Shown: in pieces, positions 1 through 64,000 of the stretch
How positions within the stretch are numbered: the stretch's first letter is position 1
How the letters are laid out: the number at the start of each line of letters is the position of its first letter
NCBI RefSeq assembly: GCF_036321535.1
Contig: NC_087436.1
Location: 8,928,001-8,992,000 of the forward strand
DNA length: 64,000 nucleotides
Source of the DNA: Camelus dromedarius
Taxonomy: Eukaryota
Direction of reading: 5' to 3'
Made by a program: the position numbers and the translations under genes
The notes under the pieces: generated by a model
What the model was told of the DNA's origin: nothing
The model's input: only the letters and a program-made list of their open reading frames with translations
Database searches by the model: none

Positions 1-874
1 ATAAATAAGAAACATGTACTGGTGTGTTTATATTTATATTTAGATATAATTAGACTGTTAAAAGATTAACAAAGTATATATTTACCTAATAAGTGAGAAA
101 ATAATTCTATCATCTTTAAAATAAAAATTTAAATTTTGTATACTCTTTCTAAAAATTTTGTTTAACTAATATTCTTCTCTTATGTACACTTACTAAACAT
201 TCAATCCAATGTTCAGTTTTAAGTGCATACATAGTTTTATTTAAACATCCATCTATATTTATACAGATTTATGAATCTATTTATAATTCTATATTCAGGA
301 GTAATATGAGTTCTCTTTTTTTCTTTCCCTTCTCTTTCCCAGCTTGGTTGAGATTATGTGAATAGTGGGTAAACACATGCATTCCAGCAGATGAACTGAG
401 AAGCTCAAAGCCAAGAAGTAATCATGATTTTGCAGACATTATTGGGCGTTACTTTTACTTGAGCAGTACTAACTTCCTCAGGGCTTCAGCTGATAGTTTA
501 CACAAAGAATGTCACAGAGGAGGTGCTTGTATGACCTCATGATTTTGATCAACACATACAGCCTAAACTCTATAAAGGAAATCTCTTTCTGGTTTACTCA
601 CAGTTTGCATCTCCCTCAAACTAGGAGACCCAACAAATAAGGACATATGTTTTAAAACTTAGAAGAAAAGACAAAAGGACTATGAAATTCCAGATAAAGG
701 GAAAAAAATAACAATAAGGATAATAGGGCTCTGATTATAAAATGTGAAATAAAATGTCCTAGCTGAAACATGAAAAGGGAAATGTCAAGTTTACTGATAT
801 ATTATTATTCCTGAAAAAAATATCATTTTATTCAATTTAAATATTCATTCCTTTGTTCTGTCCTTTTTTATCTG

Positions 875-1335
875 CAAATCACAAACTTCTAATTTATTCT
901 CCACTCCCTCCCACTTTTCCCTTTGGTAACCATAAATTTGTTTTCCATGTCTATTAGTCTGTTTCTGCCTTGTAAATAAGTTAATTTAGATTTTTTTTTA
1001 GATTCCACACATAACTGATGTTATATGATATTTGTCTTTCTCTGTCTGACTTAATTCACAGAATGACAATCTCTAGGTCCATCCATGTTGCTGCAGATGG
1101 CATTATTTCATTCCTTTTTACAGCTGAATAGTATGCCATTGCATAAATATACCACAGCTTCTTTATCCAGTCATCTGTCAATGGGCATTAAGGTCGTTTC
1201 CATGTCTTGACTGTTGTAAATAGCGCTGCTATGAACATTGGGGTGCAGGTATCTTTTCAAATTACAGTTTTCTCTGGATATGTGCCCAGGAGTAGAATTT
1301 CTGGATTATATGGTAACTCAACTTGTAGTTTTTTC
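875..1335 (-). mobile_element. 5'-truncated L1 (ORF2 C-terminus and 3' UTR)
   Basis: Reverse-strand L1 hallmarks (ttagattccacacata, atccatgttgctgcagatgg, ctgctatgaacattggggtgcagg) shared with other L1 copies in the window. Confidence 0.9.
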
Positions 1336-1559
1336 ATATAAAGTCCTTTGAATATCAAATTTAAGTGAAATAGTGATAACAAATTCTAGAAATTTTCTCT
1401 TGATCTAAAACCTCATTTAATTTTTCCATCCATTGTTTGACATGGATATTATCATCCTAAGCTTATAGATAATACCACTGAGCTAAGAAATTTACATTTC
1501 TGGTGGTTATTAATCTTTCCTGCAACTATGACCTTTTTCCTACATATTAGATTTGTACT

Positions 1560-2460
1560 TTGAAATGCCCAATCAAAATCTCCACTTACAGCTTTAATAC
1601 TCACTCTAAAAGGCAATACGGGAGCCTTCCCCCTTTTCTGAACTTCCTCTTCTTCAGTCTTTCCTCAGTCAAAAAATGGCTGATTTCTGAAAATTTGGTG
1701 TTGTCTTTGATGTCTTTCACTTCAGTGCTTTGACTCTATCTTTGTCCCACCCTGCCCTCACTGGCAGACTAACAGCACATGACATTGGACTTCCCTACAG
1801 AGTACATTCTGAATCCAAGAACTTGCCTCACCTCCCCCACTGTCACAGTGCATTAGTGTCACAGCATCACCTCTGAGCTAGTGCTTTGCCACTTTAATAG
1901 CCTCAAACCTGAGCCCCTCTCTTTTACTCCCCTCATACTGCAAAGTCTTCATCACACTGGAGCCAGAGTGATTGTTTTGAAATATGAATCTGTTCATGGT
2001 ACCTCCTGGGGCAAAACACAGCAGTGACTTCCACAAGGGACAACTTCCCAACCGCTTAGCAAAGTGAGCATGTCTCTACAGGAACTCATCTCAGGCAACT
2101 CCCCAGCAGCATCTCAGCCACATGGAGTAGTAACTTCCCAAACACAGGCTATGTGTATCTAACTCCATACCTCTCCAATTCCTTTGCATTTTGCCTTAAA
2201 ATTTTTTCTGTATTGTCACCTGGCTAGCAAACCTCACTCCATTTAATTCTTTGTTCAAATATTAACTTATGAGAAGGACCATCCAAGACCTTCTTCTGAA
2301 ATTCATATTCTTCTTCCAACCCTGGGACACTTTCCTATCTGTTATTACTGCTTACCTTTATCACTATTATATTTTATATTTATTTCTTTACACTCTGCTC
2401 TCTCCCACTAGAATGTTATTTCTATGGAAGCAACAGAATTGTTTCTCCTGTCTGGTTCTC
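1560..2460 (+). mobile_element. Degraded LINE-2 fragment
   Basis: Pyrimidine-rich sequence with L2-like blocks (cacactggagccagagtgattgttttgaaatatgaatctg; tctcccactagaatgt). Boundaries approximate. Confidence 0.55.
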
Positions 2461-2749
2461 TGATTCTGAATACAGTAATTTCTTAAGTGTTAATCTTTAT
2501 TAAACTTAAATATTATTAACCGTGTTAGCAGACATCCTTCTCAAGATCATTAACCACATTGGCAAAGACATTTTTCCCCCCTTTACAGTAAATTCACACT
2601 TGCCATGGATCAGGTCCTGGATATCTCTTCGAAGGTCATTATCCTGTCTACTATATTGATTAAACACAGCATATAAATATAACAGAACCTTGACTCATCT
2701 ATTTCATATTTGTCTTTCTGAAAAATATGTATGAAGCTGACACTGATAT

Positions 2750-3380
2750 AATGTTGAACTCTAAAATGGTACAACCACTCTGGCAAACAATTTGGCAGTT
2801 TCTTAATAAGTTAAAACATATACTTAACCATATGACCTAGCAAATTCATTCTTAGGCGTTTATCTTGGAGAAGTAACAATGTATGTCCATTCAAAAACCT
2901 ATAAACAAATGTTTTATAGGGGCTGTCTTCTTATTGCCCCAAACTGCAAACGACCTAACTGTCCTTTGACAGGTGAATGGATGAATGAACTGCAGTGTTC
3001 ACACAATGGAATACTACTCAACAATGAAAAAGAAACAAACTGCGGATTACACAACAAAAATGAATCCCACAGCCATTATGCTGAGGGAAAGTAGCCAGTT
3101 TCAAATGGTCCTGGACTGTGTGATTCCATCCATGTGATGTTCTGTAAAAGGCAAAATGATAGAGAAAGAGATGAGATTAAGTGATTGCCCTCTGGTAGGA
3201 ATGGGGAGAGCATGTGACTGCAAACAACCAGCCAAGGGAATTTGGGGAGGGGAGTAAGCTAACTTCCTGTACCTGGACTGTGAAGGTGGTTACACACATC
3301 CATACATGTGTTAAAACTCATGCCACTGTACACCAAAGAGGTAAAAAAGTTAAACCTGACTGTATGTACATTTTAAAACT
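2750..3380 (+). mobile_element. Ancient L1M (L1MD/ME-like) 3' portion
   Basis: aaaatggtacaaccactctggcaaacaatttggcagtttctt...aatggaatactactcaacaatgaaaa; decayed ORF2 end and 3' UTR. Confidence 0.8.
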
Positions 3381-3544
3381 GTCAACCTTACAGTGTTCCA
3401 TGATACAGTAATTTATGACGTTGCTAAGGAACGAAGCAATTCTAACAGCTCTGATTGGTAAACATCAGTGATTTACCAATTTAATACATCCAGCCCCTAG
3501 TTTGAAAACTGTATTTCAAGTCATCATTTGTTCTTTACTCACTA

Positions 3545-3550
3545 CACACA

Positions 3551-3591
<41 letters not shown>
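3545..3591. repeat. (CA)n microsatellite
   Basis: Directly visible CA run with one interruption. Confidence 0.97.
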
Positions 3592-3595
<4 letters not shown>

Positions 3596-5314
3596 TCATC
3601 CTTTTTTCATAGTAGGGTTAAACTGCATATTAAAGTAGTATCAATTAACTTCAGGACTTGGGAATCAAGAGCATTTGGTAAATATTTTTAATATATTTAA
3701 GAACACACTATACTGAATACCTAGGACATCGTCTAAAACAACAATGAATGAAAAAGAAACAGGTTTACAAACAACTATATCTCTTACTCACGTTTATGTT
3801 TTAGAAAACACTGTACAAACTGATGCTGATTTCTCTGAGTCGGACATTTGAACCCCAGCACAAGTTCTTGCTGACTACCAGCTGTTTCTTCTGACAGCGA
3901 TGTACCATTGACCTAACTATCCTAGTGGGAGAAAAATGCGCAAGTCCCAGTAATAGCAGGAAAGGACTCAGTTCCCTGTGCTTTTTTTTTTTTTCTTTTG
4001 CTTTCCTTTTATAAAAGAAAAACACACACACACACACACAACCCTGATTTTCTTTTACACCGTATTATCTCAGGCCATCCGGCTTCATTATAGCCCAGTG
4101 GAAATTATACATTCCATATAATACTCTGCATTATAGTCAGGGTCAGAAAAGCCTTTTCCCCTCTATTTGAATGGTTTCTACTGCGTGATGCCTTAGTTCT
4201 GAATTCAGGAATTTCCTACAATGCCAATTTGCATGAACCCTCAAAAATTACTTATTAATCATGTGAGCAGGTATCTAGGGAATTTTATAAAATGGCCTCA
4301 AACTAATATCTGATGTTAGTTTTTAATGTAGATCAGACCCCTATCTTTGTGACCATTTAAAATTCCTATTTCATCAGGCAATGCGAAGACAGAAATGTAC
4401 CATGGCCTTACAAATGATCAAAACAGGGCCTGAATATTTGTCATATTTGATTAAATAGTATTCAGTTACATAAAAGTCCCTCTTTTACAGCTTTCCTTTG
4501 CTCTCATATCCTCTGGTCAGTTTTTTTCCAGATTTTGTGCCCAGCAGTAATACTGTCTTCCTCTTATAAGGCCTAAGCTGACAGTAATGGACTTTAAGCT
4601 GATCACCTGCCTTATCTTAAATTGTTCCTTTCTATTTCAGGATTTTCTGAAATCACTAGTGACCTACTACTTGAAAACCACAAACCCTCAACTAATTCCT
4701 GACAACGGATTATTTGGAAACTTTATCTGTTGTACCAAAGCAAAAGTGTAATATTTGGAAAACGGGAAACGTTCTTACAGCTTTTGGCATCTTTACCAAC
4801 TAATAATTTTCTTTCCTTATCTGTTTACTATTTTACCCTTATTCATCCCAATGTTACTATTTTAGAAACCCAGAATAAACATTTCAATCCAATGATATTA
4901 CCTGTAAATCCAAAGTATTCATAACAGTTCTTTGTTAAGGAAACATAAAAACTTTAAATAACAATAAACAAGAATGCTATATCTAGGGTATTTCCTTTTT
5001 ATATAGATCAAAAAGGATAATGGAAAATAAAAATGATTTTAAGCATGTTTTATCTTCATTTATTTTCTCTACACACTTCCATTTCCATTTCCAGTGGAAT
5101 AATCATTTTACAAAACCCGAGTTATCTTTCCAGTAGAAGGAAGAGCCACAGCCTCTTTCTGTGGGAGAGTAGCTGCTGTGTCGGAAGCCATCTCTCACCA
5201 TCCACGTAGGAGGCTGACTGCTAAATGGTCCATTGAAACGTATACATAGGTTGGTTTCATGTTGCCTCCAAAAGACACCTATCCAAAATACTCAGGTGTT
5301 ATCCTTTTCAGGTC

Positions 5315-5700
5315 AACTGGGAATTAATGGGCAAATAAACATTTAAGGACATAGTTGAACTCAGCAACACACCAGTCAACTGGATATAATTGACATCTAT
5401 AGACTGTTTCATCCCCAAACAGCAGAATGTGCATCCTTCTTAAGCTCACATGGACTATTTATCAAGAGAGATCACACTCAGGCCCATAAAAACACCTTAA
5501 CAAATTTAAAAGCACAGAAGTGTACCATGTCTGCTCTCAGCCCACGATGGAATTAAACTGGAAATCAATGACAGAAAGATAACTGGAACAAGTCAAATAT
5601 GTGGAGATGAACAACACCCTTCTGAAGAACACATGGGTAAAAGAGGAGATCTCAAAACAAATTAAAAAATATTTTGCATTAAAGAAAATGAAAACATAAG
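5315..5700 (+). mobile_element. Old L1 ORF2 endonuclease-region fragment
   Basis: aacagcagaatgtgcatccttcttaagctcacatgg...aattaaactggaaatcaatgacagaaag is homologous to the endonuclease region at about 47850-48250. Confidence 0.8.
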
Positions 5701-5774
5701 CTTATCAAGAAGAGTGGAGCACAGTTAAAGAGTGCTTCGAAGGACTCACGTCCCTCCCCCATCCTCGCTGCTGC

Positions 5775-8460
5775 TTTATTGAGATACAACAGACATACAC
5801 ATTGGATAAAGTTAAGGTGTACAATGTAACAATTTGATGTATGTCTGTATTGTGAATTGATTCCCACAATAAGGTTAGTGAACACACTCATCACCTCATA
5901 TAACTACAATGTTATTTTACAGTAAGAATATTCGAGATTTTTTTCTTTCAGGAACTTTCAAGTACATAAGGCATAAATATTAATTATAATCACCATGCCA
6001 TAAATTATATCCTCAGAAGTAAATCAGCCTATAACTGGAAGTTTGTACCCTTTGATCACCTTTTCCCCATCTCCCCCCACTCCCCAGCTCCTAGAAACCA
6101 TCAATCTACTTTGTTTCTAGGAATTTGGCTTCTTCTTTTTTTTTTTTTTTTAAGAATTCCACATACAAGTGATATTATCCAGTAATTGTCTTTCTTTAAC
6201 TTATTTCCCTTAGCAGAACATCATCAGGGTCCATCTATGTTATCACACATATCAGGATTTCCTTCTTTCTCATGGTTTAATAGAATACACATATATATGA
6301 TTCACTCATCTATCAATACCCAAATAGGTTGTTCCCATGTCTGGTTATTGTAAATAATGCCACACTAAACTTTGGGATGGAGATATCTCTTCAAGACAGT
6401 GATTTCATTTTCACTGACTATACACCCAGAAATGGGATTGATGGATCATACGTTAGATCCATTTTATTTTATTTTGAGGACACTCCATAGGCTTTTCTGC
6501 AGTGGTTGTACCAATTTACATTCTCACCAATAGTTCACAAGGCTTCCTTTTCTCCACATCATTGCCAACACTTGTTATCTCTTGTCTTTTTGGTAATAGT
6601 CGTGCTAACAAGTGTGAGGTGATACCACGTGGTCTCCATGTGTATTTCCTTGATGATCAGTGACTTCCTGATGATTAGATTAGTATATTTACATGTACCT
6701 TTTGGCCATTTCTATGTCTTCTCTGGAAGAACGTCTATTTAAATTGTTTGCCCATTAAAAAAAATCAGATTATTATGTTTTTTTTTTTTGCCAGTGAGTT
6801 ATATGAGTTTCTTATATGTTTTGGATATAAATCACTTATCTAATAAATGGTTTGCAAATATTTTCTCCCATTTCTTAGGTTGTCTTTTCATCTTCTTGGT
6901 TTCTTTTGCTGTGCAGAAGCTTTTTGATTCGCTGCGGTTCCACTTGTTTATTTATTTTTTTGCTTGTGCCTTTGCTTTCACATTCAAAACCTGTTGCCCA
7001 GATAATGTCAAGGTATCTTCCTCTAATTTTTTTTTCAGTTTTTTTTTATTGATTTATAATCATTTTACAATGTTGTGTCAAATTCCAGTAGAGAGCACAA
7101 TTTTTCCGTTATACATGAACATATATATATTCATTGTCACATTTTTTTTCTCTGCAAGCTACCATAAGATCTTGTGTATATTTCCCTGTGCTATACAGTA
7201 TAATCTTGTTTATCTATTCTACAATTTTGAAATCCCATCTATCCTTTCCCACCCTCCGCCCCCTTGGCAACCACAAGTTTGTATTCTATGTCTATGAGTC
7301 TATTTCTGTTTTGTATTTATGCTTTGTTTTTTCTGTTTTTGTTTTTGTTTTTTTTTTAGATTCCACATATGAGTGATCTCATATGGTATTTTTCTTTCTC
7401 TTTCTGGCTTACTTCACTTAGAATGACATTCTCCAGGAGCATCCATGTTGCTGCAAATGGCGTTATGTTGTCAGTTTTTATGGCTGAATAGTATTCCATT
7501 GTATAAATATACCACATCTTCTTTATCCAGTCATCCATTGATGGAGATTTAGGCCATCTCCATGTCTTGGCTATTGTAAATAGTGCTGCTAAGAACACTG
7601 GGGTGCAGGTGTCATCCTGAAGTAGGGTTCTTCTGGATATATGCCCAGGAACGGGATTCCTGGGTCATATGGTAAGTCTATTTTTTCCTATAGAAGTTCT
7701 ATGGTTTCATGTTGTATCTTTAAGTCTTTAATCCATCTTGAGTTAAATTTTGTGAATGGTTTAAGATAAGGGTAAAATTTTATTCTTTTGCATGGGGATA
7801 CCAATTCCCCAACACCTTTTATTAAAGAGACTGTCCTTCCGCCATTGAATGTCCTTGGCTGTTGTGTGAAATATTATTCAAATACATATGGGTGGGTTTA
7901 TTTCTGGGCTTTCAATTCTGTACCATTGGTCAATGTGTCTGCTTTATGGCAGTGCTATTCTCTTTTGATATAGCAATATAGTTTGAAATAATAGTAATAT
8001 AGTTTGAAATCAGGAAGTGTGATAACCTCAAGCTATGCTCCTCTTTTTCAAGATTGCTTTGGTTATTTGAGGTCTTTAGTGGTTCCATACAAATTTTAGA
8101 ATTGTTTCGTCTATTTCTGTGAAAAATGTCACTGGAATTTTGATCAAGATATGCATGAAACTACAAATGGCTTTGGGTAGTAAGAATATTTTTTAAAATG
8201 TTCATTCTTTTGGTATGTGAACATGGGAAGTGGACCCATTTATTCATGTCCTCTTCAATTTCTTTCATCAATATTCAGTGTACAAACCTTTTACCTCCTT
8301 GGCTAAATTCTAAGTATTTTGTCGATCTTAACGCTATTACAAATTAGATTATTCATTTTGCTTTCTGACAGTTTGTCGTTTGTGTATAGAAACACAATTG
8401 AATTCTGTATGCTGATTTTGTTTTCTGCAACTTTACCGAATTCATTTATTAGTTTTAATA
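5775..8460 (-). mobile_element. L1 (L1MA/MB-like) 3' half, interrupted by a younger L1 at about 7028-7680
   Basis: Starts with tttattgagataca (reverse of L1 tail) and continues as antisense ORF2 sequence (gtgcagaagctttt, aaatcaggaagtgtga, gtgtatagaaacacaa). Confidence 0.88.
7028..7680 (-). mobile_element. Young lineage-specific L1 3' end nested in the older L1
   Basis: ORF 7356-7598 gives an intact ORF2 C-terminus nearly identical to that of ORF 52768-53145. The 3' UTR matches 53145-53470 in reverse, and the host L1 resumes at about 7681. Confidence 0.92.
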
Positions 8461-9710
8461 GGAGAAAACCTAGATGACCTTGGGTATGGCAATGACTTTT
8501 TAGTTACAACACAGAAGGCATGATAAATGAAAGAAACAATTGAGAAACTGGATTTCATTAAAAGTATAGACTTCTGCTCTGCAAAAGGCAACATCAAGAG
8601 AATGAGAAGCCAAACTACAAACTGGGAGAAAATATTTGCAAAAAAAACCCCATATCTGATAAAGAATTGTTATCCAAAATATACAAATAAATTTTAAAAC
8701 CTAAAAAAAAAAGAAAAACCTGATTAAAAATTGCCAACTACCTTAACAGCCATCTCAATAAAGAAAATATACAGATGGAAAATTAACACATGTAAAGATG
8801 CTCAATATCAGATGTCATCAGGGAGATGCAAAATTAGGCAAAAAGTTATCTCTACGCTCCTATCTGAAAGGTCAAACTCTAGAACACTGACAACACCAAA
8901 TGCTGGGGAGAATGTAGAGCAACAAGAACTCTCATTCACTGCTGTCAGCATCGTGACACAGAGCAGCCACTTTGGGAGACAGTGCGGTGTCTTCTTACAA
9001 ATTGAAACATATTCCTACCAGACAATCCATCAATTGCACTTGTTATCCATACAAAGGAGCTCAAGTCTTATGTTCACAAACCTCCTGCACACAGGTGTTT
9101 GTAACAGCTTTATTTACAATTGGCAAAACTTGGAAGCAGCCAAGATGTCCCTCAGTAGGTAAATGGATAACACAATGTGGTAGATGGATAAATCTGAGGG
9201 ATATTATTTGATGTTAAAAATAAGAGGTACCATCAAGCCATGAAAAGAAAAGGAGAAATCTTATATGCATATTACCAACTAAAAGAAGGAAGTCTTAAAA
9301 GGCTATATACTGTAGGACCCAAACTACAGGACATTCTGGAAAAGGCAAAACTATGGAGGCAGCAAAAAGATCGGTGGTTTCCAAGGTTTGAAAGGGAAAA
9401 GAATACATAGGCAGAGCACAGAGGATTTTTAGGACAATGAAGCAAGTTTGTATGATATGACAATGGTGGATGTAAGTTATTATGCATGTGCCAAAACCCA
9501 TAAAATACAGAATACCAAGAGTGAACCCTAAAGTAAACCACGGACTTTGGGTGATAAAGATGTGTCAGTGTAGGTTCATGGATGATAACAAATGTACCAT
9601 GTGGTGCAGGAGGCTGATAGCGGGGGAAGCCATACAGGTGTGGTGCCAGGAGGTATGTGGACACTCTGAAATCTCGGCTCAATTTTGCTGTTAAACTAAA
9701 ACTGCTCTAT
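8460..9710 (+). mobile_element. L1MC-like 3' portion
   Basis: ggagaaaacctagatgaccttgggtatggc...agagtgaaccctaaagtaaacc...aaaactgctcta, typical old L1 ORF2 end plus long 3' UTR. Confidence 0.85.
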
Positions 9711-11940
9711 TTTCTTATAATAAGCATGTATAAATGATCCATCTAATTTCTAACCTAGTTTCTCACTGTCACATACCTCTGTCACCATTATCGGGCTTAT
9801 ATTAGTCCTGGGCAGCTGTTTGCTAAGTAATTCAAAATTTGCATAAAAATGTAGATTTCCCCCGATTTGTACTGTGATGAGTAGGGAAGCAAAGACAGCC
9901 CTCTGGGACAGTAAAAGTGTTCCAATGCAGGTAATCTGAGATTTAGAATCATGAACTTTGTTGGCATTTTGATGACGTCCAATTTCATCAGGAACCTATT
10001 ACTAATGACTGAAGTAAACTGATGTAAAAGTTAATTAATAGGTGAAAAACAGGTGCTGGTGTGCATAGGGAGATGTCAAGCTCATGAAGTCAGGCTAGAG
10101 CTTCTCACGTCTGAGGTTCTCCCAGAAATTAACTAACGGTGTTGCCAGCAAAGCAGGAGAACCCCAGGTGCATTATTCTTTGCTCTTTATCATGAAATGT
10201 TTCCTTACCTTCTTGAATGTTTTCTGTAAGACCTATTCAATGTTTATAAAATATATCTTTTTGTAAAAATATGCCTATGGTGCAGAATATTAGACATTCA
10301 TTTGAACTTCTGAGTGTTTACATCTATTTAAGCAGCTCTTGTCTGGAATGGTTGTCTCTCCCCTGGAAATAGAACGGTGTAAATTACAAGGGAGAGATGG
10401 GAAGAGCTGAGGAAGAGGAGGCTACAGGCAAGGAGGTTAGTGCAAACTTGCTACTGACCAGATGAGGAACTCAGGACAAGCTCAGACCTCCACAAGTCTC
10501 ACAGTCTCAATCCATCCCGTCTACACTGGAGGAAATACCGTGAGGGTTAATGAGACAGCAGATGTGAAAGACTGACATGAAAGCCACAGCAAATGCCCAC
10601 TGTCATCTTCAGGGCTGAGGCTGCCTTTCTTCTCCCTTCCTCTGCTCTGTGTTTCCCAGGAAATTTTGATGCACAGTGGAATGGAATGCAATATACAATG
10701 GTGCTCACCTTCCGTTGAAAGTAAAAAGAGCACAGAAATACAGCTTCAACAATGTAATGAATGCTTTACTTGAACTTGTAAAATGCCACTTCATTAAACT
10801 GGACTTTCATTTCTGTGAACTGTCTCCTGTGTCAAGTCTAACAATTTAGAAATCAGATACATCTATATACAAAACACATTTTAAATAATAGTATCATTTT
10901 TAGGTATTTAGATGATACTGCATTTCTCCAAAACAATTTTTTTTCCATTTCAATTAAAAATCTCTGGAGTGTCATTACATCACCATTGATGTAAGTCCTT
11001 ATCAACTGCATACCCTGTACTTTACAGATGTTAAGAAGTTACATCTATGGCAAGAGCATTCTGAAAAAAAGTGTTAACAAGTCTGCCTCCCTATCTCTCT
11101 TCAGATTAAGAACATTTTTATTGAGGGAGGAGTATAATATGAAAATTACACACTAAATAATTATTCTACAAAACAACAATAAAAAGACTCAAGCTCTGTC
11201 TCTCATACAGTTAGTTTCAAAGTCTCAGGTAGAAATTGAAACTAAATTTTGGGATATATATCCTTTTGATCTTAAATTATTTCTATGCATGAGAGATGCC
11301 ATGATAAATGGAAACTAGAGGTAATTATAGTCTTCAAAAACAGAAAAGTCTTTATCCCAGTCAAATGCGTAGGAGACCATTCATTTTTTTTTTTTAATTT
11401 TGCAACTGATCTTTGTCATATTTTGAGACCCTAATACATAGCCCAAATTCAATTTCTACAGATGGAAACTGAGAAAATTCAGGAGAAAAAGTAGGTGAAT
11501 TATTCTGGTGACTGGCTTTGCTGCTCAACTCAATTTTAAATATCTGAATCATTTCTACGATTGAAGGAGAGAGATCAGCACAAATGATCTAAATTTCGAC
11601 CGGGGATATTTTTGATTGACCGCCAGACCCTAAAATGTTCAAAGTAGGAGGCCGTTACTGTCTGCATTTATTTTTTTTAATACTATAACTTTAAGGGTGT
11701 AGAGTGGTCTAAAAAACAATGCAAGGAGTCACACGCAAGGATGGTTCTGTAAAATTTGCCATTTGTATTGTCACAATTTGGAAACTTAAGAAGTAAATGA
11801 GGATGAGATCATATTTGATTCATAGTTATATAAATGGCTGAACGAGCAAACGTCAACAAGGGAAAATAGTCGAGCTATTTCTTTGCTCAATACATTCTTG
11901 ATGGCATTACTAAGCTTTGGAAATCTAACTGAGTATTTTG

Positions 11941-12092
11941 GTTTTTTTGTTTGTTGGTTGGTTTTTTGGGGGGAGGAGGTAATTAGAGGGTTTTTTTTAA
12001 ATTTTTTTTTTTAGAGGAGTTACTGAGGATTGAACCCAAGACCTCGTGCATGCTAAACCTACGCTCTACAACTTGAGCTATACCCATGCCCT
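11941..12092 (-). mobile_element. tRNA-Ala-derived SINE (camelid Vic-1-like)
   Basis: Reverse complement gives tatagctcaagttgtagag...ggttcaatcc (A and B boxes). TSD taactgagtattttg (11926-11940) / taactgtgcattttg (12093-12107). Confidence 0.9.
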
Positions 12093-13083
12093 TAACTGTG
12101 CATTTTGAACTCTAAAAATAAATTAAGTCCCCCAAAAGAGCATAGACAAGAATATAGATTGATTAATTAATTAATTAATTAAAATTTTAAAAAGTCAGTG
12201 GGCTGCTAATATGTTTTTCTCGATGCATGTGTGTGTGTTTTCCTTTTGGCAGGAACCCTTAATCTGGATTAGTTAGGTAGTCACAGCTGCTCTCATTGAT
12301 GCCAGTGCCATCAAAATATGAAAGGTGTTAGAAGAATAATATGAAGAGAGATTGAAAGGACTTAAACACAGTATAACTAATTAGCTAGAAAACTCAACCA
12401 GTTCCTGTTTGTTTTCCTTTAATCAACGATTATTTCTCAAAAGCAAATTACACACCAGCTCTTGGGCTGCACACAGTTGAAGCAACTGGTAATTCTATAA
12501 TAGTCCTGTCTTGAATGAAATTACTGTTTAATTTGGGAAAACAGATAAGGAACTTAAGCTCCATAATTCATATTGGTGGATAGCTGTACCATACAGCCTC
12601 TGTTAGAGGAAGTTCTTTTATTTCAGTTATGAATGGGAGGCATTAAGACAAATATCTTCCACATTCATTAATCATATTTGGATACAAAAAGGGCCAGTCC
12701 TTTGAACAATATGAATGGACTCTGAAGTAGATAATTACAAATGAGTACCTCTCTACATCATCGTTACCTGCATCTGTGTCTGAAAGTCATCTTTAATGAT
12801 ATCATTGATTGTAAAGCTCACTGTATTCTTAAAGCCCCACCACCTTTGTACTATATTCAAGGGCTATATGCCTAACACATAAGAAAAAGGGGACATTTTG
12901 TTTAGAATGTACACATGCTAAATCTGATACTGAAACACATCACAAATATTTGTATAACAATTCCAGAGTCCCTGGGTGGTCATCACGACAATCCTGATTT
13001 AAGATATCCTCTACAAAACAACTGCAGCATTGATTGCAACTTCAGTGTTGTAAAAAATTGATAAACAAAAATCTCCATTAAAT

Positions 13084-13388
13084 CGTCGGGAGACCAGCAG
13101 GGGGAGCTCTCAGGCCCCGCGATAATCACAGAGCCCAAGAAAGTCTTCTCCTTTTCCTTGGCCAGGACCCAGACAATGTGAAATCATGGACTCTATTTAT
13201 TACAGCCCCGATGACTTCCTTTTCCCATCTATAAAAGCATTCTCCTTCCCTTGCTGTGCAGGGGACTTACTCATTGCTCACCATGGTTGCAGACCCCAAA
13301 TTGGGATTCTCTGTTGAACCCAAATAAACCCATCTTTGCTGGAGAAACACCTGGCAGCTGATTTTTTTTTTTTTTCCTCCAGGCCAAA
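13084..13388 (+). mobile_element. Short ERV1-type solo LTR (MER34-like)
   Basis: TATA-like ctataaaag, polyA signal aataaa (about 13323), 3' end ctggcag...tttt..aggcca; possible aaat TSD. Family name from memory. Confidence 0.65.
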
Positions 13389-13853
13389 ATTTGTGTTTAA
13401 ATATTTTTTGCCAAGCTTGGTCAACTTAAGCTTTCAAGTAGGTAAATTCATGACTGCTTACTTTTTATTGGCTTGGTAATTTATAGGGAATGCAATATTT
13501 CATGGTTCTAAAGAAAGTCTGTAGCAAATTCACAAATCCCAAATCCCATAAAAGCATTAGCAGGTAAGGCTGAGAGTCATTTAACCTAAACTGATGTTGC
13601 ATGGTTTCAAGGGTATTGCCTAGTTATTTCAGCACAGATAAATTAAACTGCTCGTTCAGACCTCTGACCAAGAAGGGAAAAACTAACAACAGCACGACCA
13701 ACAACAAAAAAACTATTACTTTACCCACTATTACCAAGGTTGTCTCATCAAAATTCAGGTACATGTTTGATCAATTGTTATTTCCTCCATAAATCAGTGT
13801 TGTCTTCTATTTCTGAGCGGCATGTTATAGTTATTTAATTATCTATCTATTTA

Positions 13854-14828
13854 TTTTTAATATATTTTATTGAAGTATAGTCAGTTTACAATGTTGTGTC
13901 AATTTCTGGTGTACAGCACAATGCTTCAGTCCTACATATACATACATATATTCATTTTTGTATTCTTTTTCACATAAGTTACTAAAAGATATTGAATATA
14001 GTTCCCTGTGCTATGCAGCATAGAGTTGTTTATCTATTTTATATATATTAGCTAGTATTTGCAAATTTAGAACTCCTAGTTTATCCCTTCCCTCCCCCTT
14101 CCCCTCTGGTAACCATGTTTGTTTTCTATGTCTGTGAGTCTGTTTCTGTTCTGCAAATCAGTTTATTTGTCCTTGTTGTTTAGATTTCACATATAAGTGA
14201 TATTATGCGGTATTTTTCTTTCTCTTTCTGGCTTACTTCATTTAGAAAGACAATCTCCAGGTCCATCCATGTTGCTGCAAAGGGCATTATTTGATTCATT
14301 TTTATGGCTGAGTAGTATTCCCTTGTATAAGTGTACCACAACTTCTTTATCCAGGCATCTGTTGATGGACATTTAGGTTGTTTCCGTGTCTTGGCTATTG
14401 TAAACAGTGCTGCTGTGAACGTTGGGGTGCATGTATCTTTTTGAATTAAGTTTCCCTCTGGATATATGCCAGGAGTGGGATTGCTGGATCACAGGGTAAG
14501 TGTATTTTTAGTTTTCTGAGGAACCTTCATACTGTCCTCCATAATGGCTGCACCATACTACATTCCCACCAACAGTGTAGGAGGGTTCCCTTTCCTCCAC
14601 AGCCTCTCCAGCATTTACCATTTGTGGACTTTTGAATGACGGCCATTCTGTCTAGTGTGAGGTGATACCTCATTGTAGTTTTGATTTGCATTTCTCTGGT
14701 AGTTAGCAATATTGAGCATTTTTTCATGTGCCTATTGGCCACTTGTATGTCTTCATTGGAGAATTGCTTGTTTAGGTCTTCTGCTCATTTTTGGAATGGG
14801 TTGTTTGTTTTGTTCTTATTAAGTTGTC
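13854..14828 (-). mobile_element. 5'-truncated lineage-specific L1 with TSD
   Basis: ORF 14527-14742 is L1 ORF2-like ([10 protein letters not shown]...HCWWEC). 14-bp TSD tatctatctattta at 13840-13853 and 14829-14842. Confidence 0.93.
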
Positions 14829-15306
14829 TATCTATCTATTTAGCTGTCATCTAACTCTCTGATCTATACTATTGCATCTCTTTACTTTCCCAATTGTAAA
14901 TGCTTCTCAGATTTTTTCATCTTTTGATATATCCCTAGTGATAAATTTAGCATCTTTTAAAAGTTTTTTAGATTCATCTCTTAATATTTTCTAGGATTGA
15001 GTCCAGTATTTTTTCCACTTTAATACATACATGAGTAAAATTGATGAGCAGGGCCATTTATTGATCAAATATTCACTCATATGTAACTATTAGTCTTCCA
15101 ATTTAAGTCACTTTCTCCTTAAGACTAGTCTTCGTGAGATATTACCTACAGATAATCTTGCACATGTAAATGTTCGACAGGGACATACTTCATATAATTT
15201 ATTCATTTTACAGGTGAGGACACCTAAGTCCAGCAAGAATAGACCTCATAAAGATATTGATTCATGTAGCCCCTGCACACCAATAGCCACTCAAGTTCAT
15301 GCTTTC

Positions 15307-15464
15307 TTTTCCCCCCCAGTTAACCCATTGACTTCATCAAAGTCCAACTGGAAGCATGAATGGGTTTGATGAATATTGGTTAAGACCTTACCCATTTTAC
15401 TGCAGTAGTGTTGGGACAATTTTCAGACGAACTTTGATGAGGTCAATGGGTTAATGGGGGAAAA
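15307..15464. repeat. Short inverted repeat / candidate piggyBac-type MITE (core 15324-15450)
   Basis: ttaacccattgacttcatcaaagt (15320-15343) pairs with actttgatgaggtcaatgggttaa (15431-15454) with one mismatch. The IR is directly visible; transposon identity is uncertain. Confidence 0.6.
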
Positions 15465-15494
15465 ACAAGAGACAAGAAAGTATACACTTCTTTT

Positions 15495-15882
15495 TCTCCT
15501 GCTCATCCAACCACACTACTTTTCCCAGCCTCCCTTAAGTGAGGCACAGCCAAGTGACTGAGTTCTGGTCAATGCCACGTGGTAGGGCAAGGTGTTTCCC
15601 TTGTAGCCTGGCCCATTAAAGTCCCCCAGGGGGGATCCTCATCCTTTCTGCACTCCCTGGATGACTAAGAGAACCTACAGACCTGCCACAGAGCAGAGCC
15701 CTACGGTGGAAGAAGCAGCCCAGGTCTCTGATTATAGCATGGAGTAGAGCCCGCCAACCCCCAAACCCCCAAACAACCCCTACTGGACGAGAGCAGGTGG
15801 AAGCAGTCATGGTGCATCCTGTTACGTCGCAGCAGACCTGGGAATTGCTTGTGACAGGAAGTAGCACCCTGGACTAATAAAC
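15495..15882 (+). mobile_element. MaLR LTR (MLT1J/K-like)
   Basis: cagccaagtgactgagttctggtcaatg, ggaagaagcagcccaggtctctga and terminal gactaataaa are MLT1-like motifs. Confidence 0.7.
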
Positions 15883-18800
15883 CTGCACTGATGGTGCCCG
15901 TGGGTTACTTTGCATTTTGTTCAGAAGAGGGTTTTGTCAGAGATTCCACTGAGGTGTGCAATCAAGCAAATGCTTTCTGAGTTCAAACATAATGACTATT
16001 TCTAATGGATGATGGGTGACAGAAACGTGAAATTGTATTTAATATATACTCGGATTTTAGTAATCAATTGTTGTGCATTTGGCAGATAAATTAAGAACTA
16101 GTCACACTCTGATTCTGTCTCTGCCTCATTTTATGACTCCAGCCAGACAACAATACACCAAACATCAACAGTGCTACTAAATGCTTCTGACTTGATGTGT
16201 TCAGTCATTTTACTCTGTTTTGTCTATGCTGACTTAAAGAGTACTAAACATACCATGTATTTCTCTATAGATGTTTAGTTTCCTATATATTTCAACTGTT
16301 GTATCCTTTATTGAAGGAACACAATAAGGCAGGAGGTTTGTAAGTCATACATACGAGGAAATAATTATTAATTTTACCATATTAAATTAATTCATTGATG
16401 ATTCGTATTTTCTTCATAAAATAATTAACTCAAGATTTCTTTAAAACCCTTCTATGTATACAGCGCATTATCTTATTTTTACCTCTTTTAACAAAGCATT
16501 TCATGTAGAGACGAACAGTGTTCTTACATTACAATTGATATTTTTATTTGGATTTCTGATATTAGTTGTACAGGTAATTAGGAATTTATTTATGGATGTG
16601 CATGCAAAATGTGTGACTATGTTTATAACTGAAAAGAATAAAAAGTATTTAAATTTGTTTAATCTACAATTAGATACCAGTCTAAGTATCTTAGATTTAG
16701 CAAAACTTTAAATAGCGTTTAATGATTATTCATCATAGAGGTGTCTGAATGCTTTTTCTTTAAACAGTATTTAGTTTCATTGAAAGACAGTGATTCTATC
16801 TTATAATACAATGGATTCATTTGGATGTTATTCGGCTGGAGAAATCCAGGACAATGATAATTCATGGTTATCCTTGAACATCCCAGGGAAGTAAATACGT
16901 TATCTTCCCCAGGAAGTTCATGAAATAAACATGTTATCTAGGAGGATTACAATAACCTTATTGGAGATATAAATACATTTTCTGACTCCTGTTTCTGATG
17001 TGAATGGTTGTAATCCAGCCATTTGAAAAATATGATTTTCCACGCTTCTTACTGCTTTCTCTAATCGACTTTCCATGCTTAATACTACCTCTCTCCAATA
17101 ACCATAAGATTTTCTTGATAAAAGGAAATTAAAAACTTAGTTGGTTATTTTCATTATAATGAAGATTCATGTTTTATAATCTGATCTCATAATTTTGGAA
17201 AGCATTAGCAGATCAGAAAGTCAGTGCCAATAGCACAGATATGAAAGGAGAGATCCCAGTCGTCTAATATGGCTCTGAAGCACGTAAGAGTTACAAAATT
17301 AAGACACCTCCATGTTTATTCCTCTTGCTCTCTGTGTTCGTAAATGGAAATAAATTCATCTATATGACATGTTTAAAACAAGTTTTGATGAAACCCATTA
17401 AGGTGAAAGCTAAAGCCATTCACGTGCCACAACTTACCTGACTGGCACCTACGAGATGTACTTTATTAAGCTATAGGTTGACAGCAGATTGACCTTCAGA
17501 TGTAAAATGATGTCAAATATTACAAATTCAAGTTTGAATGGATTGTAGTGTAATCATTATGTAAGTCCTATTTCTCTATTAACTATTAATGTGAAACAAT
17601 CTTTTAAGACTAGTGTTATCTGTTTTCTTATTTCCAATGTTACTTTGAGTAAAATGAGAAAAAAATACAGAAATACTTTGGAACCAGCAAAATTGTCTAT
17701 AAAATTTAGTTATTAGTAGTCATGGAGATACTCATGTTAGAGAAAATATTAATATTCATCCTCTGTGTCCCTCTGTCCTTCTCTGTCTGTCTCTCTCCTT
17801 TGGTTATACAATGAAGCTATATGCTGTGTTTTTAACTGCAAAGCAGCTGGTATCAACAGGGCCCCTAATGATTCTGACTTAATAGATAAATTAGACGCTG
17901 CTCCCCTAGACCCTGATGTCTGCTTCAGTCTAAAAATACCATCATTTCCTACTGACCTTGCTCACTCTGATTTTTCATCTTCATAACTATGAATTCCTCA
18001 GTCTTTGTATTTTCCGTTGTCAATTCTGTTCCTTGCTGCTTCTGAAGTATTAACTATTCACTTTTTACTTACACTATTTTGATCTTCATTTGTTTTATGT
18101 GGTCAAAAATCTCCCTTTTCAACTCACTCATTGTTTCTTCATGTCATCCCTGAAAAATTTACTCCTTTTTTAAGAATTGTATTCCCTTAGTTTTGTTGTT
18201 GTCTTTTACACACCCAGAATAGAATTCAGAAAACTTTGTTCTCTTCTTTAAAGACAAAGTGGTATTCTGTTTGCCAGGATATCAGGGCAAGGTCAGAAAA
18301 GACAATTTAGTTGCTAAGATAAATGATCTGGTATAGCAATGATAAGAAGGAAAAAAAAAGATGATTTACATATTTGATTTCAAGTCTCCATTCCTCTATT
18401 TACTCTAGTTACTAGCTGGTGATCTTGTCTAAGTCATTATCTCGTATAAATAAAATGACCTTTCATAAGTAAAATGTGGATAATATCCCCTTGCTCATGA
18501 TGATGCTTTGAATTTTTGACAAAAATCACATTTGATGGCATATAGTTAGAAATCAATAAATTATAGATGTCTTATCGAGCTAGTTTGGGGAAAATTTTGA
18601 AAAAGAATTCCTTGTACTCCTCACACATATCATGATTGAATTAGCAGCGTACAAACATTGCATAACTTACCCGGTTAGGTAATTTAACACACAGAAATCT
18701 GAATATGTCAATGACTACAGAACGTTTTAAGCCCAGCAAGGAGAAAAGAGGGACTTCGTTGACCTCCTACTTACTTTCTGACCTAATCACTTCCTTGACA

Positions 18801-19294
18801 CGCCTTGAGGTTAATGGTATTAATCTTTCTCTCCAACACAGATGTCTACCGTCAAAGAAACCTATTTGAATGACCGACCGTAACTGACAGGGTAGCTTTG
18901 ACCGTCCCCTGTCCGGGAAGCTTTCCTTCCAGTCCACACCGGCTATCCGTGCTCACGGGTGCATCTAGGTTTGTGTTGTTCCTCGTGTGTGCTTGTTCTC
19001 AAACACTTCGCACTCCAGGATCCCACAATTGTAAATTGCTGTTCTTTCGCTTCAATCACGTCATTGTTTGAACAACTACCAGCTTAGACCTTAATGCAAC
19101 CGATAACTTTCTCATTTTCTACTAACCTTTCAACTTAAATCTGTTTTCATGTGCTTCCCTGTTTTAGTGACAGTCCTGTATAAGCTGAATGTTCATTTTG
19201 TTATGCAGGGATAAAAATCACTGATCACATTATTTTAGTTACTAGAATAATTCAGAATTCATACAATTTTGCCATTACTCTAAACATTTTTTCC

Positions 19295-19490
19295 TTTTTT
19301 TTTAAATTGAAATGCAATCAGTAACAATTTGTCAATTTCCACTCTACAGCCCAGCATCCCAGTCATGCATATGCATACATATATTCATTTTCACTAAAGG
19401 TATTACAAGATATTGAATATAGTTCCCCTTGCTATACAGAAGAAATTTGTTTCTGTTTTTTAATCTATTTTTATATATAGTGGCTAATAA
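19295..19490 (-). mobile_element. L1 3' tail fragment
   Basis: Matches the L1 terminus at 13860-14060 (aagatattgaatatagttccc..gctatac). Confidence 0.85.
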
Positions 19491-19765
19491 TTGCCTGGTT
19501 TCAAAAAAAGAGACAAAATCTATGTTTGTTCAATATTTTATAACTCTTCTCAGTTTATACTCATTACCCTAGGACACCACCAAAGTGGTTTTATTTGCCA
19601 CAGAAATTTAAATCCTAGCTGTCTTTGGATACATAAACCTTTAGAAGTGTGTAGGTTCAAAATATACTAAATATATCTATGCATATATTTTCACAGCTCT
19701 TCAAATTTCAAAAATTAACCCCAAGTTAGCTCAAATTATTTCAGATAAAACTTTTACTAAATCTT

Positions 19766-19900
19766 GGGGGAAATGAGAATGTAGTATGCATGGTACAATG
19801 ATAGAGCATGCATGAGGTCCTGGGTTCAATCCCCAGTACTGCCATTAAATAAACAAGCAAACAAACAAACAAACTTAATTACTTCCCCTCAAAATAAAAA
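19766..19900 (+). mobile_element. tRNA-derived SINE (Vic-1-like), degraded 5' end
   Basis: gcatgcatgaggtcctgggttcaatccccagtact followed by the family tail aaacttaattacttcccc. Confidence 0.85.
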
Positions 19901-20101
19901 TAGTTTTTCAAAAATGTGCAAAATCAGTAAGACAGCTCAAAAAAAAATTTAAACCCTTAATAAATCTCATACCACACCATAAGTTTTGTTACTAATTTTT
20001 ACAGATGCGAAACATTGTTAATGATATACAGTAAATTAGAATACTTCTGAATATCATGATTTCTGGAGCCATCTTTCTAACAATTTAAATTAATAGTTAA
20101 T

Positions 20102-20214
20102 AGGGGGTTTGTGGGTGTAGCTTAGTGGTAGAGCACATGCTTGATGTGTACAAGGTCCTGGGTTCAATCCCCAGTGCTCCTGTTACAGGGGAGAAAAACA
20201 AATGAAAAAACACA
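20102..20214 (+). mobile_element. tRNA-derived SINE (Vic-1-like)
   Basis: tagcttagtggtagag...ggttcaatcc; 14-bp TSD taaattaatagtta at 20086-20099 and 20215-20228. Confidence 0.9.
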
Positions 20215-21759
20215 TAAATTAATAGTTACAGGAGAATATAGCAAGTAGAAATTCTTCAGATTTTCTTCTGGAAAATAGGTCAGGAATTACATAGCATTTT
20301 ATAGCAATATTTCCTGCTTTACTAAACTTTTAATTAGAAGTATGATTCAAATATTTAAGTACCTCCTAGAAAAATGTTTGTCCTAATGTTGCATCCTCAT
20401 GCTGCAAATATCCATACCTGCTTCTTGCAAAAAACAAAGAGAAACAATTTTTACATTGATCCAAGTCTGTGTTTTCCCACCATAGCTAACATTGCTGTTT
20501 TAACTCTCAGTCACACAGTAACGAAGACGGATGTAAATCCCTGTACAACCATTTACCATCTGGTTAAGCAAATACACTTAAAGATACTTCTGCAGTTGTG
20601 ATCAAGCGACAGCAGATCTAAGAGCAGAGAGAGCCTGGACTCTAAAGGGAAGATTGTACAGCCGTAGCTGGCATCATTAGAGACCAATAAAATCTTTATG
20701 TTCCGTTTGGATGGCGAGGACCTTGATCAAAGAGAAACTCAAATTGCTAAACAACAAAGAAATGATCCATTTAGCAGTTGCCTTAAAGTTAAGACAGATA
20801 ATGGAACTTCTAAGTCATAATTAGTTTTTAACACTGGAAAGATGGTTTTCAAGTTCTATATTCTATTCTGATACTTTAAACTCCTCATCTTACAATAATT
20901 CTTTGATTATGGTTTTGCTTCATTTTTCTAATGTTGCCATCAATGTCAGCTAAAGGTATTGCATAATCCTTCGCAGCTAAACCACCAGATTGTATTTCAT
21001 AGCCTTTCCAATTAAATGGCACGATAAGGGAAAAAAATCACTAAATGTCTTTTGCCTAGGAAAAAAATAAGCATATATGCACTTTTGTTTTCTTATCAGG
21101 GAATTTGAAACTGTTTCTGAACATCGGCTATTTGTCATGCATTCTGTTAACAGTGAACTCTTACGTAGCTGCATAACGTCTATTAAAATAGAACACAGGA
21201 GCACAGTGCACTGCTGACTGATTTGCAGCAAAAACAGTAATCCCTTAGAAATCACCCTTAAGAATTTTCAGTTTCCTAGATTGACATCAATGCTTTTTAA
21301 ATAAATTAATAATGGTATTTTTTTTTCTTTCTTCTAAAAATGCAATAATCCCAGTGCCTTAATATTTTAATTATATTCCAGACTGGAGAAGAATACCAAC
21401 TTTTTAAATTCTGCAAACTTAATATTACTGAGACTTTCCTAGGGAGATGCCTCTAGAGCTTAAATTCTATCCTTTGTGAAAAATATAGGTATGTTTTTAA
21501 TCCTATTTCTATAGGCTATGTTACAGAATTATCAAAGTCAGGAACTGGTATAGAGTTCTCAGTTTCAGAATTTTATATGGAGAGGGCATTACCATTCACC
21601 TAGCTCAGCATTATGGTCAGGGATGAGGGTATTTTTAAGTCTGAGATGAGAGGCTGGATAAAGTCACAGAGTTAGAGGTGGAGTTTAGGGTAATGACAGG
21701 CTTCCCTGACTCCAGCGTTCCTCCTTCTCTCCATGATACTATAAAACTACTAGTTCTAA

Positions 21760-22265
21760 TGTATTAGGAAAGAACAAATCTGACTCCCTATTAGATCTGT
21801 TCCTTTGGCTTTAACTCTGTTCTGTTTCCTAGGCTCGTTCTGCACCTTTTGTAAAAGAATGTTGCCTGGAGCCTGAAATAGACAGGAGAGCCTGTCCTCA
21901 AGGCTCTGACCTTAAGGGTGTAACACTTTCCCATTCACATAAAGATTAAAAGTTGCAGAATAGAAAATAACATTTGTCCTGTTAGAGGTTTACAGGGACA
22001 CCATGACCTGACCTACGTGGACAGCTGCAAGAACAAAGGATTCCAACACCAAGAAGTCTGCAACAACCAACCACACCCACTTCCCTTTTTAATATAAAAG
22101 AGGCCTGTATTCTGACTCGGGGAAGATGATTTTCCAAGACATTAGTCCCCCACTTCTTGATCTGCTGGCTTTTCAAATAAAGTCATTAGTCCTTGCCCCA
22201 GTATCTCGTCTCCCAATTTATTGGCCTGTCGTGATGTGAGCAGAGTGAGTTTGGACTTGGTAACA
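21760..22265 (+). mobile_element. ERV1-class solo LTR, copy 1 (possibly MER41-like)
   Basis: TG...CA termini, perfect 4-bp TSD ctaa, TATA (aatataaaag) and aataaa; homologous along its length to 32749-33246 and 42234-42770. Confidence 0.92.
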
Positions 22266-22629
22266 CTAACTTTAGAAAAATCAGATCTCTTCTTATATGC
22301 TCACGTAACTACAGGACCACCACTGATGTCCAAGTCACTGCAGTGTTTGAACAATTCCAACGAACGACTATTTTGGTCATTTCAGTGTGTCTGCCTGTGA
22401 ACAAAGAAACATGTGTTTCTTCCAAATGTGTTTCTGCAGACGCACATGCACACGCACTTGTTTGTGTGGTGCATATTTATACCACGTCTCATGTTGGGCA
22501 TGAAGTTCCTATGCGGCAGAAAATTATTTTCAAGAATGTGTTCATTGTTTAGTAATGCTCTCTTGGCCATATTAGTGATTGTCAAAAGTAAATCAAAGCC
22601 CAGGGAAATCAATCAGAATAGCATCTTAT

Positions 22630-22870
22630 ATGTACAGGGCACTTACGTTGTGACCAGGACTGTGCTTTGAGAGTTTCGGTTTTTAGAGTGTTCATTCAGC
22701 GCAACCCTGCAGGGTAGGTACTGTTCTTAGCTCCATTTTGCAGATAGGAAAATGGAGGCTCATATATCTGGCTAACTTGCCCAAGGTCTCAGAGCTAATA
22801 ATTAGCAGAAGCACAACCAGCAGACATAATCTGACCCCAATGCCTGTTCTCTTAATCACTAGGCCACACT
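22630..22870 (-). mobile_element. MIR SINE
   Basis: Core ccattttgcagataggaaaatggaggctca...taacttgcccaaggtc. Confidence 0.85.
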
Positions 22871-25004
22871 GCATTTCATGAGTATATTTCAAAAGTATAT
22901 TAGAAATGCCCTTACTTCTGCATGAATAAGAAAAAGATCAGTTGGTATAGTTCTTTCTTTCAAATAAGCATTAATCAAAAAAAAAATACGATTATACATC
23001 ACGTCCTTTTTTTAGTAACCAGGTTTTAAGTGAGATTTATGATTCACACTTAACTGAGGAGCTCAATTAAGTTACAAGACTTACCACACAGTGAGTATGT
23101 AGCAAAGACCAAAATTGAGACCAATCGTTTGATTTTAAGTGCGGAGCTAGTTCAAGAAGAGAAATATGAAACTGAATTTATACAGATGTTTTGCAGTTGC
23201 CTGAGCAACTATCCACTGCAGGTGTAACTAGGACACTATATATGATACATCAGAGCAGAAATACAGCAAGCAGCAGAAAATAATAAATTTAATGATTTTA
23301 ATTCACTTTTAGGGTATACGTAACTCTGTGCCTGCCACTGTGATAAAGGTGTTTACACATCATCCTCTTCAAGCCTCACTAAAGACCATTAGGATTGTTT
23401 TTCACATGTCACAATATTTATTGCATGTCCTAGTCATTGACCGGAGAAGGACCTAGCTCCTAGGTGGCAGGTGTGGGCTTGGGAACAAGTATTCTTGACC
23501 CCAGAAGTTAGACTTTCTAGTGCAGCACAAATAGGAATAATGAGCAGCATATCGCTGCTACCTTCCTATGATTTTTCCCACCAGATATCTGACAATATCA
23601 GGCTTTATCAGTGACACAGGACTGCCGCCCGGACCACAAGAGAATACTGGTTTCCTCCTCCTCCTATACAGTCATGGACATAGATAGTTGACACATAGGA
23701 TCAGTACTTGCCTAGATAATTAAACCATCAAGTGTTAGTTTAGCCTTATCTTTCTGATACATTGTCACGACCTCTGAATTCCATAATGATGCTAAACTCT
23801 TAAAAATACTGCCAATAGTTACATAGGTGGTTTTTTGTATCTTCCTTGTTTCGCTACCTGAACTGTTTCTTTCTTTAATTAATGGTAAAACTGATAGATT
23901 ACATATTTGCAATGATTGACTTACATATACATTTACTTTGACTTTCAATCATTGAAATACACAATATTATTTTGTAGGTGAAAATGGTTGAATATTAGCA
24001 ATTTCTTATGCTTCAACTGATAATACTATCTTATTTTCTAAAATGTTCATGCTAAACTTGGTTATCAGGTAATAGTTCCTTTAACTGATCTTCACCAGAG
24101 TATTAATGCCTTATGAAAATTTTAATTTAAATGCTGGAAAGATGTTTACCACCCCACCCCACCACATACGCCCACAAATTAGACAGTATTAAATCAGCTT
24201 AATGCAACTAGGAAAAGTTGATATCTTCCATTTTGTTTTATGTAATATTAGGAATTAGTTTTTATTCCTCAATAAATATAAGTGATTATAATATACCTAA
24301 TGGAGTTTGTATCTAATAATGCTGCAGGTGTAGAAAATGATGAAACATTAAAATTTTAATATCCTAAACCTGAAAAACTATTACATTTTTTCTAATTAAA
24401 TAACTAGGCATTTACATAATTTCAAAAGAATTTTTATAAAATATTAAAAATTATAATTTTTATTCCTGAAGGCCTTTTGAATTATAGAGCATTTTATTTT
24501 GTATATTCACATTCTACATTTTAATTTCAGAGTGGAAGCATAAATCAATCAACTGAGCAACCATGTACTCTGAAATGTATTGATTTTCTTCCTTAGGTGA
24601 TTAAGGATTCTAGTGGCATATAGACATATATACAAATATTTTAAAAATAGTATATATCATATTTTTAAAATAAGACATTAAACATTAGAATTCAACTGGA
24701 TCATACTGGTTATAATATAAAAATATTGAGAGAAAAATTATATATTTAATTCCATTTAATTTATTTGTAACAAGTAATTGGGAGAATACTAACTGTATTA
24801 ATAGTATTAATAAATATGAATATTAATACTAATACCAATTGAATATACTAATATTAATATTAATACAAATTGAATACTAATTGATATATTCTAATATGTA
24901 CATTTGAAAGTAATCATTTTTGTATCGAGCCACCAGGTAACTAAAATGTCTAAGCTTTTTGTGGCAAGATTGCTGTACTTATCATAGTGAAAAGCTTTTG
25001 TTTT

Positions 25005-25905
25005 TCAATAACAGTCTAATATTTAGAAAATGTATGTTCACAGAAAAAGTGAGCACATAGTGCAAAGATATTTATCTGCCCATCAATTCCCACCATTTCC
25101 CCTTATTTTTAACCCCTTGCCTTAGTTTGGTGCACTTGTTACATTAATGAACTGACAGTGACACATTATTATATACTGAGGTCTGTAGCTTACATTAAGG
25201 CTTACCGTGTGCTGGACAGTTTTATGGGTTTTGGTAAATGCATGATGTCACGTATTCACCATGAGAGTATCACACAGGATGAATAGTTTCAGAGCACTAA
25301 AGATCCCCTGTATTTCACCCATTCACCCCTCCTTTCATCTCTAAAACCTTGACAAACCTTAATCCTTTCACTCTTGCAACAGTTTTGACTTTTCCAGACT
25401 GGCTTTTTCATTTAACAGCATGCATTTAAGATTCCTTCATGTCTTTTTATGGCTTGATAGCTTATTCCTTTCCACTGTATTAATGTATATGAATGTATTG
25501 TATCATATATTTATTATATTATATCAAATTATTATATTAACATTATAAATATTAAAATATACTAATATATTATAGATATATTTACCTAGTACATATTAAA
25601 ACATAAAATAAATATAAGTATTATAAATAATTTTTAATTTAATTTATATTTACATTCATATTTACATACACTGATGCATTTATTTTATGGATGTGCCACT
25701 GTTTATGTATCTATTCACCTACTGAAGGACATCTTGGTTGCTTCCAGGTTTTGGTGATTATGAATAAAGTTGCTATAAACATTTGCGTGCAAATCTTTTT
25801 TGGTGTGGGCTTAAGTTTCAACTCAAATAGATGAAAAAGTAGGAACATGGTTAGCAGATCATAGGGTAAAACTGTTCAGCTCTGTAAGAAACTGCCAAAC
25901 TGTCA
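25005..25905 (-). mobile_element. L1MC-like fragment with AT-rich low-complexity interruption (about 25480-25680)
   Basis: Reverse homology to 9300-9600 (acattattat..ctgaggtctgtagcttacattaagg; gaaggacatcttggttgcttccagg). Confidence 0.8.
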
Positions 25906-27164
25906 GCTAATTGGGCTCAGAGAATTACTGAAATTTTGAAGCAGAGGAAATTATCACAGTAGGGGACACTTCTGACTGTTCTACAGTGATGTTTTTAAAA
26001 CCTGCATCTATGAACCCAAAGAATACACCTTCTTATCCTTTCCAAGATCAGGTATGAGTTCTCAGGAAGATTTCCAACAATTACTAGTATGCATTTTAAA
26101 TTTTAAAAATTTAGAGTGCTAATCTATGATTATCATTACTCGCAATAAATCAGATCTGTGGCATCTGCAACGGTTCACAAACCTCCTTTTACTCAGATTG
26201 CAGGGAAGGCTAATTCAGGCCTGAGAGCTCAATTACAACCAGCTCTCAAGTGTAAACTGTAATTCTTACATTATCAGACAACTGGAATGTAAAAGCCACT
26301 AAGAGGCAGTAATTAAAAGGGTTCAATTTTACGTCAAGGTCAAGTTTGTGTCAAGTCTTTTGGAAAAACGAAAGACAAAAAAAAAAAAAAAAAAGCAACA
26401 CCATTTGATATTGTCAATTTGGGGATTTCTTTTATTTATTTTAGTGGTTCTAATAGGTATGTGTTAGGGTCTAATTGTTGCTTCTGTTTCCAATTTCCAA
26501 ATGAAAAACATGATTTTGAGCCTCTTTCTATACATATTTGCATCTGTTTTCCTTCTTTAGTGAGGAGTCCATCACTGCTCAGCTCTATCCCCCTTTGCAA
26601 GTAACAATGCAACAGTTCTCTTTGAGGAAGACGCTCTCCCTGCAACCCGTCCCCTCTTGGAGGCGGTAACTCCATCCTCAGTATCTGAAGGAGGCCCGGT
26701 GTAAGCAGCGAGGTGGTGGGCAGGGGTTTGAGACGGGCGCCGGACGCAGCTGTCAGACATGGGGTGCTAATGGGACGCTGTGTGAGAGAGGCCGTCTCCC
26801 CTTGGACAGGATCCTGGGGACAGTAAGTCCCAGGTGCTGCAGACTCTGAGAAGTCCACTTCCCGGCGCTCAGGTCCGCAGAGCTGATGCGGAGGAAAACT
26901 GAGGCAGGGCATGGGCAGAGGACACATCCGTGGGAAACCATTTGAGCCCCTCTACCCAGCTTGACTCTACTCTTGCGATTTTAACTTTACCGACCACGGA
27001 ATGTCCTACTTTCCGCTTAATCCAATTCTTCAGATTTGTTGTCACTTACAAAGTGGCAAACAAATACAGTTACACATAAGGTGTCCCTGAAAGGCCTCAA
27101 ATTCTTCTGCCGGTCGTAGCAGAACTTCCAGAGAAGCATCTGTCTTCCTATTAATTCAGTATTT

Positions 27165-27400
27165 TAAGCTATTTCTTATTTACTGAACGTCTACTAAATG
27201 TCAGATGATGTTCTGGGGTGTGAAGATACAGGGATGAATTATCAATGCCCCTGACTTCACGGACTGTCATTCCAGTGGGGAGGAGACAGAGATAACCAGA
27301 CAGCATGGGCCGGCAGGTAAGGAAACCAAGGACAAGTGCAGCCAGGCGTCCTGGAGGGAGCACCAAGGAACCTGCATGGAAGAGGCTGTGTATTTAGAGA
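27165..27400 (-). mobile_element. LINE-2 3' end fragment
   Basis: tttactgaacgtctactaaatgtcag..gttctgggg..gaagatacaggg..cccctgacttcacgg..ttccagtggggaggagacaga. Confidence 0.65.
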
Positions 27401-27614
27401 ACGTGTCACCAGTGGTACCCCTGACATTGAACCGGGGACAGCAAAGCAAGGATGCAGAGGATACTGGGGACCACAGCTTTAAACAGAGGCTGAACAGGTG
27501 CATCCCGTGGATCACAGAAGGCACGTTTGGGGAAAACCCCATCATACACGAAACACAGAGCCAGAGGAACAACACAAGGAGTGAACAGGAAGTGAAAGAC
27601 CAGAAATCCCTTGT

Positions 27615-27745
27615 GGGGGAGGGTATAGTTCAGTGTTAGCGTGCTTACCATGCATGAGGCCCTGGGTTCAGTCCCCAGTACCTCCATTAAATAAATAAAT
27701 AAACCTAGTTACCTTCCCCCACACCTACCCACCCCGCCCCCCAAA
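27615..27745 (+). mobile_element. tRNA-derived SINE (Vic-1-like)
   Basis: ggggagggtatagttcagtg...gggttcagtccccagtacctcca; 13-bp TSD aaagaccagaaat at 27595-27607 and 27746-27758. Confidence 0.92.
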
Positions 27746-27924
27746 AAAGACCAGAAATAAGGAGAGAAATGTGTGCACACTAAGCCATTTCCTGCAGTGT
27801 CTGTGTGCACCTTGAACCCTGAGAAGATGCAGAAGCATCCCAACAGTGGAGCCCTGGCCCTGATCAAGTCCTGCTGGGTTAGTAGTCACTCATCGGTTCT
27901 CCTTTGCAAAGAGGTTCTTATGGT

Positions 27925-28170
27925 TATGCGGTGGCATAAATTGGGAGCTCGAGATTTGCAGATACAAATATATACATAAAATAAACAACAAGTTTATACT
28001 GTGTAGCACAGGGAATCCTATTCAATACCTCATAGTAACATGGTGAGAAAGAATATGAAGACAAATGTATGTATGTATATGTATGACTGAAACACGATGC
28101 CATACACCTGACATTGACACATTGTAACTGACTATACTTCAATAAAATACATCTATATACAAATAAAAAA
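27925..28170 (+). mobile_element. L1 3' tail fragment
   Basis: actgtgtagcacagggaa...acattgtaactgactatacttcaataaaa plus A-rich tail. Confidence 0.88.
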
Positions 28171-28329
28171 GATTCTAGCAATAGTTAAACATGTATGAGA
28201 GTTTCTGTGCTGTTTAACTCTTTAGAAACCAGTTAGTCATTTATTTATAACCTGAAAATGTTTTTCTAAACTGCTCTTACTGTCATCTTTCAAGACTTCT
28301 GAAGGGATATTCTTGAATATTTATTCTTT

Positions 28330-28480
28330 TCTTTGTTCCTTCATTTATTCACTACTTATTTACTGAGTTGTTACCTCAAGGCTAGACTTGGCACAGATGG
28401 TTTATAAGAAAGAAAATGTCCCTGCCTTCACTGAGTTTACGTTTAATAAGAAAGGCTGACAAAAAACAGAAAGCAAAAAT
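28330..28480 (-). mobile_element. LINE-2 3' end fragment
   Basis: ttcatttattcact..atttactgagt...gtccctgccttcactgagtttac. Confidence 0.6.
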
Positions 28481-30949
28481 TGCCAGCAAGATTTCTGTTA
28501 TGTTACTAAGCTGTACTGAATGTGTTCTCTACTTTAAAAATTGCACACATTATACATAAAATGTAAAACCTGCACACATATACATAAAATTAAGTATAAA
28601 ATACTTAATGCATTTTGAAGAAAAGTATCAAAATATGTTTTGGTATTTTGGACAGGAACCCAAAGGCCCTTGGGTGGCAGTGAGCTCGCTGTGTTTAAAC
28701 ATCAATGAAAACGGGTGTAAGGCTGAAATGAGTGAAAAGTTAGGGATAAAAGTGATGCACTGTAAAGTACAGGTGTTTACCAGATCCTCTGAAACCTAAA
28801 TTGTGACTCAGAGACTACATATTGTTTGGGGTATTAAAATACATTTTACATCTTTTGAGAGAGAAAGTAACAATCTCATTTGTCTTCTGTAAATTTCATT
28901 CTCATCTTTGAAATGGATATGTAGTTATACAGACTGGCGTTAAGGCTGGGTATGTATCAGTTCAACCCCCAAAAAAGGTGAGTGTATAGGTGTAACATTT
29001 TTAATCTCTTGTTTCCTTCCTTTTCTAGACATGCTTTGCTATATGTATTCCGGTAAGTTTCCTTGCTGAGTTCCTTAAAATACTTAACAACTTAATATTG
29101 TTACCAATTATGTTTTACACATGGCAATATTTTGCCTAGTTTTTCATTAAGTTTAATGAAGATTGCATCTTCCTAAAAAAAATTCTGTAAAATCAATTTA
29201 ATATGTAAAGCCATGCGATATCTAATCTGATAAATGAGAATTCATTCCTTTAAGTCCAATAATTGAAGACAGAGATTCCCATCAACCTGCTTATAGGTAC
29301 GAATAATCCTTAGCCAAAATATCTTTTTCCTGTTTGCTACAGTCACAGTTTTTTTTTCTTTTTTTAAATCCATCATCTTTTAAATGGTCAGACAAGAGAA
29401 CAGACACATATTAAAATAACAGACAAAGGCAATAGGGCTAAATTTAAATACAGCAGTGATTTTCCTTCTCTTCAGTGAATTTGTGTCATTAGTTACAGTG
29501 AGGCTGAAAGGATTCAAACATAAAACTTTTTAAAAATAATTCCCCAAAGAGTATTTTTGTGGATACACTTCATATTTGCTACTCTCACATCTGGTATCTT
29601 ACCTTTTGCTAGCTTGCCCACCAATATTAAGATTTTGAAAACTGCTTTTGGATGTTTGAAGGGTAAGATCTAATTAATCAGCAAAGTCAGGCTGCTCACC
29701 CTACAAGAATTGACAGTAGACAATATTAAACGCCTTTTCAGGATTTTTATTGTGGTATTTTTTTAATGAGTGTTAATCCTGCAGGATACCAAAACTCAAG
29801 CTTTAATACTATTTTTTTCGTGAACTTCATTCATTTTTTTGATCAGGTTATTAAATGTTCTATAACTTTCTGTCATTTTATGTGCCATCACTTTTAACAA
29901 ATTTTAAAAGTTGCGGTTGATGTGACTGGCCCCAAGTGTCCTTTTCAAATGTAATTTTCATTTCCTTCTGGCATAAAGAGATAATTTAAAAAACCTTTCT
30001 TATCTAGATCCCTCAAAAACCATTATAGCTTTGTCCCATAAAAATAAGAAAAATGAGAACCACTTTTTTTCATTCATGTCTTCAAGTATTATTACTGGAA
30101 ACCACCCTTTCATTTCTTTCTTTCCTCACCATTATTCCTTTTCAAGGATAACTTATTAAAATATCTTGTTATAACTATATTTGAATTTTAGTAAAATGTA
30201 TTTTTTATCAGTTGCTGTCATACAACAAGAATCTTAGGTATCTCAAGACTTCTTTTTTTAATTCTTATCAAAAGGCAGATAGCTCAATTATTGAAGTCAC
30301 ATTGGATTTTCCCTGAAATTAGACATCAATATTATACTGAGGGTATAGGGAGGATTCCTTGTGGTACTTAGTTACAGGCAATACATCTCTGTTGGGGAAA
30401 TCGTATGTGGATTTCCCAAAGTATATTCAGTCTTTTTTTTCCAAAAGCATGCAAGGCAGAGATCAATCACTGATTAACAGAAATTCAGATACAGCCTGTC
30501 CCAAATCCTTTCTGTCTTACTCTGGGCCCCTCATTTACCTTCCAAGTCTCTTGCGCTTTCTTCAATCATGTAAAGATAGAAGGTGAAAGGTAATGTTATG
30601 ACAATGACAGAAACTGTTACTAGAAAAACTCAAGAGCCAAGCTCATGGGAAAAAACAATCAGGAAAAAGAAAACTTACCTTGTCTATCCTAAAACACACT
30701 AGGATAGTCCTATAAGGAAAAAAAAATCACTCCTTTTTTCTATAATCTCAAATTCTAAAACTTTAAGAAATACGTTTTTCTCAACTCTCATTAAGATTCC
30801 CCGATTTGTTAACTCAGATACAAGCAAAAAAAAAAAAAAAAAAAAAACCCCTGATGAATATCGTCACTTCCAAACTCACAGATCTTGGCACTTAAACATC
30901 AGTCTTAGTTTGGAGATGCAGGTGTGCAATATGAATGTGATGATGTCAC

Positions 30950-31100
30950 GTCAGCCTATGGTGAAAAAGAATATGAAACGAATATATGCATGTTCATGCG
31001 TGACTGAAGCATTGTGCCATACACCGGAAATTGACACACCATTGTAAACCTACTATACTTCAATAAAAAAAAAAATACATATACAGAAAAAAAGACAAAA
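30950..31100 (+). mobile_element. L1 3' tail fragment
   Basis: gaaaaagaatatgaaacgaatatatg...tatacttcaataaaaaaaaaa. Confidence 0.85.
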
Positions 31101-31512
31101 ATATTATTAAGAAATCAAGAGGATCATTTCTTAAACTGGCTCACAATTTAGTTTATTCAAGTGCTTTACGATTTGATAATTATAAATAAGAGGTTTATTT
31201 TCTCAAGATTCAATCCATTATTAGTGATGAGAGCTAATTATTTGAAATATCTCATTCATCTTTTCCTCAGAAAAAGAAAATTTTACGGTTGAAATCTTAC
31301 TTTATTCTAAATAATCTATACAAAGCAATACTGATAGTGTTCGGTTTATGTAAATTTCTTTTTTTTTTTTTTTTTAAGAGTAAGGGTATGTTTGGCATGC
31401 GAGAGAAACTGGACCATAAAAGATGGTTTTTATGCTATCCTTAGAAAAACAAAAATCACAAATAGCCCACAAAACACAAAAAATTTCACTCAATAAAGGA
31501 AAAACATAAAGA

Positions 31513-31645
31513 GGGGAGGGTATATAGCTCAGTGGTAGAGTGCAGGCTTAGCATGCAAGAGGTCCTGGGTTCAATCCCCAGTGCCTTCATTAAATATAAA
31601 TAAACAAAAAAACCTAATAATCTCCCCCCAAAAAAGGTTAAAAAG
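31513..31645 (+). mobile_element. tRNA-derived SINE (Vic-1-like)
   Basis: tagctcagtggtagagtgcaggcttagcatgcaagaggtcctgggttcaatcccc with the family tail aacctaataatctcccccc. Confidence 0.92.
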
Positions 31646-32748
31646 AGCACAGTCATCTTACTGTAAAGTTAAAGTTTTGTATAAATATGTATATATGTAC
31701 ATATGCATTACTATTTTTAAATTGGCATTTGAATTACTTAATTCTTACCCACTATGAGGAATTTATCATAGGCCTGGGCAGTTGGGTGATATCGTGCCTT
31801 AGCAAATCTGATATATAAAAATTCATTTTTAATAAGCCATAAAAATACTATCCTTTTGTCAAGTAATTTTCATTTCATAGGAGATGTTCCTTCACACTGT
31901 AGTTCCTTTAACAATTTTTTTGATGATTAAATTAGGTGGAGTTGTGATAGAAATTTTGGCGGACAATAAAATACAGCTGCAATGCAACTCCTTGTGTTCA
32001 TGTGGTGCTCAGTCAGAAACAACTGAACTTTGTGTGTTTACCTGGAAACGCTGCGCCAAGTCCCAGGTGGTCTGTGCTCAGGAAACAGCCTCTTGAATGG
32101 CCTCTTGGTATAATATGAGCTTAAATCAAATGGGTCACATTCACTTTGAGAGAAGTGTATTCCCTCAAAATTTGTGAATATGCATGCCTTAGATAAAGCC
32201 AAAAAAAAAAAAAACAACAAGAAGCTATTTCTCCTGTTGATGTGAAGACTCTGGCCATGCACTGGTAGGTAGGAATAAAGAATGTGACCTTTGCCCCCGA
32301 AGTTCAAAATGAGGGAAACGTGGTGGTGTGGACGGTGGATTCATGGCTGAGATTAACCGAGCACAGAGGACACTGATCATTCAAAGTGCAACCAAGCCAA
32401 GAGGAGGAGGGCGGACAGGTTTGAGACTGAAGTTTCCTTCAGACTCAGAATGTGGCTGAGACTTGAGTCTTCTGGAGGACCTACCTTCAGACAGTTGTAA
32501 TGTGTGACTTTAGCACATGAACTCTGAAATTAGAATCCAGCCTGTGTAAACTTGTGATAACTTCAAAAGGTCAAAAATTCCAGACTCCAAGTCAGTATAG
32601 AAGATGGATTTTGTGACAGAAGGATGGAAGAGAGGTGTGAGTGTCCTAAGAATGAGACATATCTAAGTGCCCAGAGAAAATGACAAGGAACCAAGCAGAG
32701 TGGAATCTTATGAACACTTACAGATATCATGAATAACAACCATGGCTC

Positions 32749-33246
32749 TGTAATAGGGAAGAAGAAATCTTATTAGACCTGTTTATTTGGCTCAAACCTT
32801 GTGCTCTGTTTCCTGTGCTCAGTCATGCTGGTTCTGCACTTTTTGTAAAAGAATGTTGCCTAGAGCCTGACATAGATAGGACAGCCCATTCTCAAGGCTC
32901 CGACCTTTAAGGATATAACATGTTTCCATTCCTATAAAGAATTGCAGAATAGAAAACAACATTTGTCTTGTTGGAGGTTTATAGAGACACCATGACCTGA
33001 CCCACATGGACAGCTGCAAGAACAAAGAATTCCAACACCAAGAAGTTTGCAACAACCAACCACACTCCTTTTTTAGTATAAAAAGAGCCTGAATTCTGAC
33101 TTGGGGAAGATGGTTCTCCAGGACACGAGTCTGCCACTTTCTCAGTCTGCTGCCTTTCTGAGTCGTTTATTCCTTGCCCCAACACCTCATCTCCCTATTT
33201 ATTGGCCTATCATGTGGCGAGCAGAACAAGTTTGTACTCAGTAACA
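32749..33246 (+). mobile_element. ERV1-class solo LTR, copy 2
   Basis: tgtaatagggaag...ctcagtaaca; full-length homology to copy 1; degraded TSD gctc/gttt. Confidence 0.92.
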
Positions 33247-33863
33247 GTTTCTTCTTTGTTGCTAGTTGCTGATGGTCAGGTAAGGAGTCAAACAGCAGGC
33301 GAGTGATAAAGGCAAAACGATTGGGGTCACCACAAGTTTTCTATGTCTATGAGTCTGCTTCTGTTTTGTAAATAAGTTCATTTGTCTCTTTTTTGTTTTT
33401 TTTAGATTCCACATTGTTTTCGAGAGTTATCTGCCCATAGTGATTTTTTTCCCCTTAATAGAAATATTTTGTGTAATGTTCCCATGTCCATCATGGCAAC
33501 TGCAAATTGATCAGAGAGATGGAAAGCCATTGAAGTTAAGTAGCTATTTTAGGCTTATATGCTTGCCAAATTCCTTGGAAAGGTGCACCCTGGCTAACTA
33601 GTCTAAACAGATTTCATTACTGGAAGTTTTACCTAAGAGGCACAGGTGTAAACTTAATACTAGCATTAGGAAGTTAAGCCAAAATGTGTAATACAATGTC
33701 TAGGGTGTAAGGATCCATTTTGGTCAATATGCAAACTGAGGCGGAAGATATTCACCAAGAGATCTCTGGATGCTAGAGTAGCAAGCACAGAGATAACAGA
33801 ATCATACTATCCATTGAGCGAGATGCAAAATATGGTTGTGGACTCTTTCTTCCTACATAATTC

Positions 33864-33960
33864 TTTTTTTTGTCTTTTTAACATGATGGTACTGGGGATT
33901 GAGCCCAGGACCTTGTGCATGCTAAGCATACACTCTACCACTGAGCTATCCCCTCCCCCC
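33864..33960 (-). mobile_element. tRNA-derived SINE (Vic-1-like)
   Basis: Reverse complement ggggagggatagctcagtggtagagtgtatgcttagcatgcacaaggtcctgggctcaatcccc; flanks cataattctt/cataagtctt. Confidence 0.92.
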
Positions 33961-34199
33961 ATAAGTCTTCCCTGGAGAAATTAAATCCTGGTTCAACCCA
34001 GGTCTTCATCTTTTCAATGCCTTACACTAAGCAGCTGACTGTGTTTGTAGAAAAATACACAGCCATGACAGACCACTCTCACTCTAAGTTTACGAGCGGA
34101 GATACGACAGCACTCCTGGAAGCCCTGCTGTATCCCCTGGTCCATTCTCTCTCTCCTTGTTTCTTGTTTCACAACCTTTTTCCTTTGTTCTCAAATCAC

Positions 34200-35210
34200 C
34201 TAAACTTTCTTCTCTGATGCTTTAAACGGACGCTTTAATTCTTACTTCATTAAGAAATTACAAGCAACCCGATGAAAACAACACACATTTATAGGATGAA
34301 ATATGTCCTGCTACCCGCACCAGAAAGCATCTATTTTTGCTTTCCTTCTGTTGAGTGGATGAAAAATCCATATTCTCATCTAAAGCGACATCCGCCCCTT
34401 GTGCTCTAGGTCCCAGTCTCTCAAGCCCAACCAAAGGCTTTGCTCTGACAATAGTCCCTCTTTCTCTTGTCCTATAAGTTTTCCCTTCTCTGTTTTACTG
34501 GTCCTACCTACATGTCCCCCTCCAGATCACGATACATAGATATATGATAGAGACAGAGGCCAAGGCAGAGATGGAGGTATCTCTATATACATCTGCTCTT
34601 CTTTAGAGAAACACTCTTCCCATGAGCTTTCTCTGCTTGAACTCTCATGTTCTCAGCCCGTTTTCTCTCTTACCAACTCTTACAAGGTCAGCCATGGCCT
34701 TAATCTTTCCAAATAAGTGGTCATTTTTCAATCCCTGTCAGACTTGGTCTTGGTAACATTTAATTCAGCTCACCATTCTGGCCTCCACGAAAAACGTTCT
34801 TACTTAGCTTCTGTGTCTCTTCACGCTCTAGGTTTTCCTCCTCTATTTCCTGCCTTATTTGCTCTGCCTCCACTTCCTGGTGGCTGAAGTACAGCAAGGG
34901 TCTATCCTCAGCCCTCTCGCTTCCCAGGGTTCACTCATTCATGCTCTAGTTTAACTCAACTGCAGAGTCCTTTGGTCTTGCCTCTTAATTGACGTGCTTC
35001 TAACTCCTAAAAAATGTATGTCTCGTGCTCCAAAATCTTTGTAGACTCATATCCAACTGCATAAATGGCATCCTTCCTTGCTTGCCTAAAAGGGATTTGA
35101 ATTTAACTGTCCTTAAATGTGTGTGTGTGTGTGCGTGCGTGTGTGTGTGTGTATTCCTTACATCCACTTCCAAATGTGAGTCCACCAGTGTTTCGCATTT
35201 CAGTAGAAGA
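34200..35210 (+). mobile_element. Degraded LINE-2 with internal (TG)n at about 35118-35152
   Basis: L2-like blocks (agactcatatccaactgc, aagggtctatcctcagccctctc). Boundaries approximate. Confidence 0.55.
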
Positions 35211-36167
35211 TGCCTCAAATTATTTGTTTGCTCAGCTTATTTTTTTATTATTAATAGACTATTTTTAGAGCAGTTTCAGGTTCACAGCAGAATTGAGCAG
35301 AAATTACAGAGAGTTTACACATAGCCCTCCCCACCCACACAAATATATTCCCCTACCCTCAACATACCTCATCAGTGTGGCACATCCCTAAAAATCCCTT
35401 GTGCTCCATCTATTCATTCCTCCCTCCTTCCCTTTCCCCATATGCTGGAAACCACAATCTTTTTATTGTTTCTATAGCTTTGCCTTTTCCAGAATATTTC
35501 TTTAAATTCCATAAACTCCATGTCCAATCCACAGCAAATTATATCAGACAGTCTGACGTGTAAATCTAACGTAAAACACAGAAACATTTTATGTCCAGTC
35601 TTGGCACATCTTTTCTACTAAATGTTCTATAAATGAAATCATTGTACTTGTTTTTCTGTGAATCCACCTAGATTCTCAATGTGTTATTCTGATCTCAATT
35701 GTAACTTTTGATTTGGCTGCCTGCCATATTTTCATCTTGCTCCTGGTTCTATCACCCAAGAGTGGCCAACCTGTGACCTCCATCCTTTAAGTGCTGCTCA
35801 GAAATATTTCACCTGTGGACTTCTGAGTCACAGTGTTACCATTAAAATGAATGGCACTCACCAGGGAAGACCGAACCGGGACCTAAGTTATTCTGAATCT
35901 TTGGGAGGAAAGCTTTGGAAATGGTATCAGTTATTTGAATTTATGTTACCATTTTTTTATATTATAATTTGTGTTAAATTATTATGGATTTGTGAAAATC
36001 ATTATTGACTTATGGTAGACATAGACCAGGTGAAAATTTCCATTCAGAAATCTGTAGTATTACCACAAAGTTGTATGCTAGGCCAGTCTGTGACTGTCAT
36101 TTCTTTATAAGTTACTCTTTTATGTTTTAATTCTAACAAAATTTGGAGATGAAGAACTTATCTAGGT

Positions 36168-36236
36168 TCTATCTATCTATCTATCATCTGTCTATCTATC
36201 ATCTATCTATCTCTATGTAGACATCTATCTATCTAT
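36168..36236. repeat. (TATC)n-type microsatellite
   Basis: Directly visible imperfect tatc run. Confidence 0.9.
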
Positions 36237-38729
36237 ATACATTTATATAAAGATATATCTATACATAAATCAATCAACTTGTAGTTCCATAATCTTTCTA
36301 CATATTGTGGACTTCAATTCAGCCTGGTCTATTGTATGAATCTATTGAACAACTTTGATGGTCATTTTTGAGTTCTTTAGAAATGGTCAAGAGGAAAAAG
36401 TACTGACAAAATGTAATCGCAACTCATGTCTTGATCTCAGGGTGCACGTTTAGAAAGACTTGATACAAACCATCGGAAATTCATATATTGAGAGAAACAA
36501 AGGAACATGACGTGTATCATTCTCCCTGAACACACACCACCCAGAAGACTAACACTCTATTGTATCCACAAAGTTGTTACAAAGTTTACAGTTAGATGAT
36601 GCTGTGTCGTGAATTAAAACCAACCTGATTGCATATTATTGCACTAAATTAAGTATTTGTTAGTTGAATTGAAAGCGTTTTTATACTTCGCTTAACCAGC
36701 ATCAAAAGAGCACTGGCTAATTACCTATGCCTTTTTCATTGTGCTGGAAAGAGTCAAATCTCCTTTATTCACTGTGATTTCCTCCAAACGTGTTTTTACA
36801 TAACTCTCTAGGTGATAACCACATGCAAAGCTTCTTTTCTCATTTAGTTTTACATTTTTATTAGTAGAAAGTTTTCAAATTTTCTGAAAAATCTAGAGGC
36901 ACCCCTTCGGAAAGGATTGTAGAAGTGAAGTATAAATCAGACTAATGGAGAAAAATTTTCAACTGCATTTTCTAGAACATTTTCTCCTCAATTACACATA
37001 CTGAGTACCGTCAATGGGAAGTCTTTCACCATCCAGTTTTTGCAAAGAAATACCAAAGAGGAAAAATCATCCACATTGACAAATAACAGTTGTTAAAAAT
37101 GTTCTTCACTTTGCAAATTAAAGAAATATCACACTGGACATTCGAGAATACGATACTGAGAACATAAACACAATAATTGAAGGTGTCCGTGAGAGGTAAT
37201 GACTGAGATAATATTTAAATAGCCTCAAGACAGATGACAAATTATTTGCACTAATAAAATGTTCTCATTTTTTCCCATCACTATTGAAGATTGTACTCAT
37301 AACTATTAATAGAATATTCATATGTCCATAGAAAACATGAAATAAAATATTAAACTAAAATATTTATTTTATAAATGGACACTGAAAATGATACATATAG
37401 AAATGTACAAAAACAAGATAAGATAAGACTATTCAACTGAAAATTAAATTTAGTTTCTATATGCCATCAAAAAAGGAAAATTTGACAACAAAAAATAAAT
37501 GCAATAAGAAGTCCACATAGTCTCTAAATTTCTTTGGAGATGTAGGGGAGTCAAATAGCATTGTTACACATCTAATAGATACTCTATTTATAGTATAAGA
37601 TAAACAAACTAAGTGCAAAATAAGTCAGTGAGATAGCTGACAATGAGGTAAGATTTTTCAAATGTCAATCAGGAACCTAGTAAAAAAGGTGTTCCTAAAC
37701 TTGAGTTAGTTTTTGTCTTTAAGTATCAGAAAACTTATCACCATCAAGTAGTCTATTGTGAGCTGGCGAATTCAGTTCTGTAATGATTTGACCAGCGTCT
37801 CTTTATGCAAGATTATAAATCAAATGTAAACCTAAAAGAAAATGTGTGGCTTCCCAGACTCAAGTTTGAAAATTTAATGCCATCAAATGTTCACAGTTAT
37901 TGAAGTTTCAGTCTTAAACCCAGTCATTATCTGTCACCGCGTTCTTCTGTTGCCCAAGACCTGTGCTAAATGCATTATTTAATCCTTACAAGTACCACAG
38001 TGAGAAATACTGTTTCTAAATAACGTAAAGTATTTACATGGAAATTACTATAAAAAGCAAATTTTTAAAAATCACAGGCAAGTAAGATCTGATGGTATTA
38101 TAGACTTAAGTAGAAATATTTGGCGCATACGTGCACTAAAAGAGAAGCCAAAATCCCTTGGTTCCTGTCCCAGTGGCATTAACTTACCGTGTGAATGTTG
38201 GCAGGCCATTTTTAAACTTTTAGACTTACTGCCTTCTGGCTTGTTATTATAATGAATTAATAATATAATAGTTGTGAAAGCATTTTGACACAAATAATAC
38301 CCAGTATTTCTCATTTCTCTCTCCCCCGCTCCCTCCCTCTCTCCACAGTTTTTTTTAAATACATTTGTTGGGTGGTCCTAATACTTAAATCACCCTTGAT
38401 TGGAGCATTTTTTCATATTATATGTGGAATCTATCACATATCTACCACCTGTCTATAAATGGAAGATAAACACGTACCATATGTGATGTTTGCAACATCC
38501 TTTACAGAGTTTTCAAAAATCAGAGGAGAAACAAACACTTGGCATGATTCTAATAACAAATAGTGAATTTAGGAGTGTACCCATAGCATTGATTCCTAAA
38601 GCCTGTTATAGAATGCGTCACACAGAGGATTCTGCAGTTCCTGCTTGATGAGAAGAATGACGGCAGGACTATGTTCTCAACACTGATTAAAAGTTCACTG
38701 CAAAATAAATATTAAAAATGAGATACAGA

Positions 38730-38889
38730 GCGGAGGGTGTAGCTTAAGTGGTAGAGTGCATACTTAGCATGCACGAGGTCCTGGGTTCAATCCCCAGTCC
38801 TCCCTCCAAACATAAATAAACCTAATTACCTCCCCCCACCAAATAATGAAAATAAAGAAAAATTTTAATTAAGGAAAAAAAAAAAAAAA
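38730..38889 (+). mobile_element. tRNA-derived SINE (Vic-1-like)
   Basis: tagcttaagtggtagagtgcatacttagcatgcacgaggtcctgggttcaatcccc, tail aaacctaattacctcccccc and poly-A. Confidence 0.92.
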
Positions 38890-40473
38890 GAAACACAGCT
38901 CAGTTGGTTTTGTCATCCAATCAGAAAAATGTAATAGGGATCTAATGAAATTCAGGGATTAATATAATTTATTTTAAGGTTGTGGGTACAAACTATTCAG
39001 AGGCACTAGAGTTTCTGAGTGTCAGCATTCTGGCCTCAAAAGAGTTAATGTACATTTATGATTTGCCACGTTATTCACTTCACCACCCCCTGTAATTCCG
39101 TTTGGCCAATCCCAACTGAAAACCAGACAAAACAGAACAGAACAAACCAACCAATCTCTGGGTACCATTTACCAAAGTTGATGTATTTATCAACACAATT
39201 ATTTTTCATGAAGTGGCACACAAGCCTGCTTAAACATGAAATAGAAGATTTACAAAGGATGCCCTTAAAAAAAAAAAAGACACCCTAAAAGCACTTGCAG
39301 ATTTGCACATGGCATTTACTGATCTAGTTTCAAACATCATTGGCAACCTAGTTTTCTAGCCTATGTTCTATTAAATCCTGCCTTTAAAAAACAATAATAA
39401 TCAGGTAAAAGAACGAATTAAAAATGGTATGAATATCGCTCCAGATTACCCCGAAGAGAAAGAACACAGTGTCGGCTCTCATTCAAGGAGCGCACAGAGA
39501 GCTGTAAAAACCATATTTCCCAAGTTGTTATTGTTTGTGATGCACATTTAAGTGCACACAACATTTGCCTTTATGGCAGCTTTACTCTCAACACAGTCAA
39601 TGGCAAAAGAGTTTCTGTACAATTGACTTTCTCATAAAACGGTTTAATTCCCTACTCATTTTGGCATAGGCTGTAGCTTGAGTTTCTTATATTCCAGCTT
39701 CTAGATCCTGAGTGTGTAAATTCTGCTGCGCGTGACAGACAGACCCGGGGCCGGGCTGAGAGGAATTTTCCTTTGTTATATGTACCCACATGAATCACAG
39801 CAGTTAGAAAGCTGTTTAGGGAGGGGGCGGGGCGGGTGGTGATGGGGGAATTAAGACAAAACTCCCATCACAGTGAATAGCTAGGCATTATGTCAAAATA
39901 GAAAGTTTTATTCTATGCTAAGCAACACCATAAAGTATTTGATGCCAATAAACAAATTTCACAATATTCTGTATCTCCTGATAGAGAACTTCTTCATAGT
40001 CAAATACATGTGAATAGAAATCATTAGAAAAAAATTATGTTCATCGATGTGTGCTTTATCTAGCATTCCACAAGTCATAAATCACTAAAGAAAATTCTTA
40101 GTGAATTCATGTCCATATTTGAGTTAGTAATAGTAAATGCTGAGCCTACTATGAAGGCATTTAAATATTTAATGCTAATAATAAAAAGAAGATATATTGA
40201 TATTGGTAGAGCTATAGCTATAAATTAGATACATGTGTTGATATAGAGACAGAAATATAGATATAGATGCTTTTAATCTGGACTCAAATCTTAATTTTAA
40301 AACAATGAATAGATACACAGAGTCCTATCTGTTTCACGTATTGAATTTATCAGATTTATGTGTGGCACTTATATTCAAGCCTGTGTATTCACCACCACGG
40401 CCAAGAAGGTAAGTTCGTAAAGACCTGCAGATATTTTAAAAATTAATTTTAAGGCACTAAAAATCTTTCAAAG

Positions 40474-40692
40474 CAGAAGTTAACAAACCTTTATTGATAA
40501 GATCCAGATAAAACATTTTTTAGCCTCTGCAGGCCATGCTGTCTCTGTTGTAAAGATTCAACTCTCTTTTTGTATTTCAATAGCACCAGGGCCCTAAACT
40601 ACCAGTGAGACCATGTTCCAATTAAACTTTGCCTAAAAAAAATTAGCAGGGACCTGGACTTGGCCTATAGGTTCTTGTTTACTGATTTCTAC
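40474..40692 (+). mobile_element. hAT-Charlie MITE (MER58A-like)
   Basis: cagaagttaacaaac...tgcaggccatgctgtctctgtt...gttccaattaaacttt...ggacttggcctatagg. Confidence 0.7.
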
Positions 40693-42233
40693 CCCAAGAT
40701 TTTCATAATCACCTTTTGTTAGATCTAAATGTAGCATTGTTTTTAAGGAGGAAAACTTATTCCTGTAATTTTTGTTTTGATTTTTTTCATTTGAAAATAT
40801 CTACTTAAGTGTAAGTTTATTGCAGTTCTTGAACATAATATTTTGACTGGCTTCTTCCTTTGGGCCATTATTGGGAACAATACAAATTGTTGAAATTCCA
40901 CAGAAAATATAATCCACAATCACAAGAATTAACTTTAGCCATCACAGTTATCAGGTCTTCAGGTATTCAGAATCTTTTTTATGTCCAAAATTTGGCTAAC
41001 TGCACACTAATAAGACAAGCAATTTATTGTTTTATTCTATATTATTCACTTCCCTTCTTCTGAAATTAAGTCTTTTTTATGTATTTTAGGTAAACCACCA
41101 AAACAAATAAACAAACAGAAGACCCATACATTCTGGGACCTGGGCAATGCGCTAACCCCTGGTAACTCACCCAGATTATATGAATTAAATTGCAATACTA
41201 CATATGATGGGAAAGCATTTTGAAGCAATCATAGATCTAATAAATATGCTTAGTACAAGTCTGAAAAACAAAGGTGTTTCAAACCACTGTTTCACGAAGT
41301 AACTCACAAGGAAGGTGAACTTCCTAACTATATCCAGTTCATCTGTTTCCGTGCAGATTGACGTCTTGAGTTGCATTATGCTAAACCTCCAGCAATAAAG
41401 CAGAACATTAAATACACCAGACATTTTTCCCCTTACATGATATTTAATAGTATATCTTTCTGTGTAATCAATTGCTGGTTGTCAGCTGGACAAAACCTCA
41501 ACATTAAAATATGATTCTAAATGGACTTACTAGCATTAAGTTTACATTATTATTATTTATATAGTTCTGTGATAGCATCGATTTGTGGAACAGTAAAATT
41601 CTCACTATACCATTTCAGGTCAGAATCATAGAAAGATACATGCTTCTATGAGTATTAATACACAATGATCATAGAATCAACGTTAGCCATTTATAAAATA
41701 GATTAGATGGAAGATGATAATGAACTGAACTTGAAACCAAAGCAACTGCTATTCTTTCTGTAAAAGAAGACAATCTGATATCATCAAATTCTCAGTGTAT
41801 GTATTCAAGGTGCAGAGAGTTCACTAGGGTAAGGAAATTCTTCTTATAATTTATCTAAGTTGTATCAAGGGCTTCTAGTAGCTACAATGAATACAGAGCA
41901 TTTCATCTTGTACCATTTGAAAAGCTCTGTGTATCTTTTTTGTTTTTTTTTTTTACCTTGGGAGTGATACTTTATTGATTCTACCAACTTTGAAAAAAAA
42001 TTAAGTCATTTGAACTTAATTAGTGGGCAAATGAACAACATTATACATTACCATAAATCTAAGCTAAGAATTAAAATATCACACAAGCTTTTAAGGGTAA
42101 ATATACTTCAGAAACAGTCTGAGAACTTGGAGGTGGAACCAACTAAAGATTAGAAATCACAGGTTGATCACTGACCTATTTGAATGATGGAAATTGTATA
42201 TATTGAAAATGTTACAATTTCAGTCTGGATGAT

Positions 42234-42770
42234 TGTAACAGAAAAGGACAAATCTGGCTGCATATGAGATCTGTTCCTTTGACTTCAACCCCGGGCTCTG
42301 TTCCCTAGGCTTAGTCTTGCTGGTTCTGCACCTTCTGTAAAAGAGTGGTGCCTATAGCCTGACATAGAGAGGAGAGCCCATCCTCAAGGCTCTGACCTCT
42401 AAGGATATTAACACTGTTCCATTACTATAGAGATAAACGTTGCGGAATAGAAAATAACGTTTGTCTTGTTGGAGATTTACAAGGACACCATGATCTAACC
42501 CATGTGGACAGCTGCAAGAACAAAGGATTCCAAGAACAAAGAATTCCCACACCAAGAAATTTGCAACAACCAAGCATCCCTCCCTCCCCTTTTTAGTATA
42601 AAGGGAGCCTGGATTCTGACTTGGGGAGGATGGTGCTCCAGGACATTAGTCTGCCACCTTCTTGGTCTGCTGGCTTTCCGAATAAAGTCGCTATTCCTTG
42701 CCCCAACACCTTGTCTCCAGATTTATTGGCCTGTCGTATGGCAAGCTGAACAAGTTTGTAGTTGGTAACA
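42234..42770 (+). mobile_element. ERV1-class solo LTR, copy 3
   Basis: tgtaacagaaaagg...ttggtaaca; TSD tgat/ttat; TATA and aataaa present; internal 16-bp tandem duplication. Confidence 0.92.
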
Positions 42771-43431
42771 TTATGACTATTAATAAGCAAATATTCTCTC
42801 CAGTATGAATAAATAAACAAGAAATAAACTTATAAATAAATAAGTGGCATTAAAGATGTTCAGTGATTTATTTATCTAGCATGTTAAAATAATTTGTCAA
42901 ATAACTAATTCAGCAGTAGTTTTCCATAAGAGTTCCCAATGATTTTGGGTACCATGAAAATAAATACCAGTAACTTTCAAATTTTAAATAATTGTCATCT
43001 CGGATTTACTAATTGGGTTTAGCATGAGTTTATCATAGTTATTTCTGTGCATATTTCCAGGTTGCATATAATTTGAATTGTGTGGGGCAAACTGAAGCCA
43101 TCGTTTTTAATCAGGAAGAAATGGGATGTTATCACAGCATGGCTTGGCATTCATTCTTCCCTCAATTTTACTCCAGGTGCATTTCACTGGGTGGATTTGG
43201 CCTGTGGACTGAATTGGCCACTTGGTGTCCCTAAGAAAAGCACCCTGATTGGGAAGCCATATGGTGCAATGCTGTAAGCTGTATCACACTGTGAGTCATA
43301 TTTTGGCCGGCTTTGTTCTCACAGCTCAGAATTGTATCTGTGTAAATTTCTACACACTCACTGCTTATAGGTGTCATTAGGCTCACATTTTCTTTCTCTT
43401 TTTAAACACTTGCCATAAAAAAGTGTTGCTA

Positions 43432-43851
<420 letters not shown>

Positions 43852-44019
43852 CTAAGAAAAATATAATATAATCAGGGTTCCATTGTGTTTAGCAGAGAAG
43901 GGACTTGTGGCAGAACTAGCAGATGAACGTTTTACAAAATACGTTTGACATTTTCCCCTTCTTTCCTCCTCCTTGAACTCTCACGTCCCAACCCAATGAG
44001 GATTATAGTCTTTAAGTAC

Positions 44020-44220
44020 AAGGGCTGAAAAGTCAAACTGCCTCAATTCAAATTCTCTACAACTTACTAGCTTTATGTCTTTGGATAAATTGCTTCTATT
44101 TGCCACGTTGTACCACCTTCAATATGGGGTTAAGAGTATAGACCATCTCCTAGAAGTGTAGCAAACGTTGCATGTACTAATCCTCAGAAAGCACAGCCCT
44201 GGCACACAGTAAATGTTTAA
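44020..44220 (+). mobile_element. MIR SINE
   Basis: ttcaaattctctacaacttactagctttatgtctttggataaattgctt...cctggcacacagtaaatgtttaacaaatgt. Confidence 0.7.
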
Positions 44221-44849
44221 CAAATGTCACATTTCACATTCACAGCATTCCAATAAGAGAAAGGAAATGTCTGTATAGAAGGCAGGAAATAAGGGGGAAT
44301 AGCAATGAAAAACAGTGTCTTGAAAACTTCTTGTGGGGTTCGAACAGCAGATCCTTTCTTGTCTGACCTTTGCCACTTGGCAATCACAGATGCATTTCTT
44401 GAGCAAATGAACAAATCATGAAGAATCTGTCTTGTTATTCAGTCTAACAATCTCCACTGGCATCAGAAAAGTACAGGTGGATCAAATAGTCTTGTACTAA
44501 AATCAAACTAAGCGACTTCAGTCCTTTTGCTTTTATGGGTAAATTGGCTTTTCTTGTTTGAGAATGTTATCTAACTGAAAAGTAAAGAAGTCTATATATA
44601 AATTTCTCTCTCACCATATATATCTATTTGTGTGTGTATATATATATATTCAGGAATAATATGTACACATATATACATGCATATATATGTGTGCATACAT
44701 ATATTTACTGTCAGTGACAATTATATATTGCAAAAAAAAGAAACAACTTTTGAGTGGTTATAAACTTAAATTATAGTAATTTTATTGGATGCTTAGAGTA
44801 TATTTTCCGATGATTGGTTTAAAAGCCATCTCTCTACATGACTGCATCA

Positions 44850-45012
44850 TAATGATTGAGAGTATGGATTCTGATCCCAGATTTTAAATCACAGCTCCAA
44901 CAGTTGCAAACTTCAGAACTTTGGGTGGGTACCTAACCATCTGTAACTCAGTTTCCTCATCTGTAAAAGGAGGATAATTGTATATCCTTGGAGGTTTACT
45001 AAGATTAAAGGG
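44850..45012 (+). mobile_element. MIR SINE, 5' part (3' part resumes at about 53472-53525)
   Basis: tctgtaactcagtttcctcatctgtaaaagaggataat...aagattaaa core; the tail cttggcatgtgtaaaactc..tgttagttattgttatt follows the L1 block. Confidence 0.75.
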
Positions 45013-45016
45013 CTTG

Positions 45017-48000
45017 AGAGAGAGAGAGATCAAGATGGTGGAGGAGGAAGAGACAGGGCTCACCACCCCTCACAAACATGTCAAAACTATAAATGCATAT
45101 AGAGTGACTTTTGCTGAAATCTACCTGGGATGAACAAAACAGCTTTTCTACAACCAAGGCTATAACTAAAGGTTCACATGGAGTCTGATAGGAAGGGAGA
45201 AGGGGTCAGGCACAGACCTGCATCCCTGGTGGAGGACATAGAAGAGGAGGGGATACACAGGCTTGGGAATCCTCCCTGGGGAGCAAGGGATTCAAGCTAC
45301 ACGTTAGATACCACAACCTGTGGGTCCAACACCAGAAAAGTGAGTTCTCTAAGCTGGTTTGAAAATGAGCTTCTTGGAAGTCTATAAGGAACCCAGTCTC
45401 CGGGCTTAAAGAGCACAGACACAGACTTAATCCTATTCACATCACAGAGGCAGCAGATTGCAACTCCCTGGGGCCCTGGCCAGGCTGCCAGCACTTCCCC
45501 AGCACACCCTCAGCCTGCCTACGCTCCTGCTCCAGCCCATCATGCTCCGGTGCTACTACACCCACTACTATGGAGGCTGTCATTGCCAATGGGAGTGTGC
45601 ACACTCGGAGGGGATGGGGCCAGCTCAGACCCCAGACCAGGGCAGATGCAGTCATTGCCAGCTCATGAGTTCCTGTGCATACTTGAGTGGGGGCAGGGCC
45701 AGCTCACTGGTGCGGCACTACATCTGCAGCCCCTACACAAAGCATGTGCACCTGGGGCAAATGTGAAAGCAGCACAGAAGTGCAGCCCCAAGCACTCAGG
45801 TGCTCTGCCCCTGCCCTAGTTAGGGCAGTAAGGTCTACTGAGCATAGAAGCAGCCCTGGCTTGCGCCTGGCTCTGGCTCTGGCCTCACCAACTCCAGCCC
45901 AACCTCCCAGCAACACACCAAATCCAGAGGACGATGCAACCTGTGCTTCCTTCAGACCTAGCACTCCCACCAGAGCCACAGAACATACCCAGACTGAATA
46001 GGGATGCTCCCATGCAAAGACACTCCATCAAGATTGGGGTGGGTAATCTAACTAGCTTTACCAAATTTTATAGAGACAAAGAAATTTAAACAAAAATGAA
46101 AAGAAAGGAATGCTTCAAATGAAAGAATAATAACAACAAAACCCCCAAAATATCCTAAAGAAATAGAGAAATGTAATTTACTGATAGAGTTTGAAGCAAC
46201 AGAAACAAGAAGGCTAACTGAACTGGGGAAAACATAGATGAACAAAGTAAAATTTTAACAAAGAACTGGAACATACAAAAAAGAACCAGTGAGAACTCAC
46301 GAATTCAATAAATAAAACAAAAAACACAATAGAGGGAATTAACAGCAGACGAGGTGATAAGAACACATAAGTGAGCTGGAAAGTAGAATAATGGAAATCA
46401 CTCAATAGGAGCAGCAAAAAGAAAAACTTTTTTTTTTAAATGAGCATAGTTGAAAGAATCTCTGGGTAAGCATGAGGTGTACAAACATTTATATTATAAG
46501 GGGTTGAGAAAGAAAAGAGAGAAAGGATAGAAATATATTTGATCAAATTATGGCTGAAAACTTCCTGAAACTGAAGAAGGAAACAGGTATCCAGGTCAGG
46601 AGGCACAGAAGGTCACAAACAACATGAACTCACATATCATAATTAAAATGGCAAAGGTTAAAGACAAAAAGAGAATTCTACAGGCAGCAAGAGGAAAAAC
46701 AGAGCCACTCACCAGGGAACCCCCATAAGGTTATCAGCTCATTTCTCTGCAGAAACTTTGCTGGTCAGGAGGGATTAACATGATATATTTAAAATATTGA
46801 AAGATAAAAGCTGTAACCTAGGAAACTCTACGTAGCAAGTTTATCATTTAGAATTGAAGGATAAAGAGCTTCCCAGATAAGCAAAATCTGAGTTAATCAA
46901 TATTAAATTGACCTTACAAGCAGTGTTAAAAGTTTCACTTAACAGTGAAAAAGAAAAGGCTACAATAAGAAATAAGAAATTATAGCGTACAAAAAAATTC
47001 CACTAGTAAAGGCAAGTATATTGTAAAGGCTGTGAATCAATTACTTAAATAAGCTGTTATGAAGATTAAAAGACAAAAAATTATAAAATCAACTATAGCT
47101 GCAATCAGTAGCTAAGAGATAGACATTATGATGTAAAATATGACATCAAAAGCATAGAACATGGTTTGGGGAGTAAAAAAAAACACATAGGTTTTAGAAT
47201 GTGTTTTTACTTAAATGATTATCAGGTTAAATCAAGTAGATATAGGCCAACAGATATGAATGCCATGGTAACCATAAATCAAAAACCTACAATGGGTATA
47301 GAAAAACTAGAGAGAAAGAAATGCAAACACAACTCTGAAGAAAATCATCAAACCACAAAGAAAAAACTAAAAATTAAAAAAAAAAGTAGAAAAAAACCCC
47401 ACAGAAAATAACAAAATGGCAATAAGTAAATATCTAGAAATAATCACTTTAAATGTCAATGGACTAAATACTCCAATCAAAAGACATAGGCTGGCTAACT
47501 GGATAGAAAACAAATGAACAAAAAACAAGACCCATCTATATGCTGCTTTCAGGAGAACCACCTTAGAGCTAAAGACACACAGACTGAAAGTGAGGGGATG
47601 GAAAAATATATTCCATGGGAAAATGTAAGCTGGGTAGACTTTTTGTTTTAAAGTAGATTTTAAAGCAAAGTATAAAATAAAGGACAAAGAAGGACATTAT
47701 GTCATGATAATAAGATCAAAAAAATAAGAGGATATAACGTTTATAAACATATATGCACCTAATATAGGAGTACTTAAATATATAAGGCATAAAGGGAGAA
47801 ATTGACAATAATACAATTGTAATAGGGGACTTTAAAATCACACTTACATCAATGGATAGATCATCCAGACAAAATTAATACGGAAACAATGGCCTTAAAT
47901 GACAGATTATAACTGATGGAGTTAGTAGATATACGTAGTGCATTACAGCCCAGAACATCAGAATACACATTCTTTTCCAGTACACATGAAACATTCTCAG

Positions 48001-48481
48001 GATAGATCACATTCTAGGCCATAAAACAAGTCTAAACAAATTTAAGAGGATAGAAATTCTACCTAGCATCTTTTCCAACCACAAAGGTATGAAACAAAAA
48101 ACGAATTACAGGAAGAAAAATGAGAAACATACAAGCACATGGAGAATAAACATCATGCTACTAAAAAACCAGTGGGTCAACAAAAGTTATCAAAAAGGAA
48201 ATAAGAAAATACCTTGATACAAATAAAAATAAAAATACAACTTTTCAAAATGTATAGAACACAGCAAAAACAGTTCAGAGAGGGAAATTGTTAATGATAC
48301 AGGCCTATCTGGAAAAGAATAAAAATCTCAAATAAACAACCTAACATCTAAAGAAATTAGAAAAAGAAGAACAAAGTCCACATTCAACAGAAGAAAGGAA
48401 ACAATAAAGATTAGAGAGAAAATAAATGGAGACTTAAAAAAAAAAAAAAAGAAAAGTCAGTGAAACCAAGGGCTGTTTCTA

Positions 48482-48536
<55 letters not shown>

Positions 48537-51505
48537 ATGCCTTTAGCCAGACTTAATAATAAAAAAAGTATACCCACATAAACAAAATAAAAATGGAAGG
48601 TGATATATTACATCTGATCACAAAAATGCAATCATAAGAGAACATTATGAACAATGATATTCCAGAAATTGTACATCTGGAAGAAATGGATAAATTCTTA
48701 GAAACATATATGTCAAGACTGAATAAGAAGCAATAGATAATCTGAACAGACTGATTTCTAGTATTGAAATTGAGTCAGTGACCAATAAACTGCTGACAAA
48801 CCAAAATCCAGGATGAGATGTTTTCACAGGGGAATTCTACTTGACTTACTATGTTTCTTTCTCAAACTATTCCAAAAAATGAAGAGGTGAGAACACTCCA
48901 AATTCACTCTAGAGGTTACCATTACTTTGATACCAAAACCATACAAAGACACTAAAAATGAAAATTACAGGCCAATATCCCTGATGAATATAGATGCAAA
49001 AATCCTCAACAAACTGAATGCAACAATATATAAAAAGGATCATTCACCATGATCAAGTGGGATTTATTTCAAGGATGCAAGAATGGTTCAATATCTGCAA
49101 ATCAGTCAATGTGCTACACCACGTTAAGAAAACAAAGGATAAAAAGCATATAATCATCTTGATGCATGCAGAAAAGGCATTTGATCAAATTCAACACATA
49201 TTCATGATAAAAACTGTCAACAAAGTAGATGTTTAAGAAACATTACCTTAACATAATAAAGGCCATTATGACAAACCCACAGCTAGCATCATACTCAGTA
49301 GTGAAAACCTGAAAGCTTTTTCTCTAAAATCAGTAAAATCAGGAACAAGACAAAGATAGCCACTCTCATCATTTATATTTAACATAGTATTTGAAGTCCT
49401 AGTGACATAAATCAAATAAGAAAAAAGAATTACAAGGCGTTCAAATTGGAAGAGAAGATGTAAAACTATCACTATTTGGAAATGACGTAATACTATATAC
49501 AGAAAACTCTAAAGTCTCCACCAAAAAAACTAATGAATGAATCCAGTAAAGTTGCAAGATACAAGATTAAGAAACAAAAGTTGGCTTCTTTTCTATACAC
49601 TAAAAATGAAATATCAAAAAGAGAAAGCAAGAAAATAATCCCATTTACGATAGTATCAAAAAGAATAAACACATAGGAATAAACTTAATCAAGGAGGTGA
49701 AGTCTTATACTTTGAAACTATGAGACAATGAGGAAGGAAACTAAAGATGATGCAATGAAATGGAAAAATATCCTGTATTCATATATTGAAAAGAATAATA
49801 TTGTTGAAATGTCCATACTACGTAAAGCAATGTACAGTTTTAGCATAATCCTTATCAATCTATATACTCATGACATTTTTCACAGAAATAGAACAAATAA
49901 TCCTAAAATTTATATGGAAGCACAAAATACCCTGAATAGACAAAGCTATCGTGAGAAAAAAGAACAAAACTAAAGGGATCACGTTACCTGACTTCAGATA
50001 CTACAAAACTAAACTGATCAAAACAATATGATACTGGCACAAAAACAGACACATACATCAATGGCACAGAAGAGTGAGATTAGAAATAAGCTCACACACA
50101 TATGGCCAATTCATCTATGTTAAAGGAGGCAAAAATATACAATGGGGAAAAGATAGTTTCTTCAATAAGTGGTGTTGGAAAACTGGACAGTGTAGTGACA
50201 TGTAGAAGAATGAAATTAGAATGTTTTATCACACCTTATACAAAAAATAAACTCAAAGTAGATTAAAGACTTACATGTAAATCAAGAAACCATAAAACTC
50301 CTAGAAAAAATCATAGGCAGTACACTCTTCGACATACATATTAGCAATATTTTTTTATCTTTTTCCTTAAGCAAGGGAAACAAAAGCAAAAATAAACAAA
50401 TGGGACCAAATTACCCTTAAAAGCTTTTGCACAACGAGGAAAACTATCAGCAAAACAAAAGAGCCGCCTACTGAATGAGAGAAGATACTTGCAAATGATA
50501 TGTCTAGTAAGAGGGTAATATCCAGAATATATGAAGAGCTTATATAATTCAATATCAAAAAAACAAACAACCCAATTAAAAAATGGGCAAAAGATCTGAT
50601 AGATTTTCCCAAAGATGACATCCAGGTGGCCAACAGGCACATGAAAAGATGCTCAACATTACTAACCATCAGGGGAATGAAAATCAAGACCACAGAGAGA
50701 TATTACCTCACACTTATCAGAATGGTTATTGTCAAAAACACAATGCATAAAGTTGCGGGGATGTGAAGAAAAGGGAACCCGACCTAACTGTTAGTAGGAG
50801 TGTAAATTGGCATATCCCCTATGGAAAACAGTATGGAGGTTCTTCAAATAATTAAAAATAGAATTACCATATGATCCAGAAATTCCACTCCTGGGTATAT
50901 ACCCAGGAAAATTGAAAAAATAATTCCCCCCAAAAAATGCACCCTGATGTTTCTAGCAGCATTATTTACAATATCCAAGATATGGAAGCAAACCAAATGT
51001 CCATCGACAGATGAAAGGATAAAGAAGATGAGCATATACATACATATATATATATATATTATGGAATATTACTCAGCCATAAAAAATAATGAAATTTTGC
51101 TATTTGGAGCAACATGGATAGAACTGAAGGGTATTATGCTTAGTGAAATAAGTCAGATGGAGAAAGACACATGTTATATGCTTTCATTTATATTTGGAAT
51201 CTAAAAAAATAAAACAAAATAATGACTATAACAAAGCAGAAACAGACTCATAGATGCAGGGAACAAACTAGTAGTTATCAACAAGGGGACGAGGGGAATG
51301 GGTTGGGGGTAGGGGATTAAGACATACAACTACTAAGTATAATATAAACAAGATATGAGGATACAATGTACACAGAGAAAATATAGCCAATATTCTATAA
51401 TAACTTTAAATCTAGCATAATCTATAAAAATATCCAGTCACTATGTTGTACACCTGAAACTAATATGACATTGTAAATCAACCAAACTTCATATGAAGAA
51501 AAAAG
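45017..51505 (+). mobile_element. Near-full-length, inactive L1 (5' UTR, ORF1, ORF2, 3' UTR)
   Basis: Starts ...tcaagatgg with a GC-rich 5' UTR to about 46050 and an ORF1 remnant at about 46050-46950. ORF2 starts at ATG 47416 (MAISKYLEIITLNVNGLN..), has RT fragments (49018-49236, HHDQVGFI) and ends at 51204. Many stops and frameshifts. Confidence 0.95.
48481..48537. repeat. (TAAA)n microsatellite inside L1 ORF2
   Basis: Pure taaa run. Confidence 0.95.
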
Positions 51506-51513
51506 TCTTGGCA

Positions 51514-53470
51514 ATTCAGCAAGGTAGCAGGTTACAAGATTAACGTTCAAAAATCAGTTGCATTTCTGTATACTAATGATAAATCAACAGAAAAAGAAAG
51601 TAAAGAAACAGTCCCCTTTAAAATAGCACCCAAAGTAATAAAATATCTAGGAATAAATCTAACCAAGGAGGTGAAAGAATTTTACACAGAAAACTATAAA
51701 CCATTGATGAAGGAAATTAAAGTAGACTTTAAAAAATGGAAAGATATTCCATGCTCTTGGATTGGAAGAATCAATATTGTTAAAATGGTCACACTGCCCA
51801 AGGCAATCTACAGATTTAATGCAATCCCTATCAAATTACCCAGGACATATTTCACAGAACTAGAAAAAATCATAATAAAATTTATATGGAACCACAAAAG
51901 ACCTAGAATTGCCAAAGCATTACTGAAGAGAAAGAAAGAGGCTGGAGGAGTAACTCTCCCAGACTTCAGACAATACTGTAGAGCTACAGGCATCAAGACA
52001 GCATGGTATTGGTACAAAAACAGACATATAGACCAATGGAACAGAATAGAGAGCCCAGAAATGAACCCACAAACTTTTGGTCAACCCATCTTTGACAAAG
52101 GAGGCAAGAATATACATTGGAATAAAGACAGTCTCTTCAGCAGCAAATGGTGTTGGGAAAACTGGACAGCAGCATGTAAAACAATGAAGCTAGAACACTC
52201 CCTTACACCATAGACAAAAATCAACTCAAAATGGATTAAAGACTTAAACATAAGACAAGATACAATAAACCTCCTAGAGGAAAACATAGGCAAAACATTA
52301 TCTGACATACATTTAAAAAATTTTCTCCTAGAAGAAATAAAAGCAAGAATAAACAAATGGGACCTAATGAAACTTACAAGCTTCTGCACAGCAAAGGAAA
52401 CCGTAAGTAAAACAAAGCAACACCTACAGAATGGGAGAAAATTTTTGCAAATGAAACTGACAAAGGCTTGATCTCCAGAATATATAAGCAGCTCATATGA
52501 CATAATAAGAAACAAACAAACAACCCAATCCAAAAATGGGCAGAGGATCTAAACAAGCAATTCTCCAAGGAAGACATACAAATGATCAATAGGCACATGA
52601 AAAAATGCTCAATATCACTAATTATCAGAGAAATTCAAATCAAACCTACAACGAGGTATCACCTCACACCAGTCAGAATGGTCATCATTCAAATGTCCAC
52701 AAATGACAAATGCTAGACAGGCTGTAGAGAAAAGGGAACCCTCCTTCACTGCTGGTAGGAATGCAGTTTGGTGCAGCCACTGTGGAAAACAGTATGGAGA
52801 TTCCTAAGAAGACTAGGAATAGAATTACTGTATGACACAGGAATCCCACTCCTGGGCATATATCCAGAAGGAACTCTACTTCAGGATGACACCTGCGCCC
52901 CAATGTTCATAGCAGCATTATTTACAATAGCCAAGACATGGAAACAGCCTAAATGTCCATCAACAGATGACTGGATAAAGAAGCTGTGGTATATTTATAC
53001 AATGAAATACTACTCAGCCATAAAAACCGACAACATAATGCCATTTGCAGCAACATGGATGCTCCTGGAGAATGTCATTCTAAGTGAAGTAAGCCAGAAA
53101 GAGAAAGAAAAATACCATATGAGATCGCTTATATGTGGAATCTAAAACCAACCAACCAACAAACAAACAAACAAAGCATAAATACAAAACAGAAATAGAC
53201 TCACAGACATAGAATACAAACTTGTGGTTGCCAAGGGGGTGGGGGGGTGAGAAGAGAGAGACTGGGATTTCAAAATTGTAGAATAGATAAACAAGATTGT
53301 ACTGTATAGCACAGGGAAATATATACAAGATCTTGTGGTAGCTCACAGAGAAAAAAATGTGACAATGAATATATGTATGTTCATGTATAACTGAAAAATT
53401 GTGCTCTACACTGGAATTTGACACAACATTGTAAAATGATTATAAACCAATTAAAATGTTAAAAAAAAAA
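51514..53470 (+). mobile_element. Young 5'-truncated L1 with TSD
   Basis: Long ORF2 pieces (51671-52213, 52768-53145), poly-A, and perfect 15-bp TSD aaaaaagtcttggca at 51499-51513 and 53466-53480. Confidence 0.96.
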
Positions 53471-53954
53471 AGTCTTGGCATGTGTAAAACTCCATTTGTA
53501 TGTTAGTTATTGTTATTACTATTTTTAGAAACTAGTTTTCATAAGAACAGACATACACAAATAAAAATGTATTTCAATAATCAATTATATTTGTTTTTTT
53601 AAATAATACCTAAGAGGTATTTTTATGTTCATATAATTATGTGTATTTCCAAATAGAATTTAGAAAAATTAAAATGACAGGAAAAAGGACCAACACTATT
53701 AATAGTATAATTAAGAAAATAATTTATAATTTTTGATAGTAGTATAAATTGGAACAAATCTTCTAGAAAACAACTTAAAATTATTTGGTCTCTGACATCA
53801 TGATCTAATTGTTGAGAAAACATTCTATAACACTTAGAACAAAAAATAAGAAAAAGATTATTTATTGAACCAAGCTTTCCAATGCAGTATTATTTTAAAT
53901 AACTGATAATGACACTGAAATATTTAGTAGATTTTAAAAAATATATATTAATGC

Positions 53955-54137
53955 AATTCTTCTTGAAGTCTGGCATTTAGAATGGCCTAGAGAAGTTTTA
54001 TAACACAGATTCCACCTTCACTTTACCCGAGAAGTTCTGATTCAGTGGATCTGGAGTAAAGCCCCAAATTTATATTTCTAATTTCCCAGGTGATCATGAT
54101 ATTTTTGTTTCTGGGGTCAAACTTTTGGGCCTTTGGC
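53955..54137. mobile_element. hAT-Charlie MITE (MER5A-like)
   Basis: ttctgattcagtggatctggagtaaagcccc..atttctaa..ttcccaggtgat..gat. Confidence 0.75.
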
Positions 54138-55868
54138 TTAATGAAATCTTAGCTGCTAATTAAAGTAATATAACACAAGCAAAAAACTAGGTAAATAATT
54201 ATAAAATGTTCTTAAGTGGAAAAGATGAGACATTTAGGTTATGATATAAACCAGACATAAGAATGCAAGTATTTGGATAAAATTAAGAAAATATATGGAA
54301 AAATGAACACAATTCATTAGCTAATTGGATATGATACCAGGGAAAATTTTCTACTTTTACATAATTTTTTTAACGTTCAATGCAATACATTAAAAAAGAA
54401 AGTCCATAGTTGTGTCAGTTACAACTGTAAAATAATGACTGGTTTCGTTTTGGAAAATCTTTTTTCTCACCCTTATACCAGTACGTATGCCAATTGTTGA
54501 TCTAATGTTTATAGGATCCAAATTGGGGCTGCCATTATAACACAGTTGTGTTTTGTCTAGTTTTATATCTTGTATTTGTTTATTTCCCTACCATCTTGCT
54601 AACAACTAGTTTCTTACTATCAAATAGTTTAAGATTTATCAATTGGGTATTTTATTATTTATAATTGAAGAATGAGATTAAGGTAAAGTGGGTCAAAAGA
54701 TTATTTTACATTTTTCTGTCACAAACTGAGGACACTAACTGAATCAGTAGAGTTTCCTTTTTGAGGAGGAATAATTTGCCATGAAGTGAGGTCATTTTGG
54801 TATATTTAGGTTGGTATATTTCCTAGATTCTCTCTTCTTAAAGTTTTCCTCTTCTGGCCTGTACTCCAGTTCAGAGAGTTGTGTTAGAATGGCCAATAGG
54901 ACATTTTCTAGAAGTTAATGAACTGTTTTATACTAGCCAGAAGCTGTGTGTTGCATATAGCTGCTATGATTAAAATAAATTTAATTAATTCACATGCAAT
55001 CCAAAAGAAAGCTCATATTATGTAAATGAACAGCTAGAACATATCCTTTCTGACAGTAATTATCCATGACTAGTGCTGAACGTAAGTTTCAGCTAAGATT
55101 AAATCAATTTAATCTGATCAGCACGTCAAAGATCTCTTTCAAGTATACTCAGTCAGATAACACACGAAGCGAATTTTAATCAAGAACTTATACCCTGCTC
55201 TCTCACAACTTGATGAAATGACGTTTGTTCCTCCAAAAGTGCTATACATTCAACAAGTACAATATTTTGTAACCTCTGCTTTCAGAGCATTACAAAAATC
55301 CCTCGGATTTAAAATAAATGTTACGGAAACATTAAAAGATGAAAGACACCAAATAATAAAGCAAAATCATTCTACGTAATTCTAAAGATGGTCTTTTCAG
55401 GTTCTCAATCATGAAGCAATCCTCTTCAAGTGACTTAATATATACTTTATCAAACAGGTTCTTAACAGAGAGTGGATCTAAGCTGAAATAAACTTTAATA
55501 AAATTATTATTTTTATGTGCAAGGTGCTATATTAGATGCTATAGAATAGACACAAAGAGCAGTTGTTGACACTTTTCCTAGGGGCTTACAAAGGGCATAA
55601 GTCAGGATAAGGTCCCAATGAGAGAGGCAAAGATTTAGGGACATATTTAGGGATGCAAAGGAGCGTGAGTTGGCTAATAACAGATACGGTCTCACAAATA
55701 ATGTATCATGTCATGGTGGAAGTTATGTTCCAGGAATGGGTTAGGAGTTCAGAAGACTGACATAGGGATAGACAGGGTATGAAATAAAGGCTGATGCTGG
55801 ATTTAAAACAGTAACAGCAGAGGGAAGAAAGAACCAGATTTGGATGAGCTAACAACTTCTAATGGTGA

Positions 55869-55876
55869 TATATATA

Positions 55877-55914
<38 letters not shown>
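55869..55914. repeat. (TA)n(TG)n microsatellite
   Basis: Directly visible. Confidence 0.95.
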
Positions 55915-55916
<2 letters not shown>

Positions 55917-56469
55917 ATTGATTTAGAGTGCCAAGTAATTTGAGGTGTTAATTCTGTCATAAAAATATATAATGTTTCAGTATGAAATGTTAAATACTAT
56001 CTTAATTTTGACTTGTTAGAAAGAACAAAGGATTCTGGAGAAAAGGATTATTGTCTTTGCTTTTCCATTACCTATTAGTCTGACCTCTGCCAGGCTGCAA
56101 TCTCTTTGCTCCAGATGATCAAATGGTAAGATAAAAGGAAACTGATAAACCACCTTTATAGTTACTCTCATCCAAAAAATACTTCCGTTTAAGAATGCTT
56201 GGCAAAACAGTTTCTAATAAAAGGTAATGTCTGAGAAGTACATTTAGTAATCTTTCTCTAGAATGCTTAATACTCAAACTTCACCTGCATTTAACAATCC
56301 TAGGCTCATAATCCCCTAATTTAAATAAAATTTGCATACCATAGAAATAGCATTAGCTATACAAAATGCAGAATTATTTTTAAGCTAGATTTTCTGAATT
56401 GCTTTGTTTATTCAAAGATTTTGTCATTATTTTGTTTTTGTATCATGTTATAGTTACAAAAATGGACTT

Positions 56470-56715
56470 GAAAGTCTGAGTCCTTTATGTGTATTCCAAT
56501 TGTTACTACAAATGTGATTTTAGGCTAGTTAGTTAAAGTCACTGCGCCTCAGTTTCCCCACCTAACTGGAACAGAAGAAACTGTGTGTTATTTAAATGAA
56601 TATGTAAAATGGAGGTAACCATAATCATTATAGTAGCACATGGTTGTTGAGGGGATTAAGTGAGATGACACACTGAAAATGCCTGGCATAGGGTGTTCAT
56701 AAATGTAGTTATTAA
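56470..56715 (+). mobile_element. MIR SINE (with small internal insertion)
   Basis: gcctcagtttcccca...tgtaaaatggagg...ggttgttgaggggattaagtgagat...gcctggcatagggtgttcataaatg. Confidence 0.75.
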
Positions 56716-58889
56716 AAAGTATCATTTACTGTAGTTTTGGCACATACAATATATTGGCTCAAGATCATTGGAATAAAGAAAGAACAGCCCTATGACTAGT
56801 TTTTGTTACATATTTTGAAATATGTGTTTTCAAATAATGCACCTAAATTTCTCAAGAGTATCCGCTAGATAAGAATTTCCCTCACTTGCAAAAAAAGCAA
56901 GCAAGCAAGCAAGCTCATATTTATTTAATGGAATATTTTGATTTAAAAATAAGAATTTTGGTGACATTTTGCTCCCTATGTATTGTGAAACTGTTAAATT
57001 CTTTAAATCCAAAATACAATTTCCCATTGCATACTGTAAACTCTAACAAAACACACTCAGCCCTGGCAAACTTCATGGCTAGTTCAAGTAAATAACCCAA
57101 ACCTGAGAAGATTGAGCACAGTATGATCTTTTCAGGAGTTTTAATGACTAGGATGTGTATTTCCTGTGGCTAATTTGTAAAGGTGGTCAAAACAAGACTG
57201 CCTGACTGTAGGTCTGCCCGGTGGGCCACTGCTGAAACATTGTTTGAACGGTCCCATATCTGCAGTTCAGTGAATCTGGAACCTTTTTCTCCAACTTATT
57301 TCAGACAATCCATTGGACTTCTGCAGGCACCTTCATGAAATGCTGCAATCAAATTTATTTTAAAAGAAGTAAAGTTGCAAAAAGATAGGTATAAAAAAGC
57401 CTGGGGATTCAGTTAAATTGCATCTATCCAAATTTTAGTTTCTGTTTAGTGCAAATTAGTTTTTCCCAGTGCAGATGATTTTTGATCTGTCATTTCAAAG
57501 ATTACATGATCTGGGGTCACTAACCAATATGGCAACAATTACTCCTTATTTCCTGGTCTCAACTGCATTATGAGCATTCTAATTATGACAGCTGAACCCT
57601 GGAAGAGCTGAAGAAATACTCTCAAAATTCCAGCTTCCACTTGTGACCTTCAATAATAAAATTATTTTTCCATATCATTAATTTTATCCTTTCTAAGTCC
57701 CATCTAAGAACCAATATTTCTCTATTAGTATCTCAATATTGTAAACTGTGTTGTACACTGGAAACAAATGCAACATTGTAAAGCAACTGTACTTCAATAA
57801 AAAAATAAAATAAAATAAAAATTTTAAACTCTAGTCCCCTGAGAACTTAGAATACTTATAACTAATACTTTACCAGATAAAAACACTTTCATCATCTGTA
57901 TTATTTATGTAGATCGTACAAATGGATCAGAAGCCAAAGAAATCTCACTCTCACAGTTTCCACTAGTGCCTAAAAATGTCTTAACATTATAGATAGGTAG
58001 ACAGATAGATAGATAGACAAACAGATAAATCATAGGTGAATATATAGTTACTTAAGGCTTTCTTTTAGATATCCCTGATTATTAAAAGCAAAATGTCTGT
58101 TCTAAAATGTTTTAATTTAGTGAAGATTTTGAGTGATATTAAAAAGAAGAAAAGCATTTCTTTTGCTTAGTATTTGGGTGCCACTGTCCACTAAGGTGTT
58201 GATAGGTAGTGTAAAAAAGAAACTAAATTAATTAGCAGCCATTAAAGAAATGCTTTTTATTTTATGTAAGTCTATGCAATGAGAGTAAAGACATATGCTA
58301 AATCATCTGTGAGACTAAAAATACTTCAGGCTTTGGAATAAACCCAAAACTTTAAAACATCATGATTTCTTATTAAAGTTTAAAGCAGTATATGGATTTT
58401 TCTCACATAAAGTAGATATTTTCACACTGTGATGAAAAATATTAAATACCAAAATAAAAAGTTGAAAGTGAAGATTGATTATAAAAATCAAATTATATAA
58501 TTGATGATAACTGATCAAATTATAATTTGATTTTAATAAAAGGGTAGATATAACTAAGTAATCTTTAGGTTCTAATACTAACCATTAGAGTGAGACCAGT
58601 CATATTGCTAAGAGGGAACTGGGGGAAGACAGGAAGACATAGCTAATTCTGTCATAACTACAGGAATCAATGACTGCTAGAGAAATACTGCTTTTGGTGA
58701 ATTTAAAAGTTTTCATTTTAAAATTCACTTTCCTAAGTTATTTCAATATACTGAATGTATTTCAAAAAATCATTTTGCTTTAAATGAAAGAGGGTTTTAA
58801 TGACTTGATTTTATGTTTTTAATTAAGGAATAATTTTTGCAAGCATTTTTAGGTTCACAGCACAATTGAATGGAAAGTACAGAGAGTTT

Positions 58890-59185
58890 CATAAGCCAGT
58901 CACAAAAAGACAAATACGGTAGGATTCCACTTGTATGAGCTTCTTAGAGTCGCCAAAATCATACACATAAAAAAGCATGGAATTTTGACAGGGACCAGGG
59001 GAGAGGGGATGGGGAATTCTTGTTTATAGGTACGGAGTTTCAGTTTCGCACAATGAAGAGGGTCCTGGAGCTGGATGGAGGTGATGGTTGCACAACAATA
59101 CGAATGTACTTAATACCGCTGAACTGTATACATAAATAACAGTTAAGTAGCTTTTATGATATATGCATTTTACCACTAAAAAACT
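58890..59185 (+). mobile_element. L1MB-like 3' end
   Basis: ataagccagtcacaaaaagacaaatac...gtgatggttgcacaacaa..gaatgtacttaat. Confidence 0.85.
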
Positions 59186-59852
59186 GGAAAAAACTTTTAA
59201 GGTCCAGAGATTTCCTAAGTATCTTCTTCTTCCAAAAACACAGCCTTCACCACCATCAAAAAATCTGAGCACCTACCATTTGCAAAAAAAAAAAAAAAAA
59301 AAAAAAGAGACCTTTACATATTTCCTAAGAATCAATTTATTACAACACCAGAAATTCTATACTTCTCTAAGTAAGTTATAAAACTTCCGTCTCAATCATT
59401 TTTTTCTCTTTTGACAGTTGAGGCCAGTGTTAGGGAGGGTTTACTGAAACAGCCAGGCACAGGACGTAAATACATGGACCTCAGGTTCAGAACCCACGGT
59501 TTATTACTGGTATAATTCTGGTTTCTGTTTTCTTGGTTGCTCAAGCTCTTTGAATATTAAAAAAAAAATTAGGACAAAAGGCACTGTCTCTACACTCCTC
59601 AACTCATTTCCTTCACCCTCCCATGTCTCTCCTTCACCATCTGTGATTTAAAACTATTTCATATCTGATTTGCCCAAAAACTTGACACATTCTCTGAATT
59701 CTCTTAATGCCCCCAGCTTAGGTGTTTGGAATAAAAGCAGGCTTTTTTCAGCTTTTGATGCCATTAACTTCCCTGAGGTCACAGATACAGATTCAGTCCA
59801 CTGCTTGAATTGGACAAAGGTCAAGGAGAAAATGTAGACTACAACCTGAGAA

Positions 59853-60092
59853 GTGGGAAGGGATGAATTTGGGGGTTTGAGATTTACAAATGTTAGCTAG
59901 TGTATATAAAAATAGATTTAAAAAAAAGTTTCTTCTGTATAGCACTGGGAACTATGATCAGTATCTTGTAATAATGTTTTAATGAAATAGAATATGAAAA
60001 CAAATATATGTATGTATATGCATGACTGGGACAATGTGCTGAACACCAGAAATTGACACATCGTAACTGACTATACTTTAATAAAAAAAAAT
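59853..60092 (+). mobile_element. L1 3' tail fragment
   Basis: ctgtatagcactgggaactat...ccagaaattgacaca..taactgactatactttaataaaaaaaa. Confidence 0.88.
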
Positions 60093-60726
60093 AAGTGGAA
60101 GAATATGACCTGAAATGTATTATGTCACCACCATAATGAAAAAATAGGTAACCCAGTCTAGTAGGGTTGTAGAAGGCATTCTAGAAGAGAAAAAAGCTGG
60201 CACTGTATAGGAATTGGTCATGTAGAGAAGACACTCATACAAGGAGATTTGGGGCAAAGTTGTGAACAGATGCATAAGGTGATTTAGTGTTGCCAAAGTA
60301 TGATTGGGATTCTTAAAAGATGCCAGTAATGAATTAGGGAAATGGTACTAGAAGTCCTGAAGGCTATGTTAAGGATATGTTACTGGGGCTATGCATGTTA
60401 GTACTTAATAGTTTTAAGAAGGAGTACATGTAGAGGATAGAAAAGAAACCACATGAGTTAGGAAGTTATCCACACCCCCCAGTCTAGTTGAAAATCATGT
60501 GGGTCAGACCAAGGAAAGAACTATAAAAAAAATTGATTTATGGAATAATATTGAATGAGTTGGAAAAGGAGGATGCAAAAAGGGTAGCTTTGAACATAAA
60601 GGAAGGAGCCAAGGCTATAAATAAAATTTTTGTGAAAAGTAATGTCAGCAGTTGAAGGGATTCATAACCAATATTCTTAATATTATTGGAATAATAATAA
60701 CAACACTAAGCACAAGAACAATAAAT

Positions 60727-61960
60727 AATTGGCTGTGGATAAGTGACACAGCTGAGAATGGAAACCAAATCTCTTTAATTACAGCAATCTGCAAAGTCAT
60801 GCTGTTTTTCATCAATACTCAATCATCTCACTTGGAAGAGTGGAGGGAAGATCATGGCACTGTTCAGAGCAACGGCCCTACTTGTCCTGTGTGGTGGAAG
60901 GATTTGAATGGAGGAGAAGATAAGTAACTCAGAAGAAAGTACTGCACACAGGGTACAAGGAACAGGGTACAAATACAGGAAACCAGGCAAAGTTACATAA
61001 ATGCTTGCCTGGCAAATCATTTTGTACTTTAATATCACTAACAGTCTAGGAATTAAGTCCAACATAGTCTTTGCTGAAGTGACCATCTATTGTGATGTGT
61101 CTCTAATATATATGAAAATAAGAAATTCTCTTTCCATTCCACCCCACTAACAAAGAACTTTTTTTAATGAGAGATTGCCAAGATCATAAATATTTTTTTC
61201 AAGATAACTATTTATTATCTCCTTTATATTCATAAGCTCTGATACTTCCCCGCCATTCTCATGGGCCTGAAAATTAAGCTTTATGCAGCAGAAATAAAAT
61301 TTAAGTATGTTAAAACTAATTATCCTAACAATAAATATAATTATCATATTAGATGTTTAATATATTAGCATTTAAAATCCCATTTTAATAGCATAAGCCC
61401 CACTGTGATCTCTAGGTCTTTGGTCTTAACTGATTTTTCTCTATCCTATAGCACAAATATTTTGGTTCTGCCCCATATCACTCTGTTTATTACTTTCTGA
61501 AAAAACAATTTGTATTTTAAACTTATTCTATATTTAGGACTTCTACATATTTGGAATCTTCTTTTTTCCACAAAATTAAGTCAGTATTTTTTGTGTATGT
61601 GTGTGTGTATATATGTATATGTGTATATACATATATGTATACACACACACATACACATACCATGTGTCTGTCTGTCTGTCTGCCTGTCTGCCTATCTATC
61701 TATCTATCTATATCTAAGAGATCCTGTGGCCCTGAAGCCTGAGATACAGAATGAGAGAAGCCCCTGGCAGCCTCCATTCAAATCCTTCCACCACACAGGA
61801 CAAGTAGGACCGTTGCTCTGAACAGCGCCATGATCTTACCTCTCCACTCTTCCAAGTGAGATGACTGAGTACTGATGAAAAATAGCATGACTTTGCAGAT
61901 TGGTATAATTAAAGATACTTGCATTCCATTCTCAACTGTGTCACTTATCCACAGCCAATT
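60727..61960. repeat. Local inverted duplication: arms 60727-60914 and 61771-61960
   Basis: By manual alignment about 12 substitutions and 2 single-base indels over about 190 bp (about 93% identity); spacer 856 bp. Confidence 0.97.
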
Positions 61961-62528
61961 TTATAGATAGATAGATAGATAGGCACATATTTTATTGAAG
62001 TATAGTCAGTTTACAATGTTGTGTCAATTTCTGGTGTGAAATTAATATTTAAATTAATTGCTTAACCAGAAGTTTTTAAATTGTTTTTAAAAATTATTTT
62101 ATTAATTTTTTTTAGCTAATTGCATTGTTCTCTTAGCCTTCTGAATATTTTGGTTGTGGTGTCCTTCCCATCACTGGCTTTTGGTTTTTTCAAACCATTG
62201 ATAAACTCTGTACAAGTTAGTACAACAAAACAGACCAGGACACTACGATACATAAAGAAATATGGTTTTAAATACTTTTTTTTTAAATGTTTTAATTTAC
62301 ATATGATAATCTTCTGCATATACACTGTTAGATCATGTATAATTTGCTTAGATAATAATATTGTTTATCTGTTTCACGTCATTGGCAGACAGGTATGGCA
62401 GGCTTGTTGTAAAAGTTAGTTTGTGATCTGGCTCCTCAGTCTCCCTACTCTGCCAACATATCTGGCACCAAGGCTCTTTTCCAGGGCCTTCTCTCATTCT
62501 GTATCTCAGGCTTCAGGGCCTCAGGATC
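61720..62528. repeat. Second inverted duplication: arms 61720-61767 and 62481-62528
   Basis: gatcctgtggccctgaagcctgagatacagaatgagagaagcccctgg versus the reverse complement of 62481-62528: 46/48 identical. Confidence 0.95.
61988..62038 (-). mobile_element. Approximately 50-bp L1 3' terminus
   Basis: ttttattgaagtatagtcagtttacaatgttgtgtcaatttctggtgt is identical to the L1 end at about 13865-13912. Confidence 0.85.
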
Positions 62529-63329
62529 CCACTGGACTGATAGTTTATGGTGTTTGCAACTCGGTGATGATCCATGTTTCCTCCCCTTGCCCATCTTCTC
62601 CTTTTTTGGTGTAGAGGCTAAATTATAGAACACTTTACATAAACGTAATGCCCTTAGCATACTGTACGCTAAGATACATGCCATGTGCGTAGGCTCACAG
62701 GGCACTATATTTTAGTAGGGATGGGATACAATTAAAACAAATACTTTGTAAGGTACAAAAAAAAAAAAACCTTGTCACATGGGAGATACAAAGCGATATG
62801 ATGTTTGGAGGTGGAAGACATTTATTTTGAAGGAAAAAAATAAAAGCTTCCTAATAAAAGTCAGATTTGATCAGGGATTTTTTTTTTAATGGTTAGTCTT
62901 TTGACAGGTGGAAATGTGTTGGAAACAGAAGAGCAAAGGGAGACAAAAGAGCAGTATTCTGTGTTTCACAAAACTTGACCCTGCTATCAGTTTTACATCG
63001 TCCTTACCAGTGGTTTCAGAGTCATCATTTCCTAAGTGGGTGAGCCCACCATGTTTATTGTCCCAGTTAAGGCCATCTAGCAAAATCTCCTGTATCTCTT
63101 CCTAAACTGTTTGTTTCTAAATAATTGCTTATCGTATACTTTCAAAAATTACACATAAAAAAGAACAATATAGCTCTATGTATTTAGTTCTCTGAGTGAG
63201 AGTTCTCAAGTAGAAACGAATAAGAAAACATCTCCAAACCAAGTCCCCTTTCTAATGACTACAGTTTATGTACACTGCCTAAAATGTTTCCTGAAGCATT
63301 CTTCCTCCTCTGATCTTTTAGCCAATCAT

Positions 63330-63470
63330 ATGAAGTAAGTGCTCTTTGTTTCCCGTTTTACAAATAAGGAAGGAATTCGCTCAGAATGGCTACTTAGCAT
63401 GTCCTAAGTCACAAAGTTGTGAGTGATGACACCAAGTTTCAAACTCAAGTCTATTTGAACACTTAGCAAT
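63330..63470 (-). mobile_element. MIR SINE
   Basis: cccgttttacaaataaggaa..gctcagaa..tcctaagtcaca. Confidence 0.65.
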
Positions 63471-63789
63471 TATGTGATTCTGCCTGGATGCCATTTCTAT
63501 TGATTTGTGTGATTCTTGTGGAACATACAGGAGATATGCATTGTAGGCATTTGGAAATGAAAACTTGATCTTAGTAGAAAGCCCAGGAATCTAAGTTTTA
63601 CAGTCACCTATATAAAATGATAGATGAAGATATGACTGAATGTTTTGTAAAAAAAAAAAAAAAAAGTAAATAAAAGTATACGTAGAAAGGAGAGTTGGAA
63701 ATACAGCAACTTGGACCTCAGAAGTTTTCCAAGAGGACCAGAAGTATCTTTCCCCTCAGTCATTAAAAAACTGGTAACTTAAAATCCAA

Positions 63790-63970
63790 CAGTAACTTGT
63801 TCTGTAACCTTGGCAATTTCCTTGGTTTATTTTTGCTTTCATTTTCTCACGAGTAAAATGGAGATGGTAATGGAACTGATCTTGTGAGTTACTGTGAATT
63901 AAAGGATATAAATCCTGTAAACTAGTACCTGTCAGATAATGGGCACAACTTTCATGCCAACTGTTACTAA
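63790..63970 (+). mobile_element. MIR SINE
   Basis: tgtaaccttggcaatt..tttcattttctcacgagtaaaatggagat..tgtgaattaaagga. Confidence 0.65.
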
Positions 63971-64000
63971 CATCAGTATTATCCCTGCTGATGTTGTTGT

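Follow-up and report, generated by a model that had tools for sequence, protein, structure and literature searches.

A locally templated, multi-donor inverted insertion adjoining an L1 3' end in an FSTL5 intron of the dromedary

Among the described systems, those closest to the locus treated here are complex germline MMB-TI events of the FoSTeS/MMBIR type (Osia et al. 2021, PMC8421209) and local n-jumps (Li et al. 2020, PMC7025897), in both of which several nearby templates give rise to inverted copies. Two people carried 33 and 26 complex germline MMB-TI events with up to five templates, and 80% of MMB-TI junctions display microhomology of 2-12 bp (PMC8421209). A second class is constituted by L1 insertions with templated inserts, in which a single stretch of copied local DNA of less than 250 bp accompanies a 5'-truncated L1 end (bioRxiv 10.1101/2024.08.27.596794; PMC11702581). 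Such templated genomic inserts were found at L1 insertions in cells (PMC11702581), and in tumours 22 of them were counted among 3,611 solo-L1s (bioRxiv 10.1101/2024.08.27.596794). In addition, Pol theta generates fold-back inserts from inverted local templates, with TMEJ templates that are typically shorter than 10 bp and situated within 20 bp of the break (PMC11541566), and it may moreover cooperate with Pol delta in MMBIR (PMC13065848). On an evolutionary scale, short-range template switches in great apes produced inverted local copies and thereby hairpins, in single switches with a median of 12 nt and a maximum of 128 nt (Walker et al. 2021, PMC7954356).

The present locus comprises an inverted block (61720-61960) and its flanking arms within the window, i.e. 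the whole analysed stretch of 64,000 nucleotides from Camelus dromedarius. With MMB-TI and n-jumps it has in common the several nearby templates, the inverted copies, the retained donors, the return to the original locus and the tolerance in the germline (PMC8421209, PMC7025897). On the other hand, its donors lie 0.5-1 kb off, whereas MMBSearch looks within 100 bp, which is an operational and not a mechanistic limit of that description. Unlike those events, moreover, the FSTL5 scar has weak microhomology, is millions of years old and is apparently nested in the tail of an L1. The likeness to L1 insertions with templated inserts extends to the 5'-truncated L1 end, the copied local DNA of less than 250 bp, a candidate TSD and an endonuclease-like site; yet the dromedary locus contains three or four pieces instead of one, carries them on the 3' (tail) side and obtained them from hundreds of bases away, compared with typically no more than 15 bp in the inserts so described. 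Pol theta inserts share with it the inverted local templates and the short linkers, and the 20-27 nt junction pieces fit them loosely, but A' (48 nt) and B' (190 nt), copied from 0.5-1 kb, lie far outside the range given (PMC11541566). Hence, of the two mechanisms put forward in a first-pass annotation of this DNA, FoSTeS/MMBIR-type switching fits the locus, while Pol theta is not supported as the maker of the long pieces. The great-ape switches are likewise evolutionary-scale inverted local copies that create hairpins, though as reported they are single-switch and short, in contrast to the multi-donor arrangement with a 190-nt piece found here (PMC7954356). Among the literature matches listed, in which subscription journals are thinly covered, none dealt with this locus or with inserts from several donors inside L1 tails.

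Architecture of the inverted block

The block is almost certainly a real local templated insertion (Table 1). Its first part, A', is identical to donor A, 713 nt away, at 46 of 48 positions, just as the first-pass annotation had it, and its second part, B', corresponds to donor B, 856 nt away, with 92.1% identity over 190 columns (E 2e-73), close to the 93% claimed before. When extended by 4 nt, the B/B' alignment holds 180 matches, 12 mismatches (8 transitions and 4 transversions) and 3 gaps. The CAG joint between both parts, which had also been recognised from the outset, is present and matches neither donor's continuation, and a further linker of 7 nt precedes A'. The best inverted self-match in 59-64 kb scores 273 bits, compared with a maximum of 45.5 and a mean of 29.8 bits in 100 Markov-1 shuffles; the A arm by itself reaches 78.8 bits. 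The earlier proposal of a multi-donor local templated insertion is supported.

The low-complexity pair C/C' had been described as a perfect 24-bp inverted pair bracketing the block. Its exactness was confirmed (24/24), while the role of a bracket was not, as the pair is better read as a third copied piece. By eye it reaches slightly further, to ~61662 and ~61989, once the six additional tetramer units of the left side are bridged. Despite its low complexity the pair is probably more than chance, because only three arrays of at least four TATC/GATA units occur in 64 kb, two of them being C and C', and the GCC-flanked form of this repeat is restricted to C and C' in the same 64 kb.

All copied pieces are inverted (3/3, or 4/4 when the fold-back described below is counted) and have their sources less than 1 kb away, at admittedly small numbers. 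Both donors remain in place beside the insert copies, and no third copy of donor A or donor B exists within the 64-kb window. The idea that the arms are a dispersed repeat, or the block an assembly artefact, is hardly credible: the donors are uncopied elsewhere in the 64 kb and each arm has its best match less than 1 kb away, a 3-nt linker unites two unrelated donors, and a transition-biased divergence of 5% is unlike a read chimera. The earlier judgement that the block is old and no artefact is thus supported by dispersed, transition-biased differences together with indels. Exact-pattern scans yielded no match for arm B in metagenome contigs, for arm A in viral contigs or for the multi-copy L1 3' end in metagenome and prokaryote contigs; since even the multi-copy L1 end was absent from the scanned contigs, these negatives carry no weight on repeat status.

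Half of the mismatches in B' (6/12) are clustered within the 21 nt of 61903-61923 (p 0.02, for a window picked post hoc), which may reflect error-prone synthesis or a further micro-switch. Neither for this cluster nor for the 7-nt linker was a convincing template found in the window, the best matches of 9-12 nt being far off and taken as chance.

To the left of arm C lies a (TG)n(TA)n(CA)n fold-back, which the first-pass annotation had missed. Its arms (61592-61611 and 61638-61657) are exact over 20 bp (20/20), its hairpin has a predicted folding energy of -27.1 kcal/mol (z -7.1), and it represents the sole exact TG...CA fold-back of at least 16 bp within 2 kb, window-wide. A search of 59500-64000 against Rfam at E up to 1 gave 29 matches, none of them at gathering score; 26 of the 29 fell on this hairpin, with mir-297, mir-466 and similar low-complexity models, and were rejected as compositional. 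Further imperfect AT/TG-rich palindromes are located at 44625-44710 and 58479-58539.

Table 1. Coordinates of the features at and around the inverted block (positions within the window)
Feature	Position	Strand	Remark
Reference L1	13840..14842	-	ORF2 C-terminus, 3' end, exact 14-bp TSD at 13840 and 14829
FSTL5 Kazal-domain exon (aa 54-137)	43507..43758	-	block 18 kb upstream, in preceding intron
Donor B	60722..60914 (core 60727-60914)	+	self-comparison
Candidate left TSD	61573..61589	+	moderate, scoring-dependent
T6 run, candidate poly(A) remnant of minus-strand L1	61587..61592	-	sibling L1 copies end in A5-A7
(TG)n(TA)n(CA)n fold-back	61592..61657	.	possible fourth copied piece or stalling structure
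Compound TGTC/TATC repeat with arm C (61689-61712)	61662..61712	+	six tetramer units different from right arm
7-nt linker	61713..61719	+	best window matches 9 nt, distant
A'	61720..61767	-	inverted copy of 62481-62528
CAG linker	61768..61770	+	
B'	61771..61960	-	inverted copy of 60727-60914
C', inverted partner of arm C	61962..61989	-	exact 61962-61985; either copy or original L1 tail
L1 3' end with AATAAA, 51 nt	61987..62037	-	51/51 match to 13862-13912
Candidate right TSD	62039..62050	+	ends at TTT/AA endonuclease-like site
Donor A	62481..62528	+	self-comparison

The adjoining L1 end and the extent of its tail

The block is adjoined on its right by the 3' end of an L1, another feature overlooked at first. 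This 51-nt piece is 5'-truncated, carries the poly(A) signal AATAAA and runs in FSTL5 sense; it is identical throughout to the corresponding part of the reference L1, while the seven other L1 ends compared show 3-13 differences from it. The proposal that the event began in a microsatellite is supported as to location; the abutting L1 3' end, which had been omitted, changes the context and opens an L1-driven rival.

The reference L1 is itself 5'-truncated, its ORF2 C-terminus matches residues 1175-1272 of human ORF2p in a PDB search, and it has decayed by about 7% at ORF2 codon positions 1+2 (10/137). DNA copying of the L1 piece from 13862-13912, 48 kb off, was considered, but the 51/51 identity does not discriminate, because the decay of the 13.8-kb copy makes such identity a few-percent event under every model. 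Pfam returned no families for three L1 ORF2 fragments, two of which were then identified upon submission to the PDB search. A short L1 3' fragment at 59855-60094 (+) yields 18- and 22-bp inverted matches to 61990-62037 and was rejected as donor of this stretch, being of a different copy type. Elsewhere in the window, two adjacent tandem L1 3' regions (49540-53472) are 71% alike over 1.77 kb and include an open ORF2 stretch of 238 aa (51497-52213).

Judged from the sequence, the block probably lies within the tail of this L1, and the left microsatellite would then be the far end of that tail. In the sibling L1 ends at 13.8, 28 and 31 kb, AATAAAA is followed by a short A/C/T spacer and then by A5-A7. 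No A-run directly follows the L1 end at the block, which continues into C'; a T6 run, the candidate poly(A) remnant, is situated 395 nt to the left of the L1 end, across the block. This run adjoins TG/TA sequence that in L1 sense resembles the sibling spacers, with a CATATACA-like end as in the 28- and 31-kb tails. Moreover, the two candidate TSD copies agree at 12/12 positions with a 5-nt gap, the right copy starting one base from the L1 5' end. Across eight scoring settings, 1, 1, 22, 15, 8, 7, 39 and 21 of 505 other T-runs scored equally, as did 1 of 3000 random right flanks in a lenient setting, and the support for the candidate drops under stricter gap costs. For L1 the endonuclease-like site has the consensus TTT/AA. 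The right TSD copy ends at precisely such a site (62050/62051, within 62048-62052), a common motif that occurs in 512 of 3000 random flanks. Taken together, these features would assign to the L1 an extent of 61590-62038.

The first-pass annotation had placed the scar in a microsatellite, and in a rival reading along this line the microsatellite is an ordinary intronic one to which the L1 fragment is unrelated. Either the L1 would have landed later at the A/T-rich right edge, with 7 extra bases beside a 6-nt TSD (61987-61992 and 62045-62050), or chance would account for the match of the left TSD. Several observations agree with this, namely the absence of differences between the L1 piece and its sibling (0/51) against 5% in the arms, the AT-rich flanks, the scoring-dependence of the long TSD (up to 39 of 505 T-runs) and the local repetition of 62039-62046 at 62051-62058. 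However, 61987-61992 belongs to the 13.8-kb copy's own tail, inside its TSD, so that the later landing leaves the L1 tailless, and the left T6 run with its TG/TA start resembles the tails of the siblings. An unrelated L1 is regarded as distinctly unlikely.

Age and formation of the chain

The A, B and C arms differ from their partners at 14 of 262 sites (5.3%, 95% interval 3.0-8.8%) and do so homogeneously (p 0.40); with the fold-back included, 16 of 289 sites differ (5.5%, p 0.59). This homogeneous divergence is compatible with one event. A mutation rate of 2.5e-8 per generation and five years per generation (PMC8605555) lead to an age of about 5 My (3-9), while lower rates, assumed at 2.5e-9 and 1.5e-9 per year, lead to 11 My (6-18) and 18 My (10-29), respectively. 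Given these estimates and more than 11 My of independent evolution among camelids (PMC13751797), the empty site could be present in the other tribe or absent from it. The L1 piece, with 0/51 differences from its sibling, and the arms, with ~5%, are compatible with one age (p 0.24), although the lack of divergence in the L1 piece suggests that it predates the block by little, or is even younger. Of the 8 transitions in B, 7 read as A>G or C>T when taken on the strand of the gene (p 0.07). Transition asymmetry is a property of transcribed introns, and the skew is weakly compatible with ageing in such an intron.

The best explanation, to which about an even chance is given, is a FoSTeS/MMBIR-type chain formed by one nascent strand in the tail of an earlier-inserted, 5'-truncated L1. 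It is built on the observed inverted copies, their order, linkers, common orientation, distances and divergence, the L1 3' end and the hairpin. A 5'-truncated L1, consisting of 51 nt and a low-complexity tail, would first have inserted by ordinary target-primed reverse transcription. Later, DNA synthesis in the germline would have stalled or broken in the hairpin-prone tail microsatellite, whereupon a single nascent 3' end would have switched three or four times to the opposite strand within 1 kb, its targets being the tail itself and stretches about 0.5 kb rightward and 0.7-1.0 kb leftward. Each switch would have copied 24-190 nt, in some cases with 3-7 untemplated bases picked up, before the end rejoined the tail. 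The donors being kept in place, the outcome would be a copy gain of 270-330 bp, followed by neutral decay. The hairpin would represent either the stalling structure or the first switch. We infer that the L1 came first, that all pieces stem from one event and that the substrate was a replication fork, not a retrotransposition intermediate.

The insert can be delimited in either of two ways. If C' is original tail, the insert covers 61630-61961 (332 bp) and consists of the fold-back, C, A' and B'; if C is original, it covers 61713-61986 (274 bp) and consists of A', B' and C'. In both reconstructions every piece is inverted; measured from the inferred break, A is located 495-567 nt rightward and B 715-990 nt leftward, and C and the fold-back lie within 100 nt of it. 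The donors are attached crosswise: the copy next to the left flank comes from the right, and the copy on the side of the right flank from the left. Fold-back at each of two broken ends would be expected to produce the reverse order, whereas one strand hopping along the opposite parental strand at a stalled fork would explain the order, the orientation and a range of 1 kb. An inversion at a staggered break, with duplication of its ends, was rejected, as donor A should then directly follow C' but lies ~495 nt beyond.

The shared orientation of the three or four pieces has a chance expectation of 1 in 8 to 1 in 16 and is partly how the finding was noticed; conservative MMBIR synthesis predicts addition to one strand (PMC12807874). 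Weak microhomology counts against the serial-switching chain, as it falls short of the textbook MMBIR signature: the A'/B' joint has none, to the left of A' none is visible, and at B'/C' 3 nt appear only once a 2-nt gap is passed. Two of the switches carry untemplated bases.

Untemplated linkers, piece size and local origin are equally found in chains of breakage-replication/fusion, in which single-stranded fragments freed near a post-replication break would be end-joined. In such chains the median piece measures 184 bp, the pieces originate less than 10 kb from DNA ends, and their junctions show microhomology or non-templated bases (PMC12807874). Yet according to the same source the two strands are joined with similar frequency (38 vs 41 pairs) and the chains are flanked by large duplications (PMC12807874), whereas no mixed-strand joining is seen here, no large flanking duplication appears in the 64-kb window, and the pieces share one orientation, a weak argument at n=3-4. 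Ligation of fragments is hence very improbable.

The L1-driven rival deserves greater weight, although it is still judged unlikely. It assumes a single event during L1 integration, in which ORF2p, or host repair at the ORF2p break, would start on the poly(A) and leave the L1 RNA, jump several times to nearby DNA or to nascent FSTL5 RNA, add untemplated bases, fold back on its own product and finally return to the L1 RNA for copying of the last 51 nt. The nascent FSTL5 RNA would have the right polarity as a template if the lower strand was extended. The chain is indeed bounded by the candidate poly(A) remnant on one side and by the L1 body on the other, with the candidate TSD enclosing it, and the L1 piece and the arms may be of one age, as stated above. 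Purified ORF2p shows about equal activity in copying DNA and RNA, can add non-templated bases and performs template jumps (PMC10830420), properties that suit the 3- and 7-nt linkers and the poor microhomology. On the contrary, L1-templated inserts as described typically originate within 15 bp of the site and not from 0.5-1 kb (bioRxiv 10.1101/2024.08.27.596794); furthermore, the enzyme must quit the RNA inside the tail and then resume almost exactly at its exit point, and the RNA would need a long compound microsatellite tail. It is rather unlikely that the scar is a germline-fixed trace of an L1 reverse transcriptase which left its RNA in the 3' tail, copied three to four stretches at most 1 kb away and returned. 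If true, such a trace would represent a 3'-side, long-range, multi-donor class of L1-templated insertion, unmatched by the published descriptions compared.

Gene context and biological meaning

The sole coding exon found in the window encodes a Kazal domain and is identical to dromedary FSTL5 at 84/84 aa, the best of 148 proteins compared (next best 96%), in support of the earlier assignment of the block to a camelid FSTL5 intron. Among the 120 proteins listed, the matches were without exception FSTL5 or hypothetical entries, and Kazal clusters provided the sole names in the ESM Atlas. The 64-kb window contains no further FSTL5 exons, has 35% GC and is rich in L1 fragments. An element of ~500 bp occurs in it three times in the same orientation (21760-22268, 32749-33246 and 42234-42773; 78-79% identity), possibly as solo LTRs. 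The stretch 60150-60670, just left of donor B, is presumably an old L2 fragment, and 63340-63480 and 63760-63950 are taken by us to be MIR-like fragments in opposite orientations.

In FSTL5 pre-mRNA, B and B' are predicted to form a duplex of ~190 bp (92% paired identity, -333 kcal/mol), which might possibly serve as an ADAR substrate. Read on the minus strand, B' contains, where it differs from donor B, a splice-donor-like sequence at 61839 together with an acceptor-like one at 61865 (within 61839-61872). These cryptic splice signals were dismissed as ordinary, given that a similar acceptor is present upstream of 11 of the 31 donor-like sites in the window. AATAAA occurs 86 times in the window. 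The intronic scar shows no sign of function and has apparently decayed neutrally.

In summary, the scar is a fresh example of a known copying-error class with no evidence of function, and as a single locus, intronic and apparently neutral, it matters little. Human diversity amounts to 0.1%. If the human counts are scaled to a divergence of several percent, one would arrive, as a rough estimate, at hundreds to a thousand scars of this kind in each mammalian genome, so that meeting one in a scan is expected. Nevertheless, the locus provides a clean natural case of kilobase-range serial template switching that was tolerated and kept in the mammalian germline. It also raises the general question of whether such chains are enriched in L1 tails, and whether they are formed with the insertion or after it. 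If they are formed with the insertion, the enzyme of L1 would write local multi-donor duplications during integration.
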